DNA from: Candidatus Hermodarchaeota archaeon
GTDB taxonomy: Archaea; Asgardarchaeota; Lokiarchaeia; Sigyniarchaeales; SOKP01
Length of the DNA stretch: 64,000 nt
Direction: 5' to 3'
Assembly: GCA_048885525.1 (NCBI GenBank)
Contig: JBHLLP010000001.1
Span: 97,227-161,226, forward strand
Within the stretch, counting starts at the first letter, position 1, and every line of letters starts with the position of its first letter. The position numbers were made by a program, and so were the translations under genes. Shown one piece after another: positions 1 through 64,000 of this stretch. Below the pieces are notes generated by a model, which was not told the DNA's origin, searched no databases, and saw only the letters and a list, made by a program, of their open reading frames with translations.

Positions 1-89
1 GCTGAAATAGTTTTTGTTTTAGGAAAACTCAGACTTCTGAGTACTTGTTCTTTTAAAATATTTACTTCAAATTCTTTATTTGAATCCAT
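1..89 (-). CDS. 5' part of a gene running off the window edge (MDSNKEFEVNILKEQVLRSLSFPKTKTIS...), unknown product
   Basis: ATG at 89-87 on the minus strand; frame open to position 1; divergent from the 262 gene across an AT-rich spacer. Confidence 0.5.
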   Translation of the reverse strand, partial: MDSNKEFEVNILKEQVLRSLSFPKTKTIS

Positions 90-261
90 AATTAACACGC
101 AAATTTTTAAAATTTCTTAAGTTTAAAGCCCTAGGATAAACTCAATACATTTGTGTTCATTATATTTCATCAAATAAATGTTTGATTAAATTTATATAAT
201 AACATCTTCTATTCATCTTTAACATCCAATTTATCTTAAAAAATTAAAGGTTGAAATTAAG

Positions 262-684
262 ATGAGTGAGACTAAAAAGAAAGATTCAAACGAATTATTA
301 AATATTCTAATGATCATAATTGGACTTCTCTTTCTCTTTAAAGCTGTAATGGAATTTTTAGCTTGGGCGGATATTATTACACCATCATGGGCAGTTGATC
401 CCGCAGTACTGTCTGTTTTTGGCGGACAAGCAACAGTTTCAACATTATTAGGATTTTGGTGTTTAGTAGCAGGTGTTGGGTTGTTTAGAGAAGAAGAATA
501 TGCATTGGGAATGGGACTGGTCGTATTAAGCATAATGGCAGCCTCAGGTATTATGACTATGATTTCATGGGTGGGAGGATCTTTTGATGTAGCATATTGG
601 CCCAATTATTTAATAATAATTGCTACTATCGTCGGTGTCTTAGGATTTTTCTGGTTACTATTTACATATAAGAGATATGATTAA
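262..684 (+). CDS. Hypothetical membrane protein (~4 TM)
   Basis: Four hydrophobic segments; followed by a T-rich tract. Confidence 0.8.
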   Translation: MSETKKKDSNELLNILMIIIGLLFLFKAVMEFLAWADIITPSWAVDPAVLSVFGGQATVSTLLGFWCLVAGVGLFREEEYALGMGLVVLSIMAASGIMTMISWVGGSFDVAYWPNYLIIIATIVGVLGFFWLLFTYKRYD

Positions 685-820
685 ACTAACTATTTTTTGA
701 ATTTTAAATTCATAAATCTTTTTTTTTAAATATTTTATAACTTAATTTTTTTATAAATAAAATTGAAAAAAGAGGATTTTTTATATTAAACAAAGAAAAT
801 ATTGAAAATCTTCAATTTGT

Positions 821-1393
821 ATGTCAAAAATATCCAATAATCAAGTTTTAGGAATTGTTGGTAGTCCTCGTCGAGGGGGTAACACCGAAATTCTAGTAGA
901 TGAAGTATTATCAGGAGCAGAAAATGCTGGAGCTATAATCAAAAAAGTAATATTAAATGATTTAAATATTAATCCCTGTCAAGCGTGTAATAGTTGTTAT
1001 AAAACAGGTAAATGTGTGCATAAAGATGATATGATTGAATTACTGGAGAACATGGAGGAAAGTGATATTTGGGTGCTTGGTACTCCTATATATTGGTGGG
1101 GACCCACAGCACAATTTAAACTTTTCTTAGATAGATGGTATTGTCCAAAACATCAAGATTTTAAAGGAAAACAAGTTATTCTTGTAATTCCCTTTGAAGG
1201 AGGTCATCCGAAATATGCACGTCATACAATAGGAATCCTTACAGACGTTTTAGACTATTTAAGTATGGAACTATTAGATACTATATTAGCTCCTGGGGTA
1301 GGTGCTAGAGGTAAAGTTCGCGAAAAAAGCGATATAATGAAAAATGCATATAAAGCTGGTCAAAAAGCCCTTATAATGATAAAAACAACATAA
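821..1393 (+). CDS. Flavodoxin-fold NADPH-dependent FMN reductase / iron-sulfur flavoprotein family
   Basis: GSPRRGGNT FMN-binding loop, CxxCxxCx5C cluster motif, GTPIYWW, FLDRW. Confidence 0.9.
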   Translation: MSKISNNQVLGIVGSPRRGGNTEILVDEVLSGAENAGAIIKKVILNDLNINPCQACNSCYKTGKCVHKDDMIELLENMEESDIWVLGTPIYWWGPTAQFKLFLDRWYCPKHQDFKGKQVILVIPFEGGHPKYARHTIGILTDVLDYLSMELLDTILAPGVGARGKVREKSDIMKNAYKAGQKALIMIKTT

Positions 1394-1416
1394 TGATAAT
1401 ATTAGGTTTTAATTAA

Positions 1417-2079
1417 ATGCAATTAATTGAATTTCTTGAAAAAATTGAATGGTTAGAAAGTATACACCCTTATGGAAGTGCGTGTATTAGAATTAATAAT
1501 GAAAAAACTATTTACGTGGATCCAGCTAATTTATCTCAAGCTAATATGAAAAAAAAAGCCGACTTGATCCTTTTAAGTCATTCTCACGACGATCATTTCT
1601 CAATAGATACAATTAAAAATTTGAGGAAACCTTCAACTATTATAGTCTGTCCAAGTGATTGTGAAGAAGTATTGATGCAAGAACATATTGAATTCAACAT
1701 TTATACTGTAAAATCTAGTGAAACTTTAAAATTAAACAAAGTTAAAATTATAACAATTCCTGCCTACTCTACATCCGCACACCCAAAATCTGCTGGATGG
1801 ATTGGTTATATTATAGAAACTAACGGTTTTCGTATTTATCATTCAGGAGATTCAGGTCTCATTCCAGAAATGAATAATTTAGAAAATATTGATATTGCAT
1901 TTCTAACCGTAAGAGAACCTTATATGATGAGTCCAAAGGAAGTGATTCAAGCTATCGACGCTTTTAATCCAAAAATTTTAATTCCAATTCATTGGATTAT
2001 GGAGGAAAAAGCAGATATAGATTATATTGTAGAAAATTCACCAAAGACTACAAAAGTAATAACTCTTAAGATGAAGTAG
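1417..2079 (+). CDS. Metallo-beta-lactamase-fold hydrolase
   Basis: SHSHDDH motif, YHSGDS, IPIHW. Confidence 0.9.
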   Translation: MQLIEFLEKIEWLESIHPYGSACIRINNEKTIYVDPANLSQANMKKKADLILLSHSHDDHFSIDTIKNLRKPSTIIVCPSDCEEVLMQEHIEFNIYTVKSSETLKLNKVKIITIPAYSTSAHPKSAGWIGYIIETNGFRIYHSGDSGLIPEMNNLENIDIAFLTVREPYMMSPKEVIQAIDAFNPKILIPIHWIMEEKADIDYIVENSPKTTKVITLKMK

Positions 2080-2216
2080 AATATTCTTAATATTAAAATT
2101 TACTCATTTTATAAAAACCAAGCGTTATGTAAAATAAAATTATTTAAATTATAATCGATGTAATAATAAATCCTCTTTCACTACTCTAATAATACATTAA
2201 ATAATTGAGAAAAACT

Positions 2217-2711
2217 ATGGCAATCAAAGAAGGAGATATAATAAAAGTAGAATATATAGGCACTTTTGATGATGGAAAAATATTTGACAGTACAGAATTA
2301 AACGGAGGTATCCCTTTAAAGTTTGAAGTAGGAGCTGGACAAATAATTCCTGGTTTTGATACCTCTGTAATAGGTAAAACAGTTGGAGATGAGTTTGATA
2401 TTAGACTGGACCCTTCTGAGGCGTATGGTGAATATAGGGAAGGGATGATCCAATCTATCCCAAAGGATCAATTTCCACAAGAACAAGAGCCAAAACCAGG
2501 GTTGATGATTTTATTATTAGGTCCACAAGGGCAATCGGTTCCTGCAACTATTAAAGAAGTTGTAGATGATACTGTTACAATTGATTTAAATCATCCTATG
2601 GCAGGTAAAGTGCTAAACTTTAAAATTAAAATAATTGAAACTGGTTGTGAACCCGATCCTCCTCATGCTTGTGGTTGTGGGCATGATCATAACCATAGTC
2701 ATAACCATTAA
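2217..2711 (+). CDS. slyD: FKBP-type peptidyl-prolyl isomerase, SlyD-like, with Cys/His-rich tail
   Basis: VEYIGTFDDGKIFDST, GQIIPGFD, DLNHPMAGKVLNF; tail HACGCGHDHNHSHNH; ATG at 2217 preferred over TTG 2205. Confidence 0.9.
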   Translation: MAIKEGDIIKVEYIGTFDDGKIFDSTELNGGIPLKFEVGAGQIIPGFDTSVIGKTVGDEFDIRLDPSEAYGEYREGMIQSIPKDQFPQEQEPKPGLMILLLGPQGQSVPATIKEVVDDTVTIDLNHPMAGKVLNFKIKIIETGCEPDPPHACGCGHDHNHSHNH

Positions 2712-2868
2712 TTAATTAGTCTAATAACAAAAATTTATGTAAAATTCTTTTTTTACCTTATTTTTAATATATGGCAAAACAAAAGAATTAACAGAAACTC
2801 ATTAAATTAAAATTTTTAATCTCATTTTGTAAACCATCATTGGAGTTTAAAATTATATTATTAGGAAA

Positions 2869-4287
2869 ATGACCAAGGGGATAAGGACAAATTCAGAGAA
2901 ATCATTCAATAGGATATTTTGGGATCTCTATTTGTTAAATGGATTTCAAAGCGTAGCATATGGAGCTATGATTGTACTTGTAGTACCTCTTGCTTTAATC
3001 ATTTGGCCAAATGATCCAGCTGATATTCATGCATTGGAAATGGGGCTTTTATATACGACTTTATCATGGAGTGGTTCTTTTGCCGGACTATTTTTTGGTA
3101 GATTGATTGATAAATACTCTCGAAAAAAAATCATCATATTTATTTCTTTATTCAGAGGATTTTCAATGCTAATTTTAGGTTTTGCTCTTGAAGGCGGTGG
3201 ATTTGAAACATGGCTTTATTTTTTTATATTAATATTTATTTTTGGCTTTTTTGCGGGAGGTTCATGGCCAGCTATAACCTCATTATCTAATGATGTAGTT
3301 CCACGAAATAATCGTTCTAGATTTTTTGGGGTTTATCAAATTGTACTTAATACTACAAATATAATAGGGTGGTTGATAGCAACGTTTTTAGTCCAAATTG
3401 GTCTTTGGAGGATCTTTTTTTGGGGTATTGGGTTACTCATTCTTCTTGGAGGTTTAATTTTTGCTCTTCATAATGAAGAACCAAGAAGAGGTGCTCAACA
3501 AGAAGAACTATATGAAGTTCTTCAAGATGATTCCATAGAATATGATTTTCAAATAGATTTGAAAATGATGCGAAAGACAATGCTTAGTAAGACAAATGTT
3601 GTAGCTCTTATTGAAGGAATTTTTACTTGTATTCTTATGAGTAGTCTTAATTTTTTGATTTTAAATTATGTCCAGAATCCACCTTATAATTTAGCTCCAT
3701 TTTCAATAGGCGTTTTTATGGTGTTATTTGGATTGACTGGGGGATTAGTAGGACAAATATTTTTAGCCAGAGTTAGTGACAAAATAGCCATTAAAAACCC
3801 GATAAGAAGATTGCCAATAATAGTTTTTGCTATAATAGGGGGGCTAATTACTTTTGCTCTTTTCTTTTTCTTTCCCTGGGTTCCGTTAAGCCCAGAACAA
3901 GGTAAGAACATTTTATATATCATGACTATACCCACAATGTGGTTGATGGGGGCATTATTTTTCACATCGAGAAGTATTTTTTCTCTTTATATTGTAAATC
4001 AAAGTCCAGTAATACAACAGATCAATTTACCCGAAGCACAGGGCCAAATAGTTTCTTGGAACCAATTTCTAGAACAGTTTGGAAGAGGAATCGGACCATT
4101 ATTATGTGGTATTTTGTTAGCTTTTACAAGTACAAATTATCAAATAACGGTTTTGATTGTTTGTTTATGTATACTTCCTGGAGTAATTTTATGGATTTTA
4201 GCAATGAAATGGTTCCCAAGTGATAAGGAAAACATAAGAACTATTTTAGCTAATCGTGCTGAGATTTTAAACTCTCAGAAGAAATAA
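2869..4287 (+). CDS. MFS transporter
   Basis: Motif A GRLIDKYSRKK, ~12 TM segments. Confidence 0.9.
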   Translation: MTKGIRTNSEKSFNRIFWDLYLLNGFQSVAYGAMIVLVVPLALIIWPNDPADIHALEMGLLYTTLSWSGSFAGLFFGRLIDKYSRKKIIIFISLFRGFSMLILGFALEGGGFETWLYFFILIFIFGFFAGGSWPAITSLSNDVVPRNNRSRFFGVYQIVLNTTNIIGWLIATFLVQIGLWRIFFWGIGLLILLGGLIFALHNEEPRRGAQQEELYEVLQDDSIEYDFQIDLKMMRKTMLSKTNVVALIEGIFTCILMSSLNFLILNYVQNPPYNLAPFSIGVFMVLFGLTGGLVGQIFLARVSDKIAIKNPIRRLPIIVFAIIGGLITFALFFFFPWVPLSPEQGKNILYIMTIPTMWLMGALFFTSRSIFSLYIVNQSPVIQQINLPEAQGQIVSWNQFLEQFGRGIGPLLCGILLAFTSTNYQITVLIVCLCILPGVILWILAMKWFPSDKENIRTILANRAEILNSQKK

Positions 4288-4489
4288 TATCCTAATTTGA
4301 GATATAAGAAGATATTTTTATCGCTAAATGATTATTCAAATTAAAAAATGTTAGGATCTATATATTTCTATAGAGATTTAATTCAATACTTACCAAAGGC
4401 TTAAAAATATTAAAATCAAATAAATTATAAAGTCATATTAAATCTATTCAAAATCTATTTGAATTGGAAAATAAGGTGCGAAAAAATTT

Positions 4490-5272
4490 ATGATTTCTTT
4501 TATTTTACTTGGAATTTTTGGAACTTGGGTCTTAATTAACCGACTTAGTGAAGGAGGTAAAGTTGAAGGACACCCACTTGGTATGCCACGAGGGACTATT
4601 AGAGGTCTTAGCACCATATTACTGGTAGCGTTTCCTTTTGGGTACATATTAAGTGGTAAAGATATCCCTAGTTTGATAGTAAATGTGATTTTTGTAGTAG
4701 TGGCTTTCTACTTTGAAGCAAGAAGAAGTGAGCATGAAAAAATAAAAAATATTGTTGATGAAATGAAAAGACCCGATTATTATATCCAAGAGTCGACTAA
4801 GCAAAAAATGCCTTTATACTTACCTAAATATTCTGTTAGATTTCTTATAGTCTTGATGTTAATCATAACTTTAATTGCTAATTATCTTGGACCACGTGTT
4901 AATTTTGAAGTGACCAACACTATTTTTGACCTCTTAATAATAATAATATTATTTATCATTGGTGCTTCTTTTAGATCTATTTTAAATTCTCGAGAAAAGA
5001 AAAAAATGAAAAATCGAATTGCTAATATGGATGCTTCTCTTTCAGATGTCGAAATCATTGAAAAACTTATGGTAGAAGAAATTAGTTGGTGGAAACGAAA
5101 AGGAAGAAATATCCTCTCGGTTGTAATGTTTATAATAGTAGTAATTTCATTAATTTGTTTTTCTTTTGAATGGGATCTAACAATATTTAATATAACTGAT
5201 CCTGATTATTCATTGACTCTCATAGGATTTTTATTATTGTTTATTAACGCATATTATGGTTTCAGAGATTAA
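4490..5272 (+). CDS. Hypothetical multi-pass membrane protein with internal duplication
   Basis: Hydrophobic segments; repeated motif PLGMPRGTIRG / PLYLPKYSVRF. Confidence 0.75.
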   Translation: MISFILLGIFGTWVLINRLSEGGKVEGHPLGMPRGTIRGLSTILLVAFPFGYILSGKDIPSLIVNVIFVVVAFYFEARRSEHEKIKNIVDEMKRPDYYIQESTKQKMPLYLPKYSVRFLIVLMLIITLIANYLGPRVNFEVTNTIFDLLIIIILFIIGASFRSILNSREKKKMKNRIANMDASLSDVEIIEKLMVEEISWWKRKGRNILSVVMFIIVVISLICFSFEWDLTIFNITDPDYSLTLIGFLLLFINAYYGFRD

Positions 5273-5392
5273 AAATTATTCAAAAAATAATATGTAATTC
5301 TTTTTTATTTTTTTAATTCGTTATTCTACTAACTTAAAATTTAAGTAGAAAAGATATAATTTTTATTAATATCAAGAACTTAAATAATTCAA

Positions 5393-5860
5393 ATGATAAC
5401 GTTTGAAAAAGATGACAAAATTTTTAGTTATAGGGTAGTTGGAGTAGTTATTCATAATAATAAAGTACTTGTGCATAGAAATATTGTTGATGATTTCTGG
5501 TCCTTACCCGGAGGACGGTGTGAATTTTTAGAAGTTTCTATAGATACTCTGATAAGAGAGATGAAAGAAGAAATCGGTGTTGAGATAAATATTATTAGAC
5601 CTCTATATTTTGTAGAAAACTTCTTTAATTTTGAAGCAAAAGAATATCATGAAATATCTATTTTCTATCTTATAGATTTTCTTCCAAATTCACGATTAGT
5701 TTTTGAGAATGATACATTTTATGGAAAAGAACTTAGATTAATTTTTAAATGGGTTAATATAAATCAATTAGAGGAATTGAGGTTATATCCTTTATTTCTA
5801 CGTAAATCTCTAAAATCTATAAAAGAATATCCAGAACATATAATTAATCGAGATGATTAA
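5393..5860 (+). CDS. NUDIX hydrolase
   Basis: Nudix box LPGGRCEFLEVSIDTLIREMKEEIG. Confidence 0.9.
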   Translation: MITFEKDDKIFSYRVVGVVIHNNKVLVHRNIVDDFWSLPGGRCEFLEVSIDTLIREMKEEIGVEINIIRPLYFVENFFNFEAKEYHEISIFYLIDFLPNSRLVFENDTFYGKELRLIFKWVNINQLEELRLYPLFLRKSLKSIKEYPEHIINRDD

Positions 5861-5933
5861 AAAAGATATAATTAAAAGCAAATATATATGTAATAAGCTA
5901 ATATCAAATTATTTTATAATTAGGAAATTAAAA

Positions 5934-7064
5934 ATGACTGATGTAAGTATAATAGAAGAATCTGACATATATAGAAAATTACAACAACATTTAGATAAAA
6001 TGCCTGTAGGATTCCCCTCTGTGAAATCAGGCGCAGATATACGTGTGTTAAAACATCTTTTTACTCCTGAAGAGGTAAAAGTTGCTATGTTTTTAAAATT
6101 TGGCTGGGATAGGGATTTAGAACCATTAGAAATTATTTACGAACGAGCAAAAGGCACGGGAATTTCCCTTGACGAGTTTGAAAAGATTTTAGATAGAATG
6201 GCATCAAAAGGTTCAATTATGATCAAAAAAGAGGGAGGAAAAAAATATTATGGAAATGCTCTATTAGTAATAGGTATGTATGAGTTTCAAGTAAACAGGC
6301 TAACAAAAGAATTTATTAAAGATTTTGAAGATTACTACGTTCAGGGATGGTTACCAGAAGCATTTCGGGTAAAAGCTGCTCAAGTACGTACAATTCCCGT
6401 CGAAAAAAGTATAGAACTCGAACATAATGTAAGTAATTATGATAATATTACCAAGGTTCTTAATTCTTCAGAAGGACCATTCGCAATAATGAATTGTGTA
6501 TGTAGGCAAGTAAAAGATATTTTAGAAGAACCATGTAAAGTTACTGATAGAAGAGAAGTTTGTATGGCATCGGGTATGATGGCTCAAGCAACTATTGATC
6601 TAGGGCGGGGACGGGAGATCACTAAGCAAGAAGCTTTCGAAATTTTGCAAAAGAACCAAGAGGAGGGACTTGTACTGCAACCAGATAATTCACAAATTTT
6701 CTCGTTCGTTTGTAGTTGTTGTAGTTGTTGTTGTGAAAACTTATCTAAATATGTCTTATTACCTAATCCCGCTGATGTGGTAATAGCAAATTATTATGCT
6801 GAAGCAGATCCAGATTTATGTACTGGCTGCGGTACATGTATAGAAATATGTCCAATGAAAGCGATAAAACTAAAAGATGAGATTTCCTCAATAAAGAGAA
6901 AAAGGTGTATAGGATGTGGTAATTGTGTAGCAAAATGTCCATCAGAAGCTATTCAAATGAAAAAAAGAGAGAGACAATTCACACCGTTTCCATCAATGGA
7001 TGAACTATTTGATAAAATTATGCAAAGAAAAATCAGATTAAAAGAACAGAGTATTAAAAAGTGA
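5934..7064 (+). CDS. 4Fe-4S dicluster-domain protein
   Basis: CVCR, CSCCSCCC motif, two C-terminal CxxCxxCxxxCP ferredoxin motifs; ATG 5934 more plausible than 5853. Confidence 0.85.
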   Translation: MTDVSIIEESDIYRKLQQHLDKMPVGFPSVKSGADIRVLKHLFTPEEVKVAMFLKFGWDRDLEPLEIIYERAKGTGISLDEFEKILDRMASKGSIMIKKEGGKKYYGNALLVIGMYEFQVNRLTKEFIKDFEDYYVQGWLPEAFRVKAAQVRTIPVEKSIELEHNVSNYDNITKVLNSSEGPFAIMNCVCRQVKDILEEPCKVTDRREVCMASGMMAQATIDLGRGREITKQEAFEILQKNQEEGLVLQPDNSQIFSFVCSCCSCCCENLSKYVLLPNPADVVIANYYAEADPDLCTGCGTCIEICPMKAIKLKDEISSIKRKRCIGCGNCVAKCPSEAIQMKKRERQFTPFPSMDELFDKIMQRKIRLKEQSIKK

Positions 7065-7111
7065 ATTATAAAAATTGGCTTAAGAGGATATATAAATAAT
7101 TATAAATTTAA

Positions 7112-7918
7112 TTATTGATTTCCTCGCATTTCTTTTCTAATAAATGGTTTTAAATTTTTACCCCTTATCCAGTACCATTCAAATAACTCTTTGATCCAAT
7201 TTATAAAATCTTCATGATTATCTATTAAACATTGATTATAATCTATTTCACCATCTTTACTTAAGAAGAGTATCGCACCTTTATCAGAAACTATCATTGA
7301 GATCTTGATTTCATCCAGAATTCTAATATTTTCCAACATTTCTCTAAAAAATATTTTTGGGTCTTCAAATAATTTTGACCATCCATCAGGAATGTTATAG
7401 GATTTTAAAAGGTTTCTATTCACTATTGCTCTAATATTAAGTGATTGCTTTCTCATTTTATTCTCAGCTTCCTTTAATAATGATTTTTGATATTGATCTG
7501 TTATTGCGAAAAGAAACTCTTCAGAATCTTTCACTAGGTTTTCAAAAATTTCCATATTTTCCATAGTTTTATTTCCAAATTCAACGGTTTTCAATTTTCC
7601 TAATTGAAATATAAGATGTACAGGAATGGAAGTTATATCGTGGCTATTTAGGAAATCTCTATGGTTTAAAGATACTTCAAAAATATCCATCATTCGGAGA
7701 AAAATTTTTCCTATATTAGTTATCCTATATTCATTATTTATATCCTTAAGAATGAGATTTTTTTCTTCTAATCTTTTTATATGACGAGAAACTTCAGATC
7801 CAGGAATATTTAAATCTTGTTGGAGCTGAAAGTGTCTTTTGCTATCAATATATAGACTTTTAAGCACATTATATCTATGCTTATTAGAAAATTCAAACAA
7901 TAATTTGTTTACGTCCAA
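7112..7918 (-). CDS. Archaeal winged-helix (ArsR-like N-terminus) transcriptional regulator with C-terminal effector-type domain
   Basis: N-terminal FSNKHRYNVL...SEVSRHIKRLEEKNLI...YRITNIG; C-terminal WIKELFEWYW; divergent from the acyl-CoA operon. Confidence 0.8.
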   Translation of the reverse strand: MDVNKLLFEFSNKHRYNVLKSLYIDSKRHFQLQQDLNIPGSEVSRHIKRLEEKNLILKDINNEYRITNIGKIFLRMMDIFEVSLNHRDFLNSHDITSIPVHLIFQLGKLKTVEFGNKTMENMEIFENLVKDSEEFLFAITDQYQKSLLKEAENKMRKQSLNIRAIVNRNLLKSYNIPDGWSKLFEDPKIFFREMLENIRILDEIKISMIVSDKGAILFLSKDGEIDYNQCLIDNHEDFINWIKELFEWYWIRGKNLKPFIRKEMRGNQ

Positions 7919-8200
7919 ATATAATCAACTTACAATCTTATTAATTATCCTTATAATAAAATCGCCTTGAGCTAAGATAATTTCAAATAATTTAAAATTA
8001 TTCGTATCAATTTAATTAATTCATAAAAAATTAAATTAACTTTAATGTAGTTCTAATTTGTTATAAGGTTTATTTTTAACTATTTTATGATAATTGTGCA
8101 AATTAATATTTCATAAAAATATAAAAAAGTAATTTTTTAATTGCAATCTAATTTAAATGAAAAATTGAGATTTAAAAATAAATAAAATTGGCGAACAAAT

Positions 8201-8500
8201 ATGTATGAAGAATTAGAATTACGAGCTTTAAAATTATTGGCGAAAAATTTTGAATATAATCAAGCTCTCCATATGGAAGCCCCTTTAATGGCTAAATTAC
8301 TTGGAGTGAAAAATAAAGATATTCAACCAGTGTTAAGAGCTTTGGGAGATGCGAAACTAGCAAACCTTTATGAAGAAGGTGATAACATTAAATTAGCTAA
8401 AATTTCGTGGCAAGGATTAAATGAAATTGGTGAAGTTAAATTGAAATATGGAATGGGTAAGGATGCATATAAAAATTACAATGTGGAGGGGTATCGATAA
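8201..8500 (+). CDS. Small winged-helix-like protein heading the acyl-CoA operon
   Basis: 99-aa ORF with helix-turn-helix/wing pattern (LRALGDAKLANLY...AKISWQGL). Confidence 0.7.
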   Translation: MYEELELRALKLLAKNFEYNQALHMEAPLMAKLLGVKNKDIQPVLRALGDAKLANLYEEGDNIKLAKISWQGLNEIGEVKLKYGMGKDAYKNYNVEGYR

Positions 8501-9748
8501 TTGCCTTTTGATTACATGCCTTGGTGGGATAAAGAAACTAAAGAATTTGCTGACGAGGTCGAGAACTTCTGTGATACAGAATTGGTTCCTCGAACAACAA
8601 AGTTGTTAGAGCAAAATAAAGATCCTATGGATATACAATGGACTGCTTCAAAACTCTGTGTAGAAAAGGGTTTTCATCCTTTAATGGTTTTAGCAGAGGA
8701 AGAATATGGAGGACGCGATAAAGGATATTCTGGATATACAATCTTGAATGAAGAAATTGGGCGTTCAAATCTAAATGTTAATCCTTTATTAACTAGTGTT
8801 TTTGGAGCAGGTCCAGTGCATCTATTTGGAACTAACGCTCAAAAAAAGAAATTTTTAGAACCTATTGTAAAAGGAGAGAAATGGGCCTCCATCACAGTGA
8901 CAGAACCCGATGTTGGTAATGATGCTGCTGGAATTCAACTTCATGCTGAAGAAGATAGTGATGAATGGGTTCTAAATGGCTGGAAGCGTTTTATAACTTT
9001 AGGTGCTCTTTCAGATTACCATATGCTTTATGCGAATACCGATCCTGAATTAAAACGTATTCACAGGCATCTTACAGCATTTCTTGTACCAACTAATACT
9101 CAAGGGATCACTATAGAAAAAATAAATCAACTTATTGGAGACGTTGAAATGGCAAATTCTGTGATAAGATATCATGATGTGAGAGTACCAAAAGAAAACA
9201 TGATATTAGATCCTGGAGATGGATGGACAGTCATGACAAGCGCATTAAATATTGAAAGATTAGGGATTGCAAGTGTAGTGGGTTCATCAAAAAATCTAAT
9301 AGAAACAGCACGGGCTTATGGTCGTAGGAGAGTACAATTTGGATTACCTATTTCTCGTTATAACGGAGTTCAATTAAGAATGGCAAACATCTCAATGAAA
9401 ATGCATCTTATTAGAGTGTATATATATTATTTAGCGCATTTACTTGATACAGGGGAAGCGGATATGTTTACTTTTGCTCTTAAATCTTCAACAGCAAAGA
9501 TATTTGGGACTCAATCCTTAACAGAAATGGCTTTAGATGCTCTTTTTATAGTCGGTGGAGATGGTTATCTTCAAGAAACTGGGATTGGGGGTATATTAAA
9601 AAATGGAGCATTAATGCAAATTGCAGGAGGATCAAATGATATATTGAAATTATTTATCGGTAGACAAGAATTCAAGCAAGATGTTGACGAACGTATGTTA
9701 ACTCCATCTGTTAGAGGTCCAACAAAAGAGGAAGCAGACAAATTATAA
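8501..9748 (+). CDS. Acyl-CoA dehydrogenase
   Basis: TVTEPDVGNDA, LNGWKRFIT, RRVQFGLPI, GGDGY; TTG start preceded by GGAGGG. Confidence 0.95.
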   Translation: MPFDYMPWWDKETKEFADEVENFCDTELVPRTTKLLEQNKDPMDIQWTASKLCVEKGFHPLMVLAEEEYGGRDKGYSGYTILNEEIGRSNLNVNPLLTSVFGAGPVHLFGTNAQKKKFLEPIVKGEKWASITVTEPDVGNDAAGIQLHAEEDSDEWVLNGWKRFITLGALSDYHMLYANTDPELKRIHRHLTAFLVPTNTQGITIEKINQLIGDVEMANSVIRYHDVRVPKENMILDPGDGWTVMTSALNIERLGIASVVGSSKNLIETARAYGRRRVQFGLPISRYNGVQLRMANISMKMHLIRVYIYYLAHLLDTGEADMFTFALKSSTAKIFGTQSLTEMALDALFIVGGDGYLQETGIGGILKNGALMQIAGGSNDILKLFIGRQEFKQDVDERMLTPSVRGPTKEEADKL

Positions 9749-9771
9749 ATAATCATTGGAGGTAAATTTTA

Positions 9772-10572
9772 ATGTCAAAATATAAGGAAGTTAAGTTTGA
9801 AGTGAAAGAAGAGGTGGGGATAATAACTATAGACCGACCAGAACGAAGAAATGCACTATGTAGAGATGTTTGGGCTAGTATTGGTCAAATCTTATCAGAC
9901 ACTTGGGATGATATAAACGTAAGAGTTATAATTCTAACAGGAAATGACGATGAATATAAGGGTGGTCGTGCCTTTTCAGCAGGACTAGATATAAAAGAAA
10001 TGTCCTCTACGGGTTTTAAGAATTTAGGAGATTTTTTAGGGATCTTACTCGATCCTTGTGAATTAATGGCAAGGTATCCGAAACCGATAATAGCAGCGAT
10101 AAATGGTTATGCTTATGCTGGAGGTCTTGAACTAACATTATGGTGTGATTGTACTATTGCAGCTGATGATGCCGTAATGGGATTCTGGGAAAATCGGAGA
10201 GGTTTAGCAAGTGGTGTTGCATTCCTATTACTTCCTGAATTGATTGGAATGCGTTATACTAAAGAATTGCTATTAACGGGAAAAATTATTTCTGCTGATG
10301 AAGCCTTTAGGATGGGTTTAGTTAATAAAGTAGTTCCTCACAACAACTTAATGAAAGCTGCGAGGGATATGGCAGACGAAATGAAAAAGGTTGCCCCCTT
10401 AAGCCATAAATGGACTAAAAAATGGTTTCAACAAGGATACCATTATACCAGAACTAGAGCAATAGGTAGTTTATGGGAACCATTCCAAGAATTATTCCAT
10501 AGCGAAGATGTTATAGAAGGTTTTACCTCTTTCATGGAGGAAAATAGAGAGCCTAAATGGAAGGGAAAATGA
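9772..10572 (+). CDS. Enoyl-CoA hydratase/isomerase (crotonase family)
   Basis: AFSAGLDIKE, AAINGYAYAGGLE; both catalytic Glu positions occupied. Confidence 0.93.
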   Translation: MSKYKEVKFEVKEEVGIITIDRPERRNALCRDVWASIGQILSDTWDDINVRVIILTGNDDEYKGGRAFSAGLDIKEMSSTGFKNLGDFLGILLDPCELMARYPKPIIAAINGYAYAGGLELTLWCDCTIAADDAVMGFWENRRGLASGVAFLLLPELIGMRYTKELLLTGKIISADEAFRMGLVNKVVPHNNLMKAARDMADEMKKVAPLSHKWTKKWFQQGYHYTRTRAIGSLWEPFQELFHSEDVIEGFTSFMEENREPKWKGK

Positions 10573-10614
10573 AATCTTTTTTTATTTAAAATTAAAAGTT
10601 AAGAGGTATAAAAA

Positions 10615-10944
10615 ATGGCAGATGAAGAATTAGTAGAAGGTATTAAAAAAATGGTTAGTAAATTAGAGGACCCTGCGTATCAAGAAAGATTCGCAGATTT
10701 TAACAAAATATTACAATTCAATTTTACTGACACTAACAATTACTATCTTGTATTTAAGGATGCAAAATGTGAAATTAAAGAAGGTGAAATTGAAGACCCA
10801 GATATAACAATAACAACTCAAAGTGAAGTTATTATTGATATCATGGACGGCGAATTAAGTCCAACAAAAGCGTTTATGGGTGGCAAACTTAAAGCAAAGG
10901 GTCCTATGAAAGATATGCTTAAAATGCAAATGTTAATGAAGTAG
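10615..10944 (+). CDS. SCP2 sterol/lipid-binding domain protein
   Basis: PDITI...GELSPTKAFMGGKLKAKG signature. Confidence 0.9.
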   Translation: MADEELVEGIKKMVSKLEDPAYQERFADFNKILQFNFTDTNNYYLVFKDAKCEIKEGEIEDPDITITTQSEVIIDIMDGELSPTKAFMGGKLKAKGPMKDMLKMQMLMK

Positions 10945-10961
10945 AGGAGTAAACTTATTAA

Positions 10962-10972
10962 TTTTTTTTTTT
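10962..10972 (+). terminator. Oligo-T tract (T11), possible intra-operon terminator
   Basis: T11 about 17 nt after the SCP2 stop codon; archaeal termination uses U-tracts. Confidence 0.35.
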
Positions 10973-11010
10973 CATTTAATATTAAGATAAGAATAAATTA
11001 GGTTTTTAAA

Positions 11011-11829
11011 ATGGAATTCAAATATCTTTTATTTGAAGTTAAAAACAATGTTGGTATTATTACTTTCAATAGAGAATATAAATTAAATGCTATAAATGGC
11101 AAAATGTTTGATGAAATCGGTGAAGCTTTAGACGAAATCACTACTAATAAAGATATTCGAGCAGCGATTATTACTGGAAAAGGTCGCGCTTTTTCAACTG
11201 GAGGAGATTTTGATCAAGCAAGCCAGGGAATGGCAGGAGATGTAGATAGTGTGGAAGATGGAGGAAAAATGCAATCAGGAGAACTTGAAGTTGATGTTTC
11301 TCAAAAAAGAACAGTTTTAAAATTACAGAAAACACCTAAACCAATTATAGCTGCAATAAATGGGCTGGCATTAGGAGGAGGGTTAAATATCGCGATAAAC
11401 TGTGATTTAATTTATGCTGCAGAAAATGCAGAACTTGGCACTTTTTTTATGAAAAGAGCGATTATTCCGGAAATGTCTTCCACCTATATTCTCCCCAGAT
11501 TAGTGGGAATACATAAGGCGAAGGAGTTGATCTTTTTCGGTGATAGATTTAGCGCTCAAGAAGCCTTAAAAATAGGTTTAATCAATGGAGTATTTCCCGC
11601 TCAAAATTTCATGGATAAAGTTATGGAAGTAGCTGAGCGCTTAGCAAAAGGCCCTACTTATTCGATTGGATTAGCAAAATTAGCAATCAATAAACTTCTT
11701 GAAGATAAAACAATACAGGCTCTAGATAATGAAGCTGATGCATTATTCAAAGCATTTGATTCTGAAGATTTTACTGAAGGATTATTAGCATTTTTTGAAA
11801 AAAGGGATCCTAACTTTTTAGGGCGTTAA
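11011..11829 (+). CDS. Crotonase-family protein (PaaG-like isomerase type)
   Basis: AFSTGGD, AAINGLALGGGLN; canonical Glu residues absent, IIPE motif instead. Confidence 0.9.
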   Translation: MEFKYLLFEVKNNVGIITFNREYKLNAINGKMFDEIGEALDEITTNKDIRAAIITGKGRAFSTGGDFDQASQGMAGDVDSVEDGGKMQSGELEVDVSQKRTVLKLQKTPKPIIAAINGLALGGGLNIAINCDLIYAAENAELGTFFMKRAIIPEMSSTYILPRLVGIHKAKELIFFGDRFSAQEALKIGLINGVFPAQNFMDKVMEVAERLAKGPTYSIGLAKLAINKLLEDKTIQALDNEADALFKAFDSEDFTEGLLAFFEKRDPNFLGR

Positions 11830-11851
11830 TTAAATTTTTAATGATTAAAAA

Positions 11852-12274
11852 ATGAATGAGGAAAAAGCTAAAAGATTATTGATGATTTTCTCCTTGATTG
11901 GAGGAATTTATGAAATATTATTTGGGGTATTAATGATCTTTTTTATTATCCCGTTGTTGAATTTATTAGGAGCAAGTATTACACAATTAGAATTTCCAAT
12001 TTTTTCTCAAACTGGAGGATTATTAGCTATAATTTTAGGTTTGATCTTGTCGTTCTCATCTCAAAATATCGAGAAATATTTGTTAAACATTATTTTAATA
12101 ACGATCCTACGTTTTTTAATTCAAATAATAATTATTATTAATATAGTAATTATTCCTGAGATAGCAATAGGCTTGCTGTTATTTGGTTTAATGGATATTA
12201 TATTTGCCTTAATTACAATTTACTTAATAAGAATTGCAAAATTATCCTTTAACATTTTTAAAGTTATAAAATAA
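11852..12274 (+). CDS. Hypothetical membrane protein (4 TM)
   Basis: Four strongly hydrophobic segments; inside the operon. Confidence 0.75.
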   Translation: MNEEKAKRLLMIFSLIGGIYEILFGVLMIFFIIPLLNLLGASITQLEFPIFSQTGGLLAIILGLILSFSSQNIEKYLLNIILITILRFLIQIIIIINIVIIPEIAIGLLLFGLMDIIFALITIYLIRIAKLSFNIFKVIK

Positions 12275-13000
12275 TTGAGTCATCAAATTATGCAACCATA
12301 TAAAATAATAAACGAAGTTTTAGCAGAAAATAGATCCTTTTTAATGGAACATGAAAGTAAGGATTTTCTTTCTTTATATGATATTCCTGTAGGAGAGTAT
12401 AAGAATACAAAAACACAAAGTGAAGCTATAGAATTTGCAAACGAAATTGGTTATCCTGTGGTAGCCAAATTAATGAGTCCTGATATAATACACAAAACAG
12501 ATGCCAAAGTTATCAGGTTAAATATTAAATCGGAAGAGGAGTTGATTCAAGCTTATGAGGAAGTAATTGAAAATGGTAAAAATTACAAATCAGATGCAAA
12601 AATTATTGGAGTTAATATCCAAAAAATGGTTAAAAATGGTATTGCTGAGATTATTATAGGCGGTATACGAGATAAAAATTTCGGACCTGTTCTTATGTTT
12701 GGATTTGGAGGTATTTTTGTTGAAATCTTTAAAGATGTATCATATAGAGTTTGTCCAATCACAATGGAAAATGCAAACAAGATGATCAGAAGTATTAAAG
12801 CTTTTCCCTTATTGAATGGATATCGTGGACACCCTAAGGGAGATATTGATCAAATTATTGATATCCTCTTAAAATGCTGCCATCTTTTATTAAAAAATCC
12901 TGAAATAGCCGAAATCGATTTAAATCCTGTTATTGTATTTGAGGTTGGCAAGGGAATAACGGTGGTAGATGCTCGAATTATTTTGAAGGAGGTCAATTAA
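12275..13000 (+). CDS. acdB: ADP-forming acyl/acetate-CoA ligase beta (ATP-grasp) subunit
   Basis: GYPVVAK, IIHKTD, FGPVLMFGFGGIFVE, EIDLNP, VVDAR; start may be ATG 12290. Confidence 0.92.
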   Translation: MSHQIMQPYKIINEVLAENRSFLMEHESKDFLSLYDIPVGEYKNTKTQSEAIEFANEIGYPVVAKLMSPDIIHKTDAKVIRLNIKSEEELIQAYEEVIENGKNYKSDAKIIGVNIQKMVKNGIAEIIIGGIRDKNFGPVLMFGFGGIFVEIFKDVSYRVCPITMENANKMIRSIKAFPLLNGYRGHPKGDIDQIIDILLKCCHLLLKNPEIAEIDLNPVIVFEVGKGITVVDARIILKEVN

Positions 13001-13001
13001 G

Positions 13002-14462
13002 TTGTCAAAATTAATTGAATTTGAAGGATTTTTCAACCCAAAATTGGTTGCATTCTATGGAGCTTCTAATATGATGCAAAAATTTGGCAGTATTCACCTT
13101 ACAAATTTATTGTCTGCAGGATTTCAAGGTAAAGTGATTCCTATTCATCCAAAAGAAAAAAAAATCTTAGGTTTCAAAACCTATAAAAATATAAAAGACG
13201 TTCCCGAGCAAGTAGATTTAGCAGTAATGGCAATTAATCCAATGTTAATTAATAATGTTCTCGAGGATTGTGGCCAAAAAGGAGTGAAACATGTTATTAT
13301 TTTATCTGGAGGGTTTTTGGAAGTAGGAAATAAAGATGCTCAAGATAAAATGAAAGAAATTGCTGAAAAATATAATATTAAAATCATGGGCCCTAATTGT
13401 TCCGGTGAGGTGATTACCCCCACAGTGAATATAACTCATGTACCATGGCCTCCAAGAAAAGGTGGTGTATCAATTGTCTCACAATCGGGAACATATGCTG
13501 TTCAGCCATTAATTGCGATCAGTTCAAAAATTGGATTAGGGATTTCAAAAATAATTTCTGTTGGTAATGAAGTTAATACCGATCTAGTTGATTATTTAGA
13601 AATTTTTGAAGAAGATGATGAAACTAAAGCAATTGGAATCTACTTTGAGGCAGTTAGGAGAGGAAAAGAATTCATCGAGTTGGTAGAAAGAATTAACAAG
13701 AAAAAACCAATAGTAATAATACCAATTGGTCAAACAGAAGCAGGAACACGATCAGCAAAATCTCATACAGCAGCAATCACATCTCCGGGTTATGTTATAG
13801 ATTCAGTATGTGAACAAACAGGAGCAATAAAAGTCAAGAATAGTATAGATATGTTAAATTTACTTAATGCTTTCGATTCTCTACCACTTCCTAGAGGAAA
13901 TCGAGTAGCTATATTAACATTGGGAGGAGGTCCAGGAACATTAATGTCAGATCTATTTGAAAATAATGGAATGAATGTTCCAATGCTTAGTAAAGAATTA
14001 CAAGAGAAATTAAAACCATGGATGCCAGAAACTGCATCAACAATAAATCCAATTGATTTAACATATTCAGATGATATGCAAAATTTCTTAAATGTACTTC
14101 CAGAAATTCTATTAAAAAGCAATGAAATTGATTCACTCATTTTTTATGGTCTCATGGGGACTGAATATTTTAAGAACTTAGTAGATGTACCAGATTTTAT
14201 GAGAGAACATGAGAGTGTCATCACCATGAGAAATTTTGGAGAAATGATGGAAGATTTCTTTATTGCACTTTTCGATGAGATTATTGAGTTTAAAGAGAAA
14301 TATCAAAAACCTATTATTTTAACTTGCTATAACACTAGAGAAGAAAAATTTGTAACCTACTTACAAGATCATGGAATTCCTGTTTATTATCCTGAAGAAG
14401 GAGTATGGACTCTCATAAGAATGTGGCAATATGCTAAATTTTTAAAATTAAAAGATGAGTAA
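13002..14462 (+). CDS. acdA: ADP-forming acyl/acetate-CoA ligase alpha (CoA-binding) subunit
   Basis: GPNC, SQSG, SVGNE, phospho-His motif AKSHTA, NPIDLT. Confidence 0.92.
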   Translation: MSKLIEFEGFFNPKLVAFYGASNMMQKFGSIHLTNLLSAGFQGKVIPIHPKEKKILGFKTYKNIKDVPEQVDLAVMAINPMLINNVLEDCGQKGVKHVIILSGGFLEVGNKDAQDKMKEIAEKYNIKIMGPNCSGEVITPTVNITHVPWPPRKGGVSIVSQSGTYAVQPLIAISSKIGLGISKIISVGNEVNTDLVDYLEIFEEDDETKAIGIYFEAVRRGKEFIELVERINKKKPIVIIPIGQTEAGTRSAKSHTAAITSPGYVIDSVCEQTGAIKVKNSIDMLNLLNAFDSLPLPRGNRVAILTLGGGPGTLMSDLFENNGMNVPMLSKELQEKLKPWMPETASTINPIDLTYSDDMQNFLNVLPEILLKSNEIDSLIFYGLMGTEYFKNLVDVPDFMREHESVITMRNFGEMMEDFFIALFDEIIEFKEKYQKPIILTCYNTREEKFVTYLQDHGIPVYYPEEGVWTLIRMWQYAKFLKLKDE

Positions 14463-14494
14463 TTTTTCTTTTGGTTTTTGTCTATATTTTTATA

Positions 14495-14790
14495 CTATAA
14501 CCCTTTAACTTTTTTTAATCATACGTGGGGTAGTACAATAAAATTTAACTTTTGGATATCCGAATGTAATTACACCGACTTCTTTTCTCATATATTCGCT
14601 AACTTCATTATCCTTGGATTAATTTTCATTGACATATGAGTCCAACCATTCCAATATGTTCCTAAACCAAGAGGTTTTTCTGCTAATCTTCCGTAAATAA
14701 TTACGTTCGCAATATTACGGGATTTAATGTCTAAATCCATGGAAGAATATACTAAAATAATGTGAGGTGTATTTTCTTTGAGTTCTTTGT
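14495..14790 (-). pseudogene. Remnant of a nitroreductase-family gene (C-terminal part only)
   Basis: Manual translation: PHIILVYS...YGRLAEKPLGLGTYWNGW...KLANI*(TGA 14590-14588), frameshift, VGVITFGYPKVKFYCTTPR, frameshift, VKGL*; no N-terminal half. Confidence 0.75.
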
Positions 14791-14871
14791 TTTAATCCAT
14801 ATAGCAAATTATGTTTACAAATCATCTCAATTTTGGTATTATATTAAAGAAGAGCCGAATTATAACTAATT

Positions 14872-15009
14872 ATGCTGAAATGGTGTCATAAATGTGGGAT
14901 GATTCGTTCAATGAAAGACTTAGTGCTATTAGAGAACGGAAATTATCTGTGTTTCTTATGCTGGAACGAGTTTAATAAAGAAAAAGATAAAAAATCAAAA
15001 GAGGAATGA
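14872..15009 (+). CDS. 45-aa zinc-finger microprotein, absent from the ORF track
   Basis: MLKWCHKCGMIRSMKDLVLLENGNYLCFLCWNEFNKEKDKKSKEE*; CxxC...CxxC. Confidence 0.7.
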   Translation: MLKWCHKCGMIRSMKDLVLLENGNYLCFLCWNEFNKEKDKKSKEE

Positions 15010-15033
15010 TTTATATATATTTTTTATAATTTA

Positions 15034-15255
15034 TTAATCATAAGAGATAAGAAATGTATATTTCTCAAGATTAAACTTCTTTATTTTTATCTCGTTGTTT
15101 TTTTCTTTTTTTGGAAAAAGAGGCATTTTGATTACTATTTTATATTTATCTAAGTAAAAATTATTATAAAAAACATTCTCAAATTTATCCCAATCTATAA
15201 ATTTTTGAATGGAAATCTGATTATTTTTTATTGTTGGTATTAAAGACATAGCCAT
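15034..15255 (-). CDS. Small hypothetical protein (73 aa)
   Basis: ATG-initiated ORF filling an otherwise empty gap; no recognised motif. Confidence 0.55.
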   Translation of the reverse strand: MAMSLIPTIKNNQISIQKFIDWDKFENVFYNNFYLDKYKIVIKMPLFPKKEKNNEIKIKKFNLEKYTFLISYD

Positions 15256-15641
15256 TTTTTTAATTTTTACAGAGATTTATTAAATTTTAATAAATGTGAA
15301 CAATTTTATTTTTTAATACTTTTATAATGCTGTAATTGTTCCGAAATAACAAATAGATGGTTATTTCTGAATGATAGCGTAAAATGGTACCATCTATATT
15401 ATAATAAATTGTATATTTAAATGTTTCTTTAATATTATTTAAAGAAAGATTAATCGTTTAACATTAGCTATGAACTTCTTATTAATGAGAGTTTATTTTC
15501 CATGCGATTTTTTAATAATAATAACCTTTAATCAAGGTTTTCTTAAAATTAAAGACAAAATAGTACAAAATTGAAATCATTTTTGGATAAACTTTTTAAA
15601 TCTGATTTTATTTAAATTTAAAAGAAATTTGGAAGTTAAAT

Positions 15642-17606
15642 ATGGAAACTGGCTTTTTTGGAAGAGTCTTATGGATTAACCTTACAGAAGAGAATTTTAA
15701 AGAGGTAAAAATAAACAAAGAGATATATAGGCAATATCTCGGAGGATATGGGTTAGGTGTAAAATTAATTTACGAAAAAATGCCTGCTAAATTAGATCCA
15801 TTAGATCCTGAATCTGTCTTCGGATTTTTTCCAGGACTATTAACAGGAACTGCAGCACCATTTTCTGGAAGGTATATGGTAGCTGGCAAATCTCCACTTA
15901 CGGGAACTTGGGGTGATTCTAATTCTGGAGGAATTTTTGGGCCAGAAATAAAAAAATGTGGATACGATGCTATTCTTTTTAAAGGAATCGCCAATTCGCC
16001 TAAATATCTCTATATTACTGGGGATAATAAAGAAATTTTAGATGCTTCAAAAATCTGGGGTTTAGATATAATTGCAACAGAAAAAAAATTGAAAGAAAAA
16101 CATGGTAAATTTATTAAAACTGCAGCAATTGGAAAAGCTGGTGAAAATTTATCTCGTATTTCTGGAATTGGTAATGACAAAGGAAGAATTGCTGCTCGAG
16201 CGGGATTAGGGGCAATTATGGGTTCAAAAAATTTAAAAGCTTTAGTTTTAAAGGGGGATAGGAAGATTTCCATTTACAACAAAGAAAAATTCTTAAAATT
16301 AATAAGATTTTATAATGAAAGCGGAACACATGAGGAACCTAACAAATTAATTCGATCAATTCTGAAAAATGTTCCAAGATTGGCTAAAACTATTCGTAGA
16401 TTTAGAATTGGATTCACGGGGCCCCCAAAAATGATCCGAGAAATTTACAAATCTTTTGGAACTAGCGTTGGAAACACAATTTCAGCAGAATCAAATGATT
16501 CTCCAATAAAAAATTGGAGTGGAATCGGTATGTATGATTTTCCATTTAAAAAATCTAATAATTTATCTGCAATAAAGATTCAAAAATATAAAATCAGAGA
16601 ATATGGATGTTTTAGTTGTCCAGTTCAATGTGGTGGAATTTTAAAAGTACCAGAATTAGATCTAGATGAAACACACCTTCCAGAATATGAAACTTGTTGT
16701 TCATTTGGTGCCCTCTTACTTAATGATGATCTAATCTCAATATTCGAGTTAAATGAATTATGTAATCGCGCAGCAATAGATACGATATCTACAGGTGCTA
16801 CTATCGCTTTTGCTATAGAATGTTTTGAAAATGGTATTCTAACTAAAAAAGATACTGATGGGTTAGAATTAACATGGGGAAACTCAAAATCTATTGTTGA
16901 ATTAGCTAAAAAGATAATAAACCGTGATGGAATAGGAGATATTTTAGCAGATGGATGTAAAATTGCGGCACAAAAAATAGGAAAAGATTCAGATAAATAT
17001 GCGATAACATCCTTAGGTTCTGAAATTGCTATGCATAATCCAAGAGTTTTTCCTTCATTAGCTTTTACATATAATTATGATCCAACTCCTGGAAGACATA
17101 CTGCCGCAAGTATTGATTTTATTGACATTGGACCAATAAATAAATTTCAAAAGGGATTTAAACTACCAAAAGGGTGGAAAAAGAATGACAAGAAGAAACA
17201 AGAAGGTCAAAAATTAGTTACTGCCTTTCATCAAGTTCTTAGTAGTGTTGGGCTATGTATGTTTTCAACTTTGTTTGGATCATATCCTCTTATCGATCTG
17301 ATTAATAATTTAACTGGATGGGATATTAAAGTTGACGAAATTATAAAAATTGGATTAAGAATTCAAACATTACGTCAATCATTCACTTTACGGGAAGAGA
17401 TAGACATTGCTAATAATAAATTACCCTATAGAGTTACTGGTCATCCTCCAGACGATAAAGGCCCAACAAAAGGTATATCAGTTGAATATGAAGAATTTTA
17501 CCGAGGATTCTGTCGTGAAATGGGATGGAATCCTAAAAATGGATACCCTTTAATAGAAACTCTAAAAGATCTAAATTTGGATTTTGTTATAAAGGATTTA
17601 TATTAA
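15642..17606 (+). CDS. aor: Aldehyde:ferredoxin oxidoreductase family (tungstopterin)
   Basis: KSPLTGTWGDSNSGG, AARAGLGAIMGSKNLKA, CFSCPVQC, PEYET, DTISTG. Confidence 0.95.
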   Translation: METGFFGRVLWINLTEENFKEVKINKEIYRQYLGGYGLGVKLIYEKMPAKLDPLDPESVFGFFPGLLTGTAAPFSGRYMVAGKSPLTGTWGDSNSGGIFGPEIKKCGYDAILFKGIANSPKYLYITGDNKEILDASKIWGLDIIATEKKLKEKHGKFIKTAAIGKAGENLSRISGIGNDKGRIAARAGLGAIMGSKNLKALVLKGDRKISIYNKEKFLKLIRFYNESGTHEEPNKLIRSILKNVPRLAKTIRRFRIGFTGPPKMIREIYKSFGTSVGNTISAESNDSPIKNWSGIGMYDFPFKKSNNLSAIKIQKYKIREYGCFSCPVQCGGILKVPELDLDETHLPEYETCCSFGALLLNDDLISIFELNELCNRAAIDTISTGATIAFAIECFENGILTKKDTDGLELTWGNSKSIVELAKKIINRDGIGDILADGCKIAAQKIGKDSDKYAITSLGSEIAMHNPRVFPSLAFTYNYDPTPGRHTAASIDFIDIGPINKFQKGFKLPKGWKKNDKKKQEGQKLVTAFHQVLSSVGLCMFSTLFGSYPLIDLINNLTGWDIKVDEIIKIGLRIQTLRQSFTLREEIDIANNKLPYRVTGHPPDDKGPTKGISVEYEEFYRGFCREMGWNPKNGYPLIETLKDLNLDFVIKDLY

Positions 17607-17638
17607 AGCCATATTTTTCTTTATAAAATTACTATCTA

Positions 17639-18124
17639 GTGGAATACATTATTATGAATGATACAAAACCTATTGATTTGAATTCTTTTATAAAGACCAC
17701 TGTGGTTAAAAATTACATAAAAGTAAGAGGAAAACATTCACCAATTTCAGAAATTGTCAATAAAGTTTCCAAATCTTTATCAGTAAAAAAAATCTATGAT
17801 TTGAGAGAAAGAGAAAATCATTTTTATGTTATAATAGTAAAAAATTATTCTAAGCATCCAAAATTAAGATATTTCATAGCAATTTCATTAGCAAATAATA
17901 GTTCTGATTTATTAGTTCAACTCGCAAGAAACATAGCTGTCAGAAATGATTTAAAATTGATTCAATATTCAATCTTTCCAAAGACCTTAAGAATTCAATT
18001 ATTATTACTAAAAGAAATTAAAAAAGTTGAAGATTATGCTATCTTTATTGAAAAACTGAAAACTTTTAGAAAAGAATTTCGTACTAAACTCAGCAATTTA
18101 AGGAATTTAGTGGAAAATGAATAA
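17639..18124 (+). CDS. Hypothetical basic protein
   Basis: Intact ORF between aor and pyk; no motif recognised; start could be ATG 17654. Confidence 0.65.
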   Translation: MEYIIMNDTKPIDLNSFIKTTVVKNYIKVRGKHSPISEIVNKVSKSLSVKKIYDLRERENHFYVIIVKNYSKHPKLRYFIAISLANNSSDLLVQLARNIAVRNDLKLIQYSIFPKTLRIQLLLLKEIKKVEDYAIFIEKLKTFRKEFRTKLSNLRNLVENE

Positions 18125-18214
18125 TTTTTAAGGATGAACATAATAATATTATTATCATAATAATTTTCATTTTAGAATCCGAAATACTTTAAACTTAAGA
18201 AAAGGTTAATAAAA

Positions 18215-19693
18215 ATGTCATTTAGAGAGAATACTGTAAAGATCGTCTCAACATTAGGTCCAGCTTCAAGTTCAAAGACGATGCTTAAAAATTTAATAGA
18301 AGCTGGAGTTGATATTTTTAGATTAAATTTTTCCCATGGATCTCATGATGAAAAACGAGAATTATTTAATAGAGTTAGAGAAGTAAGTGAATATACAGGA
18401 ATATTAGCTGATATTCAAGGACCTAAAATCAGAGTGGGAAAATTTAAGGAAGATCAAGCATATAGCTTAAGTATCGGTCAAGAAGTTAAAGTTTTTGAAA
18501 AAGATATTGAAGGTGATCAAAAACAATTTTCAGTTCCTTTAGAGGGTTTTCTTAAATCAATAAGAGTCGGAGATGTATTCTTTGTAAATGATGGAATTAT
18601 TAAAATTAAAGTCATCAGAAAAGAATCAGACCATATAGTAGGAGAAGTACTAGCTGGAGGCATGATCAGCAACAGAAAAGGAGTCAATATTCCAACTGGA
18701 GAATTATCTCAAAGAGTTCCTACTGAAAAAGACATAGAAGATCTTAAATTTATTGCTGAAATGGATCCTGAATATGTAGCAATTTCATTTGTAGCAAGTG
18801 GAGATGATGTCTTAAATGTTCGACGAATTCTTGAGAATTATGGAAATTCTAAAATAAAATTAATTTCAAAAATCGAACGACCTATAGCATTAACTAATTT
18901 TGATCAAATCCTAGAAGTAAGCGACGGAATCATGGTTGCTAGAGGAGATTTAGGAGTTGAAATAGATCCGGATAAAGTACCATTATGGCAAAAAGAAATG
19001 ATATATAAAGCTAATCGAGAGGGAAAACCCATTATTGTAGCAACTCAAATGCTAGAATCAATGATCTCTAATCCTATACCTACCAGAGCAGAAGCCAATG
19101 ATGTATATAATGCTGTTATGGATGGAACTGATGCAGTAATGCTTTCAGCAGAAACTGCAATGGGAAAATATCCTATTAATTCTGTTCAATATATGAATCA
19201 AATTGCTAAAACTGCAACTGAAAATATGCCTAAAAGAATTCCTGATGAATATGATTCTGATCGATTAACTCATACTCAAACTCTTGGACATGCTATACAT
19301 TCTTTGGCATCAGAAATGCAAGAATTAAATTTTAGGGGGAAAATTTTGGTGATCACGAGGAGAGGTTATGGAGCTAGAATGATAGCGAAATATCGACCTC
19401 CTTTACCAATAATTGCAATAACACCACGTAAAAGAACAGCTAGAGAATTAAATCTAGTTTGGGCTGTTCAAGCTATTCAAATTGCAAATATTGATTTCTT
19501 CAATATGGATGCTGAAGAGATAATAGAGCAATCTGTTAAACTCGCCGTTGAAAATAAATTATTAGACGAGAATGAGCATGTAATAATCTTATTGGTTTCA
19601 AGAAAATTTGAACGTAGAGGAAATTTGGTAGGTTTTTATTATGTTGGTGAAATTATCGAATCTAAATCTGAAAAAAAGAAATTGAATAATTAA
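18215..19693 (+). CDS. pyk: Pyruvate kinase
   Basis: STLGPAS, RLNFSHG, DIQGPKIR, KIE, MVARGDLGVE, ATQMLESM, PTRAE. Confidence 0.97.
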   Translation: MSFRENTVKIVSTLGPASSSKTMLKNLIEAGVDIFRLNFSHGSHDEKRELFNRVREVSEYTGILADIQGPKIRVGKFKEDQAYSLSIGQEVKVFEKDIEGDQKQFSVPLEGFLKSIRVGDVFFVNDGIIKIKVIRKESDHIVGEVLAGGMISNRKGVNIPTGELSQRVPTEKDIEDLKFIAEMDPEYVAISFVASGDDVLNVRRILENYGNSKIKLISKIERPIALTNFDQILEVSDGIMVARGDLGVEIDPDKVPLWQKEMIYKANREGKPIIVATQMLESMISNPIPTRAEANDVYNAVMDGTDAVMLSAETAMGKYPINSVQYMNQIAKTATENMPKRIPDEYDSDRLTHTQTLGHAIHSLASEMQELNFRGKILVITRRGYGARMIAKYRPPLPIIAITPRKRTARELNLVWAVQAIQIANIDFFNMDAEEIIEQSVKLAVENKLLDENEHVIILLVSRKFERRGNLVGFYYVGEIIESKSEKKKLNN

Positions 19694-19847
19694 ATTGAAT
19701 TCTCAATGATTATTTAAACAATAAGGTTATTGAATTTTAACTAAATACTATATAAACTATTTTAAATTTTAATAAGTTATAGATTTTTATTTACCAAATT
19801 AAAATCTATTATTATTAGAATTAAAAAAATGGATTGAGGTAAAAATT

Positions 19848-20276
19848 ATGAGTACTGAATGGAAACATGCATCATGGGTATCCACTCTGGGAAAATGGGC
19901 ATGGGTTTTGATAATAATAAATAGCATTATAGATATCATTTGGGGTCTTATTATCATAATTCCACTCGCGGTTCTACCATATGGTTATTTATTGATGGGT
20001 TACGGTATTTGGCTACTTTTGGGGGGAATTATAAATGCTTTAATCGCATTCTTTATTATATTGCCAAAATTCTCTAAAAAGTGCAGTGAAAGAGACTGGG
20101 ATTCTCTATTAAATTGGGTTTTACCTATTGGCAGTTTAAGATTTCCATGGATGCTTTTATGGGGAATAATCCTAGAAATTTTTGGATATGGTTGGGGTGG
20201 GTTACCAGTATTAATTCCAGCAATTTTCTTATTATTCACTGGTCCAAAACGATATGAATGGTCATCTCAAAAATAG
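19848..20276 (+). CDS. Hypothetical Trp/Gly-rich membrane protein
   Basis: 3-4 hydrophobic segments; followed by a T-tract. Confidence 0.75.
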   Translation: MSTEWKHASWVSTLGKWAWVLIIINSIIDIIWGLIIIIPLAVLPYGYLLMGYGIWLLLGGIINALIAFFIILPKFSKKCSERDWDSLLNWVLPIGSLRFPWMLLWGIILEIFGYGWGGLPVLIPAIFLLFTGPKRYEWSSQK

Positions 20277-20397
20277 AGAACAAATTTCATCTATATTTTT
20301 TTTTTTTCATTGTTTAAAGAAATTTTTAGACTATTATTGTATTTATATAAATCTATTTTTTTAACTCTTGAAATAATAAAAAATATCTAAGATTGAA

Positions 20398-20802
20398 ATG
20401 TATAATTCTTTCAAGAAATTTAATAATAAGATATATACAGGTATGAGAATAGGGAACTCTCATCATTGGAATTACACTAATGGAAAATGGTATGAAACTA
20501 AAAAAGAACCTGATAAATGGAATTTCACATTTGAAAGTCTAAAAACAAGGATTAACCCAGCACCAATCAACAGTGGTGCTGACATCAATACTCAATTTCA
20601 TTGGTATATAATTGCTGATCAAATTGCAACTAAAATTGATAACAATTCTTATATGACCTCAATGAATGGAATTAAATTTAAAATTGGGCATAAGCGCCCC
20701 TATTGGAGAACTTTTAGTTATAATTACCCAAATCAAATAGGATATAAAGAAAAAGTAATTGAAATCTTAGAACGAATTCTTTTTGAACTCAAGAATAAAT
20801 AA
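20398..20802 (+). CDS. Conserved hypothetical soluble protein (YTGMxxGxxHxW family)
   Basis: Aromatic/His-rich motifs YTGMRIGNSHHWNY, FHWYIIADQ, KIGHKRP. Confidence 0.75.
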   Translation: MYNSFKKFNNKIYTGMRIGNSHHWNYTNGKWYETKKEPDKWNFTFESLKTRINPAPINSGADINTQFHWYIIADQIATKIDNNSYMTSMNGIKFKIGHKRPYWRTFSYNYPNQIGYKEKVIEILERILFELKNK

Positions 20803-20843
20803 TTTCAAGAAGATGTATTCAAAAATTAAGGTGAAAATGTCGC

Positions 20844-21053
20844 TTAATTTGTATTTAAATATTTAATTTTTGGTTTTATATCGATATTTGGCTGATATTT
20901 GGTTTTGAAACAATAGCAATGACAACAATATAATTCAATATAATTACAATTCCAAATTTTAGTTAAGTAGTTGATATCTTTTGGACTACTATTTTTAATA
21001 TAACTTTCATAATCCAGATCTTTTCCGCATCTAAAGCACTTTCTTGATCTCAT
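20844..21053 (-). CDS. Small zinc-binding protein
   Basis: CFRC ... W ... YCCHC motif in 69 aa. Confidence 0.65.
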   Translation of the reverse strand: MRSRKCFRCGKDLDYESYIKNSSPKDINYLTKIWNCNYIELYCCHCYCFKTKYQPNIDIKPKIKYLNTN

Positions 21054-21074
21054 TTTTAAAAAAATACAATTGAT

Positions 21075-21590
21075 TTAAAATTGTTCATAATGAACAATCT
21101 TATCAATAGACTTTCTTTCTTTTACTTCACCTTTAGGTTTTACTGAATATCCTAGAGGTGTTAATCCCATTACTTTATATTTTTTAGGTATTTTTAATGC
21201 TTCTTTAACCTCTTCTTCGTTAAATTGACCAATCCAACAAGTTGCTAAACCTTCAGCTGTAGCAGCTAAAATTAAATGTTCAAAACAGATACCAAAATCA
21301 ACACCATAATATTTTTCTCCATTTTTATTTACTCCAGATCCGCTTGTAGAAATGATCCCAACAATAAATATTGGGGCTTCTATAAATTTTTTTTCTTGTC
21401 CAACCGCTTTCCATACAGCTTTAATATTTTCAGGCTCTTTTACTACAATATAATGAACACCTTGCATATTAGCCCATGTTGGAGCCAGACGCGCAGCTTC
21501 TAAAATTCTATCAACTTTTTCTTTTTCTGGCATATCTGGTTTATAAACTCGAAAACTTCTTCGCCTTTTCACTACATCGTAAAAATCCAT
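21075..21590 (-). CDS. Nitroreductase family protein
   Basis: RRSFRVY, ARLAPTWAN, LAATAEGLATCWIG, LGY. Confidence 0.93.
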   Translation of the reverse strand: MDFYDVVKRRRSFRVYKPDMPEKEKVDRILEAARLAPTWANMQGVHYIVVKEPENIKAVWKAVGQEKKFIEAPIFIVGIISTSGSGVNKNGEKYYGVDFGICFEHLILAATAEGLATCWIGQFNEEEVKEALKIPKKYKVMGLTPLGYSVKPKGEVKERKSIDKIVHYEQF

Positions 21591-21723
21591 ATTAAATCTC
21601 TTTATTCAATTTTAAATTTAAAAAATTAAATGAATCCAAAAATTTTAACTTATCGATAGCGTAATTAAACCAATATTATCCTAAACTATGATTTTTGTGA
21701 TCCATACCAATTTAAATTTCAAT

Positions 21724-22209
21724 CTAAGGTTGTGAAATATTCTTCAGCTTTTCTTCTTCTTTAATACTATTAAATAATTCGTTTCCACATTTAATACAGT
21801 TTTCTTCGTACCAAGAAAAAGGATTTTCACATTTAGAACATAACCACCTATCTTTTTGTTGCTCTAGCCAAGCTTGGACTCCAATTTCTTTAATAATATC
21901 AAAACTATGAACTGAAACATTATGATGCGGCAAGTTATATTTTTCTATTCTTTTAAATTCCTTACAAGGATATTCAGAACACTCATTACAAAGTTCTATT
22001 CCTTTTGATTGAGCACATTTGCGAATATTACATCCTCGACAATTTTCAAATAATATATCACTTTTGCAACCATGACATTTAAATTCCATATTTTGGATAC
22101 TACTCAACCACTCAGCTGGTATACAATCATTACGATTTTGATTATAAGCAATCATAATAAAACATGCACCACAATATAGACCGCAATATGCATCTAATTT
22201 ATAAGTCAT
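21724..22209 (-). CDS. DUF3795-like Cys-rich protein
   Basis: YCGLYCGAC, CHGCK, CxIRKCA, CNECSEYPC, C-terminal Zn ribbon. Confidence 0.85.
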   Translation of the reverse strand: MTYKLDAYCGLYCGACFIMIAYNQNRNDCIPAEWLSSIQNMEFKCHGCKSDILFENCRGCNIRKCAQSKGIELCNECSEYPCKEFKRIEKYNLPHHNVSVHSFDIIKEIGVQAWLEQQKDRWLCSKCENPFSWYEENCIKCGNELFNSIKEEEKLKNISQP

Positions 22210-22369
22210 ATATAATCAATTTTTAGATTTTAAGATCAAGAAATTATATAAATAAGGATTCAATTCTCTTTTAAATCTTTTAAATTAAAAATAATCTTTC
22301 TTAATATTTACTAAATTAAACTTATTCTGACAGGATCGTTTGATACTGAATTAAATAATTATTCACTTA

Positions 22370-23117
22370 CTATTTTTTATATAAACCAAAGAAAATGATC
22401 AGAAAAATAATAATATCTACTGTCTCAACTATTACTAAGTATATTGCTTCTTCTCCAATAATATTTAGCAGTAATGGTCTAAAAATACTTGATAGCATAT
22501 ATAAGAAGAACCCAATTGTTAGTATTCCAGGTTTAACTACTGTTAATCGATTAAATCGATAAGCCATATAGAAAATATAGACAATTCCAATTAATGAGGG
22601 TATAAGAATAAACGGTAGAATCATTGTTACAATTGTTACACTTGGCCCTATAAGGACGATTATTGATTCAATGATAACTATTACAGCAATTAATATTGTT
22701 CTCAATCTGTTCATATAAGCCCTACTTTTTAATGTATTATACTTATCTTCTAGTCTAAAGAAAATTACTTCCATACCTAGGTAGAGTAAAGGGGGTTACT
22801 TCGAAAATAATTGTAAAAAATCTAACCTTCAAAAGGAGTAAAACTACAGCTTCGCTAAATGTAAAGTAGGTCATATCATGAAATAGATCAAGAGCTTTCC
22901 CAAACATCAAGATCAGAAAAAACAATTCTAATAGAAAGGGAATATCTGAGAGAAATTGTGCTTCCTGCTTAAACCATTTACCAAATAAGTAAACATAAAC
23001 TTTTCTCTTTTCGATACATTTATAATTATATAATATTGAGTAAACATCATGAGAGCTGCAAGCAGTATACCCTAGTTTACCTAAAATTCTTTTATTCCAA
23101 TTTTCATTGAAATTCAT
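22370..23117 (-). pseudogene. Multi-pass membrane protein split by a frameshift (track ORFs 22755-23117 and 22370-22774)
   Basis: Removing one base from the G5 run at 22791-22795 joins FEVTP to LLYLGMEVIFFRL in one hydrophobic reading frame. Confidence 0.7.
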
Positions 23118-23189
23118 TAATCTGTATTAGAAAGTAAAATAAACATAATTAAAATTACTAAAGAGAAAAAAAAAAAAGAAAGTTTCAGT

Positions 23190-23654
23190 TTATTCTACTG
23201 AAATTTCTATTGCAGCGAAAAAGGTCGTAAACATTATTACAAAGAGTATTAATCCCGAAATAATTAGGCATATTCTACGTGTTCTTTCATCAATTCTATC
23301 ATTTACAGCAAAACTTAAAAATCCTATAAGGATAAAAAATAAAGCCACATTAACACCAACCCTAGCAATATTCATAAAAATAACGTCTTGCCATTGCATC
23401 CAATACATAATCCCCTCAATTTCTTCTCTTCTCTCCACATAATCATTATAGCCATAAACTCCATTCCAATAATTCAATTCGTTTTCTTGATTTTGTAAAT
23501 AATACCACGTACTAGCGTTTTGATCAATTGAACGGCTTATCATCATCATTAATCCAAATAAAAGTGCTGCTAATAGTCCATATATAATGTATTTTGTAGC
23601 TTTGTTTTTATCCATTAATGGTAACTTGTCAAAGAAACTTCTTTCATCTCCCAT
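23190..23654 (-). CDS. Hypothetical membrane protein (3 TM)
   Basis: Hydrophobic segments; 2 nt from the upstream gene, with GGAGG SD. Confidence 0.8.
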   Translation of the reverse strand: MGDERSFFDKLPLMDKNKATKYIIYGLLAALLFGLMMMISRSIDQNASTWYYLQNQENELNYWNGVYGYNDYVERREEIEGIMYWMQWQDVIFMNIARVGVNVALFFILIGFLSFAVNDRIDERTRRICLIISGLILFVIMFTTFFAAIEISVE

Positions 23655-23656
23655 TT

Positions 23657-24322
23657 TTATCGACCTCCCTTAAATTTTTTGTAATACCCATAGAATAAAA
23701 GGAGAAAAGCTACTCCTATAACTCCTGCGCCGATATAATAAAATAATTCTTCTAAGAATTCTCCCGGACCATCCATTGTTACCACAAGATTGAACCTTAC
23801 TGTAGTATCAGAAGGAGGACCATTATTATCTCCATAAACTACGATTACATAGGATCCCGGTATTGAAATGAGATAATCTCCAGCAGTATCTCCCGCAAAT
23901 TCGATATAATAATACCCATCCTCAGCATAACCAAAACTTCTCTCATTATCTGAATATATATATGTTGAAGGTGACACACCCCAGACAAATCGTGAATAAA
24001 TAAAATTTAATCCTGTCAATCCTCCTGGAGAAGTAGTATTTAAAGCATACTCTTGATCATACAATCCTTTCGAAAAAATTTTTAGAGTTGCTGAAATATT
24101 GGCATAATAGACTGAAAATTCTATGCGTACTTTTTGTCCATTTGACAAAGAAAAACGATAGGCAAATGCATCTGGTAAATTAGCACTACTATCTTCACTA
24201 ATATTAACCGGCTTTCTATTATATACTTCCAACTTATCTGTAGTATAACCTAAAATTGGAGCAAGTATTAACAATACTACACCTGCACTAAAAATAATCT
24301 TTAAGATTGTTTTTTTCGCCAT
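23657..24322 (-). CDS. Membrane-anchored extracellular beta-rich protein
   Basis: N-terminal signal/TM, beta-strand-rich middle, C-terminal TM with basic tail. Confidence 0.8.
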   Translation of the reverse strand: MAKKTILKIIFSAGVVLLILAPILGYTTDKLEVYNRKPVNISEDSSANLPDAFAYRFSLSNGQKVRIEFSVYYANISATLKIFSKGLYDQEYALNTTSPGGLTGLNFIYSRFVWGVSPSTYIYSDNERSFGYAEDGYYYIEFAGDTAGDYLISIPGSYVIVVYGDNNGPPSDTTVRFNLVVTMDGPGEFLEELFYYIGAGVIGVAFLLLFYGYYKKFKGGR

Positions 24323-24621
24323 TGAAAAACACCTAAATTTTTTTTTTAAAATTTATAAATTTTTGTTATTTACAGTTTCTTTAGCATACTTAAAAAATTT
24401 CATAATAATGGTTTAATTTGAAACTTTTTTGTTACATTTACTAATCTTTATATTATAATATAGGACTATTAAATTCTTATTCAAATTTTCAGGTTCTTCA
24501 TTTATTTTTATGCTTTAAAAGTAGAATATATAAATATTAAAAATTGATAAGATCTAATAGATATCCACAATCTATTTAAAAATTATTAAATTTGAATAAA
24601 AAAACTGAGCTAAATTGATAA

Positions 24622-25389
24622 ATGACTAAGAAAGAAATTTTACAGATTTTAAATCTTATAGGATTTATTGCAACAGTAATTGTTAATTTTCTGGCTGTTC
24701 TTCTACCAATTGGACTTGGTACCACTCAAGAATTATCTGATGCAATCCCAAACTTGTTTGTTCCAGCTGGAATTACTTTTTCGATTTGGAGTGTAATTTA
24801 TATCTTTTTAGGACTATTTTCGATTTATCAAATTAGAGATATATTTAAGTCAGACAAAATTGAGATGAAATACTTAGATAATATCGGGTATTTCTTTATT
24901 ATTGGAAGTTTAGCTAATGTAATATGGATAATTGTATGGCATTATAAACTAGTTCCGTTATCTCTAATTTTTATGATTATTCTATTAATCTCATTATTAT
25001 TTATCTATACAAGATTAAACATTGGAAAATCAGATATTTCTAAAATCGAAAAAGTAGCGGTTCATATACCATTCAGTATATATTTAGGTTGGATAACTGT
25101 TGCTACAATAGCTAATGTTACAGCTGTTTTAGTTGTTCTAGGGGTGAATAGTTTTGGATTATTGGCAGAACTATTAACAATATTAGTAATAATTGTGGCG
25201 GTGCTCATAACTTTTACTATACTTATATTACGTAAAGATTATGCTTACAGTTTTGTAGTAGTTTGGGCATTATTAGGGATTTTAATCAAACAATTAAATT
25301 CTAACTTGACAATAGCAATAACTGCGTTAATATCTGGTGTTTTAATCCTAGTAGGAATTGTATATATCATTATTCGACAAAAGAAATAA
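24622..25389 (+). CDS. Tryptophan-rich sensory protein (TspO-like) family membrane protein
   Basis: FVPAGITFSIWSVIY, PFSIYLGWITVATIAN. Confidence 0.75.
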   Translation: MTKKEILQILNLIGFIATVIVNFLAVLLPIGLGTTQELSDAIPNLFVPAGITFSIWSVIYIFLGLFSIYQIRDIFKSDKIEMKYLDNIGYFFIIGSLANVIWIIVWHYKLVPLSLIFMIILLISLLFIYTRLNIGKSDISKIEKVAVHIPFSIYLGWITVATIANVTAVLVVLGVNSFGLLAELLTILVIIVAVLITFTILILRKDYAYSFVVVWALLGILIKQLNSNLTIAITALISGVLILVGIVYIIIRQKK

Positions 25390-25586
25390 TTATAATATTT
25401 TTTTTTTTCCATTATCCTTTTTTTTAATTAGGGTTTAATAAAGCTATAATTTTCTAAACTCTTTAGATGATAAATGTATTTATTATTTCTTATGAAATTG
25501 CTCAACTTCAGCTATTTCTGATACTATAGTGATCAATGGAAATTAATTTAAATGAAGTAAGCGATAACTATTTAGAGGTTTTAATA

Positions 25587-26756
25587 ATGTATGATGTAGT
25601 AGTATCAGGTGCTGGACCTTCAGGATCGCAATGTGCAAAAGTAATAGCTAAAGCAGGATATAAAGTTGCTTTAATAGAAAAAGATTCAAATTGGCGTAAA
25701 CCATGCGGAGGAGCAATCCATTCCAGTGTTGTAAATGTTTATCCACAGTTGAAAAAATTAAATAATGCAAAAGTATTAGGTGTTGTCATGCACTCAGCAG
25801 ATTATCATAGGTTAGAATTTAAGGGTGTTGGTAACGAATTTTCAATAATTATGGATAGATTAGAGCTCGATAAAGTGATGAAAGACGCCGCAATTGATTC
25901 AGGAGCAGAGTTTTATGACAAAAATTTATCTTTTGATTTTGTATCTAAAAATCAGAAAAAAGTTGGTATAAAAACAAAAACCCCAAGTGGTATCAAAGAG
26001 TATTATGGAAACTTGATTATAATTGCTGATGGTATGAGTTCTAAATTAGCTCCAAAATCCGGAGTCAGATCAAAATGGAAATTAAATGAAATAGCAAATG
26101 GTAAATGTGCCATTATGGAAGGGGAAAATCGATTAGATGAAGAATTTGTTTATGTATTTTTTAAACCATATCTGGGATATGGATGGATCTTTCCATTAGG
26201 TAATAAAAAATTTAATATAGGGGTATTTACATTTGGTATTGATAATGCTAACTATAACCTACTTAAAGTTTATCGAGAGTTTCTTGATAATCCAAACATT
26301 AAGAAATATCTCCCAGGCTTAAAATATAAGCTTATCTGGTCAAGTTGTTATTCTTTTCCTGCAGAAGGAGTTTTGGAAAAAAGCTTATATAGTGATAATT
26401 TAATGCTTGTAGGAGATACTGGAGGTTTTGTTTCTCCTATAAGTGGTGAGGGAATTCAAACTGCCGTAATCTCAGGTAAAATTGCTGCAGAAACAGCGAT
26501 TAAAGCCTTACAAGAAGAAGATTATTCAAAAAACTCATTAAAAAAATACAGAACTCATCCTGAAATCAAGAATATCATTAACAATTTCAAATTAAAACGT
26601 TCAATGATTAAATTTTTTTTCGAAAATAATGGTAAAAATCTTAATAAAATGCTTGAGGTATCAGAAAATGATTTAGTATTTAGAGAACAATTAGTTAACA
26701 TGTTTACTTACGGAGAACTACCTTCAAAAGAATTTCTAGCAAAAATTAATGACTAA
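25587..26756 (+). CDS. Geranylgeranyl reductase family FAD-dependent oxidoreductase
   Basis: GAGPSG, KPCGG, GYGWIFP, GDTGGFVSPISGEGI; ATG 25587 preceded by GAGGT. Confidence 0.9.
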   Translation: MYDVVVSGAGPSGSQCAKVIAKAGYKVALIEKDSNWRKPCGGAIHSSVVNVYPQLKKLNNAKVLGVVMHSADYHRLEFKGVGNEFSIIMDRLELDKVMKDAAIDSGAEFYDKNLSFDFVSKNQKKVGIKTKTPSGIKEYYGNLIIIADGMSSKLAPKSGVRSKWKLNEIANGKCAIMEGENRLDEEFVYVFFKPYLGYGWIFPLGNKKFNIGVFTFGIDNANYNLLKVYREFLDNPNIKKYLPGLKYKLIWSSCYSFPAEGVLEKSLYSDNLMLVGDTGGFVSPISGEGIQTAVISGKIAAETAIKALQEEDYSKNSLKKYRTHPEIKNIINNFKLKRSMIKFFFENNGKNLNKMLEVSENDLVFREQLVNMFTYGELPSKEFLAKIND

Positions 26757-26897
26757 ATAAAATTCTAAGGTAAAAATAATTTATAAAGACAAATTTTTTG
26801 GTACAAATTTCTATTTTTTTTAAAAACAAAATTCCCCTTTATTACCCATTTCACTATATTTTTAACCTATTTTCCTTTATTTTTCAAAAACGTAACC

Positions 26898-26967
26898 TTT
26901 AAATAAGCAAATTAATATTGTTATATTAAGATATGTAAAGTTCATCTTGACAATGAAACCTTACATA
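26898..26967 (+). promoter_or_regulatory. TATA box plus downstream imperfect inverted repeat upstream of grpE
   Basis: TTTAAATA at 26898-26905; TATGTAAAGTTCAT-N7-ATGAAACCTTACATA at 26932-26967. Confidence 0.55.
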
Positions 26968-27003
26968 CAAAAAAAAGGAGTTTAAAACTCAAAAAATAAA
27001 AAA

Positions 27004-27732
27004 ATGACATACGTGTTTAAAAATGAAATGGGAGATGTAAGACCTGTGACATTTGAAGAATATTTTGATAAATTTAATAGTAATCGCGGTTTTTCACGTG
27101 GATTATCAAATCAAATTTTGGTCTCAAGAAAAGATTACGAGCTTCTTAAAGCGAATGCAGAAAAATACGAAGCATTAGTTGAGGAACACAAAAAGATTAA
27201 GACTCAAAATGATCGGTTACTAAAAGAACTTGACGATATGAAAGATGATGGTCGCAAATTTAAGGAATTATTAGAAGAGAAGGAAAAATATTTGAATTCA
27301 CTTTTACGGATACGAGCTGATTTTGAGAATTATAAGAAGCGTTCTGAACAAGAGAATATTAGATACAAGTCATATCTCATGGATTCTATATTAAAGAAGT
27401 TAATTGATCATTATGATGATTTAGTAAGAGCATTGAACTTGCTGAATATGCTTGAAAATATGGATGGTATTAAGAATGGCTTTGAAATAATAATCAAAAA
27501 TTTTGTAAAGCTTTTAGATGAGGAAGGTGTAAAACCGATGAATTCAGAGGGCGAAAAATTTGATCCATATAAGCATGAAGCCATACTAGTTGAAGAGGGT
27601 AGAGATGATCTCCCAGAAAATACGATATTAGAAGAAATAACAAAAGGTTATTATATTAAAGATAAGGTTTTAAGACCTGCGAAGGTCAAAATCTCAAAAA
27701 AATCAAAATTAAAAAATTTAAATGAAAATTAG
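27004..27732 (+). CDS. grpE: Nucleotide exchange factor GrpE
   Basis: LRIRADFENYKKR, FDPYKHEA, KGY...VLRPAKVKI. Confidence 0.95.
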   Translation: MTYVFKNEMGDVRPVTFEEYFDKFNSNRGFSRGLSNQILVSRKDYELLKANAEKYEALVEEHKKIKTQNDRLLKELDDMKDDGRKFKELLEEKEKYLNSLLRIRADFENYKKRSEQENIRYKSYLMDSILKKLIDHYDDLVRALNLLNMLENMDGIKNGFEIIIKNFVKLLDEEGVKPMNSEGEKFDPYKHEAILVEEGRDDLPENTILEEITKGYYIKDKVLRPAKVKISKKSKLKNLNEN

Positions 27733-27768
27733 AAAATAATAAAAAAATAACAAAAGGAGTGAAATAAT

Positions 27769-29682
27769 ATGGCAAAAATAATAGGAATTGACTTAGGAAC
27801 ATCAAATTCAGCAGCAGCAGTCTTAATTGGCGGTAAACCAACAATTATTCCAAGTGCTGAGGGTTTAACCTTGGGTGGCAAGGCTTTTCCCTCTGTAGTA
27901 GCGTTTACGAAGGATGGTCAGAGATTAGTCGGAGAACCTGCAAGAAGGCAAGCAATCTCAAATCCAGATCGTACAATTACGGCTATTAAAAGGAAAATGG
28001 GCACATCTTACAAAGTAACAATAGATGGAAAGGATTATTCACCTCAAGAGATTTCGGCAATGATTCTGAGAAAAATCAAGGAAGATGCAAGTGCTTATTT
28101 AGGTGAAGAAGTCACTGACGCAATAATTACTGTACCAGCATATTTTAATGATAATCAAAGACAAGCTACAAAAGATGCGGGAAGGATCGCAGGATTGAAT
28201 GTAAAACGTTTAATTAACGAACCCACTGCCGCAGCTGTAGCTTATGGCTTAGATAAGAAAAATGCTAGACTAAAAATCGCAGTATTGGATCTTGGTGGTG
28301 GTACATTTGATGTTACGATTATGGAGATGGACAATCAAGTATTTGAGGTAATTTCTACAGCAGGAGATACTCAATTAGGAGGCACTGATATGGATAAAAT
28401 ACTTGTTGATTATATAGTTTCTGAGTTCCAAAAAGATCAAGGTGTAAATATAAGAGGAGATTCTATGGCAATGCAACGAATTCGAGAAGCAGCAGAGAAA
28501 GCTAAAATTGAATTATCTACATCAATTACAACTGATATTAATTTACCCTATATTACAGCAACTAGCGAAGGACCAAAACATCTTAATATGTCACTGACCA
28601 GAGCTAAATTAGAGCAGTTAATAGAACCAGTCTTAAAGAGATTGGACATATCGATTTTAAAAGCTTTACAGGATGCTGGAATGGCAAGAGGAGAAATCGA
28701 TAAGATCATTTTAGTTGGAGGTCCTACAAGAATGCCTGTTGTACAGAAGAAATTCGAAAATCTACTAGCTAAGGCTCCAGAACGTAGTATTGATCCTATG
28801 GAGTGTGTTGCGATGGGTGCTTCGGTTCAAGGCGGAGTATTAACTGGTGAAGTTGAAGACTTATTATTACTTGATGTGACACCTTTATCATTAGGAGTTG
28901 AGACATTAGGTGGAGTATTTACAAAATTAATTGAGAGAAACACAACGATTCCAACCAAAAAAGCGGAAACATTCTCAACAGCATCAGATAATCAACCAGC
29001 AGTAGAAATTCATGTTTTACAAGGTGAAAGACCAAGAGCAGCCGATAATATAACATTAGGAAGATTTCATTTAAATGGCATTCCACCAGCTCCAAGGGGA
29101 GTACCACAGATTGAAGTAACATTTGATATTGATCAAAATGGAATCCTAAATGTTTCAGCGAAAGATAAAGGAACAGGAAAAAGTCAATCAATAACTATCA
29201 CTGCATCCACAAAGATGTCTGACGATGATATTGAACAAAAAGTTCGAGAAGCAGAAAGAAATGCAGAAGAAGATAGAAAATTCCAAGAATTAACTGAAGC
29301 TAAAAATCATGCAGAATCACTAATCTACCAAACTGAGAAGCTATTAAAAGAGAATGATGCTGTCATTGGAGATTTAAAATCAAATATATTGAATAAGATC
29401 TCTATTTTAAGGAGTGCGATGGAATCTGAAGATTTAAATCGTATTAAAGGTGCTACAGAAGCTTTACAGAATTCACTGCATGAAGTTTCATCTCGTATAT
29501 ACGGACAAAAGCAAGGGACATATCAAGGAACTTATCAAGGTGCTCAACCTGGAGGCATGGGAGATGTCCCACCAGGTGCTACATATGGATATCAAGGAAA
29601 GACTCAAGATGAGATAGAAGAAGAACAATTCCGAAAAGCAACTGGCCAAGATGATAATGTAGTTGACACTGAGTATGATTAA
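27769..29682 (+). CDS. dnaK: Chaperone DnaK (Hsp70)
   Basis: [36 protein letters not shown]. Confidence 0.98.
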
Positions 29683-29683
29683 A

Positions 29684-29705
29684 TTTTTTTTTTTAATTTT
29701 TTTTT
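29684..29705 (+). terminator. Double oligo-T tract after dnaK
   Basis: T11-AA-T9 immediately after the stop codon. Confidence 0.55.
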
Positions 29706-29759
29706 AAATTCACATTTATTAAATTATTATTCATAATTGTAAGAAAGAGGTTGTAAAAT

Positions 29760-30770
29760 ATGGCAAAAAATTATTACGAAATATTGGGAATAAACAAAGG
29801 AGCTTCAAAGGAAGAAATTAAAAGAGCCTTTCGAAAAATGGCTCGAAAATATCATCCTGATGTTAATCCAGATGAACCAAAATCAGGAGAGAAATTTAAA
29901 GAGATAAACGAAGCTTATACAATCTTAAGCGATGATAAAAAAAGAGAGATGTATGATAGATTTGGTGTTGTAGAAGGAGATTCTTCATCATATCAAAGTT
30001 GGAGTGGAGCTCCTGAAGGAGGAAGAGTCCATCGAAGTCCAGATGGTACAACTTATTATTATTCAACATCGGGTTCACCAGGAGGATTTGATTTCAGTGA
30101 AATTTTTGGAAATCATGATAATTCTAGAAGTAGAACTGGTGGATTTGATTTTTTTAACGATTTAGGGGATATCTTTGATGTTTTTAATAGAGGTGGAAGA
30201 GGAAGTACAAGGGCGAGATCTTCAAATTATAGTAATCTTCCAAGAGAAGGAGATGACTTAAGATATGATATGGAAATAGATTTTATGGATGCCTTTTATG
30301 GAGGAAAGAAAAGAGTAAATTATAAAGATCCTACAAGTGGCCAAATGAAGACCTTAAGTGTAAATATTCCAAGAGGTATCAAAGATGATCAAAAATTACG
30401 TCTAAAGGGGAAAGGAATGCCCGGAGAGAATGGAGGCGGTTCAGGAGATTTATATATTGCTATACACATTAGAAATCATCCAAAATTTGAAAGGAAAGAT
30501 GATGATATCTATACCGAACAAGAAGTTCCATTCACTACAGCGGCACTTGGAGGAAAAATTCAGGTCTCTGGTATAGAAAGCATTTTAAATGTATCAGTTC
30601 CTCCGGGAACGAATGACTCATCATTATTAAGACTAAAAAACCAAGGTTTTTATAAAATTAATTCAGATCAAAGGGGAAATTTATTAATTAAAATAAAAAT
30701 TAAAGTCCCTAAAAAACTAAATCGAGATCAGAAAGAATTGTTAAAAAAATTACAAATATTGGGTGTTTGA
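29760..30770 (+). CDS. dnaJ: DnaJ-class co-chaperone, type II (no zinc finger)
   Basis: J domain with HPD, G/F-rich linker, C-terminal domain; no CxxCxGxG repeats. Confidence 0.92.
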
Positions 30771-30872
30771 TCAATTTTAAATAATGAAAAAATAGAAAAT
30801 AGAGGGGAATTAATAATTGGTCTACAATTGTTTTATAATTTTTAATAAAATCAAGATAATGAGGATATAAAA

Positions 30873-31766
30873 ATGGGTCTAAATATAAAAAATAATGTTT
30901 TGTTAAATGCATGTCCCGAATGTGGGGGTTCAATAATTCCATTGATGAACACTGGAGATATTGTATGTAACCAGTGTGGATTAGTGATAAATGAAAAGAG
31001 TGTTGATTTTTCACATAAAGGAAGAAGAGCATATACTAATCAAGAAAAAAACAGTAGAGAACAAACCGGTGCTCCAATTTCTATATTATTACCAGACATG
31101 GGATTAAGCACCGTTATAGACAGAAGGAAAATAAATAATCCTGATTTAAAAAGAGCTGCTAAATGGAATACACGCATAACCTGGCAAAAGAGAAATTTAT
31201 TAATTGCATCTACAGAACTAAAAAGAATTAGTACTAATTTGAATTTACCCAATTATGTAAGAGAGGATGGAATGCGATTATATAAGGAAGCTTTTAAAAA
31301 TAAGTTATTAAGAGGAAGATCTATCAATGCTATGGTTGCTGCTTGCTTATATTTTGCATGCAGAAGAAAACAAATTCCTAGAACCCTTCAAGAAATAACT
31401 AACGAAGCATCGGCTAATGATAAAGATGTAAGGAGAAGTTATACAACCTTGGTAAGAGAATTTAATTTAAAATCTCCATCGACCAATCCAATATCTCTTA
31501 TTCCAAGATATATAAATGAATTAGGATTAGATTCAGAAGTAGAACAATTAACGACTAAAATTTTAAAAGTATATAGTTCAAAATTTTCTGTTAGTGGAAA
31601 AGATCCAAAAGGCTTATGTGCTGGTGCTATATACTTAGCGTGTAAAATTAGAAATAAAGAAATTACACAACAAAAAATTGTAGAATCAGTGGGAGTAACC
31701 GAAGTCACTCTACGTTCGAGATATAAAGAATTGAAAAACAAGTTAAAAATTACTTTACCCACATAA
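30873..31766 (+). CDS. tfb: Transcription initiation factor IIB (TFB)
   Basis: Zn ribbon CPECGG...CNQCG, two cyclin repeats (LRGRS, GKDPKG, GVTEVTLRSRYKEL). Confidence 0.95.
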   Translation: MGLNIKNNVLLNACPECGGSIIPLMNTGDIVCNQCGLVINEKSVDFSHKGRRAYTNQEKNSREQTGAPISILLPDMGLSTVIDRRKINNPDLKRAAKWNTRITWQKRNLLIASTELKRISTNLNLPNYVREDGMRLYKEAFKNKLLRGRSINAMVAACLYFACRRKQIPRTLQEITNEASANDKDVRRSYTTLVREFNLKSPSTNPISLIPRYINELGLDSEVEQLTTKILKVYSSKFSVSGKDPKGLCAGAIYLACKIRNKEITQQKIVESVGVTEVTLRSRYKELKNKLKITLPT

Positions 31767-31866
31767 TATAAAAATATTTTTTTATAATACTTCTTTTTTG
31801 CTGACTATTTTGAAATTTTTCAATTGTTATGAACATTTATATTAGTATAGTTATTTCATTATTATT

Positions 31867-32847
31867 ATGGTCTCTTTCAAAGATTTAGGGTTATCCAATA
31901 CGAAAAGAATGTTTGAAGTGGCTCTAGAAAGGAAATTTGCTGTTCCTGGATATAATTTTAGTAATTTAGAACAACTACAAGCAATTATTATAGGTTGTGG
32001 TGAAACTAATTCACCAGTAATTCTTCAAAATAGCCCAACAGCTGGTGAATATGCTAATCGAGCAATTGTTAGATATTTAGGAGAGGGAGCAGTAGCGATG
32101 GCGAAGGATTTAGGCTATAATATCCCTATTGCTTTACATTTGGATCATGGAAATTCATTCGAATTAGCAAAAATCTGTATAGATACTGGTTTTTCAAGTG
32201 TCATGTTTGACGGAAGTCATCTAAAATATGAAAAAAACATTAATATTACAAAAAAAATAGTGACCTATGCTCATGAAAGAGATATAAGTGTAGAAGCAGA
32301 ATTGGGTGTTATTGCTGGGATTGAAGATCATGTAAAAGCATCTGATCACTTTTATACTGACCCCGATCAAGTAGAAGATTTTGTAAGTAGAACTAATTGT
32401 GATTCATTAGCAATTGCTATCGGTACATCTCATGGAGCATATAAATTTAAAGTTGAAAAGGAAGAAGATATTCCAGAATTACGGTTTGATATACTCCAAG
32501 AAGTTAGAAAACGGTTAGGAAAGTTTCCAATCGTTCTACATGGATCTTCTTCGATCCCTCAGAAGTATGCTAAAATAATTAATGAATATGGAGGTTCACT
32601 AAAAAAAGCATTTGGAATTCCCGAAGCCCAATTAAAAAAAGCAACCCAATACGGAATATGTAAAATCAATATTGCAACCGATAGTAGAATGGTTTTTACA
32701 GCAATGATAAGAAAATACTTAGTAGAGCATCCAGATCAAATTGGTCCTAGAAATTATTTAGGTTTAGCTCGTCAAGAGTTTATTGATATGATAAAACAAA
32801 GAAATACAGATGTGTTAGGCTCCGCAAATCAAGCTAAATATATATAA
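31867..32847 (+). CDS. fba: Class II fructose-1,6-bisphosphate aldolase
   Basis: ALHLDHG, SSVMFDGS, VEAELG, IGTSHGAYK, VLHGSS, KINIATD. Confidence 0.95.
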   Translation: MVSFKDLGLSNTKRMFEVALERKFAVPGYNFSNLEQLQAIIIGCGETNSPVILQNSPTAGEYANRAIVRYLGEGAVAMAKDLGYNIPIALHLDHGNSFELAKICIDTGFSSVMFDGSHLKYEKNINITKKIVTYAHERDISVEAELGVIAGIEDHVKASDHFYTDPDQVEDFVSRTNCDSLAIAIGTSHGAYKFKVEKEEDIPELRFDILQEVRKRLGKFPIVLHGSSSIPQKYAKIINEYGGSLKKAFGIPEAQLKKATQYGICKINIATDSRMVFTAMIRKYLVEHPDQIGPRNYLGLARQEFIDMIKQRNTDVLGSANQAKYI

Positions 32848-32921
32848 TTAATCTAATAGAGTTATCTTAATCCCAATTCTTCTGAAGTAATATTATGAAG
32901 CCTCTTGTAGCCCCATATTAT

Positions 32922-33191
32922 TTACCCTTTTTCGATGATTATTCCAGTACCACCTTTAGGATATTGAAATTTAATTGCGCCAGCATCACATACTTGATAA
33001 CAAGCAGCACATTCTAAACATTTCGATTGATAATCGTCTATAATATAGATCTTTTCTTCTTTTTTTCGCCATAAATTCATAATACATATAACTAAACAAC
33101 GTTCACAATTATTACATTTACTATGATCTATCGAAATGAAGTTTCCTGTGCCTGAAATTCGTTTTGTTAATCCCTCTACCTCTATATTCAT
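32922..33191 (-). CDS. FixX-like ferredoxin
   Basis: CNNCERCLVIC, CLECAACYQVC, YPKGGTG; overlaps the upstream gene stop (ATGA). Confidence 0.88.
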   Translation of the reverse strand: MNIEVEGLTKRISGTGNFISIDHSKCNNCERCLVICIMNLWRKKEEKIYIIDDYQSKCLECAACYQVCDAGAIKFQYPKGGTGIIIEKG

Positions 33192-34597
33192 TTTTGTTCA
33201 CCACCTCTTCTTTTTTTTTTCTGTGGTAACATATCCAAAAGTTTTGGTAATATTTTCATGATCTTCTTAGGATCCATTATTTTATCTAAGTCATCTTCAA
33301 AGATTTTTGCTACTAAGGGAACTACATATGCCATTATAAATGGCGTTGCTTTAGGCATATATGACTTGACATGGCTTATAATTTGACGTACTCTTTTAGT
33401 ATGAGGTTGAGACCAATCAAATATTCCTCCTAGAATTTCCATTATCATAGGCACAAACCAAGACATAGTTTCTTTTGGACTAAACGGTAAAGCTTTCCAT
33501 ATATTCCATAACTCATATCCCGATTCAAATTCTTTCCCGATACTAGTTTTTTGCCATTCCTCGTCAAATTTTTTAAGAGATGTTTTAGTTACATCTCCAG
33601 AGGGTACTAACTCAGAAGCTATTTCTGCTGCTATTTTTCCTGTTACCATAGCGGGATATATCCCTTCCGCTTCAAGAGGGCATGGAAAACCGCCAGCATC
33701 TCCAATTAATATAACACCATCAGCATGCGTATTATAAGGATAATCTAACCAGGGAAGTAAATGAGCTTGAAGCTCACGTGGCTTAGCTTCCAGAATTTTT
33801 AACAATCTTTGATAATATTTTAGATTAATAACACGATTCAAATAATACAATGGATTCTTATCCCACCAATTCATCCAATTCCCCAATCCTTGATGAAAAC
33901 CATCTTTGAAAAAGACTTGATATGAAGATGGAAAAGTTGATCCCCACCAAATTCCTAATGTTTCATCACCCATAATATCATCGATTCTCTCCGAAGGTGC
34001 TTGAAAATCATATTGTGGTACTAATGTAACTTGATTTTGAGCCCATTTATTTCTCAATCCAGATTTTTCTGCTACCATTGATATAACCCCATCTGCACCA
34101 ATAACAAGAGGAGATCTATACTTCTCTCCGTTCTCATCAATTACACCACAAACTTTGCCGTTTTCCTTTAATAAATCTACAATTACCGTTGAAGTCTTTA
34201 ATTCAGCACCCGCATCTGTCGCAAATTGTGCAATCCATTGATCAAACTCACTACGATAAACATTCATAGTAATCCATGATTTTGCAGGTTCATATGAAAC
34301 AGATTCGGTTGGTCGAGCCATAATATAACCCATCACAATATCATCCTTATTTATAAAATAATTACGCGAAGCAGTTCCAGCTCTCATTGAAGGACATTTA
34401 TCAGGTGTTAAATCTTTCATCATTTCAGGAAAGTCTCTAAACATGCGTGGTCCTAATCCACATCCTGAAGAATTTTTTTCTCCCGGTTTTCGGCTACGCT
34501 CAAAAAAGATAGTTTTTAATCCATTTTCCGCAGCAATTTTTGCTGCCATAGAGCCTCCAGGGCCAGCGCCGACTATAATTAAGTCAAAATTTTTCAT
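33188..34597 (-). CDS. FixC/geranylgeranyl-reductase-like FAD oxidoreductase
   Basis: GAGPGG, RSEFDQW, GADG, GDAGGFPCPLEAEGI. Confidence 0.85.
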   Translation of the reverse strand: MKNFDLIIVGAGPGGSMAAKIAAENGLKTIFFERSRKPGEKNSSGCGLGPRMFRDFPEMMKDLTPDKCPSMRAGTASRNYFINKDDIVMGYIMARPTESVSYEPAKSWITMNVYRSEFDQWIAQFATDAGAELKTSTVIVDLLKENGKVCGVIDENGEKYRSPLVIGADGVISMVAEKSGLRNKWAQNQVTLVPQYDFQAPSERIDDIMGDETLGIWWGSTFPSSYQVFFKDGFHQGLGNWMNWWDKNPLYYLNRVINLKYYQRLLKILEAKPRELQAHLLPWLDYPYNTHADGVILIGDAGGFPCPLEAEGIYPAMVTGKIAAEIASELVPSGDVTKTSLKKFDEEWQKTSIGKEFESGYELWNIWKALPFSPKETMSWFVPMIMEILGGIFDWSQPHTKRVRQIISHVKSYMPKATPFIMAYVVPLVAKIFEDDLDKIMDPKKIMKILPKLLDMLPQKKKRRGGEQK

Positions 34598-34744
34598 TTG
34601 CTTATCCTATTTAAACATCATTTAAAAATAATATTTGTTTAATAATGCTCGTGTGATATTTATAAATTTAGTTTTCTAGATGAAAATATCTTAATAGAGA
34701 GAAATATTTTAAGAAGAAAGTATTTTCTTTCTTACTTTATAAAT

Positions 34745-36208
34745 ATGAGTGAAGAACGAATTTATCAAGAATTAGTCAAAATCTGCGGATCGAAATTCAT
34801 TTCTAAAGATCCAGAATTATTAGAAGAATTTTCTACTGATTCAAGTTTAGTTAAAGGGAAAAAACCAAAATATGTAGTATGGCTATATAAAACAAAACAA
34901 ATTGAAGATATCATAAAGTTAGCGAATTCCTTAGAATTTTCAGTTATTCCAGTTAGCTCCAGTTCGCCTTTACGTTATCACGGAGATACTATTCCACAAA
35001 AAGACAATTGTATTATTGTTGATTTATCTAGAATGAATAAAATCCTCAATATTGATAAGAAAAATAGAGTCGTCATGGTTGAACCTGGAGTAGTATTTGG
35101 TCAATTAATTCCAGTTCTTCAAAAGAAAGGTTTAAAGTTAATGCAACCCCTCTTTCCACGAGATGGTAAATCCGTTCTAACAGCAGCTCTAGAAAGAGTA
35201 CCAGTAACCATTCCTCGTTATCAATGGGATAGTTCCGATCCCTTATTATGTACTGAAGTCATTTTTGGTACTGGTGATCTTTTTAGAACTGGAACAGCCG
35301 CTGGTCCTGGAACTATTAAAGAACAAAAAAAGTCTGGTCAAGCGCAAGTTAATCCAATGGGACCAACACAATTTAGTCCTTACAGATTGATACAAGGAGC
35401 ACAAGGAAGCTTGGGAATAGTTACATGGGCTACTCTAAAATTGGAATTAGAACCCACAATTCAAAAAATTTTTCATCTACAATCGGATCATCTTCAAGAT
35501 TTATTGAGGCTTCAACATGAATTGTTAAAATACCGATTAGGTGATGAAATGTTAATTCTGAATAATATTAACTTAGCATGTTTAGTTAAAGAGAAACTGG
35601 AAGATATTAAAGATTTAATCAATTCATTAGCGGAATGGAATTTAATTTTTGTTTTAGCAGGACGTGATAAATTAGCAAATGATAAAATATCCTATCAAGA
35701 AGAAGATATACTAGAGATTATTGAAGAACTTAAACTAAATAATTTGAAAAAAATAAGCCCAATTACTGATAATGAAATTAAATATGCTTTAAATGAATCA
35801 ACTTCATACCCTTGGAGAAAAAGATTAAAAGGTAGTTTTCAAGATATTTTCTTTATCACTAGTTATAAAAGAATTCATGAGTTTATTAAAAAAGTTCAGA
35901 ATGAAATTTCTGAAGATCTTGGTATATATATTCAAGCTTTAAATCAAGGTACTTCCTATCATTGTGAATTTGATATTTATTACAATCCATCTAATGAACA
36001 CGAATCAGAAGTAATAAAAGAAAAATATTTAAAGCTTAGTACAGATTTAATGGAATCTGGCGCATTTTTCAGTCGCCCCTATGGTGTTTGGGCAAAGGAA
36101 GTTTTCAAAAGACATGAAGATTCAACCCAAAAAGCCTTAAAAAAAGTGAAGAAAATATTTGATCCTAATAATGTGTTAAATCCTGGAGTACTATGTTTTG
36201 ATATTTAA
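34745..36208 (+). CDS. FAD-linked oxidoreductase (GlcD/D-lactate dehydrogenase/VAO superfamily)
   Basis: VDLSRMNKI, VEPGV, GAQGSLGIVT, KKIFDPNNVLNPG. Confidence 0.88.
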   Translation: MSEERIYQELVKICGSKFISKDPELLEEFSTDSSLVKGKKPKYVVWLYKTKQIEDIIKLANSLEFSVIPVSSSSPLRYHGDTIPQKDNCIIVDLSRMNKILNIDKKNRVVMVEPGVVFGQLIPVLQKKGLKLMQPLFPRDGKSVLTAALERVPVTIPRYQWDSSDPLLCTEVIFGTGDLFRTGTAAGPGTIKEQKKSGQAQVNPMGPTQFSPYRLIQGAQGSLGIVTWATLKLELEPTIQKIFHLQSDHLQDLLRLQHELLKYRLGDEMLILNNINLACLVKEKLEDIKDLINSLAEWNLIFVLAGRDKLANDKISYQEEDILEIIEELKLNNLKKISPITDNEIKYALNESTSYPWRKRLKGSFQDIFFITSYKRIHEFIKKVQNEISEDLGIYIQALNQGTSYHCEFDIYYNPSNEHESEVIKEKYLKLSTDLMESGAFFSRPYGVWAKEVFKRHEDSTQKALKKVKKIFDPNNVLNPGVLCFDI

Positions 36209-36398
36209 ATCATATCATTATTCTTAGATTGTATAAATCTTTCTTTACTAACACGATCTCATTTCATAAAGTTATTTGGATTTTAATGTATAATATTTAA
36301 TTTCTTAAGGGATATCATTTTATTTGATTCATCACTGATCAAATCAAATATTTGCTTTAAAATAGTAAAATCTTAAAAAAAGGGGATTTTCTACATTA

Positions 36399-37703
36399 TT
36401 GAATGAGCAAGAATATAAACAAATGATAAAACGCTGTCTGCGTTGTTCAATATGTAAATGGATACCACAACTACAAATAAAAAGTCAAAAATACGCTACA
36501 ATTTGTCCTTCAGTAGATATATTCAATTTTCATGCATATAGTGGTGGTGGGCGTATAATAATTGCTTTAGCTCTAGAAATGGGGCGACTTGAACCTTCTC
36601 AAGAATTAACGGATATCGTCTATAAATGCACAGAATGTGGTGGGTGTGCTGTGTCTTGTAAATTCCTAAATACTTTAGAGCCACTTGAAATTATAATTAA
36701 ACTTAGAGAAAAATTGGTATCTTTAGGATATGGACCAATGCCAAAACAGCAACAATACATTGAATCCATAAAAAACAAAAATAATCCTTATTATGAACCT
36801 CATGAGAAGAGGCTAGAGTGGTTGCCAAATGATATCAAGATTGATCCTGACGCAAAGACCTTATATTTTGTAGGATGCACATCAGCATATAGGAGAAAAG
36901 AAATAGCAATCGCAACTACTCGTGTTTTGAATGCTGCGGACTATCCATTTAAAATTCTTAGTGAAAATGAGTTTTGTTGTGGTAGTCCAATCTTAAGAAC
37001 TGGAGATAAAAATACATTTATAAACCAACTAAACAAAAATATTGAAATCATTGAAAAAGAAGAAATAGAAACAGTTGTTTTTAGTTGTGCTGGATGTTAT
37101 GATACTTTTAAGGTTGATTATCCTTTAGAAAGAGATTATAAGTTCAAGATTCTTCATACTACAGAATTATTTAATGAATTACTCGATAGAGGACAATTGA
37201 TTTTGACAAAGGAAGTGCCTTTAACAGTAACTTATCATGATCCTTGTCATTTAGGTCGTGATTCTGAACCATATGAAGAATGGGACGGTGAAGTATTACA
37301 AATGATGCCTCTTGTATCTATTAATATGCCTGAAAAACCAAAGAGATGCGGAAAATATGGAATTTATGAGTCTCCAAGGGATTTGCTAAACAGGATACCA
37401 GGGCTTAATTTTATCGAAATGGAACGTATTAAAGAATATTCTTATTGTTGTGGTGCTGGAGGAGGTGTAAAATCTGCCTTTCCAGAATTCGCTCTTGAAA
37501 CTGCTAAAGCTCGGATTGAAGAAGCTGAAGATACTGGAGCAGAAATAATTGCATCAGCTTGTCCTTTTTGTTCAACAAATTTAAATGATGCAATTGTTGA
37601 TAGAGGTTCTAGTTTAAGGATGTTTGACATAAGTGAGTTAATATTGATGGCACTAACTACACCAAATAAATCTGTTAAAGAGTCATTCAAGGAGGTAAAA
37701 TAA
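36399..37703 (+). CDS. HdrD/GlpC-like Fe-S protein with CCG domains
   Basis: CLRCSIC, CTECGGC, FVGC, EFCCG, YHDPCHLGR, CCGAGGG, ACPFC. Confidence 0.92.
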   Translation: MNEQEYKQMIKRCLRCSICKWIPQLQIKSQKYATICPSVDIFNFHAYSGGGRIIIALALEMGRLEPSQELTDIVYKCTECGGCAVSCKFLNTLEPLEIIIKLREKLVSLGYGPMPKQQQYIESIKNKNNPYYEPHEKRLEWLPNDIKIDPDAKTLYFVGCTSAYRRKEIAIATTRVLNAADYPFKILSENEFCCGSPILRTGDKNTFINQLNKNIEIIEKEEIETVVFSCAGCYDTFKVDYPLERDYKFKILHTTELFNELLDRGQLILTKEVPLTVTYHDPCHLGRDSEPYEEWDGEVLQMMPLVSINMPEKPKRCGKYGIYESPRDLLNRIPGLNFIEMERIKEYSYCCGAGGGVKSAFPEFALETAKARIEEAEDTGAEIIASACPFCSTNLNDAIVDRGSSLRMFDISELILMALTTPNKSVKESFKEVK

Positions 37704-39269
37704 ATGGTTTTGGAAAAGGAAATATTTAAAGAATTTGAATATGTTGTTGGTGTAGGAAATATTGATGATGGTGATGTTATAACCAATATATATGCTTATA
37801 ACTGGTGTATGGAAATTATTAATTACATGGATGGTAAAGATCCTATTCCATTTTCTCCCATTCCTAAAGCAGTTGTGTTACCTTCATCTACAGAAGAACT
37901 TCAAAAAATAATAAAATTGTGTAATAAATTTGGAATTGTATTTAAAGCTCAAAGTACAGGATTAGGTCCTTGGAACCAGCCTTCTGTGGAAAATTCAATA
38001 ATCATTGATCTTCGCCGGATGAATAAAATAGTGAAAATTGATGAGAAAAATCTCTATGCGGTAATTGAACCATATGTGAGTGGTTCACAACTACAAGTTG
38101 AAATAATGAAATACGGACTCAATTGCCACATGCCTGGTGCTGGACCCCAAGTTTCTCCACTAGCTAGTGCAACATCTATGAATGGTCCAGGTTTTACATC
38201 CCCTTCTACTGGACATAGTGCTAGAAACGTTTTAGCAGTTGAATGGATATTACCAGATGGAGAGATTATGAAATTAGGGGCATATGGTCAAAAAAACGAT
38301 CCAGATTTTTTTTATGGAGATGGCCCAGGACCTAGTTTACGTGGTATTATGAGAGGTTGGGCTGGAACAAAATCAGGACTTGGCGTTTTTACGAAAGTTG
38401 CGGTAAAATTGTTTCCCTATCCCTGTAATACAGAATACAAAGTCAAAGGATATTCTCCTAACTACGATTTTGAAATCCCTGATTTTATGAAATTATATGT
38501 TGTGGATTGTGGGAATTTCAAGAAACTCGAAAAAGTTATGCACGAAGTAGAAGAGCACGAAATATCATTTATGTGTAGTTTTTTATCTGGTTTTGCCGTA
38601 ATGGCAATTTTTTCTAATTCAATTGAAAGTTTAATGGATAAAATCCCAATAGGGCAGATGAAAGCTCCGCTAGTAGTAATAATAGCTGCCCGTACAAAAC
38701 GAGAATTTGAGTATAAAAAAGAGGTAATGTATTTTCTACTGCAGAAATTTAAACTAAAAAATATTGTTGGAAAAATATATACCCCTAAACCTATATTTTA
38801 CGCTGAAGCACTCCGTTCGAATTTAGGATTACATGGTTTTATAGCTACAGGGGGTTTTCAGTCTTCTAAAGGAGTCGCTGATACTGCAGCTGTATGTCTT
38901 CGGAGCACTAAATCAAATATTGCTTTAAAACAAGAGTTTATAAAGAAAGAAGCAATTGCTAATGATTTTGGAGAAGGTACATGGATGACTTCATATGAAT
39001 CGGGGCATTATTTTCATATGGAATCCCCCACGATGTTTGATCAAACTGAAGAGAGTAGTGTGAAAGGAATGGCTGAATATATGGAGAAGAGTAATCAATT
39101 AGATTTATTAAAACATCTTGGCGCGCCGTTCTTTGTAGAAGGTACTCGCATCCATGAGATGTTTGGCCCTCATATGTCTAATTATCATACATGGCTAAAA
39201 AAAATTAAACAAGCATTTGACCCAAATAATATATCTGATTCTGGATTTTACATTTCACCAGATGATTAA
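37704..39269 (+). CDS. FAD-linked oxidoreductase (GlcD/VAO superfamily)
   Basis: AVVLPSSTEE, IDLRRMNKI, GLGVFTK, KQAFDPNN; AGGAGG SD. Confidence 0.88.
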   Translation: MVLEKEIFKEFEYVVGVGNIDDGDVITNIYAYNWCMEIINYMDGKDPIPFSPIPKAVVLPSSTEELQKIIKLCNKFGIVFKAQSTGLGPWNQPSVENSIIIDLRRMNKIVKIDEKNLYAVIEPYVSGSQLQVEIMKYGLNCHMPGAGPQVSPLASATSMNGPGFTSPSTGHSARNVLAVEWILPDGEIMKLGAYGQKNDPDFFYGDGPGPSLRGIMRGWAGTKSGLGVFTKVAVKLFPYPCNTEYKVKGYSPNYDFEIPDFMKLYVVDCGNFKKLEKVMHEVEEHEISFMCSFLSGFAVMAIFSNSIESLMDKIPIGQMKAPLVVIIAARTKREFEYKKEVMYFLLQKFKLKNIVGKIYTPKPIFYAEALRSNLGLHGFIATGGFQSSKGVADTAAVCLRSTKSNIALKQEFIKKEAIANDFGEGTWMTSYESGHYFHMESPTMFDQTEESSVKGMAEYMEKSNQLDLLKHLGAPFFVEGTRIHEMFGPHMSNYHTWLKKIKQAFDPNNISDSGFYISPDD

Positions 39270-39296
39270 TAAAAAAATGAGCTTCTGAGTAATAAT

Positions 39297-39713
39297 ATGG
39301 TAGATTCAAATCAGAAAAATAAAAATGTCAGAGGTTTTGCAGTTCTAATCAATAGTATTCTCACACCTCTGAATGAAAATAAAAAGTTTCAAGAAAAATT
39401 CCGAAAGGTTAATACTAAAATTCTTTTAAATGCTTCAAACTTAAATCATGCTGCAATTATTATAGTTGATAATGGATTGCTGACAGTTGAGAGTATTCCA
39501 AATAAACCAAAAGAAAATTTGAAAAAACGAAAAGTAGGTTGGAATGGTTTTTTAGAGATGGACACACAAACATTCCTAGCTATTGCTATGAGTCGCCTTT
39601 CACTATTTGGGGTTGCGAAAAAGTGGTTAAGTCGTAAAATAAAAATGCGTGGAATTAGAAAATTGCTAATTTTATTGAAAATGTTTAGATTATTAACAAA
39701 TTATAACGATTAG
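39297..39713 (+). CDS. SCP2-like lipid-binding protein
   Basis: SCP2-type C-terminal pattern FLAIAMSRLS...WLSRKIKMRG. Confidence 0.6.
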   Translation: MVDSNQKNKNVRGFAVLINSILTPLNENKKFQEKFRKVNTKILLNASNLNHAAIIIVDNGLLTVESIPNKPKENLKKRKVGWNGFLEMDTQTFLAIAMSRLSLFGVAKKWLSRKIKMRGIRKLLILLKMFRLLTNYND

Positions 39714-39752
39714 TTTTTTTATTAATTAAAAATTTGAGAATGAAGAAAAAAA

Positions 39753-40805
39753 TTGATTATGAGTACAAAAATTAAAGAAAAGTGGTTAGGACCAGGACGA
39801 AAGGATGGTGAAATTAAACCAATCCTGCCTAAAGACGATGCATTACATATTGATATGGAAGAAAAAGGAACTAGAGAATGGTGGTATTTTGATGCTCGTC
39901 TTGATAATGAATATACAGTAGTAGGATTTTTTCGAGCAAAACATGAACGAACGGGAAAAACTGGTGTAGAAATTACGATTTATAGACCAAATGGAGAAAA
40001 AATTCAGAAAGTAATAGATTACCATTATTCTGATCTTAAAGCTTCTCAAGATATACCAGATGTTCAGATTGGTAAAAATTATATTAAAGTTGATTATTCT
40101 AACAAAGAATTACCAATTTACGAAATCTTCTTAGATGAAGGTGATTATGGGCTTCATTTAATATATACTGCCCAAGTTCATGGTTGGAAGCCTGGAAAAG
40201 GTTATATTGAGTTTGGAAAATCACATCAATTTGGTTGGGTTATAGCTTTACCTCGAGCAGATGTTGAAGGAACAATTAAGGTTGATAAGGAAATAATTCA
40301 AGTAAAAGGAATTGGTTATCATGATCATAATTGGCTAAATTTTAATTTTGCATTAATAATCAATTATTGGTATTGGGGCAGGATTTATTCTGAAAATTAT
40401 ACTGTTATTTTTGCTTATATCAAATGTAACAAGAAAATGGATAATTATCCGATACAAGTTTTAATGCTCGCGAAAAATGGAAAAGTAATCCTAAGTACTG
40501 GTGAATATGAATTAATTCAAGAAAATTTTGAATATAATAATAAAGCTGGAAATAGTTATCCAAAAATCTTGAAATTTAATATCAATGATCAAAATGAAAT
40601 CACTCTGGAGGTTCAGGAAATTATTGATGCAGATAATTTACTTTATGAATTAGGACCAGTCACACGTTTCCTAGCAAAAAATCTCTTAAAATTAAAACCA
40701 GGGTATTTTCGATTAAATTCTAAGTTTCAACTTAATATTGTTCATGAAGGAAAATCAAATATAGAAAAAGGAAATACCCTTCATGAGATGGTCATAACTA
40801 AGTAA
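39753..40805 (+). CDS. CrtC/AttH (carotenoid 1,2-hydratase / tocopherol-cyclase-like beta-barrel) family protein
   Basis: EWWYFDA, GIGYHDHNW, WYWGR; start probably ATG 39759. Confidence 0.8.
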   Translation: MIMSTKIKEKWLGPGRKDGEIKPILPKDDALHIDMEEKGTREWWYFDARLDNEYTVVGFFRAKHERTGKTGVEITIYRPNGEKIQKVIDYHYSDLKASQDIPDVQIGKNYIKVDYSNKELPIYEIFLDEGDYGLHLIYTAQVHGWKPGKGYIEFGKSHQFGWVIALPRADVEGTIKVDKEIIQVKGIGYHDHNWLNFNFALIINYWYWGRIYSENYTVIFAYIKCNKKMDNYPIQVLMLAKNGKVILSTGEYELIQENFEYNNKAGNSYPKILKFNINDQNEITLEVQEIIDADNLLYELGPVTRFLAKNLLKLKPGYFRLNSKFQLNIVHEGKSNIEKGNTLHEMVITK

Positions 40806-40829
40806 AACAATAGTTAATTATATGAAATC

Positions 40830-41525
40830 TTATTTCTTATCCTCTAAAGCTTTTTTTGGAAATAAGCGCTTTTTTAATTTTACCATACTTGTATCCATAT
40901 CGTAGTCTACTAATCCAACTTTTGCCAATTCTTGAACTGAATGCAATACAAAGGCTCCTCCTATTCCAGTTGTTGTCTTTATTTGATCCCTAGTCATTTC
41001 TTCTTTTTCTCCGTGTAATGTCATTAAAATTCTATAATGTGGTTGTCCTTGCCATATTTCTGACACTAAAACTGTATAAATTGAAAGTAAAGCACGAACT
41101 CTCTCAAAATTATATTCAGCTTCTTCAGCTTCCTCAGCAGCTTGCATAAACTTCTCTAATTCAACTTTTACTTTCTGATATTCATCGAGTAATTTCATTT
41201 GTTCTTCTGTTAAAGAACCAATTTTTTTATCTCTCTCTTGTTTTTCTAATTCAAGTTTTTTTGTAGCATCCTCTAACTTTTTCTTATCTATTTCCAAGTT
41301 CTGTTTTTCATTTTCTAATTTTGTTTTTTCTTTCTCTAATAGCAGTTTTTCCTTTTCAAGGGTTTCTTTTACTTCACTCAACTCTAATTTATCACTTTCA
41401 AGTTTTAATAATGCACTTCTTGAAGTTTCAAGAACATCAATGAATTCTTTGAAACTTGATTCGGCAGCTCGAATGGTTTTATCAATAATATTTAAAGTCT
41501 TTTCTTCATCTGGCATTGGAATCAC
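40830..41525 (-). CDS. Coiled-coil protein with C-terminal winged helix
   Basis: Heptads LEKEKLL/LEKEKTK/LENEKQN/LEIDKKK...; wHTH MTRDQIKTTTGIGGAFVLHSVQELAKVGLVDYD. Confidence 0.8.
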   Translation of the reverse strand: MIPMPDEEKTLNIIDKTIRAAESSFKEFIDVLETSRSALLKLESDKLELSEVKETLEKEKLLLEKEKTKLENEKQNLEIDKKKLEDATKKLELEKQERDKKIGSLTEEQMKLLDEYQKVKVELEKFMQAAEEAEEAEYNFERVRALLSIYTVLVSEIWQGQPHYRILMTLHGEKEEMTRDQIKTTTGIGGAFVLHSVQELAKVGLVDYDMDTSMVKLKKRLFPKKALEDKK

Positions 41526-41583
41526 AATTTATTTTATTCAATTATTTTTATTATATTTATTCTATTAAAAGATTTTTTAAATA

Positions 41584-42816
41584 ATGATTGAAGACGCTAA
41601 CTCTCATCGTAAAACAAAACTTATTTTAGGAGTTTCTGTTCCTGTTTTTATAATGGGACTTGTTTCTTTTTTCACAGATGTCTCAAGCGAGATGATCCAG
41701 AGCATTTTACCATTATTTATTATAGATCTAGTAGAAACTAATCCTACATTTATTTTAGGGTTAATTTCAGGAATTACAACTGCTTTAGCCAATATTTTGA
41801 AAGGTATATCTGGTTGGATGAGTGATAAAATCAATAAAAGAAAACCATTCGTCGTAGCGGGATATTCTGTATCAAATCTTTCAAAACCTTTCATAGCTTT
41901 TAGCCCATCATGGGAATTTGTATTAGGATTAAAAGCAACTGATCGATTTGGTAAAGGCTTAAGAACATCTTCAAGAGATACACTTATATCATATTATGCT
42001 GTTGAGAAAGGAAAAGCTTTTGGAATTCATCGTGCAATGGATACATTAGGTGCTGTTGTTGGGTCTCTTATTGCTTTTTTATTTTTATTTTGGGCATGGA
42101 GTTATTCTGTAATTATATTTTTCTCAATCTTTCCTGGAATATGTGCAATTGTATTAATTCTTTTTATCAAAGATGTAGATCCTGCTAAAATAGATGAAAC
42201 AAAACTGAAATATCATGGTGAACTAAAAGTAGATAAAATTGATAGAAATTTTATTAAACTTATAATTATTCTTGGAGTGATTGAATTTGCTAGCTTGGAT
42301 ATCGCATTCCTTCAAGTTAGATCAAAAGATTATATTTTTTCTGGATTAATCTTTCTAATTCCTGTTTTCTATTTATTAACAAACATAATTTATATGGTTT
42401 TTTCACCTATAATGGGATCCTTATCTGACAAAATCGGACGAAAACCTATTATTGTTAGTGGACTATCAATACTTCTAGTTTCAACTATATTTTTAGCATT
42501 TCCAATTAAATCTTCTATTTTTTCTCTTATTATTATCGTAATTATTTACGCATTCTATGGTTTCTATTTAGCATCAGTAGATCCCATCTCAAGGGCATAT
42601 ATTGCAGACTTAGCGGGAAAAAATAAAAGAGGTCGAGCATATGGCTATTATTATCTCTCTGTTGGACTAATCTCACTAGGCGAATCATTAATTTTTGGGT
42701 TAATTTATGATTTATTCTCTTTTTTTTGGGCTTTTCTCTATATATCAATTCTATTATTTATATGTATTATAGTGTTTATTATAACAGATTTCTCAAAGAT
42801 TTTACAAAAGGAGTAA
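41584..42816 (+). CDS. MFS transporter
   Basis: SFFTDVSSEMI, DRFGKGLRT, HRAMDTLGA, SDKIGRKP. Confidence 0.92.
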   Translation: MIEDANSHRKTKLILGVSVPVFIMGLVSFFTDVSSEMIQSILPLFIIDLVETNPTFILGLISGITTALANILKGISGWMSDKINKRKPFVVAGYSVSNLSKPFIAFSPSWEFVLGLKATDRFGKGLRTSSRDTLISYYAVEKGKAFGIHRAMDTLGAVVGSLIAFLFLFWAWSYSVIIFFSIFPGICAIVLILFIKDVDPAKIDETKLKYHGELKVDKIDRNFIKLIIILGVIEFASLDIAFLQVRSKDYIFSGLIFLIPVFYLLTNIIYMVFSPIMGSLSDKIGRKPIIVSGLSILLVSTIFLAFPIKSSIFSLIIIVIIYAFYGFYLASVDPISRAYIADLAGKNKRGRAYGYYYLSVGLISLGESLIFGLIYDLFSFFWAFLYISILLFICIIVFIITDFSKILQKE

Positions 42817-42900
42817 TTATTCACTAAATTATGAATAGAAATAGAGTCTAACTAAATTTATATATGAATTAGATTATTGAATATTCTCGGTGATAAAAAT

Positions 42901-43686
42901 ATGAAAGAAGATTTTTGTCTTACTTCAAAGGATGTGGTTGAAGCAGCTATAAAATCATCAAAAAAAAAGATGGAAGATTTTAAAGTTGATCCTAACGTTA
43001 TGATTATATTTTCTGGAGCTTTATTAAATTATTTAAAAGAAAAAGCTAACTTAGAACAATCGGATTGGTTACTACCATTTCATCCATATGGCTCTGAAAA
43101 ATTGCATCGAGGTAAATATGAACACTTTTCTTTAACTGTAATTATTCCGCCAATGGGAGCTTCACCAATGGCTTCAGTAGCAGAAGATTTAATCTATTGT
43201 GGCGCAAAAGTTATTCTTCTTGTTTGTGGTTCATGGGGAATTGGTGAAAAAGTAGAATTACTTGATTATATTATACCTACTCACGGATTAGGACCAGATG
43301 GAACAAGTATACATTATGGAAGAAAAATAAATGAAGAAATTGAATTAAATAAAGAGATTATAAACACTTTTATAGAGGAAACAAAAAAAAGAACTAAAAA
43401 TTACCATATAGGGAAGAATTATTGTAAAGAAGCATTTTATAGGATTAATAAATCAGAAATTCATGAAATGCAAAAAAAAGGGTGTATTTCAATGGAAAAT
43501 GGTGAAATTAATGTTCTCTCAACAATTTGCAAACAAAATCAGATAAAATTTGGTGTAATTTTTTATAGCTATTATAATCCTCTTGAGGGGTGGAATATTT
43601 CTTGGAAGGATGACCGATATAAAGATTGTGTAGAACTTGAAGGAGAAATTGCATTATCTACATTGTCAAGAATAAATAGATCATAA
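42901..43686 (+). CDS. Nucleoside phosphorylase (PNP/UDP family)
   Basis: MGASP, GSWG, DGTSIHY, SMENGE; ATG 42901 preferred. Confidence 0.8.
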   Translation: MKEDFCLTSKDVVEAAIKSSKKKMEDFKVDPNVMIIFSGALLNYLKEKANLEQSDWLLPFHPYGSEKLHRGKYEHFSLTVIIPPMGASPMASVAEDLIYCGAKVILLVCGSWGIGEKVELLDYIIPTHGLGPDGTSIHYGRKINEEIELNKEIINTFIEETKKRTKNYHIGKNYCKEAFYRINKSEIHEMQKKGCISMENGEINVLSTICKQNQIKFGVIFYSYYNPLEGWNISWKDDRYKDCVELEGEIALSTLSRINRS

Positions 43687-43700
43687 ATAAGGTATAATTT

Positions 43701-44963
43701 TTATTTATATTGTGTCCATAAGTGAGCTAGATATATCAAAACTTCAGCTGCTTTTTGTAGAGCTAAAGATGGAATATATTCTTTTCTAGAATGAAATAAT
43801 TGACCTCCCGTGAAGATATTTGGAGTTGGTATTCCATTAGCACTTAATCGAGCACCATCTGTACCTCCTCTAATAGCATGAACTTTAAGTTCTAACCCTG
43901 TCTTTTCAATTGCTTGTTTAGCTAGGTCAATAACTAATGGCTTTTTTTCTATATGTTTAAACATATTCAGGTATTGATGCGTGAAATTTAATTCAATTTT
44001 CAATCCAGGATATCGAATTTCATAAGCATACTTTAAACTCTTTAAATACTCCATACGTCTTTGGTTATTCTTTAATTCAAAATCTCTAATTATCATTCTT
44101 GCTGTAGCCTCTTCTGCTTTTCCTTGCAATTTAGATAAATGATAATAACCTTCCCTTTCCTCAGTACTTTCTGGAGCTTCAGATTCGGGGAGTTCACTAA
44201 AAAACCTACAGGCGATTTGTATTGCATTGATCATTTTATTTTTGGCATGTCCAGGATGAACACTTAAACCTTTAAACTTAAACTCAGCTCTCCACGCATC
44301 AAAACATTCGAATTCTAGTTCACCCATTTCCCCACCATCTACAGTATAACATATTTTGGGTATTTTACGCTGATTAATTTTTTCAATCCCTAAACCAATT
44401 TCCTCATCTGGAGTAAAACATATAAATATTGGGCCATGTTTTAGTTCAGGATATTTTTGCCAAGCAGCACAAGCAGCTATAATTTCAGCAATCCCTGCTT
44501 TATCATCTGACCCTAATAAAGTATCTCCTTCAGAGGTTATAATATCAAGACCACAATATTCTTCTAAATTAGGGGAATCTTCAACACTTAAAACTAATTC
44601 TTTATCTTGGACGTATTTTATTTCTTTTCCATCATAATTTTTATGAATAATAGGCTTTACATCTTTTCCACTTACTGCTGGAGATGTATCAATATGAGCT
44701 AATAACCCTATAGGCTGAACTTTTTCAAAACCTTTACTCGGTCCTAGATATGCATAGACAAACCCAAATTCATCTTGACTTATGTTTTCTAGGTTTAATT
44801 CTTTTAGTTCTTCAACCAACAATTTTCCTAACTCTAACTGATTTTTTGTTGATGGGACATTTTTTGCATTCTCATCTGAAGTTGTCCATATTTTCACATA
44901 ACGTAAAAATCGTTCTAATGCATCATTTAGCAAAAATTCTTGGATGTCTTTTGTAAGTTCCAT
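43701..44963 (-). CDS. pepT: Peptidase T (M20B tripeptidase)
   Basis: AHIDTSP, LGSDDKAG, FTPDEEIG, VHPGHAK, IRGGTDG, FHSRKE. Confidence 0.96.
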   Translation of the reverse strand: MELTKDIQEFLLNDALERFLRYVKIWTTSDENAKNVPSTKNQLELGKLLVEELKELNLENISQDEFGFVYAYLGPSKGFEKVQPIGLLAHIDTSPAVSGKDVKPIIHKNYDGKEIKYVQDKELVLSVEDSPNLEEYCGLDIITSEGDTLLGSDDKAGIAEIIAACAAWQKYPELKHGPIFICFTPDEEIGLGIEKINQRKIPKICYTVDGGEMGELEFECFDAWRAEFKFKGLSVHPGHAKNKMINAIQIACRFFSELPESEAPESTEEREGYYHLSKLQGKAEEATARMIIRDFELKNNQRRMEYLKSLKYAYEIRYPGLKIELNFTHQYLNMFKHIEKKPLVIDLAKQAIEKTGLELKVHAIRGGTDGARLSANGIPTPNIFTGGQLFHSRKEYIPSLALQKAAEVLIYLAHLWTQYK

Positions 44964-45023
44964 ATCAATGAAAATTATCCTTAAATTTTAAAGTTAAATG
45001 ATCTCTTAAAAAAAAATGAAAAA

Positions 45024-45824
45024 TCATCGGCCTTTGAATTTTGGATCTCTTTTTTTCATAAAAGATTTCATTCCTTCTCCAAAATCGTAAGTTCTTATAT
45101 TTTTACAATATAACCTAAACTCATTTTGTAAAGATGGAAATAGCTCATTAAATTGAGAAAAGTTCAACATTGCCTTATTATACCCTAAACATTTCGTAGG
45201 CATCTCTGCAATATTTCTTACAAAATCACATGATTTTTTTTCAAATTCCTCTAACGGAAAAACCCTGTTTACTAAACCAATATCCAAAGCTTCGTTTGCA
45301 TCAAGATGACATCCAGTCAAAATTATATCCGTTGCTCTTCCAAAACCAACAATTCTAGGAAGAAACCAACTTGCCCCACTTAAAATGCAATGAGCTCTGT
45401 TGGTACGATGATCTCCAATTTTCAAATTCTCTGCTGCTAATCGAAAATCACATGCAAGTGCGATATCAAATCCTGCACCTAAACAATATCCTTTTAATAA
45501 AGCAATCACTGGTTTTTGTATTTCCCGTATTAAAAGCACAACCTTATGATGGGGCATACGTGAGCCATCTTCTAATGGTGTGAATTTAACTCCTTCAGGT
45601 CCCATACTATTCATATCATCACCAGAGCAAAAATTCTCACCGCTTCCTTCAATTATAATTGCTCGAACATTTTTATCCTTTTTAATAGATTCCAATACTT
45701 CAACAATCTCCATTAATAATGGGTATTGCAGAGCATTTAATCTTTCTGGACGGTTAAGGGTAATAATACAAATGCCTTCTTCAATTTTATACAATATATA
45801 CTTAAATTTTTTTTCTGAAATCAT
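45024..45824 (-). CDS. Crotonase-family protein with atypical catalytic region
   Basis: LNRPERLNAL, FCSGDD, GYCLGAGFDIALACD. Confidence 0.88.
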   Translation of the reverse strand: MISEKKFKYILYKIEEGICIITLNRPERLNALQYPLLMEIVEVLESIKKDKNVRAIIIEGSGENFCSGDDMNSMGPEGVKFTPLEDGSRMPHHKVVLLIREIQKPVIALLKGYCLGAGFDIALACDFRLAAENLKIGDHRTNRAHCILSGASWFLPRIVGFGRATDIILTGCHLDANEALDIGLVNRVFPLEEFEKKSCDFVRNIAEMPTKCLGYNKAMLNFSQFNELFPSLQNEFRLYCKNIRTYDFGEGMKSFMKKRDPKFKGR

Positions 45825-45976
45825 CTTTCTCTCCTAATTACAAATTAGTTTATTCTTTGTAATATAGATCTATGAAGTATTACTCATAAGTATATTAGGG
45901 AGATTGGCTAAATAATTGTAAAATATTAACATTTATAATACCATTATTTTACAAAAAAGAAAGAAAATTAAGGATA

Positions 45977-46654
45977 CTACCAAATTTCGAATTTTTCATC
46001 AATCTTAGGCCCAAAAACTATTAAATAAGGGACTGCTAAATCAAAAACGCTTTGCCAAGCATTTATTAATGGGAATCCAATCATAACGGCTGTTATTCCT
46101 GTGATCTCTGGATGCCCTAAAAACTCTAAATTTACATAAGCAATAAAAGGGGCGTAAATAGTTAAGGCAAGGATATAATTTAAGAGTAATGTGACAATTA
46201 CTCTAAGTCCAGTCCCTAAAGTGCCATGAATAATGTAGTTTTTGGGCTTTTTTATAATCTGACTTTTTCTTATTCCTACTTCTTTCTTATATAATTTTAA
46301 AAATAATATTGGAACAATAATCAATGATATTGTTGCTGCGAATTTCATCAAGGGACCCCAAGGTGCATTTGCTAGATCAGCGAACATAAGAGTAACAGTA
46401 CCGATAATGCTGCAAAGTAAACCAGACCTAACTCCAAATATTAAAAAGCAAGTTATCCAAATAAATGAAACTGGATCCAAATAAGCTATAGGCATTCCTG
46501 GAACTCTAGGCAAATAAGGGGCAGTAAATACACTTAAAATTGTAGAAAGAGCTCCAAAGATAGCAGCTCCCGCGATTTCTAAAGTATATAAAGTCTTTCC
46601 TGATAACTTTGCTTCTATTTCTTCAATACTTTTAGTTTCAGACATTTTTAACAA
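45977..46654 (-). CDS. ECF-transporter S-component-like membrane protein
   Basis: AIFGALS, YLDPVSF, GPLMKFAAT, ~6 TM. Confidence 0.7.
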   Translation of the reverse strand: MLKMSETKSIEEIEAKLSGKTLYTLEIAGAAIFGALSTILSVFTAPYLPRVPGMPIAYLDPVSFIWITCFLIFGVRSGLLCSIIGTVTLMFADLANAPWGPLMKFAATISLIIVPILFLKLYKKEVGIRKSQIIKKPKNYIIHGTLGTGLRVIVTLLLNYILALTIYAPFIAYVNLEFLGHPEITGITAVMIGFPLINAWQSVFDLAVPYLIVFGPKIDEKFEIW

Positions 46655-46886
46655 TTATAAATTTATATTCTTAGGATAAAGAGTTTTATCATATTTAAAA
46701 TATTTTAGGTAATTCATAATTATGAATTTTGAGTTAGTAAGGAGATTATAAATCTAAAAAGAACGGACAATTGTAAAAAAAATTAATAAACTTGAATATC
46801 TGATTGGTTAAGTAATATTCTTTAATCTAATTTAAATTATATCTCAAAATTTTAAATTATTGTTCTACTCATTTTTGGAGACAAAA

Positions 46887-48242
46887 TTATTTTAACATTT
46901 TTTTTTCTTTTGCATCTAAATCGAGCCAATCACCAACATTTTTGAGCTGTTTTCTCGACTTTCCACATAAAGTTTTTAAAAAAGGAAGGAATTCTTGGAT
47001 GAAATCAATTTCAGAAATTTCATATTTTCTTTTAATCTTTTCAACAAATTCTTTTTCAATATTTGTTAAAGAAAAATAAGTTCCTGTTATATATCGTGGA
47101 AATACAACTCTTTGAAATCCTTTTGATAAAGGTGTATCTTTTCGCGATAAAACAACTCCGCCAGCAAACAGATCAAAAAAGTAGGGTAGTAGTCCCCAAT
47201 ATTGGGTAGTTTGAATTCTACCAAAAATCTCATCTGCTATTGAAAGATTCTCAAAAGCCTCAGTAAGGTCTCTATTTGATTTTATGAAAGTAAGGAGATT
47301 TTCATTTATCCATTTATACAAAAAGTTGTAATCAACATCAGATTTATCAGTCAAATTGCGAGCTTCTCTTAAAGAATTTATTTTAAATAAATCCCTAATT
47401 AATGTAAAAATCTCTTCCAAATTATCACGATGTAAACTTAAAATTAAATCCCTGAGATCCCCTTCTATCTTACCTTGACCAATTCCTTGAATATCGTTAA
47501 TTACTCCTCTTAAATCACCGCTATTTTTATCAATAATTAACTCTAAATCCTCATTTTTAAGATTGGTAATATTTTCCTTTTTCAGAATATTTTTTGCTAT
47601 CTTTATTACTTCATTTTTAGGTAAGGGATGAACCTCATATCTTTTAATCTTATTATATAATGGCTGAAGATTTGTTTTATATTCATTAGAACACATTATA
47701 ATGGGGAACTGTGTATTCTTAATTAACTCCATAACTGTCGGAATGGCCCCTCTATCTTGAACTCCATAAATACCATCAATTTCATCAATTAGAATTAACT
47801 TTTCTTTTGATTCAGTAATAAAATCCATGATTCCACGAGATTTTGTAGTTTCTCTTAATCTTTTTTCTAATGCGCTCCTCGTTCGTGTATCAGAAGCATT
47901 AGTTTCTATTACTTCCATATTAAAATCATTAGCAAGGGCATAAACTATGGATGTTTTTCCAATTCCAGGTGGACCTTCTAAAAGAATGGCAGCTTTATCA
48001 TAAGATATGTGTTGTTCTTCTTTTTGTTCTTTTTCAATAGTAGTTCTATTGAACTCTCGAATTAGTTTATTCTCTCTATTAATACGATTTCTCTCTTCAA
48101 AGAATTGGTTTAAAAAATTTGTTAATTCTTCATCTAACTTAACTCTTTCTCTACCATACCTCGCAGTGGGTAAAGCCATTTCTTTAATACTTTTAGGACG
48201 ATATTTCTCAACCCATGGAATATTTGAACCATTTTTTGACAT
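46887..48242 (-). CDS. rfcL: Replication factor C large subunit
   Basis: PWVEKYRP, GPPGIGKTS, NASDTR, LIDEIDG, GDLRGVIND. Confidence 0.93.
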   Translation of the reverse strand: MSKNGSNIPWVEKYRPKSIKEMALPTARYGRERVKLDEELTNFLNQFFEERNRINRENKLIREFNRTTIEKEQKEEQHISYDKAAILLEGPPGIGKTSIVYALANDFNMEVIETNASDTRTRSALEKRLRETTKSRGIMDFITESKEKLILIDEIDGIYGVQDRGAIPTVMELIKNTQFPIIMCSNEYKTNLQPLYNKIKRYEVHPLPKNEVIKIAKNILKKENITNLKNEDLELIIDKNSGDLRGVINDIQGIGQGKIEGDLRDLILSLHRDNLEEIFTLIRDLFKINSLREARNLTDKSDVDYNFLYKWINENLLTFIKSNRDLTEAFENLSIADEIFGRIQTTQYWGLLPYFFDLFAGGVVLSRKDTPLSKGFQRVVFPRYITGTYFSLTNIEKEFVEKIKRKYEISEIDFIQEFLPFLKTLCGKSRKQLKNVGDWLDLDAKEKKMLK

Positions 48243-48255
48243 TTACTTTACACAC

Positions 48256-49311
48256 CTACATGTACTCTGAAAACAGACAAATTTTTGACAAGAGAGCAGA
48301 TATTTGAATGTCAATATCTCTACTATCAAGTGTTCTGAAGTCAGAATCTGCAATTAAATTTATTAGTTTAATCTTAGTAAATGTACTTAGCGGTAATTTA
48401 TTGATTTCAATAAGTAAAAGTTTATATAATTCATGAGCACTAAATTTGTAATTCGAAAGGATTCTTCTTGCTAATTCCCGAGCTTTTGGAAAATCTCCTT
48501 TAAAAACTATTAATAAAAGACTTCTAATAAGATCGTTATGAAATTTCTGGGCGTTTTCATATAAATCTTCAATACTGATATTATTATCAGTTATACTACT
48601 TAACTGTAAGAGATCAATAGCTCGAGAGATTTTGCCATCCGAAATTCGATACAATATTTCAATACTTTCATCTGTTATTTCTAATGATTCTTTTTTAGCA
48701 ATTTCAAGAATCAAATTCCTAAATTCGTTTAATCTAACACGAGAAATTAAAATAATTTGGCATCTACTTACAATTGGATCAATAATACTTGAAATTTTAG
48801 TTGTAATTAAAATCATCCTGCAATTTGTGCCATAAATCTCCATTAATCTTCTAAAACCTTGTTGGTTTGAACCTAAGGCTTCAAAATTTTTCACAATTAA
48901 GATTTTAAATGGTGCTTCTCCTAATACTTTCAATTCAACAAAAGTTTTTACTTTAGCTTGAATAAAAGCTGGAGTAGTAATTCTTCTTCCAGCAATACTA
49001 CCAATTTTACTTGTAGAAACATACGTATCTGCTCTAACTTGTTTCCTTTCCTCCTCGGTTAAAGGAACATCAGCATAAACTAATTTAAAATTAGCATCAT
49101 AATCTTTGTTTAAAAATTCTTTCGAAAATAATTTAGCAATCATTGTTTTTCCAATGCCTTTCTCACCAAAAAATAATAAATGTGGAAAATTTTTTTGTTG
49201 AATTGCATACTTTAAAGTATCCTTAACCTTTTCTCTTCCACAAATTTCATCCAAATCTTTTGGATAATACTTTATTCGCCAAATAGGAATTTCTTCAGTC
49301 AAATTTACCAA
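48256..49311 (-). CDS. rfcS: Divergent second RFC small subunit (degenerate Walker B)
   Basis: WRIKYYP, PHLLFFGEKGIGKT, IVKNFE in place of DEAD, QQGFRRLME, IVSRC. Confidence 0.85.
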   Translation of the reverse strand: MVNLTEEIPIWRIKYYPKDLDEICGREKVKDTLKYAIQQKNFPHLLFFGEKGIGKTMIAKLFSKEFLNKDYDANFKLVYADVPLTEEERKQVRADTYVSTSKIGSIAGRRITTPAFIQAKVKTFVELKVLGEAPFKILIVKNFEALGSNQQGFRRLMEIYGTNCRMILITTKISSIIDPIVSRCQIILISRVRLNEFRNLILEIAKKESLEITDESIEILYRISDGKISRAIDLLQLSSITDNNISIEDLYENAQKFHNDLIRSLLLIVFKGDFPKARELARRILSNYKFSAHELYKLLLIEINKLPLSTFTKIKLINLIADSDFRTLDSRDIDIQISALLSKICLFSEYM

Positions 49312-49341
49312 CCCTCAAATCTAAGTTTTTTCAATTATTTC

Positions 49342-50307
49342 TTAAGTTTGAATATTTTCTATAATCATTGCTAAAAGAGCCGATATCTGCATTTGGTCAT
49401 CTGCCCCTTGACTTATTCGATAATCAATTTCTCCGATATATGTCCTTAATTGTATGAATTTTTTAGCTTCTATATTTAATGATGGTAAAACTTCTGAGAT
49501 TTGTCTTATGAAATTACGGCTGTCAAGAATATCAATCGAATCCATAAGTTTCCTCGAACCTAAAAAATCTTTATTTTTTAAAGCCAAAATTAGGTTTTCT
49601 AGAGTTTTTTTATCTAAAAATCCAGAGATTCTTAAAATCTCATCGATATCTAAATTATTTAGAAGTTCGAGAGCAACTGCCATCTGAAGAGTATTTATAG
49701 CTTTTCTTAAATCTCCTCCCGAAATAAAATATAATTGATCAAAGAATTGCTCAGCTTTATCAGATGGAATTTTCAATTTTTCGTTATCAATAATATATTT
49801 TAATCTCTCTATTATCTTTTCTTTTGGCAGATTTACAAATCTAAATACAGCACATCTACTTACAATTGGATCTATTATTCTATTTATATAATTGCATAAT
49901 AGTATGAATTTTATATTATTTGATGCCTTCTCAATAATTCTTCTAAGAGCTTGCTGGACTTGTCCTGGAATATTATCAGCTTCATCCAGAATAACAAATT
50001 TTAAGGTTCCATCTTTTACTAAACTTTGATTAACAAAATTCTTGAGAACATTTCTCACAAAATCTATTCTTACAGTATCAGAAGCATTTAATTCCAAAAG
50101 ATTTGTGTCAAACTCTTCCTCTTTAAGAAAATGCTTTGTTATTATCAAAGCAGTACTGGTTTTTCCGGTTCCTGCAGGCCCAGTAAATATCAAGTGAGGT
50201 ATATTTGTACTCCTTACGAATTTTTTAAGATTATTTATAGCAATACTTTGACTTAGAATTTCATCAAATATTCTGGGGCGATATTTTTCTGTCCAAACGT
50301 CTAACAT
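49342..50307 (-). CDS. rfcS: Replication factor C small subunit (canonical)
   Basis: WTEKYRP, GPAGTGKT, LELNASD, LDEAD, QQALRR, SRC, GDLRKAIN. Confidence 0.95.
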   Translation of the reverse strand: MLDVWTEKYRPRIFDEILSQSIAINNLKKFVRSTNIPHLIFTGPAGTGKTSTALIITKHFLKEEEFDTNLLELNASDTVRIDFVRNVLKNFVNQSLVKDGTLKFVILDEADNIPGQVQQALRRIIEKASNNIKFILLCNYINRIIDPIVSRCAVFRFVNLPKEKIIERLKYIIDNEKLKIPSDKAEQFFDQLYFISGGDLRKAINTLQMAVALELLNNLDIDEILRISGFLDKKTLENLILALKNKDFLGSRKLMDSIDILDSRNFIRQISEVLPSLNIEAKKFIQLRTYIGEIDYRISQGADDQMQISALLAMIIENIQT

Positions 50308-50337
50308 TTCAGTAATCCTAATGATTTTATCAATAAC

Positions 50338-50811
50338 TTAATCTTTAAAGTCTTTATCTGTTAGATCTAACTCCAAAACTTCATAAACTTTTTTAAAATT
50401 TAAATTTTTATAGAGTTTAGACGCTTCTACTGCCTTTTCCTTAATATTTACTTTAATTTTTTCTACTTTGATCTTCTTCAAATGCTCTAAAGCTTTTTCT
50501 AACATAAGGTTTCCTACACCTTTCTTTCTATACTGTTCCTTTAGAAAAAACTGCTTAATATAACCTTCCGAAGATCCAAAAGGATCTATTCGAAGTTCTG
50601 CAATAATCATTCCAATTACATCATTAGATTCTTCATCTATAGCTATAAGTATACCGTGACGCTGAAGCGGATCGAAAAGACGACGTCGAATTCCCCAATC
50701 AAAACGTTTAGGATCAAATTTTTGCCCCAAACCCTCAACCAATTGTTTAGTTAAATCTTTTAAATTCTCAATTTGCTCTGGAGAAGCGATTTCAACTTTA
50801 ATATTGCTCAT
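50338..50811 (-). CDS. GNAT-family N-acetyltransferase
   Basis: Acetyl-CoA motif A QYRKKGVG; LYKNLNF. Confidence 0.9.
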   Translation of the reverse strand: MSNIKVEIASPEQIENLKDLTKQLVEGLGQKFDPKRFDWGIRRRLFDPLQRHGILIAIDEESNDVIGMIIAELRIDPFGSSEGYIKQFFLKEQYRKKGVGNLMLEKALEHLKKIKVEKIKVNIKEKAVEASKLYKNLNFKKVYEVLELDLTDKDFKD

Positions 50812-50872
50812 GCTAAACCATCATAGTATTTTTAAAAAATTAAGAAAAAATTATCTTTAAAAAACAAAAATG

Positions 50873-51157
50873 TTAGAAATGGCGAGCAGATGTTCCATCC
50901 CATGCCCGGACACTTTCATTTACCCATCCACATTTAGGACATTTGTCTGGAAGTTCCCAACTTTCAAGAGCCGGGTGTATACGACAATATAGACTTCCAC
51001 AATTCTCACATACCAAATATTTAGCTCCACAGCCCGAACACATTTTTAGTTGACCCTGTTCTACAAAAGGAAAAGCTCTTCGCATCCATTCATCATGGGC
51101 GAGATTAAAGTTACCTTTTCCACATACTATACAATGAACTCCATTTTCTTCAGACAT
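50873..51157 (-). CDS. Multi-zinc-ribbon protein (94 aa)
   Basis: CIVC, CSGC, CENC, CRIH, CPKC. Confidence 0.8.
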   Translation of the reverse strand: MSEENGVHCIVCGKGNFNLAHDEWMRRAFPFVEQGQLKMCSGCGAKYLVCENCGSLYCRIHPALESWELPDKCPKCGWVNESVRAWDGTSARHF

Positions 51158-51363
51158 TTCTCTAATTCAACTCTAAATTTTAATTATTATTTGAATTTGA
51201 TATCCTTTTTCTTAATTTATAAGATTAAATTAATTTAAATCTTTATTTTTTCTGTATAGAATATTAAAGTAATAATAAATCTCTAAATAAAATATTTTTC
51301 TTAAAATTAGAGAAAATTGAAAAATAAATTATAACTTAAAGAAATATAGAAAATTTTGTATAT

Positions 51364-51687
51364 TTACATTTTTAATTTCTTTGACCTTCCAGTGCTATTT
51401 ATTTCAGGATTAACCGCTTCAACATTTTGAATTAATGTGTATATCGCATCTTCCTCTAAAGCCTCTTTAAAAGCAAGATACATTTCCTTACTTCCAATAA
51501 ATAATCCCTTTCTTTTCATAGGGCTACCATCACTTTTGAGAGGGTTTATTTCTATAAATAGTAAAGCAGGTCTTGTTTTTGTTTCAGGAACCTTAACTAC
51601 AAATACACCTGGTATTGGAGTCTCCATTTTTTCCCAATCTTTCCCATTTTTCAAGTGATCTTTTAATTGTGCTTGAATATCTGCCAT
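51364..51687 (-). CDS. Conserved hypothetical protein, possibly PC4-like ssDNA-binding fold
   Basis: Beta strands followed by GSPMKRKGLFI and an amphipathic helix. Confidence 0.65.
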   Translation of the reverse strand: MADIQAQLKDHLKNGKDWEKMETPIPGVFVVKVPETKTRPALLFIEINPLKSDGSPMKRKGLFIGSKEMYLAFKEALEEDAIYTLIQNVEAVNPEINSTGRSKKLKM

Positions 51688-51709
51688 TTTTATTCATATC
51701 AATTTTGCA

Positions 51710-51733
51710 TTATATGTTACGTGTAACATATAA
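51710..51733. promoter_or_regulatory. Perfect inverted repeat, probable operator
   Basis: TTATATGTTAC-GT-GTAACATATAA, between the 51687 start codon and a minus-strand TATA-like TTTATATA (~51738-51745). Confidence 0.7.
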
Positions 51734-51950
51734 GCCTTATATAAAAATTTTTGTATTGAATTAAAGTTGTATTAAGCCTTAAAAAGGTTAATAACTTGAA
51801 ATTTATAGAGTTTCTGTAAAGAAATTATTTCAAACTAATATTCAAATTAATAAAAACATTCTGTCGTATTTCTTGGGGTCAATTTCCACTAAACCTTTAA
51901 ATATATCACTGTGGTATATATTTATATCAATTGAATCAAATTAAGTAAAA

Positions 51951-52184
51951 TTGGTGGAAAAAATTAAGCTAATTTCAGTTAATTTGCCAGAATCTTATTT
52001 AAAAGTCTTAGAGATACTTGTAGTAGATGGAAAGTTTCCCAATAGGTCAGAAGCAATAAGAGTAGCAATTAGAGACTTGATTAAAACAGAATATTTAATA
52101 GAAGAATCCATTAATAGAAACATAGCCCCTAGTTTAATAGATTCTGAAGTAGAAAATGAGATTCAAGAAAATTTATTAATCTAA
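51951..52184 (+). CDS. Ribbon-helix-helix (CopG/Arc/MetJ) transcriptional regulator
   Basis: ISVNLPESYL...FPNRSEAIRVAIRDLI. Confidence 0.92.
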   Translation: MVEKIKLISVNLPESYLKVLEILVVDGKFPNRSEAIRVAIRDLIKTEYLIEESINRNIAPSLIDSEVENEIQENLLI

Positions 52185-52235
52185 ACAATTTTTTTTATTC
52201 CTTTTTAAAAGTCAAGATTTAAAGAAATAATTATT

Positions 52236-55200
52236 TTATTCCTTGCTCTTTCCTAATAAATCTAAAACTTTTTTCCGTCTCTCTTCTCTTCGTGCCTTGA
52301 TTCTTTTACTGAGCTTTTCCATTTCATCGGCAGAGGGTTCTTCTTTACCTTTAATTAATTCTCTAATTGGTTTCTTAGTAACTTTGGTTTTTAATTCAAT
52401 AATTTTATTGTCAATTTCTTTAATTATTTTTTTTTCTATCTTGACTTCTTTGAGCTGGAATTTTGCTTCATTTAATTCAGAAATAGCCTTCTTGAAGTTT
52501 TCATCAACTAAAGATACATGAGCTTTATCTAACGCTTTATAGGCAGATTCAAAATTTTTATTGTGTAAAACATCAAGTGAAGCATCTATAGTTATTAATG
52601 GAATCTGTGTTTTAGTTTTTATTTTACTAATTTGCTCAGTAATTCTTTCAATCTCATCTGATTTTTCTAATTTAGTTAATCTTTGAACTTCCTCTCTTAG
52701 TATCAAAATTCCCTCATTCAATCTGAACCTATCAATTAAATGGTCAGCTTTTTCCAATTTAATCGATATCTTTCTGTCAAGTTCTTCTTTCGCAAGTTTA
52801 CGCTTTTCTTCTTTTTTTCTCTTTTCAAGTTCTTCATGTTGTCTTTTTGTTTCTTCTTTTAATAATTCCATTTCTTTTTCTTCTTCAATTTTCTTTAATT
52901 TAATTTCTTCATAAATCTCAGCTTGCTTTTGCTCTTGTTTAAGTTTGAAAAGAAGGTCATTATTTATTCGTGAAACTTCTCGATGCCACGATATTTTTTC
53001 GAACAATTCTCTAGCAGAGATATACTTATCATATGCTTCAGAGAATTTTGCACCATCCATTAATGCTGTACCTTCTTCTAAAAGTTCATATGCTTCTTCA
53101 GAAATTTGTCTTTCCCTTTCTTTTTCTGACTGAATTTTTAGTAATTCTCTTCTTTTCTCTTCTTGTTGACGATTTCTTATAATTTGAGCCTCAGCTACTT
53201 TTTCTTCTAATTTTTCTTCAATAAGTAGTTCTTCAGCTTTCCTTTTTTCAATAACTTGTTGTTCAAGCTCATATGCCGTTTTCTTGTTAACAATCATTGT
53301 AATTGAATCTCGAATCATCCTTATTCCTTCTTGCCATTCTATGTCAAAAAATATTTGTTCACTTTGTTTATAAATTTCAATTGCTTTGTCAAAATGATTT
53401 TGTCTTAACTCACGTTTAGCTTGATCCATTAAACGAAAAGCTTTATCTTTTTGGGTTTCAAATTGAGCAATCCTTTCTTTTTTTAAATGTAGAGTTTCTT
53501 TTCGCTGTTTTAATAATTTTTCTTGCTCAATCCTAGCTTGTTCCAATAACTTTTGTTGAAGCATCAACTCTTCTTCTCGTTTTTTAGCTTTTTCAGCTTC
53601 TAAGGCACGTATTTTGTTGTCCCTTTCTAACTTTTCTTTATAAAACTTTATAGTCTCGATTAATTTCGCAGATTCTTCTTTCCAGTCAATTTTTTCAAAC
53701 TGTTTTCTTGCTTCGCGATATATTTCAATAATTTTTTCATATGGCGCTTCAAAATCAAAAACACCACCTTTAATTTTTATCTCATATTCCTGTGCCATTC
53801 TCTCTGCTTCTTGAATCATATCAAAAATTCCCTCGGCTATTTCATCAGATTCTTTCTTTTTTTGTTGAATTTCTAAAATTCTTTTTTGTCTTTCAAGAAA
53901 ATCCTTATCAATATCTAAATCAGCCGCTAAAAGTTCAATTTCTGACTCTTCTAATTTCTTCTTTTCTATAATTCTTAAATTGTCATCTTTTTCTTTTTTA
54001 TCCATATAAAATTTAATTGTATTAATTAAGCGATTAGCCTCCTCATTCCACCCAATTTCTTGGAATATTTCTATCGCTTGTTTATAATTTGAAAGAGCTT
54101 TTTCGTAAGGACTATCGTAAATCAAAATATCTTTTCTAATACTTAATTCATAATGTTTAACCTCTTTCTCGGCTTCATCTATTAGATTCATTGCTTTATC
54201 TAATAAAATGTCTTCTTCTTTTTCTTTTTCAAGTTCATCTATTTTTTCTGGTTTAACAGGTTTAATTTCTCTTTTGCTTAATTTATGTAGTTCTTCAAGC
54301 TCTTTTTCTCTTTGGACTTTTTGAACTTCAAATTCGAGTAATTTTTGATGTTTTTCTAATTTCTCTTGATAAATTTTAATTTGATTGGCGTAAACCTCCG
54401 CTTGATCTTTCCATCCCCAAGCATAAACTTTTTTTCTTATTTCTTTATATATTTCTATAATCTCGAGGTAAGGTGTTTGTTCAATTATTTCTCCTTTTTT
54501 AATAGCTTTCTTCATAGCTGAATCAAATTCTCTTTCAAGTTTCTCTGCTTTATTGACCTCTTCTGTTATCGATTTTTGAAATTCTTTTTCTTCCTTTTCT
54601 TTTTCACTTATTTCTAGTTTTTTATGATCAATTTCAACTTCTTTTTCAATCTTGTGCATTTCTTCAATTTCTTTTTCTCTTTGGACTTTTTGAACTTCAA
54701 CTTCAAGTAATTTTTGATGTTTCTCTAATTTCTCTTGATATATTTTAATTTGATTGGCGTAGACCTCCGCTTGGTCCTTCCATCCCCAAGTGTATACTTT
54801 TTTTCTTATTTCTTTATATATTTCTATAATCTCGAGGTAGGGTGTTTGCTCTATAATTTCTCCTTTTTTAATAGCTTTTTTCATAGCTGAATCAAATTCC
54901 CTTTCAAGTTTCTCTGCTTTATTAACCTCTTCTGTTATGGATTTTTGAAATTCCTTTTCTTCCTTTTCTCTTTCACTTATTTCTAGCTTTTTATGATCTA
55001 TTTCAACTTCTTTATCAACTTTATGCATTTCTTCAATATCTTTATCTCTTTGGGCTTTTTGAGCTTCGACTTCGAGTAATTTTTGATGTTTCTCTAATTT
55101 CTCTTGATATATTTTAATTTGATTTGCATAGACCTCAGCTTGCTCATTCCATCCTCGAGAATAAACCTTTTCCTTAATTCCTTTATAAATTTCAATTATC

Positions 55201-58200
55201 TCTGGATAAGGTGTTTGCTCAATAATTTCACCTTTTTTAATAGCTTTTTTCATAGCGGAATCAAATTCTCTTTCAAGTTTCTCTGCTTTATTAACCTCTT
55301 CTGTTATCGATTTTTGAAATTCTTTTTCTTCCTTTTTTCTATCAATAGCTGCTAATTTTTTATCATCTACTTCAATTTCCCTTTCTACTTTATGCATTTC
55401 TTCAATATCTTTATCTCTTTGGGCTTTTTGAGCTTCAACTTCGAGTAATTTTTGATGTTTTTCTAACTTTTCTTGATAGATTTTAATTTGATTTGCATAG
55501 ACATTAGCTTGGTCCTTCCATCCCCAAGCATATACTTTTTTTCTTATTTCTTTATATATTTCTATTATCTCGGGATAAGGTGTTTGCTCAATTACTTCCC
55601 CTTTTTTAATAGCTTTTTTCATAGCTGAATCAAATTCTCTTTCAAGTTTCTCTGCTTTATTAACCTCTTCTGTTATAAATTTTTGAAATTCTTTTTCTTC
55701 TTTTTCTTTTTCACGTATTTCTAGCTTTTTATGATCAACTTCAACTTCTTTTTCGATTTTGTGCATTTCTTCAATTTCTTTTTCTCTTTGAACTTTTTGA
55801 GCTTCAACTTCAAGTAATTTTTGATGTTTCTCTAATTTTTCTTGATAAATTTTAATTTGATTTGCATAAACCTCAGCTTGCTCCTTCCATCCTTGAGCAT
55901 AAATTTTTTCTCTTAATTCTTTATAAATCTCGATAACTTCAGAATAAGGTGTAATTTCTATTATCTCTCCTCGTCTATAAGCCTTCCTCATAGCCATTTC
56001 ATAGTCGTGTACCATTTTTTCGGCTCTGTTAATATTCTCATTAATGTATTTTTTAAGATCTTCCATTTCTTTTTTCTTCTCTATCAATTTTAACTTTTCT
56101 TCATCTAATCCAATCTGCTTACCAACTTTATGCATTTCCTCAAGTGCTTTTTCTCTTTGAGCCTTTTTAGCTTCTACTTCTCGTAATTTATTATCATGCT
56201 CTAACTTTTGTGTATAAAAATTTATTTGGGTGCTATATGCCGCAGCTTCTCCCTCACGTCCCTTTTCAAGCAGCATCCGTTTTACTCTTTCATATATACC
56301 TATAATTTTTAAAAAAGGAGGATTTTCTGCTAACTTACCCTTTTTTATTGCTTTTTTCATTTCAGAATTATATTCACGAGCCATTTTTTCAGCTCGATTA
56401 ACCATCACATCAATGATGTTATCAAATTCTAACTTTTCCTCCTCTATTTTTTTTTGCTTTTCTAAGATTCTCAATCTTTCAGTTTCCAATCCCATAAGAG
56501 GTTTCTCTTTTTTAATTTTAAGTGTTTCTTCAATCTCTTCTTGCTTTCTCGCTTTCTCTGCTTCAATCTGTCTTAACCGATTATCTTTTTCTAACTTTTG
56601 TTTATAAGTATACATCTGACTTGAAAAAATTGTAACATCTGTTTCCCAACCTCTTTCTAATGCCATTTCTCTAGCTCTTTCAAAAATTTGGATAATTTCC
56701 TTATATGGACATTTTAATTCAAATTTACCCTGTCTTAATGCAACCTCATACTCTCTTGCTAAACGTTCCGCTCTATTTGTCATCTCTTCAAATTGGTTTC
56801 GTATATTTTGGATCTCAATTGCTTTTTGGCGTTGTTTTTCTATATCTTGTTTTTCTTCTTCACTAATACGAGTTACTATGCCTTCTTGTTTAATTTTTAA
56901 TACTTCTTTGGCTTCTTCCTGTTTTCTTATCTTATCTACTTCTATTTTTCTTATTTTTTTATCTTTTTCGAATTTTTGGATATAAATTTCTATTGTATCA
57001 TCATAGATCGCTGCTTCCTTGTTCCAATCCTTATCAATGAGTAAATCCTTTATTTTTTTATAAATTTCAATTACTTTTGGATATATACACTTTTCCACCA
57101 TTTCTCCATCTTTTATAGCCTTCTGCATTGCTAATTCATACTCACGCGCCATTCTTGCAGCTTCACTTGCCATATTATCAATCTGTACCTTAAAAAAATC
57201 CTGTTCCATTCTTTGAAGTTCTAATCCTCTTAATCTTTCTAATTGTGCAAGCTTCTCTTGTTCACTTATTTCTTTTGCATACTGTTCAATGAGTTTTTCT
57301 TGTTTTATTTCAATTTCAACTTTTTGTTCAACCTCTACTTTTTCTTTCTCTAATTCTTTAAGATGCCTAAATTTCTCTTTTTCTAATTGTTCTATCGTAT
57401 CTCGTATTCGTTTAGCTTCATAATTCCAATTCAATTCTTCAAATAAATTTACACCCTCTGAATATAACTCTATAGCTTGATCATATTCATAAAGTTTAGC
57501 CTTTTCTACTGCTTGTTCTAATATCTCATATGCTCGAGTTGAAATCTCTTCCTCTCTCTTTTTAGCTTCAAGAAACTGTTCTAACTTTTTTTCTTTTTCC
57601 AGTTCCTCGCTTATTGGAGCTTCTATTTCTATTTCAAAATCTACTTCTTCTTTCTTCAAACTACGCAAATATTCAGCTTTTTTATTATAGCATTCTTCAA
57701 TCAAGATAAATAATCTTTCTATTTCTTCATTTTTATTAAGTTCTTCAAGAATCTTTTCAGCTTCATCATATTTATCAAAAGCTTCCTCGAAATTATTGTT
57801 ATTAGTTAATTCATGAGCCTCAACAATCAAGTGGTCTGCTAAACTAATCAAATCTGCTTCAGTTTTAGTTTCTTCGATCAATTCCTCTTCTTCGATCACA
57901 GCACCCTCTTCAATTTCTTCATCAATGTCCTTAAGATCTTCTACTTTTCTTTCAGGTTGAGCTTCGATTTCTCTGAATGATTTTTCTTTAAGTATATAGA
58001 GTTCTGATATTTTATCATTTATTGCTTCGATTTCTTCCTCCCTATTAATCTGAGCATATAATCCAATTGCTTGACGTAAAATCTCAATCCCATCATCAAA
58101 ATATTGCGAAGCTATAAGATTCATCGCATGCTCTACTAATTCATATGCTTCAGTAGCAATTTCCTCTTCCATATCCATCATATCGGCGAAAAATGCGTCT

Positions 58201-58274
58201 TTTGTAGGATCAGGTCCATTTTCATCGAATTCCTTTTCCAAATCTTCCTCTCTTTTCTCTTCCATTAATCTCAA
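52236..58274 (-). CDS. Giant (2012 aa) E/K-rich alpha-helical repeat protein with TPR/MIT-like three-helix modules
   Basis: Uninterrupted 6-kb ORF; recurring A..L...A / Y...I.IY / W..EA..I modules separated by charged helices; no TM or signal peptide. Confidence 0.9.
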   Translation of the reverse strand: MRLMEEKREEDLEKEFDENGPDPTKDAFFADMMDMEEEIATEAYELVEHAMNLIASQYFDDGIEILRQAIGLYAQINREEEIEAINDKISELYILKEKSFREIEAQPERKVEDLKDIDEEIEEGAVIEEEELIEETKTEADLISLADHLIVEAHELTNNNNFEEAFDKYDEAEKILEELNKNEEIERLFILIEECYNKKAEYLRSLKKEEVDFEIEIEAPISEELEKEKKLEQFLEAKKREEEISTRAYEILEQAVEKAKLYEYDQAIELYSEGVNLFEELNWNYEAKRIRDTIEQLEKEKFRHLKELEKEKVEVEQKVEIEIKQEKLIEQYAKEISEQEKLAQLERLRGLELQRMEQDFFKVQIDNMASEAARMAREYELAMQKAIKDGEMVEKCIYPKVIEIYKKIKDLLIDKDWNKEAAIYDDTIEIYIQKFEKDKKIRKIEVDKIRKQEEAKEVLKIKQEGIVTRISEEEKQDIEKQRQKAIEIQNIRNQFEEMTNRAERLAREYEVALRQGKFELKCPYKEIIQIFERAREMALERGWETDVTIFSSQMYTYKQKLEKDNRLRQIEAEKARKQEEIEETLKIKKEKPLMGLETERLRILEKQKKIEEEKLEFDNIIDVMVNRAEKMAREYNSEMKKAIKKGKLAENPPFLKIIGIYERVKRMLLEKGREGEAAAYSTQINFYTQKLEHDNKLREVEAKKAQREKALEEMHKVGKQIGLDEEKLKLIEKKKEMEDLKKYINENINRAEKMVHDYEMAMRKAYRRGEIIEITPYSEVIEIYKELREKIYAQGWKEQAEVYANQIKIYQEKLEKHQKLLEVEAQKVQREKEIEEMHKIEKEVEVDHKKLEIREKEKEEKEFQKFITEEVNKAEKLEREFDSAMKKAIKKGEVIEQTPYPEIIEIYKEIRKKVYAWGWKDQANVYANQIKIYQEKLEKHQKLLEVEAQKAQRDKDIEEMHKVEREIEVDDKKLAAIDRKKEEKEFQKSITEEVNKAEKLEREFDSAMKKAIKKGEIIEQTPYPEIIEIYKGIKEKVYSRGWNEQAEVYANQIKIYQEKLEKHQKLLEVEAQKAQRDKDIEEMHKVDKEVEIDHKKLEISEREKEEKEFQKSITEEVNKAEKLEREFDSAMKKAIKKGEIIEQTPYLEIIEIYKEIRKKVYTWGWKDQAEVYANQIKIYQEKLEKHQKLLEVEVQKVQREKEIEEMHKIEKEVEIDHKKLEISEKEKEEKEFQKSITEEVNKAEKLEREFDSAMKKAIKKGEIIEQTPYLEIIEIYKEIRKKVYAWGWKDQAEVYANQIKIYQEKLEKHQKLLEFEVQKVQREKELEELHKLSKREIKPVKPEKIDELEKEKEEDILLDKAMNLIDEAEKEVKHYELSIRKDILIYDSPYEKALSNYKQAIEIFQEIGWNEEANRLINTIKFYMDKKEKDDNLRIIEKKKLEESEIELLAADLDIDKDFLERQKRILEIQQKKKESDEIAEGIFDMIQEAERMAQEYEIKIKGGVFDFEAPYEKIIEIYREARKQFEKIDWKEESAKLIETIKFYKEKLERDNKIRALEAEKAKKREEELMLQQKLLEQARIEQEKLLKQRKETLHLKKERIAQFETQKDKAFRLMDQAKRELRQNHFDKAIEIYKQSEQIFFDIEWQEGIRMIRDSITMIVNKKTAYELEQQVIEKRKAEELLIEEKLEEKVAEAQIIRNRQQEEKRRELLKIQSEKERERQISEEAYELLEEGTALMDGAKFSEAYDKYISARELFEKISWHREVSRINNDLLFKLKQEQKQAEIYEEIKLKKIEEEKEMELLKEETKRQHEELEKRKKEEKRKLAKEELDRKISIKLEKADHLIDRFRLNEGILILREEVQRLTKLEKSDEIERITEQISKIKTKTQIPLITIDASLDVLHNKNFESAYKALDKAHVSLVDENFKKAISELNEAKFQLKEVKIEKKIIKEIDNKIIELKTKVTKKPIRELIKGKEEPSADEMEKLSKRIKARREERRKKVLDLLGKSKE
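54301..55935. repeat. Intragenic tandem repeat, 369-bp (123-aa) period, about 4.4 near-identical copies
   Basis: The G of the TTTTTGATGTTT landmark recurs at 54347, 54716, 55085, 55454, 55823. Confidence 0.95.
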
Positions 58275-58389
58275 CTACTTTTTAGGAGGATTAAGAATGA
58301 ACTTATTAAACAAAAATCTTCCTATATTTTTACTATACAATATTAGGTCTAATTTTAAAATCATTAAACGAAAATAAATATTTAATCGA

Positions 58390-58782
58390 TCATAATTCAA
58401 ATTTTCCTAGATTCTTATTAAGATAATCATCGCATATTCTTCCTCCCTCACTTGTTAAACTCCACCCATTCGCGTCTCTTCTTACAAGATTCAAATTTTC
58501 AGTGCTAGCTAAAATTTTATGTACTTCCTCCTCACTTTTACGGATATTAAAGTCAACTCTTAAGCTAAATACAATTTCATCAATCGGTACGGGACCTCCA
58601 AGTTCATCTTCCATTACGCCTAATGCTGCTATAATTTGATTCTGTTCTACCATTCCTGCATCCATAGAATGTGAAACTTCATCAAGAAGCCATGGATTCT
58701 TTTCTAACATTTTTTTAATAGCTTTTTCATTGCCATTTTTAAAATGTTTATCGAATTCTTCTCTAATCTTCTTCTTAGCCAT
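58390..58782 (-). CDS. Hypothetical protein with C-terminal winged helix
   Basis: VPIDEIVFSL...EEVHKIL...NLVRRDANGWSLTSEG wHTH pattern. Confidence 0.75.
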   Translation of the reverse strand: MAKKKIREEFDKHFKNGNEKAIKKMLEKNPWLLDEVSHSMDAGMVEQNQIIAALGVMEDELGGPVPIDEIVFSLRVDFNIRKSEEEVHKILASTENLNLVRRDANGWSLTSEGGRICDDYLNKNLGKFEL

Positions 58783-58889
58783 AAAAAACTCCTTTTTACC
58801 TTGAATAAGAAAAATTCTAGATATTTTATTAATATCTATAATATAGATTTAAAAAATAAAATCTTTTATGATAAGGTCAAAAATGAGAA

Positions 58890-59606
58890 CTATAGTAATT
58901 TAGTCAAAAATTCTTCTACTTCTTGTTTATTACACATATGAAACTCTTTTGTTTCACCTTTAATATATGCTAATCGAATATTCTCTTTTGTTGCTTCTTC
59001 ATCTATCGATTCTTTAAGTGAATTTAACGCTAAATTAATTATTTCATCAAATGTCATATCTTCTTTATAATTTTCAATAAGATATTCTCTCGCAGAGGCC
59101 TCTCCAGTTCCAATAGCATAAGCTTTGAATGAACGGTAAATACCACTAGGTGATGTAGTATAAACTTGAGTACCACTTGCATCTATTGCAATGAAAAAAA
59201 GTGCACATCCAAAAGGTCTTATACCCCCATATTGAGTATACATTTGCTTTAAATCTGCAATTGCTTTTGTTAGCATATTCAAGCGAACAGGCTCATCATA
59301 TGTTAATCTAAATGATTGCGCTTGAACTCTCGCATAATTAATAAGAGCGCGTGAATCAGCATGAAGTCCAGAAATCGCTACTCCAATATGTTGATCTACC
59401 TGGAATAGTTTATCAATTGAATCAGCATCCATCAAAATTGTTGGTACCTTTATTTGGGCTGCTAAACACACATCTTCTTTAGATTTTACAGCAACCGCAA
59501 GAGTTCCTCGCCTTACGGCCTCTAAAGCATATTCTACCTGAAAAAGACGGCCTTCTGGGCTAAAAACTGTAAGCGCCCTGTCATACTTAGGAGCTGCACC
59601 AAACAT
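58890..59606 (-). CDS. psmA: Proteasome alpha subunit
   Basis: YDRALTVFSPEGRLFQVEYALEAV, GLHAD, RPFG. Confidence 0.97.
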   Translation of the reverse strand: MFGAAPKYDRALTVFSPEGRLFQVEYALEAVRRGTLAVAVKSKEDVCLAAQIKVPTILMDADSIDKLFQVDQHIGVAISGLHADSRALINYARVQAQSFRLTYDEPVRLNMLTKAIADLKQMYTQYGGIRPFGCALFFIAIDASGTQVYTTSPSGIYRSFKAYAIGTGEASAREYLIENYKEDMTFDEIINLALNSLKESIDEEATKENIRLAYIKGETKEFHMCNKQEVEEFLTKLL

Positions 59607-59687
59607 TTAATTTACCTATATTTATTTGATTTATACTTTTAAAATATATAACTAAATTTTAACTTATGGTTTATACCAAATAAAAAG

Positions 59688-60236
59688 TTAGATCTTTTGA
59701 GTCCTTTCCAAAATAGCACGTGTTATATCTTTGAACACAGGAGATACTTTAAAATCGTTCTTAGCACTTGTTTCATAATATGCTATTGCGTTAAGTTCTT
59801 CCTTTAATGCTTCCCCTTCTCCTACTCCAACTTCCCTGTTTCCTTGTTCTGCTAAATCTATTTTATTTCCTACTAAAATACTTGGTTTCCCATCCCCGAT
59901 TACTTTTTCCACCTCTGCTTTCCAATTTAAGATATTCTGAAATGAACTTCTTCGCGTAAGGTCGAATGTATATACAGTAGCACTACTTCCTCTATAAAAC
60001 GGAGGCCTTACAAAACTAAAATGCTTCTGTCCTGCGAGATCCCATAATTGAAGGCGAATTAAATAATTAGGATATTCATCTATATTTATTTGTTTAGTTG
60101 AAAAGTTGGATCCAATTGTCATAATATAATTTTCTTTAAATGTATTCTCACAGTAGCGGAGGACCATGGAGGTTTTTCCCACTCCTCCATCTCCAACAAC
60201 ACATATCTTATAAATGAAGCTTTTTGTTGCAGCCAT
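59688..60236 (-). CDS. Rab-like small GTPase (Ras superfamily)
   Basis: G1 GDGGVGKT, G2 TIG, G3 WDLAGQ, G4 NKID, G5 ETSAK; ATG at 60236 (track start 60251). Confidence 0.93.
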   Translation of the reverse strand: MAATKSFIYKICVVGDGGVGKTSMVLRYCENTFKENYIMTIGSNFSTKQINIDEYPNYLIRLQLWDLAGQKHFSFVRPPFYRGSSATVYTFDLTRRSSFQNILNWKAEVEKVIGDGKPSILVGNKIDLAEQGNREVGVGEGEALKEELNAIAYYETSAKNDFKVSPVFKDITRAILERTQKI

Positions 60237-60470
60237 TTGATTTTGCACCAAAATTTGGATAAAGGATTATGAACCTAAATTATTATTAATTGATAACTTG
60301 AGATCTTAAGTGAAATATTGATCTTTCTTAAATTCTTATATTTTTTTTATAATATTATACTATATTGAATAAATAAAAATAATCGTTATTAATCTTTTTT
60401 TTTAGATTCACTTTTTATTGACAATAATCAAATAAGTAAAATAGATTGCAAAATAACAACTCAACCAAAA

Positions 60471-61316
60471 TTAGTTTCCAATAAAAGTTGGATCCCTTTT
60501 TTCCTTTAAAGCTTTTAAAGATTCACTAAAATCTTTACTTCGAATCGACTTGGTCCACATTTTATTTTCCAAATTTAATTGCGTTTCTAAAATTTCCCTA
60601 AAATATGTATGCAAGGTTTTTTTCATTAATTTAATTGAAAGAGAAGGGCCTTTAGGTGGTATAAGCCTTAATGCTTGGTTTCTTGCATAAGGCATCAATT
60701 TTTCTTTTGGTAATACTTTGTTTACTAAACCTAATTTTTCCGCTTCTTGTGCGGTCATTCTATCACCAAAATAAAACAGTTCTTTAGCTTTATGTATGCC
60801 TATCATGAAAGGTAAAAGAATTGAAGTAGCAAAATCAGGCATCACAGCTCTTTTAATAAAAAATAGTGCCCACCATGCATCTTCAGCCATATAGACTAAA
60901 TCTGAACAAATTACAGGGAGTGTAAAACCACCACCTACAGCAAAACCATTAATCACAGATATTACTGGTTTTGAAAAATCCCAAAACTTAAGACACAATC
61001 TTTTTGATGCCATGTCTCTTAAATTAACTTCTGCTCTATACTTTTCAGGAATATCTTTCAACATATCTTCTGAAAAATATCCTCCTGAAGAAAATGCTCC
61101 TGCTTCCTCTGAACCCGTTAGTATCACAACTTCAACTTGTTTATCTTTTTCAGCATGATCTACGGCATACCAAAGTTCTAAAAGACCTAATGGTGAAAGA
61201 GCATTCTTTTTTGCTGGCCAGTTCAGAGTTAATGTTAAAATTCCATTGTCTTCTTTCTGATATTTTATTTGTTTAAATTCTTCCACAAGCATTAATACAA
61301 TAAAATCATAAGACAA
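60471..61316 (-). CDS. Crotonase-family protein (PaaG-like type)
   Basis: AFSSGG, INGFAVGGG, KRAVMPD; start probably ATG ~61292. Confidence 0.9.
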   Translation of the reverse strand: MSYDFIVLMLVEEFKQIKYQKEDNGILTLTLNWPAKKNALSPLGLLELWYAVDHAEKDKQVEVVILTGSEEAGAFSSGGYFSEDMLKDIPEKYRAEVNLRDMASKRLCLKFWDFSKPVISVINGFAVGGGFTLPVICSDLVYMAEDAWWALFFIKRAVMPDFATSILLPFMIGIHKAKELFYFGDRMTAQEAEKLGLVNKVLPKEKLMPYARNQALRLIPPKGPSLSIKLMKKTLHTYFREILETQLNLENKMWTKSIRSKDFSESLKALKEKRDPTFIGN

Positions 61317-61384
61317 TAAAATATTTTATAATATAATTTGAATAATATTTATTTTAATTAATCACTCAGAAAAAAGAATAGATT

Positions 61385-62158
61385 ATGTCTTTAGAGGAGA
61401 AAATTGAAAAACTTACTGAATTAATCATTGAATCCAATAATGTAGTAGCATTAACAGGAGCAGGAATGTCAACCGAGAGTGGGATTGCAGACTTTAGAAC
61501 TCCGGGGACTGGTCTATGGGAAAAAGTAGATCCGTATGAATTCGCATCGATTCACTCTTATATCGCTAATACTAGTAAGAATTTAGAATTTATGCTCGAA
61601 ACGGGAAGAAATATTTTTAGAGCAAGACCAAACAAAGGGCATAGAGCATTGACCAAACTTCAAAAACTTGGAAAGTTAGAAGGAGTTCTTACCCAAAATA
61701 TTGATAGATTACATCATAAAGCAAGAACTAAAAATATAGTTGAATTTCATGGAAATGCTTATGAAGCAAAATGTTTAACATGTGGTCAAGTTTACGAAAT
61801 AACAGTAATGGTTAACCAAGTTATGAAAGGGAATTATTCACCTTCTTGTGAGAAATGTAGAGGAATGCTAAAACCAAATGCTATTTTTTTCGGTGAACCT
61901 CTTGAATCTGCTACACTAGAAGCCGCAGATGTTATGATTGCTGAATGTGATTTGCTGTTAGTTCTTGGTTCTTCTCTTGTAGTTTATCCAGTTGCATTTT
62001 ATCCTCAGAAAGCTCTGTCAATTGGAGCAAAATTAGCGATTATAAATATACAAGAAACTGATATGGATTCATTAGCAAATGTTGTAATTCATGAGAAGAT
62101 AGGGGACATTCTTCCTGAAATAGTATCTATTGTTGAAAATAAAATGACTAAAAATTAA
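61385..62158 (+). CDS. cobB: Sir2/CobB NAD-dependent protein deacylase
   Basis: GAGMSTESGIADFR, TQNID, HG, CxxC...CxxC, GSSLVVYP. Confidence 0.95.
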   Translation: MSLEEKIEKLTELIIESNNVVALTGAGMSTESGIADFRTPGTGLWEKVDPYEFASIHSYIANTSKNLEFMLETGRNIFRARPNKGHRALTKLQKLGKLEGVLTQNIDRLHHKARTKNIVEFHGNAYEAKCLTCGQVYEITVMVNQVMKGNYSPSCEKCRGMLKPNAIFFGEPLESATLEAADVMIAECDLLLVLGSSLVVYPVAFYPQKALSIGAKLAIINIQETDMDSLANVVIHEKIGDILPEIVSIVENKMTKN

Positions 62159-62184
62159 AAATTTAGAAAACATAAAAACTGCTA

Positions 62185-62925
62185 TTAGTATTCCATCTTT
62201 TTTATAGAATTTTTATTAATTAACACCAAAACTATTGATATTAGAGTAATTATTGATAAAAATAGGATAATATCTAAATCTCCTATATCTTTTTTTTGAT
62301 TTGCTGTATATGATATAAATGTTAAAACTGATATTACATTATTGTTGCTTTTAACTTCTTCTTTTATTAATAATCCTTTTTCATTATAGGTAAGAATAAT
62401 TTGATCATTAGCAATATCAATAGTTACTGTGTTGTTAATAATGGTTGCAGACCAATTAGTATATCCTTCCACGAATGCTTTTACAATATTTACATCTACA
62501 GGGTCATTCGGAATAACAAAATATCCTCCGTAGCCCAACATTAAAAGATTATTCATGCATTCGTTATATCTAAAATACTGAAGGGTTTTATTATATGCTA
62601 AAAAAGCCTTATTTTGGTATTTTATTGAGTTTACAATTATCACTTCATATTTGTTTGTACTTGAATTGAGCGCACTGATGGTAATATTGACTCCCAAAGC
62701 CTCAACTGGGTCATAAATCTTAGATAAATCTATAAAATCTACTTTAAATATCATTACTCCCGGAGCTGTATATTGATCAAAATCATACTCAATGAAACCT
62801 TCCTCATCTATCGGGAGTGAGGTACCTCCAAGTTGGAAATCAGCAAAAATTGGATTTAAAATACAGGAAAAAATTAAAAAAGATATTAATATATCCCCCA
62901 AAATATACTTTTTTAATTTCATCAA
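62185..62925 (-). CDS. Secreted/surface protein with C-terminal membrane anchor
   Basis: N-terminal signal-like segment, several NxS/T sequons, C-terminal TM plus basic tail. Confidence 0.75.
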   Translation of the reverse strand: MMKLKKYILGDILISFLIFSCILNPIFADFQLGGTSLPIDEEGFIEYDFDQYTAPGVMIFKVDFIDLSKIYDPVEALGVNITISALNSSTNKYEVIIVNSIKYQNKAFLAYNKTLQYFRYNECMNNLLMLGYGGYFVIPNDPVDVNIVKAFVEGYTNWSATIINNTVTIDIANDQIILTYNEKGLLIKEEVKSNNNVISVLTFISYTANQKKDIGDLDIILFLSIITLISIVLVLINKNSIKKMEY

Positions 62926-63034
62926 AAGTTAATGGTTTACATTCATAAAAAAACTTTTCCTAATTTATTTTCTAAGGCACATAAACTTAAGTTTAAGAAA
63001 TAAGAAAAAAATTATTAATAAAATATTGATTAAG

Positions 63035-64000
63035 TTAACCGGATCTTAGAATTTTCTTATCAATCTTTCCAATAACAGTTAAAGGAAGCTCTTCTGAAAA
63101 TTCTATTAATTTGGGAACTTCATATGGCGCTAAATTATCTTTAGAAAATTGAATTATGTCTTCCTTTAATGCTTCTTTATTTCCATCAAATTCATAATCT
63201 GGATTAATTTGAATAAATGCTTTAACAATTTCAGATCCAGGTCTTTCGGGATTAGGGAGTCCGATTAAGGCGACCATTCCAATTGCAGGATGTTTTGCTA
63301 AAGTATCTTCTACTTTTGCTGAAAATACTTTAAAGCCACCAACAATTATCATGTCTTTCGTACGATCGACGATCCTTATATAACCATCTCCATCCATTAT
63401 CCCAACGTCACCAGTATGCATATATCCATCTTTGTCGATGGTTTTAGCTGTTTCTTCAGGTTTATTATAATATCCTTGCATAACTAATGGACCTTTTACA
63501 CAAAGCTCTCCGGGTTCTTCTAATGGGACTACTTCATTCGTTTCAGGATTGACAATCTTTAAATCGACATTTAAAAATGGTAAACCTACTGTACCTAATT
63601 TTTTCGTGCCTATAGAAGGATTCATACTCGCAACTGGTGAAAGTTCGGTCATTCCCCAAAGTTCCAATAGTTTTTCTTTACCTACTACGCTTTCTAATGC
63701 TTCTTGAGATTCTTTTGGAAATGGAGCTGCTGCGGAAATACACAATCTTAAATCAGAGTGATCTAACCTTTTAAATTTACGAAAATTAATTAAAATTTGA
63801 TAGAGGGAAGGTACATTTACAAGCATAGTAGGTCGATATTTTTTCATTTCATTACAAATATGTAATGCATCACGTGGATTAGCAATAATAACTTGACTCA
63901 TGCCGTTATAAATAGCACCTTGACACACTGTTAAACCTGCAATATGAAACATAGGAAATCCTGATAATAAAACTCCTTTTCCTTCTTCCCATTGAAGCCA
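63035..64000 (-). CDS. Long-chain fatty acid-CoA ligase (AMP-forming), 5'-truncated by the window
   Basis: PMFHIAG, WGMTE, GELCVKGP, HTGD, DRTKDMI, GKIDKK; frame open to 64000. Confidence 0.93.
   Translation of the reverse strand, partial: WLQWEEGKGVLLSGFPMFHIAGLTVCQGAIYNGMSQVIIANPRDALHICNEMKKYRPTMLVNVPSLYQILINFRKFKRLDHSDLRLCISAAAPFPKESQEALESVVGKEKLLELWGMTELSPVASMNPSIGTKKLGTVGLPFLNVDLKIVNPETNEVVPLEEPGELCVKGPLVMQGYYNKPEETAKTIDKDGYMHTGDVGIMDGDGYIRIVDRTKDMIIVGGFKVFSAKVEDTLAKHPAIGMVALIGLPNPERPGSEIVKAFIQINPDYEFDGNKEALKEDIIQFSKDNLAPYEVPKLIEFSEELPLTVIGKIDKKILRSG

Follow-up and report, generated by a model that had tools for sequence, protein, structure and literature searches.

The window analyzed here, a 64,000-nucleotide stretch of DNA, carries three adjacent RFC genes in tandem on the minus strand (46887-50307), and the middle one encodes a small subunit with a degenerate ATPase site. 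This raises the question of which clamp loader these genes build, and what such a subunit would do in it. A preliminary description of the locus had proposed a three-gene loader of stoichiometry L:S1x3:S2 with a dedicated terminal subunit, possibly an intermediate toward the eukaryotic heteropentamer. The three tandem genes are indeed present, and the intact small subunit and the large subunit score over the cut-offs of NF001679 and NF003229, respectively. Judged by its genes and their relatives, the locus is the rfcS3-rfcS2-rfcL operon of the Lokiarchaeales (Promethearchaeales), a system already published by Feng et al. 2025 (PMC12680538). That article reports the operon with rfcS1 elsewhere, and describes RfcS2 as having Walker A and the arginine finger, lacking Walker B, and being ‘akin to the eukaryotic RfcE’. 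A literature search beyond this article found nothing further.

Table 1. Genes of the RFC operon and motifs of RfcS2 in the window.
Feature	Coordinates	Strand	Remarks
GNAT acetyltransferase gene	50338-50811	-	PF00583; 30 bp upstream of rfcS3
rfcS3, intact small subunit, 321 aa	49342-50307	-	NF001679 310 bits, over cut-off
rfcS2, degenerate small subunit, 348 aa (probable start)	48256-49302	-	351-aa ORF runs from 49311
S2 Walker A, GEKGIGKT	49144-49167	-	Lys invariant; Thr replaced in 5/34 orthologues
S2 NASD remnant, YADV	49066-49077	-	end of second core strand
S2 conserved insert, ~27 residues	48982-49062	-	after NASD strand; limits approximate
S2 degenerate Walker B, KNFE for DEAD	48880-48891	-	full IVKNFE = 48880-48897
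S2 sensor-1 site, ITTK for xCNY	48796-48807	-	Asn replaced
S2 SRC arginine finger	48760-48768	-	invariant, 34/34 orthologues
S2 sensor-2 site, GKIS for GDLR	48625-48636	-	Arg replaced
rfcL, large subunit, 451 aa	46887-48242	-	NF003229 298 bits, over cut-off

RfcS3 keeps all of its motifs (Walker A, NASD, DEAD, sensor 1, SRC and GDLR). The true start of rfcS2 is probably the TTG at 49302, because GAGGG lies upstream of it, most orthologues have 347-348 aa, and the 348-aa product is the called gene in a public collection. RfcL has intact Walker A and B motifs and lacks the SRC finger. It carries a charged insert, ~37 residues, ahead of Walker A (47976-48194, minus strand), and its Walker A lies 80 residues from the N-terminal motif versus 42-44 in other archaea. 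Ahead of Walker B, an internal RGIMDF motif (47820-47837, minus strand) is kept in this family only. The protein also lacks a C-terminal PIP tail; we considered this absence as a trait specific to RfcL of this system and rejected it, as most other Asgard RfcL proteins examined also lack the tail. The GNAT gene is probably co-transcribed with the RFC operon. In 37 of 41 operon loci a GNAT gene is located directly upstream of rfcS3, with 42-91% identity and often better conserved than S2 or S3. Of the remaining loci, those of Ca. Harpocratesius repetitus and genome G280 showed none and two end too early. It is accompanied by a small Cys-rich gene (50873-51157 in the window) in 32 of the 41 loci and by a 107-aa gene (51364-51687) in 27. 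Further along the window, 52236-58274 (minus strand) encodes a 2012-aa Glu/Lys-rich repeat protein without an obvious enzyme motif.

The operon is not the whole set. A tblastn search of the 3.58-Mb genome found a third small-subunit gene, rfcS1, on contig C3; the preliminary description had missed both this gene and the sensor-1 loss in S2. The C3 gene encodes 323 aa with all motifs intact, scores 437 bits with NF001679, and is flanked by truA-like and enolase-like genes; its product is 37% identical to RfcS3. PCNA gave one match in the genome. In maximum-likelihood trees, the window S2 forms a clade with RfcS2 of H. repetitus (MCF2141643.1; 100/100), the intact operon gene with the RfcS3 of the H. 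repetitus operon (100/100), and the C3 protein with its RfcS1 (MCF2139586.1; 100/98). The intact operon gene, previously named rfcS1, is thus rfcS3. H. repetitus belongs to the same order as the window’s host, and its genome has the same operon and a separate rfcS1, with 42% (S2), 42% (S3), 35% (L) and 57% (S1) protein identity. The closest loci, at up to 84%, are from Promethearchaeota/Promethearchaeia (Lokiarchaeia) MAGs. Gene order is S3-S2 in all 35 loci compared and S3-S2-L in 33, the remaining two ending at contig edges. Exactly three small-subunit matches were found in 84 of 94 genomes of the order (≥90% completeness), and high-scoring S2 matches occurred only within the order among the 251 Asgard genomes searched. 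A Loki-type operon was also seen on contigs labelled Nanopelagicaceae bacterium and Thorarchaeota (L028 and L034; 63% and 82% identity), which are probably mis-binned or mislabelled.

S2 has lost the hydrolysis residues of its ATPase site. Its Walker A and SRC finger are kept, NASD is lost and GDLR has become GKIS, all as first described; the degeneracy of Walker B also holds, and the coordinates first given for IVKNFE cover KNFE only (Table 1). Among 34 orthologues, the Walker B Asp is kept in two, the Glu in one and both in none, while the sensor-1 Asn and the sensor-2 Arg are kept in none. In the sister family, the NASD site reads YASD, YGSD or YADD. Two arginines near SRC are invariant in the 34 orthologues, like the SRC Arg and the Walker A Lys. 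Arg230 was considered as a shifted sensor 2 and rejected, since only 14 of the 34 orthologues keep it. Because the finger is intact in every orthologue while the Walker B, sensor-1 and sensor-2 residues are lost across them, the loss is selective and not chance or decay. The motif losses and a score under the RFC-small cut-off (214 vs 303 bits) could also suggest a decaying or non-RFC paralogue outside the loader. We regard this as very improbable: the frame is intact and the length near-constant in the 34 orthologues, the finger is invariant, and the gene is fixed in the operon. The reading is also contradicted by the co-purification of S2 with the H. repetitus complex (PMC12680538), which for that organism bears out the earlier expectation that S2 enters the complex.

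In clamp loaders, the arginine finger that completes an ATP site comes from the next subunit, and the terminal E subunit gives a finger and receives none. The pattern in S2, with its own hydrolysis residues lost and the finger kept, is what the E position predicts, because E donates a finger and receives none. We consider it highly probable that the operon and the C3 rfcS1 together encode a four-gene pentameric loader for the single PCNA, with L at A, S1 and S3 in B-D, and one S2 at E. In this arrangement, RfcL would occupy position A, RfcS1 and RfcS3, with their intact ATPase sites, would fill B-D as 2:1 or 1:2, and a single RfcS2 at E would end the spiral, turned toward the cleft and the C-terminal domain of RfcL. 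The E site would get no arginine finger because RfcL has none, and the hydrolysis residues of S2 would consequently be free to decay; its SRC arginine would be kept because it supplies the missing part of the D subunit's ATP site. We infer that S2 does not hydrolyze ATP and that its finger acts in trans. The structural context of clamp loaders is given in PMC8893722.

This assignment agrees at each point tested with the description by Feng et al. (PMC12680538), where all four RFC proteins of H. repetitus co-purified and the E position was taken by S2 in AlphaFold3 models with L:S1:S3:S2 ratios of 1:2:1:1 and 1:1:2:1. The reading of S2 as a hydrolysis-deficient terminal subunit, already made in the preliminary description, matches that published model, and the E position and plug of S2 are to this extent predictions modelled by others. 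The L:S1x3:S2 stoichiometry proposed earlier is not supported, since the canonical RfcS1 is the fourth gene elsewhere; the pentamer is likely L:S1/S3(x3):S2. According to the same study, the pull-down selected complexes through RfcL and RfcS1 tags, such that S1-free or mixed populations could also exist, and LC-MS was done once; we found no assay of S2 for ATPase or clamp-loading activity in the portion of the article available. An alternative is that two loaders coexist, L:S3x3:S2 from the operon, which keeps the stoichiometry first proposed with S3 in the role of the intact subunit, and a second one in which RfcS1 forms L:S1x3:S2 or L:S1x4. The operon by itself encodes a full set with rfcS1 unlinked, and S1-free complexes would be invisible to the pull-down. 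Moreover, in the sister order of the class, probably Helarchaeales, rfcL is next to an rfcS2-type gene and rfcS1 stands apart, and four genomes yielded no third small-subunit match, which makes L:S1x3:S2 a plausible older form. We nevertheless judge two loaders unlikely: S3 co-purified via the S1 tag, implying that at least some complexes contain both S1 and S3 (PMC12680538), and the great majority of genomes in the order retain all three small-subunit genes.

Besides its motif losses, S2 differs from canonical archaeal small subunits in its Walker A-Walker B spacing of 84 residues, compared with 55-62. The insert reported previously between the two motifs is present, at ~27 residues rather than ~25. 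An AlphaFold2 model built on a 115-row alignment made here shows the full RFC fold (pLDDT 86.8, versus 41 from the single sequence), with the insert as a helix (residues 86-96) followed by a low-confidence basic loop (97-111) in which GSxAG is invariant; the strand register of the model is not independent of that alignment. A fold search with the model gave similar scores for all RFC small subunits (Z 25-29). The best Z values were 29.0 for an RFC-C chain, 28.8 for Pyrococcus RFCS and 26.3 for the best E chain, so that RFC-E was not singled out by Z; over the full length, the lowest rmsd (3.0 Å) was to E chains.

The conserved basic insert is predicted to project into the DNA chamber, where it would probably be a functional analogue of the E-plug of eukaryotic RFC-E, a beta-hairpin (PMC8893722). 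S2 aligns gap-free between Walker A and the end of the NASD strand and the insert comes next, although the alignment register may be shifted. Thorarchaeia, sister-order and euryarchaeal S2-type subunits likewise carry an insert after the NASD site. In RFC-E, by contrast, the hairpin precedes an intact NPSD strand, and hhalign forced an overlap of the S2 insert with the E-plug only at low confidence. In Feng et al., the modelled helical insert of S2 sits where the E-plug sits, and it is described as structurally unlike the E-plug yet said to develop into it (PMC12680538). The insert site in our alignment, subject to the same possible shift of register, departs from this scheme and calls into question the derivation of the E-plug from the S2 insert. 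We give about an even chance to a different view, in which the S2 insert is a separate plug at another sequence site, not a forerunner of the E-plug, and is common to the terminal small subunits of Asgard archaea and Halobacteriota; S2, with all four hydrolysis elements lost, may also be nucleotide-free and functionally nearer bacterial delta-prime than Rfc5. If this is true, a DNA-gating plug on the terminal subunit evolved at least two times, and one step of the published model is to be amended.

Whether RFC-E descends from the S2 side was examined in two maximum-likelihood trees of eukaryotic B, C, D and E subunits, Halobacteriota RFCS1 and RFCS2, and Asgard sequences. The trees have no outgroup and omit Thermoproteota other than Bathyarchaeia, Thermococci, Methanobacteriota, viral RFCs and the longest haloarchaeal row; sister-order S2 was added and some rows were changed for the second tree. 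The deep branches of both lack strong support. In the first tree, Loki and Thor S2 join Halobacteriota RFCS2 (83/64) and RFC-E groups on their side, separated from the canonical subunits (83/97). The second tree reproduces the published topology, with Asgard S2 and RFC-E together (88/97), S3 with RFC-B/C/D (84/77), and Halobacteriota RFCS2 beside its own S1 (91/92), a position that flipped with sampling. AU tests rejected none of Loki S2+E (p 0.39), S3+BCD (p 0.49), S2+S3 tandem duplication (p 0.15) and B+C+D+E (p 0.20); they have low power because of the single 320-column gene and its long branches.

The same data bear on convergence, in which S2 belongs to an archaeal terminal-subunit family (Loki, Thor, sister order, perhaps euryarchaeal RFCS2), RFC-E was specialized separately, and the likeness is one of position and not descent. 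The insert site speaks for this, as do the motifs lost: RFC-E has a GKKT Walker A and NPSD and in most cases retains the Walker B Glu and the sensor-2 Arg, which S2 does not. The S2 profile matched Halobacteriota RFCS2 at 399 (E 6e-57) and RFC-E at 219 (E 1e-30), although branch length also shapes profile scores. Loki S2 was sister to Thorarchaeia S2 in both trees (98/91, 99/94) and never directly to RFC-E, and the single eukaryotic clade was among the topologies not rejected. On the other hand, RFC-E falls with Asgard S2 on one side of both trees, the second agrees with the published topology, the Loki S2+E grouping was likewise not rejected, and the topology tests that Feng et al. report used far more taxa (PMC12680538). 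We therefore hold convergence to be a serious but lesser possibility, and descent of RFC-E from the Asgard S2 side to be compatible with our trees without being established by them. The possible link to RFC-E first suggested for this locus matches the published model; its ancestry reading is left ambiguous by the RFCS2 grouping in one tree and its absence in the other, and by an insert at the RFCS2 site and not the E-plug site. RRxMEKY was considered as an RFC-E signature and rejected, as RRTMEKY also occurs in canonical RfcS1.

Several known systems resemble this loader. Euryarchaeal RFCS2 (PRK12402; Methanosarcina type, PMC2880001) provides a precedent, L:RFCS1x3:RFCS2, in which one divergent terminal small subunit keeps the finger, has a weakened Walker B, and carries an insert directly after NASD. 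Unlike it, S2 falls under the PRK12402 cut-off (182.8 vs 317 bits), its insert sequence is unrelated, and the loader has four genes instead of three; RFCS2 also usually retains NASD and often the Glu, and its tree position is unstable. RFC-E (yeast Rfc5, human RFC3) shares with S2 the SRC finger, a crippled site with a degenerate Walker B, the proposed terminal position and the extra Walker A-B length (82-91 in most rows); the two are ~20% identical, and the E-plug hairpin before the NASD strand contrasts with the helix and loop after it in S2. S2 of Thorarchaeia, sister to Loki S2, has a longer insert (~49 residues) at the same site, retains DEAD and GDLR in most cases, and is encoded away from rfcL (loci L068-L072). 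The sister-order S2-type gene directly precedes rfcL, and its longer inserts resemble those of Thorarchaeia S2. No RfcS3 match was found in the Thorarchaeia genomes or the four sister-order genomes examined (L309, L311, L052, L310). In Thorarchaeia-type genomes (L068-L072), Walker A of the canonical RfcS reads SKT or AKT instead of GKT. An S2-type gene before rfcL in the sister order has a ~27-nt in-frame insert with a TGA that splits Walker A (L061:1594-1620, minus strand, G237:C107; also G277:C4), a candidate bulge-helix-bulge mRNA intron. In the canonical rfcS1 of G237:C131 (L043:1547-1576), an in-frame insert of ~30 nt lies just after the KYRP motif and contains an inverted repeat as well as several stops; from its sequence, this insert is a further intron candidate, and its site is not that of the Walker A insert.

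The closest system is that of Feng et al. (PMC12680538), whose available text contains no mention that we found of the sensor-1 and sensor-2 losses or the Walker A Thr drift. Our additions to the published account are that all 34 S2 orthologues have lost both the sensor-1 Asn and the sensor-2 Arg, the Walker A Thr variation and the insert site. The two systems share operon order, an unlinked rfcS1, an S2 with Walker A and finger and without Walker B, a helical insert and a fingerless RfcL, and differ by family-level divergence only. The window copy thus adds one more genome to a described, order-wide feature. The Lokiarchaeales loader is a living example of four identical small subunits split into position-specific ones, and for this reason it was published as a eukaryotic-signature complex.

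Follow-up and report, generated by a model that had tools for sequence, protein, structure and literature searches.

An RFC1-register PIP-type motif in the AAA+ domain of the replication factor C large subunit from a Lokiarchaeales clade

Structural work has established that clamp-loader subunits in general contact the clamp through the loop downstream of AAA+ helix alpha4. The human RFC1 element has been described as a classic PIP box resembling that of p21, whose second aromatic residue is Tyr703, and it forms the largest PCNA contact of the complex, burying ~2000 Å2 (Gaubitz et al.). Human Ctf18 and RFC5 contact PCNA through atypical, weaker PIP motifs, of which the Ctf18 motif has been placed in the AAA+ domain, and an older comparative study found PIP boxes to be progressively weaker in RFC1, RFC3, and RFC5.

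A eukaryote-like clamp loader has already been published for Lokiarchaeales. Feng et al., 2025 (Nat Ecol Evol; PMC12680538) described a 'eukaryotic-like RFC complex' composed of RfcL, RfcS1, RfcS2, and RfcS3, in which rfcS3, rfcS2, and rfcL form an operon, rfcS1 lies elsewhere, and RfcS2 has no Walker B motif and is an analogue of RfcE. The four RFC proteins of Ca. Harpocratesius repetitus co-purify, a recombinant complex exists, and RFC has been modeled together with PCNA and DNA by AlphaFold3. In the same study, RfcL was phylogenetically close to eukaryotic RfcA and the small subunits were tied to RfcB–E, and no clear structural signal set the RfcL of Lokiarchaeia apart from that of other clades. 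The term PIP is absent from their text. The motif described here therefore adds detail to a known system and is not a new system; relative to Feng et al., the additions are the RFC1-register motif itself, the S/T/N residue at its first position, the length of the loop that carries it, and an insert before Walker A.

The RFC operon and its large subunit

In the window (the whole stretch of DNA analyzed, 64,000 nucleotides with a G+C content of ~30%), three tandem RFC genes in the order rfcS3–rfcS2–rfcL occupy positions 46887–50307 of the minus strand, separated by gaps of 30 and 13 nt. A fourth gene, rfcS1, lies outside the operon, on the same contig as the only PCNA gene of the genome (G000) and ~17 kb from it, so that the genome has all four RFC genes reported from Lokiarchaeales.

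49342..50307, minus strand: rfcS3, 321-aa small subunit, first gene of the operon (NF001679, 310 bits; cut-off 303)
48256..49311, minus strand: rfcS2, 351-aa ATPase-degenerate small subunit, 13 nt upstream of rfcL (from its Walker boxes and neighbors)
46887..48242, minus strand: rfcL, RFC large subunit, 451 aa (from profile, solved-structure sequence search, and Foldseek)
G000 C3:72445-73107 (L003:1210-2181), minus strand: rfcS1, canonical 323-aa RfcS
G000 C3:89891-90259 (L001:1072-1875), minus strand: PCNA, 267 aa

The operon, the separate rfcS1, and an RfcS2 without Walker B all match the published Lokiarchaeales system: RfcS2 of the window keeps its Walker A (GEKGIGKT) and has IVKNFE in place of the Walker B DExD. 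An RfcS2-type neighbor adjoins rfcL in 11 of 11 loci of families f1 and f2, where these neighbors likewise give no DExD match, and the RfcL motif described below coincides with this type of neighbor gene in all 11. In families f27–f29 of the same class (loci L108–L113), the RFC-small-like gene beside rfcL also has no DExD match by regular expression; its scores against RfcS2 and RfcS3 are roughly equal, and RfcL there has the short loop. A degenerate small subunit may be older than the RfcL motif. As a separate observation, the C-terminal tail of this genome's PCNA, EEAEFDEDEDMDEF, is strongly acidic.

RfcL matched the NCBIfam profile NF003229 (PRK04195, 'replication factor C large subunit') at 298.3 bits (cut-off 280), with residues 6–450 aligned to positions 3–409 of the 413 in the profile. 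Its best sequence match among solved structures was human RFC1 (6vvo_A, E 5.9e-20, query residues 6–353), which outranked every small subunit. We modeled the protein with AlphaFold2 from a 118-sequence alignment (mean pLDDT 85.7), and a Foldseek search with this model placed the yeast and human Rfc1 A chains first (~490 columns, nearly full length), followed by Ctf18 and then the small subunits. This ranking is expected of any RfcL orthologue, and no archaeal RfcL chain was among the solved-structure matches listed for either search. The closest homologues (76–88% identity) come from metagenome-assembled genomes named Promethearchaeota, Lokiarchaeota, or Lokiarchaeia in their source records.

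All four AAA+ boxes (KYRP, Walker A GPPGxGKT, NASD, and Walker B DExD) are present in the RfcL sequence, and the corresponding columns of alignment A1 are invariant or nearly so. Of the NASDTR residues, N115, A116, S117, D118, and R120 fall in nearly invariant columns.

47952..47975, minus strand: Walker A GPPGIGKT, residues 90–97 (G90, G93, G95, and K96 invariant in alignment A1)
47883..47900, minus strand: RFC box NASDTR, residues 115–120 (read from the sequence; anchor for the motif offsets)
47775..47798, minus strand: Walker B LILIDEID, residues 149–156 (D153, E154, and D156 nearly invariant)

RfcL itself is an ordinary essential replication factor, which occupies the A position in the eukaryote-like clamp loader that Lokiarchaeales encode with four RFC genes. 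It shares Walker A, NASD, Walker B, and domain order with canonical archaeal RfcL of the Pyrococcus and Haloferax RFC-B type, its orthologous A subunit. The canonical proteins differ in being ~480–530 aa long, in ending in QxxLxxFF (a PIP noted for Haloferax RFC-B in PMC7776575), in having a short Q-x-S-L-F loop, and in placing Walker A ~40 residues from KYRP.

An internal PIP-type motif after helix alpha4

The original prediction had placed an internal motif, SRGIMDFI, at 47840–47817, downstream of NASDTR within the AAA+ domain. Translation of the open reading frame agreed exactly, with a distance of 15 residues between the two elements.

47841..47879, minus strand: helix alpha4 of the AAA+ module, residues 122–134, which presents the motif (AlphaFold2 secondary structure)
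47817..47840, minus strand: internal PIP-type motif SRGIMDFI, residues 135–142 (alignment with RFC1, conservation)

In two HMMER searches, alignments that were gapless from NASD onward paired SRGIMDFI with NTSIKGFY of human RFC1 and NMSVVGYF of yeast Rfc1, and the numbering of the human chain was consistent with Tyr703 as the final residue of NTSIKGFY. The motif occupies positions NASD+20 to NASD+27, the offsets of the RFC1 N-x-[ST]-h-x-x-a-a box, and ends in Ile rather than in an aromatic residue. The RFC1 element equivalent to it touches PCNA in solved complexes, so the claim that eukaryotic RFC1 carries an internal PIP-like motif at this position holds, both by alignment register and by the published RFC1 PIP box. 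Measured against the canonical PIP box Q-x-x-[ILM]-x-x-[FY]-[FY], SRGIMDFI has the aliphatic residue at position 4 (I138) and the aromatic residue at position 7 (F141); the glutamine of position 1 is not present in the motif, which has Ser135 there instead.

For the distribution of the motif, we scored [ILMV] at NASD+23 together with [FYW] at NASD+26, at fixed offsets, in RfcL from 121 genomes sampled throughout the phylum and 81 throughout the class, with extra loci added, in 147 representatives at 50% identity drawn from 1.84 billion proteins, and in 92 eukaryotic RFC1 sequences. The clade carrying the motif (the Loki clade) was delimited by GTDB family codes and by the tree.

Own family: 41 of 41 species with the h-x-x-a pattern
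Sister family of the same order: 6 of 6
Metagenomic 50%-identity representatives in the same clade: 16 of 16
Remaining Asgard families, three of them from the same class: 1 of 51
Other archaeal representatives: 6 of 110
Eukaryotic RFC1: 70 of 92

Thus, the motif proved to be conserved in orthologues: all 63 RfcL of the order and clade have the pattern, which goes beyond a chance occurrence, and they form one clade with support of 100/100. Because these 63 sequences are kin, they amount to one conserved character, an innovation of one clade, and not to 63 independent events. The I, F, and I/V of the motif are strictly kept across orthologues with identities of 60–88%.

Neighboring features of the loop distinguish the clade as well. 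At NASD+20, the position of the PIP glutamine, Loki clade members have S, T, N, or A and RFC1 has N, T, or S, with Q or E predominating elsewhere. The distance from NASD to the DE of Walker B is 38 residues in 41 of 41 family members, compared to medians of 33–34 in other archaea and 45 in RFC1. The typical archaeal RfcL loop is a shorter Q-x-S-L-F-G, in which Leu and Phe are adjacent. This ordinary L-F loop is closer to the I-F pair of human RFC5 than to a full PIP box, and the RFC5 pair in turn is closer to it than to the Loki motif. Ctf18 and RFC5 nevertheless resemble the Loki protein in having degenerate PIP-like motifs whose hydrophobic residues enter the conserved hydrophobic pocket of PCNA; they differ in that the Ctf18 motif has no aromatics (M419, V422) and RFC5 uses its adjacent pair. 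The likeness to RFC1 comprises the NASD+20 to +27 offset, the h-x-x-a-a spacing, the polar residue other than Gln at +20, the longer loop between NASD and Walker B, and the site of an insertion discussed below. [quoted passage not shown]

The earlier suggestion of a eukaryote-style clamp contact needs to be narrowed. The exact RFC1 register of the motif and its strict conservation speak for it, but what is eukaryote-like is the geometry of the loop and not the possession of an internal contact as such. Judged from the aligned sequences, the eukaryote-like part of the motif loop is its h-x-x-a-a geometry, the S/T/N in place of Q, and the greater length.

We consider it probable, as the best-supported explanation, that RfcL takes an RFC1-style internal grip on PCNA and does so in the absence of a C-terminal tether; the sequences establish where the motif lies, its register, conservation, and spread over the clade, and that no tail PIP is present, and we infer PCNA binding and insertion into the PCNA pocket. 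According to this explanation, RfcL would most likely grip PCNA through the loop after helix alpha4, which the clade would have remodeled from the short archaeal Q-x-S-L-F form to a longer S/T-x-x-[ILM]-x-x-[FY]-[IV]. I138, F141, and I142, at PIP-box spacing, would coil into a single helical turn and fill the hydrophobic pocket that lies beneath the interdomain connecting loop in one protomer of PCNA, as RFC1 does with its N-x-S-[ILV]-x-x-[FY]-[FY] sequence. With no flexible C-terminal PIP tether on RfcL, clamp engagement would rest on this internal contact and on the small subunits.

DSSP assigned a one-turn helix at residues 138–140 of the AlphaFold2 model, straight after helix 122–134, with pLDDT ~60, and the motif loop was less confident than its surroundings (block means of 60–74 between confident flanking elements). 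In the model, the one-turn helix and the low pLDDT are weakly consistent with an exposed partner-binding loop. The hydrophobic residues might instead pack on the AAA+ domain or on a neighboring subunit, with PCNA held mainly by the small subunits. The missing Gln, the Ile rather than an aromatic residue at the last motif position, and the L-V pair that RfcS3 has at its own equivalent loop would all fit such packing. We regard it as improbable, however, given that the equivalent RFC1 element and the atypical PIPs of Ctf18 and RFC5 contact PCNA in published work, that a low-pLDDT loop between confident elements is typical of exposed loops, and that I, F, and I/V are so strictly conserved.

C-terminal tails and other PIP boxes of the genome

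The C-terminus of RfcL reads ...GDWLDLDAKEKKMLK and, as first proposed, has no PIP tail of the form Qxx[ILM]xx[FY][FY].

46890..46955, minus strand: C-terminal helices, residues 430–451, with a conserved W-L-x-L-D and no PIP box (AlphaFold2 model, sequence)

A canonical C-terminal PIP box was found in 0 of the 63 clade members, so orthologues do not supply the tail that the window protein is missing, and a search of the last 25 residues for QxxhxxAA found no match in the window RfcL or in the 63 clade members. Three clade tails appeared PIP-like by a loose regular expression; at least those of family f1 look more like a conserved structural Trp motif of the I-S-D-W-F type, and no tail among those read is canonical.

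How unusual is this? The statement that a C-terminal PIP box is the usual means by which archaeal RFC-L binds PCNA turned out to be too strong, in that PIP-like tails occur in 20 of 51 other Asgard and 22 of 110 other archaeal representatives. As a tail PIP is found in a minority of archaeal RfcL, an RfcL without one is not unusual in itself. Moreover, most archaeal RfcL of ~400 aa have no tail PIP, and many of these have kept the short loop, which shows that an RFC1-type box is no prerequisite for losing the tail and counts against an internal grip that takes the place of the tether.

Within this genome, the missing tail is specific to RfcL, because other PCNA clients have canonical C-terminal PIP boxes. 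FEN1 ends in QVSLDDFFK, and ORFs of 510, 610, 266, and 1173 aa (G000 C17, C28, C36, and C56) end in QKKITSFF, QKRINEFYY..., QKRLSEFF, and QHKLSDFF, respectively; from these C-terminal sequences, the four ORFs are probable PCNA clients. There are two FEN1 homologues, L116 (G000 C4:82861-83904) and L117 (G000 C83:3225-4244). One of the two is above the TIGR03674 cut-off and has the QVSLDDFFK ending, whereas the second is divergent, with a score of 276 bits that falls below the cut-off, and ends in QITLDNLL. A divergent Asgard Fen1-2 is discussed by Feng et al., 2025.

The last 20 residues of RfcL are helical rather than disordered, with helices at 430–439 and 444–450 and pLDDT ~80 in the AlphaFold2 model, and the W-L-x-L-D type of tail recurs in the ~400-aa RfcL of other archaea. 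One could take this D-W-L-x-L-D helix for a disguised, non-canonical PCNA tether, in view of a Trp-Leu pair that is conserved across the family and the similar tails of other ~400-aa RfcL. Yet the tail is predicted to be a folded helix-turn-helix of the last domain and not a flexible one, it has no Q-x-x-h-x-x-a-a pattern, and packing within that domain accounts for its conservation; we judge a disguised tether to be highly improbable.

The pre-Walker A insert and the relationship to RFC1

The long insert before Walker A that had been noted from the sequence is real: 77 residues separate KYRP from the Walker A glycine in the window RfcL, compared to ~38–41 in most other Asgard RfcL and 62–70 in eukaryotic RFC1.

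48003..48173, minus strand: lineage-specific insert, residues ~24–80, consisting of a beta-hairpin (26–35) and a long helix (36–67) (AlphaFold2, pLDDT 93–97)

The hairpin is specific to the family. The helical part (32 residues in the window protein) occurs in most of the order with varying sequence and is absent from genus g3 and from part of the sister family f2. We considered homology between this insert and that of RFC1 and rejected it as evidence, as the two have only their site in common, with no sequence similarity, and as it is missing from g3 and part of f2. Nearly all of the 92 eukaryotic RFC1 carry the RFC1 C-terminal domain PF08519 and most carry BRCT PF00533; neither domain gave a Pfam match in the window RfcL.

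Outside the Loki clade and RFC1, the h-x-x-a pattern turns up in one Heimdall-like family and among a few unrelated archaeal representatives; in some of these it stands alongside a C-terminal PIP box. This sporadic occurrence in unrelated archaeal RfcL indicates that the pattern can arise more than once. The Heimdall-like case is L059 (G091 C49, family f24), which matches a protein named Heimdallarchaeota via P0137. Its 522-aa RfcL has an internal S-S-L-T-N-F-L, giving h-x-x-a-h at the same offsets, and also ends in a canonical C-terminal PIP box, QMTLDDFF. This protein might represent an intermediate state or have arisen independently.

We calculated a site-heterogeneous tree (LG+C20 PMSF) from 51 rows after masking both the motif loop and the insert. 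In this tree, RFC1 fell outside a clade of all archaeal RfcL (support 96/87), within which the Loki clade was nested. Forcing RFC1 and the Loki clade together cost 8.8 log-likelihood units and was not rejected (AU p 0.26). Under LG+G4, the tree with RFC1 forced to join the Loki clade exceeded the quick free tree by 21 log-likelihood units (p 0.83), and a tree with RFC1 forced to join the Heimdall-like group exceeded it by 6 (p 0.62). The placement of eukaryotes in the quick trees was dropped as evidence, since these trees were sub-optimal, a constrained tree being more likely. Taken with the placement in the masked tree, these AU values make the gene tree uninformative on descent of RFC1 and Loki RfcL from a common source; on the sequence data, common descent is neither supported nor rejected. 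This outcome agrees with Feng et al., 2025, who also state 'statistical uncertainty' on the origin of RfcL.

Two accounts of the resemblance follow. It may be convergence only, the motif being this lineage's own version of the universal alpha4-loop contact, with an RFC1-like spacing that arose independently, no functional difference from the Q-x-S-L-F loop, and no bearing on eukaryotic ancestry. The position of RFC1 outside archaeal RfcL and of the Loki clade inside it in the masked tree, the sporadic pattern in 6 of 110 other representatives and one Heimdall-like family, and an insert that varies within the order and matches RFC1 in site but not in sequence speak for convergence. It fits less well with the failure of either model to reject RFC1 plus the Loki clade, with the report of Feng et al. 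that Lokiarchaeales RfcL is closest to eukaryotic RfcA, and with the coincidence of three characters, namely the motif spacing, the S/T/N residue at +20, and the lengthened loop. Weighing these, we hold convergence to be distinctly possible, if somewhat short of an even chance.

Alternatively, the RFC1-register box, its S/T/N first position, the longer loop between alpha4 and Walker B, and the pre-Walker A insertion could be synapomorphies that unite Lokiarchaeales RfcL with the ancestor of RFC1, Ctf18, and Elg1, which we think rather unlikely. If this were so, the whole rfcS3–rfcS2–rfcL operon, including the large subunit and not just the small-subunit pair, would have passed from a Lokiarchaeales-like lineage to the eukaryotic stem, and the grip of the eukaryotic A subunit on PCNA would predate eukaryotes.

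The RFC1-style internal grip remains our preferred explanation for how this RfcL engages its clamp. A conserved, testable character in the PCNA-contact loop gives the question of RfcL origin an experimental handle. If the motif is used, this archaeon would already have the PCNA grip of the eukaryotic A subunit; if it is not, the clade would represent a convergent remodeling of the clamp-contact loop.
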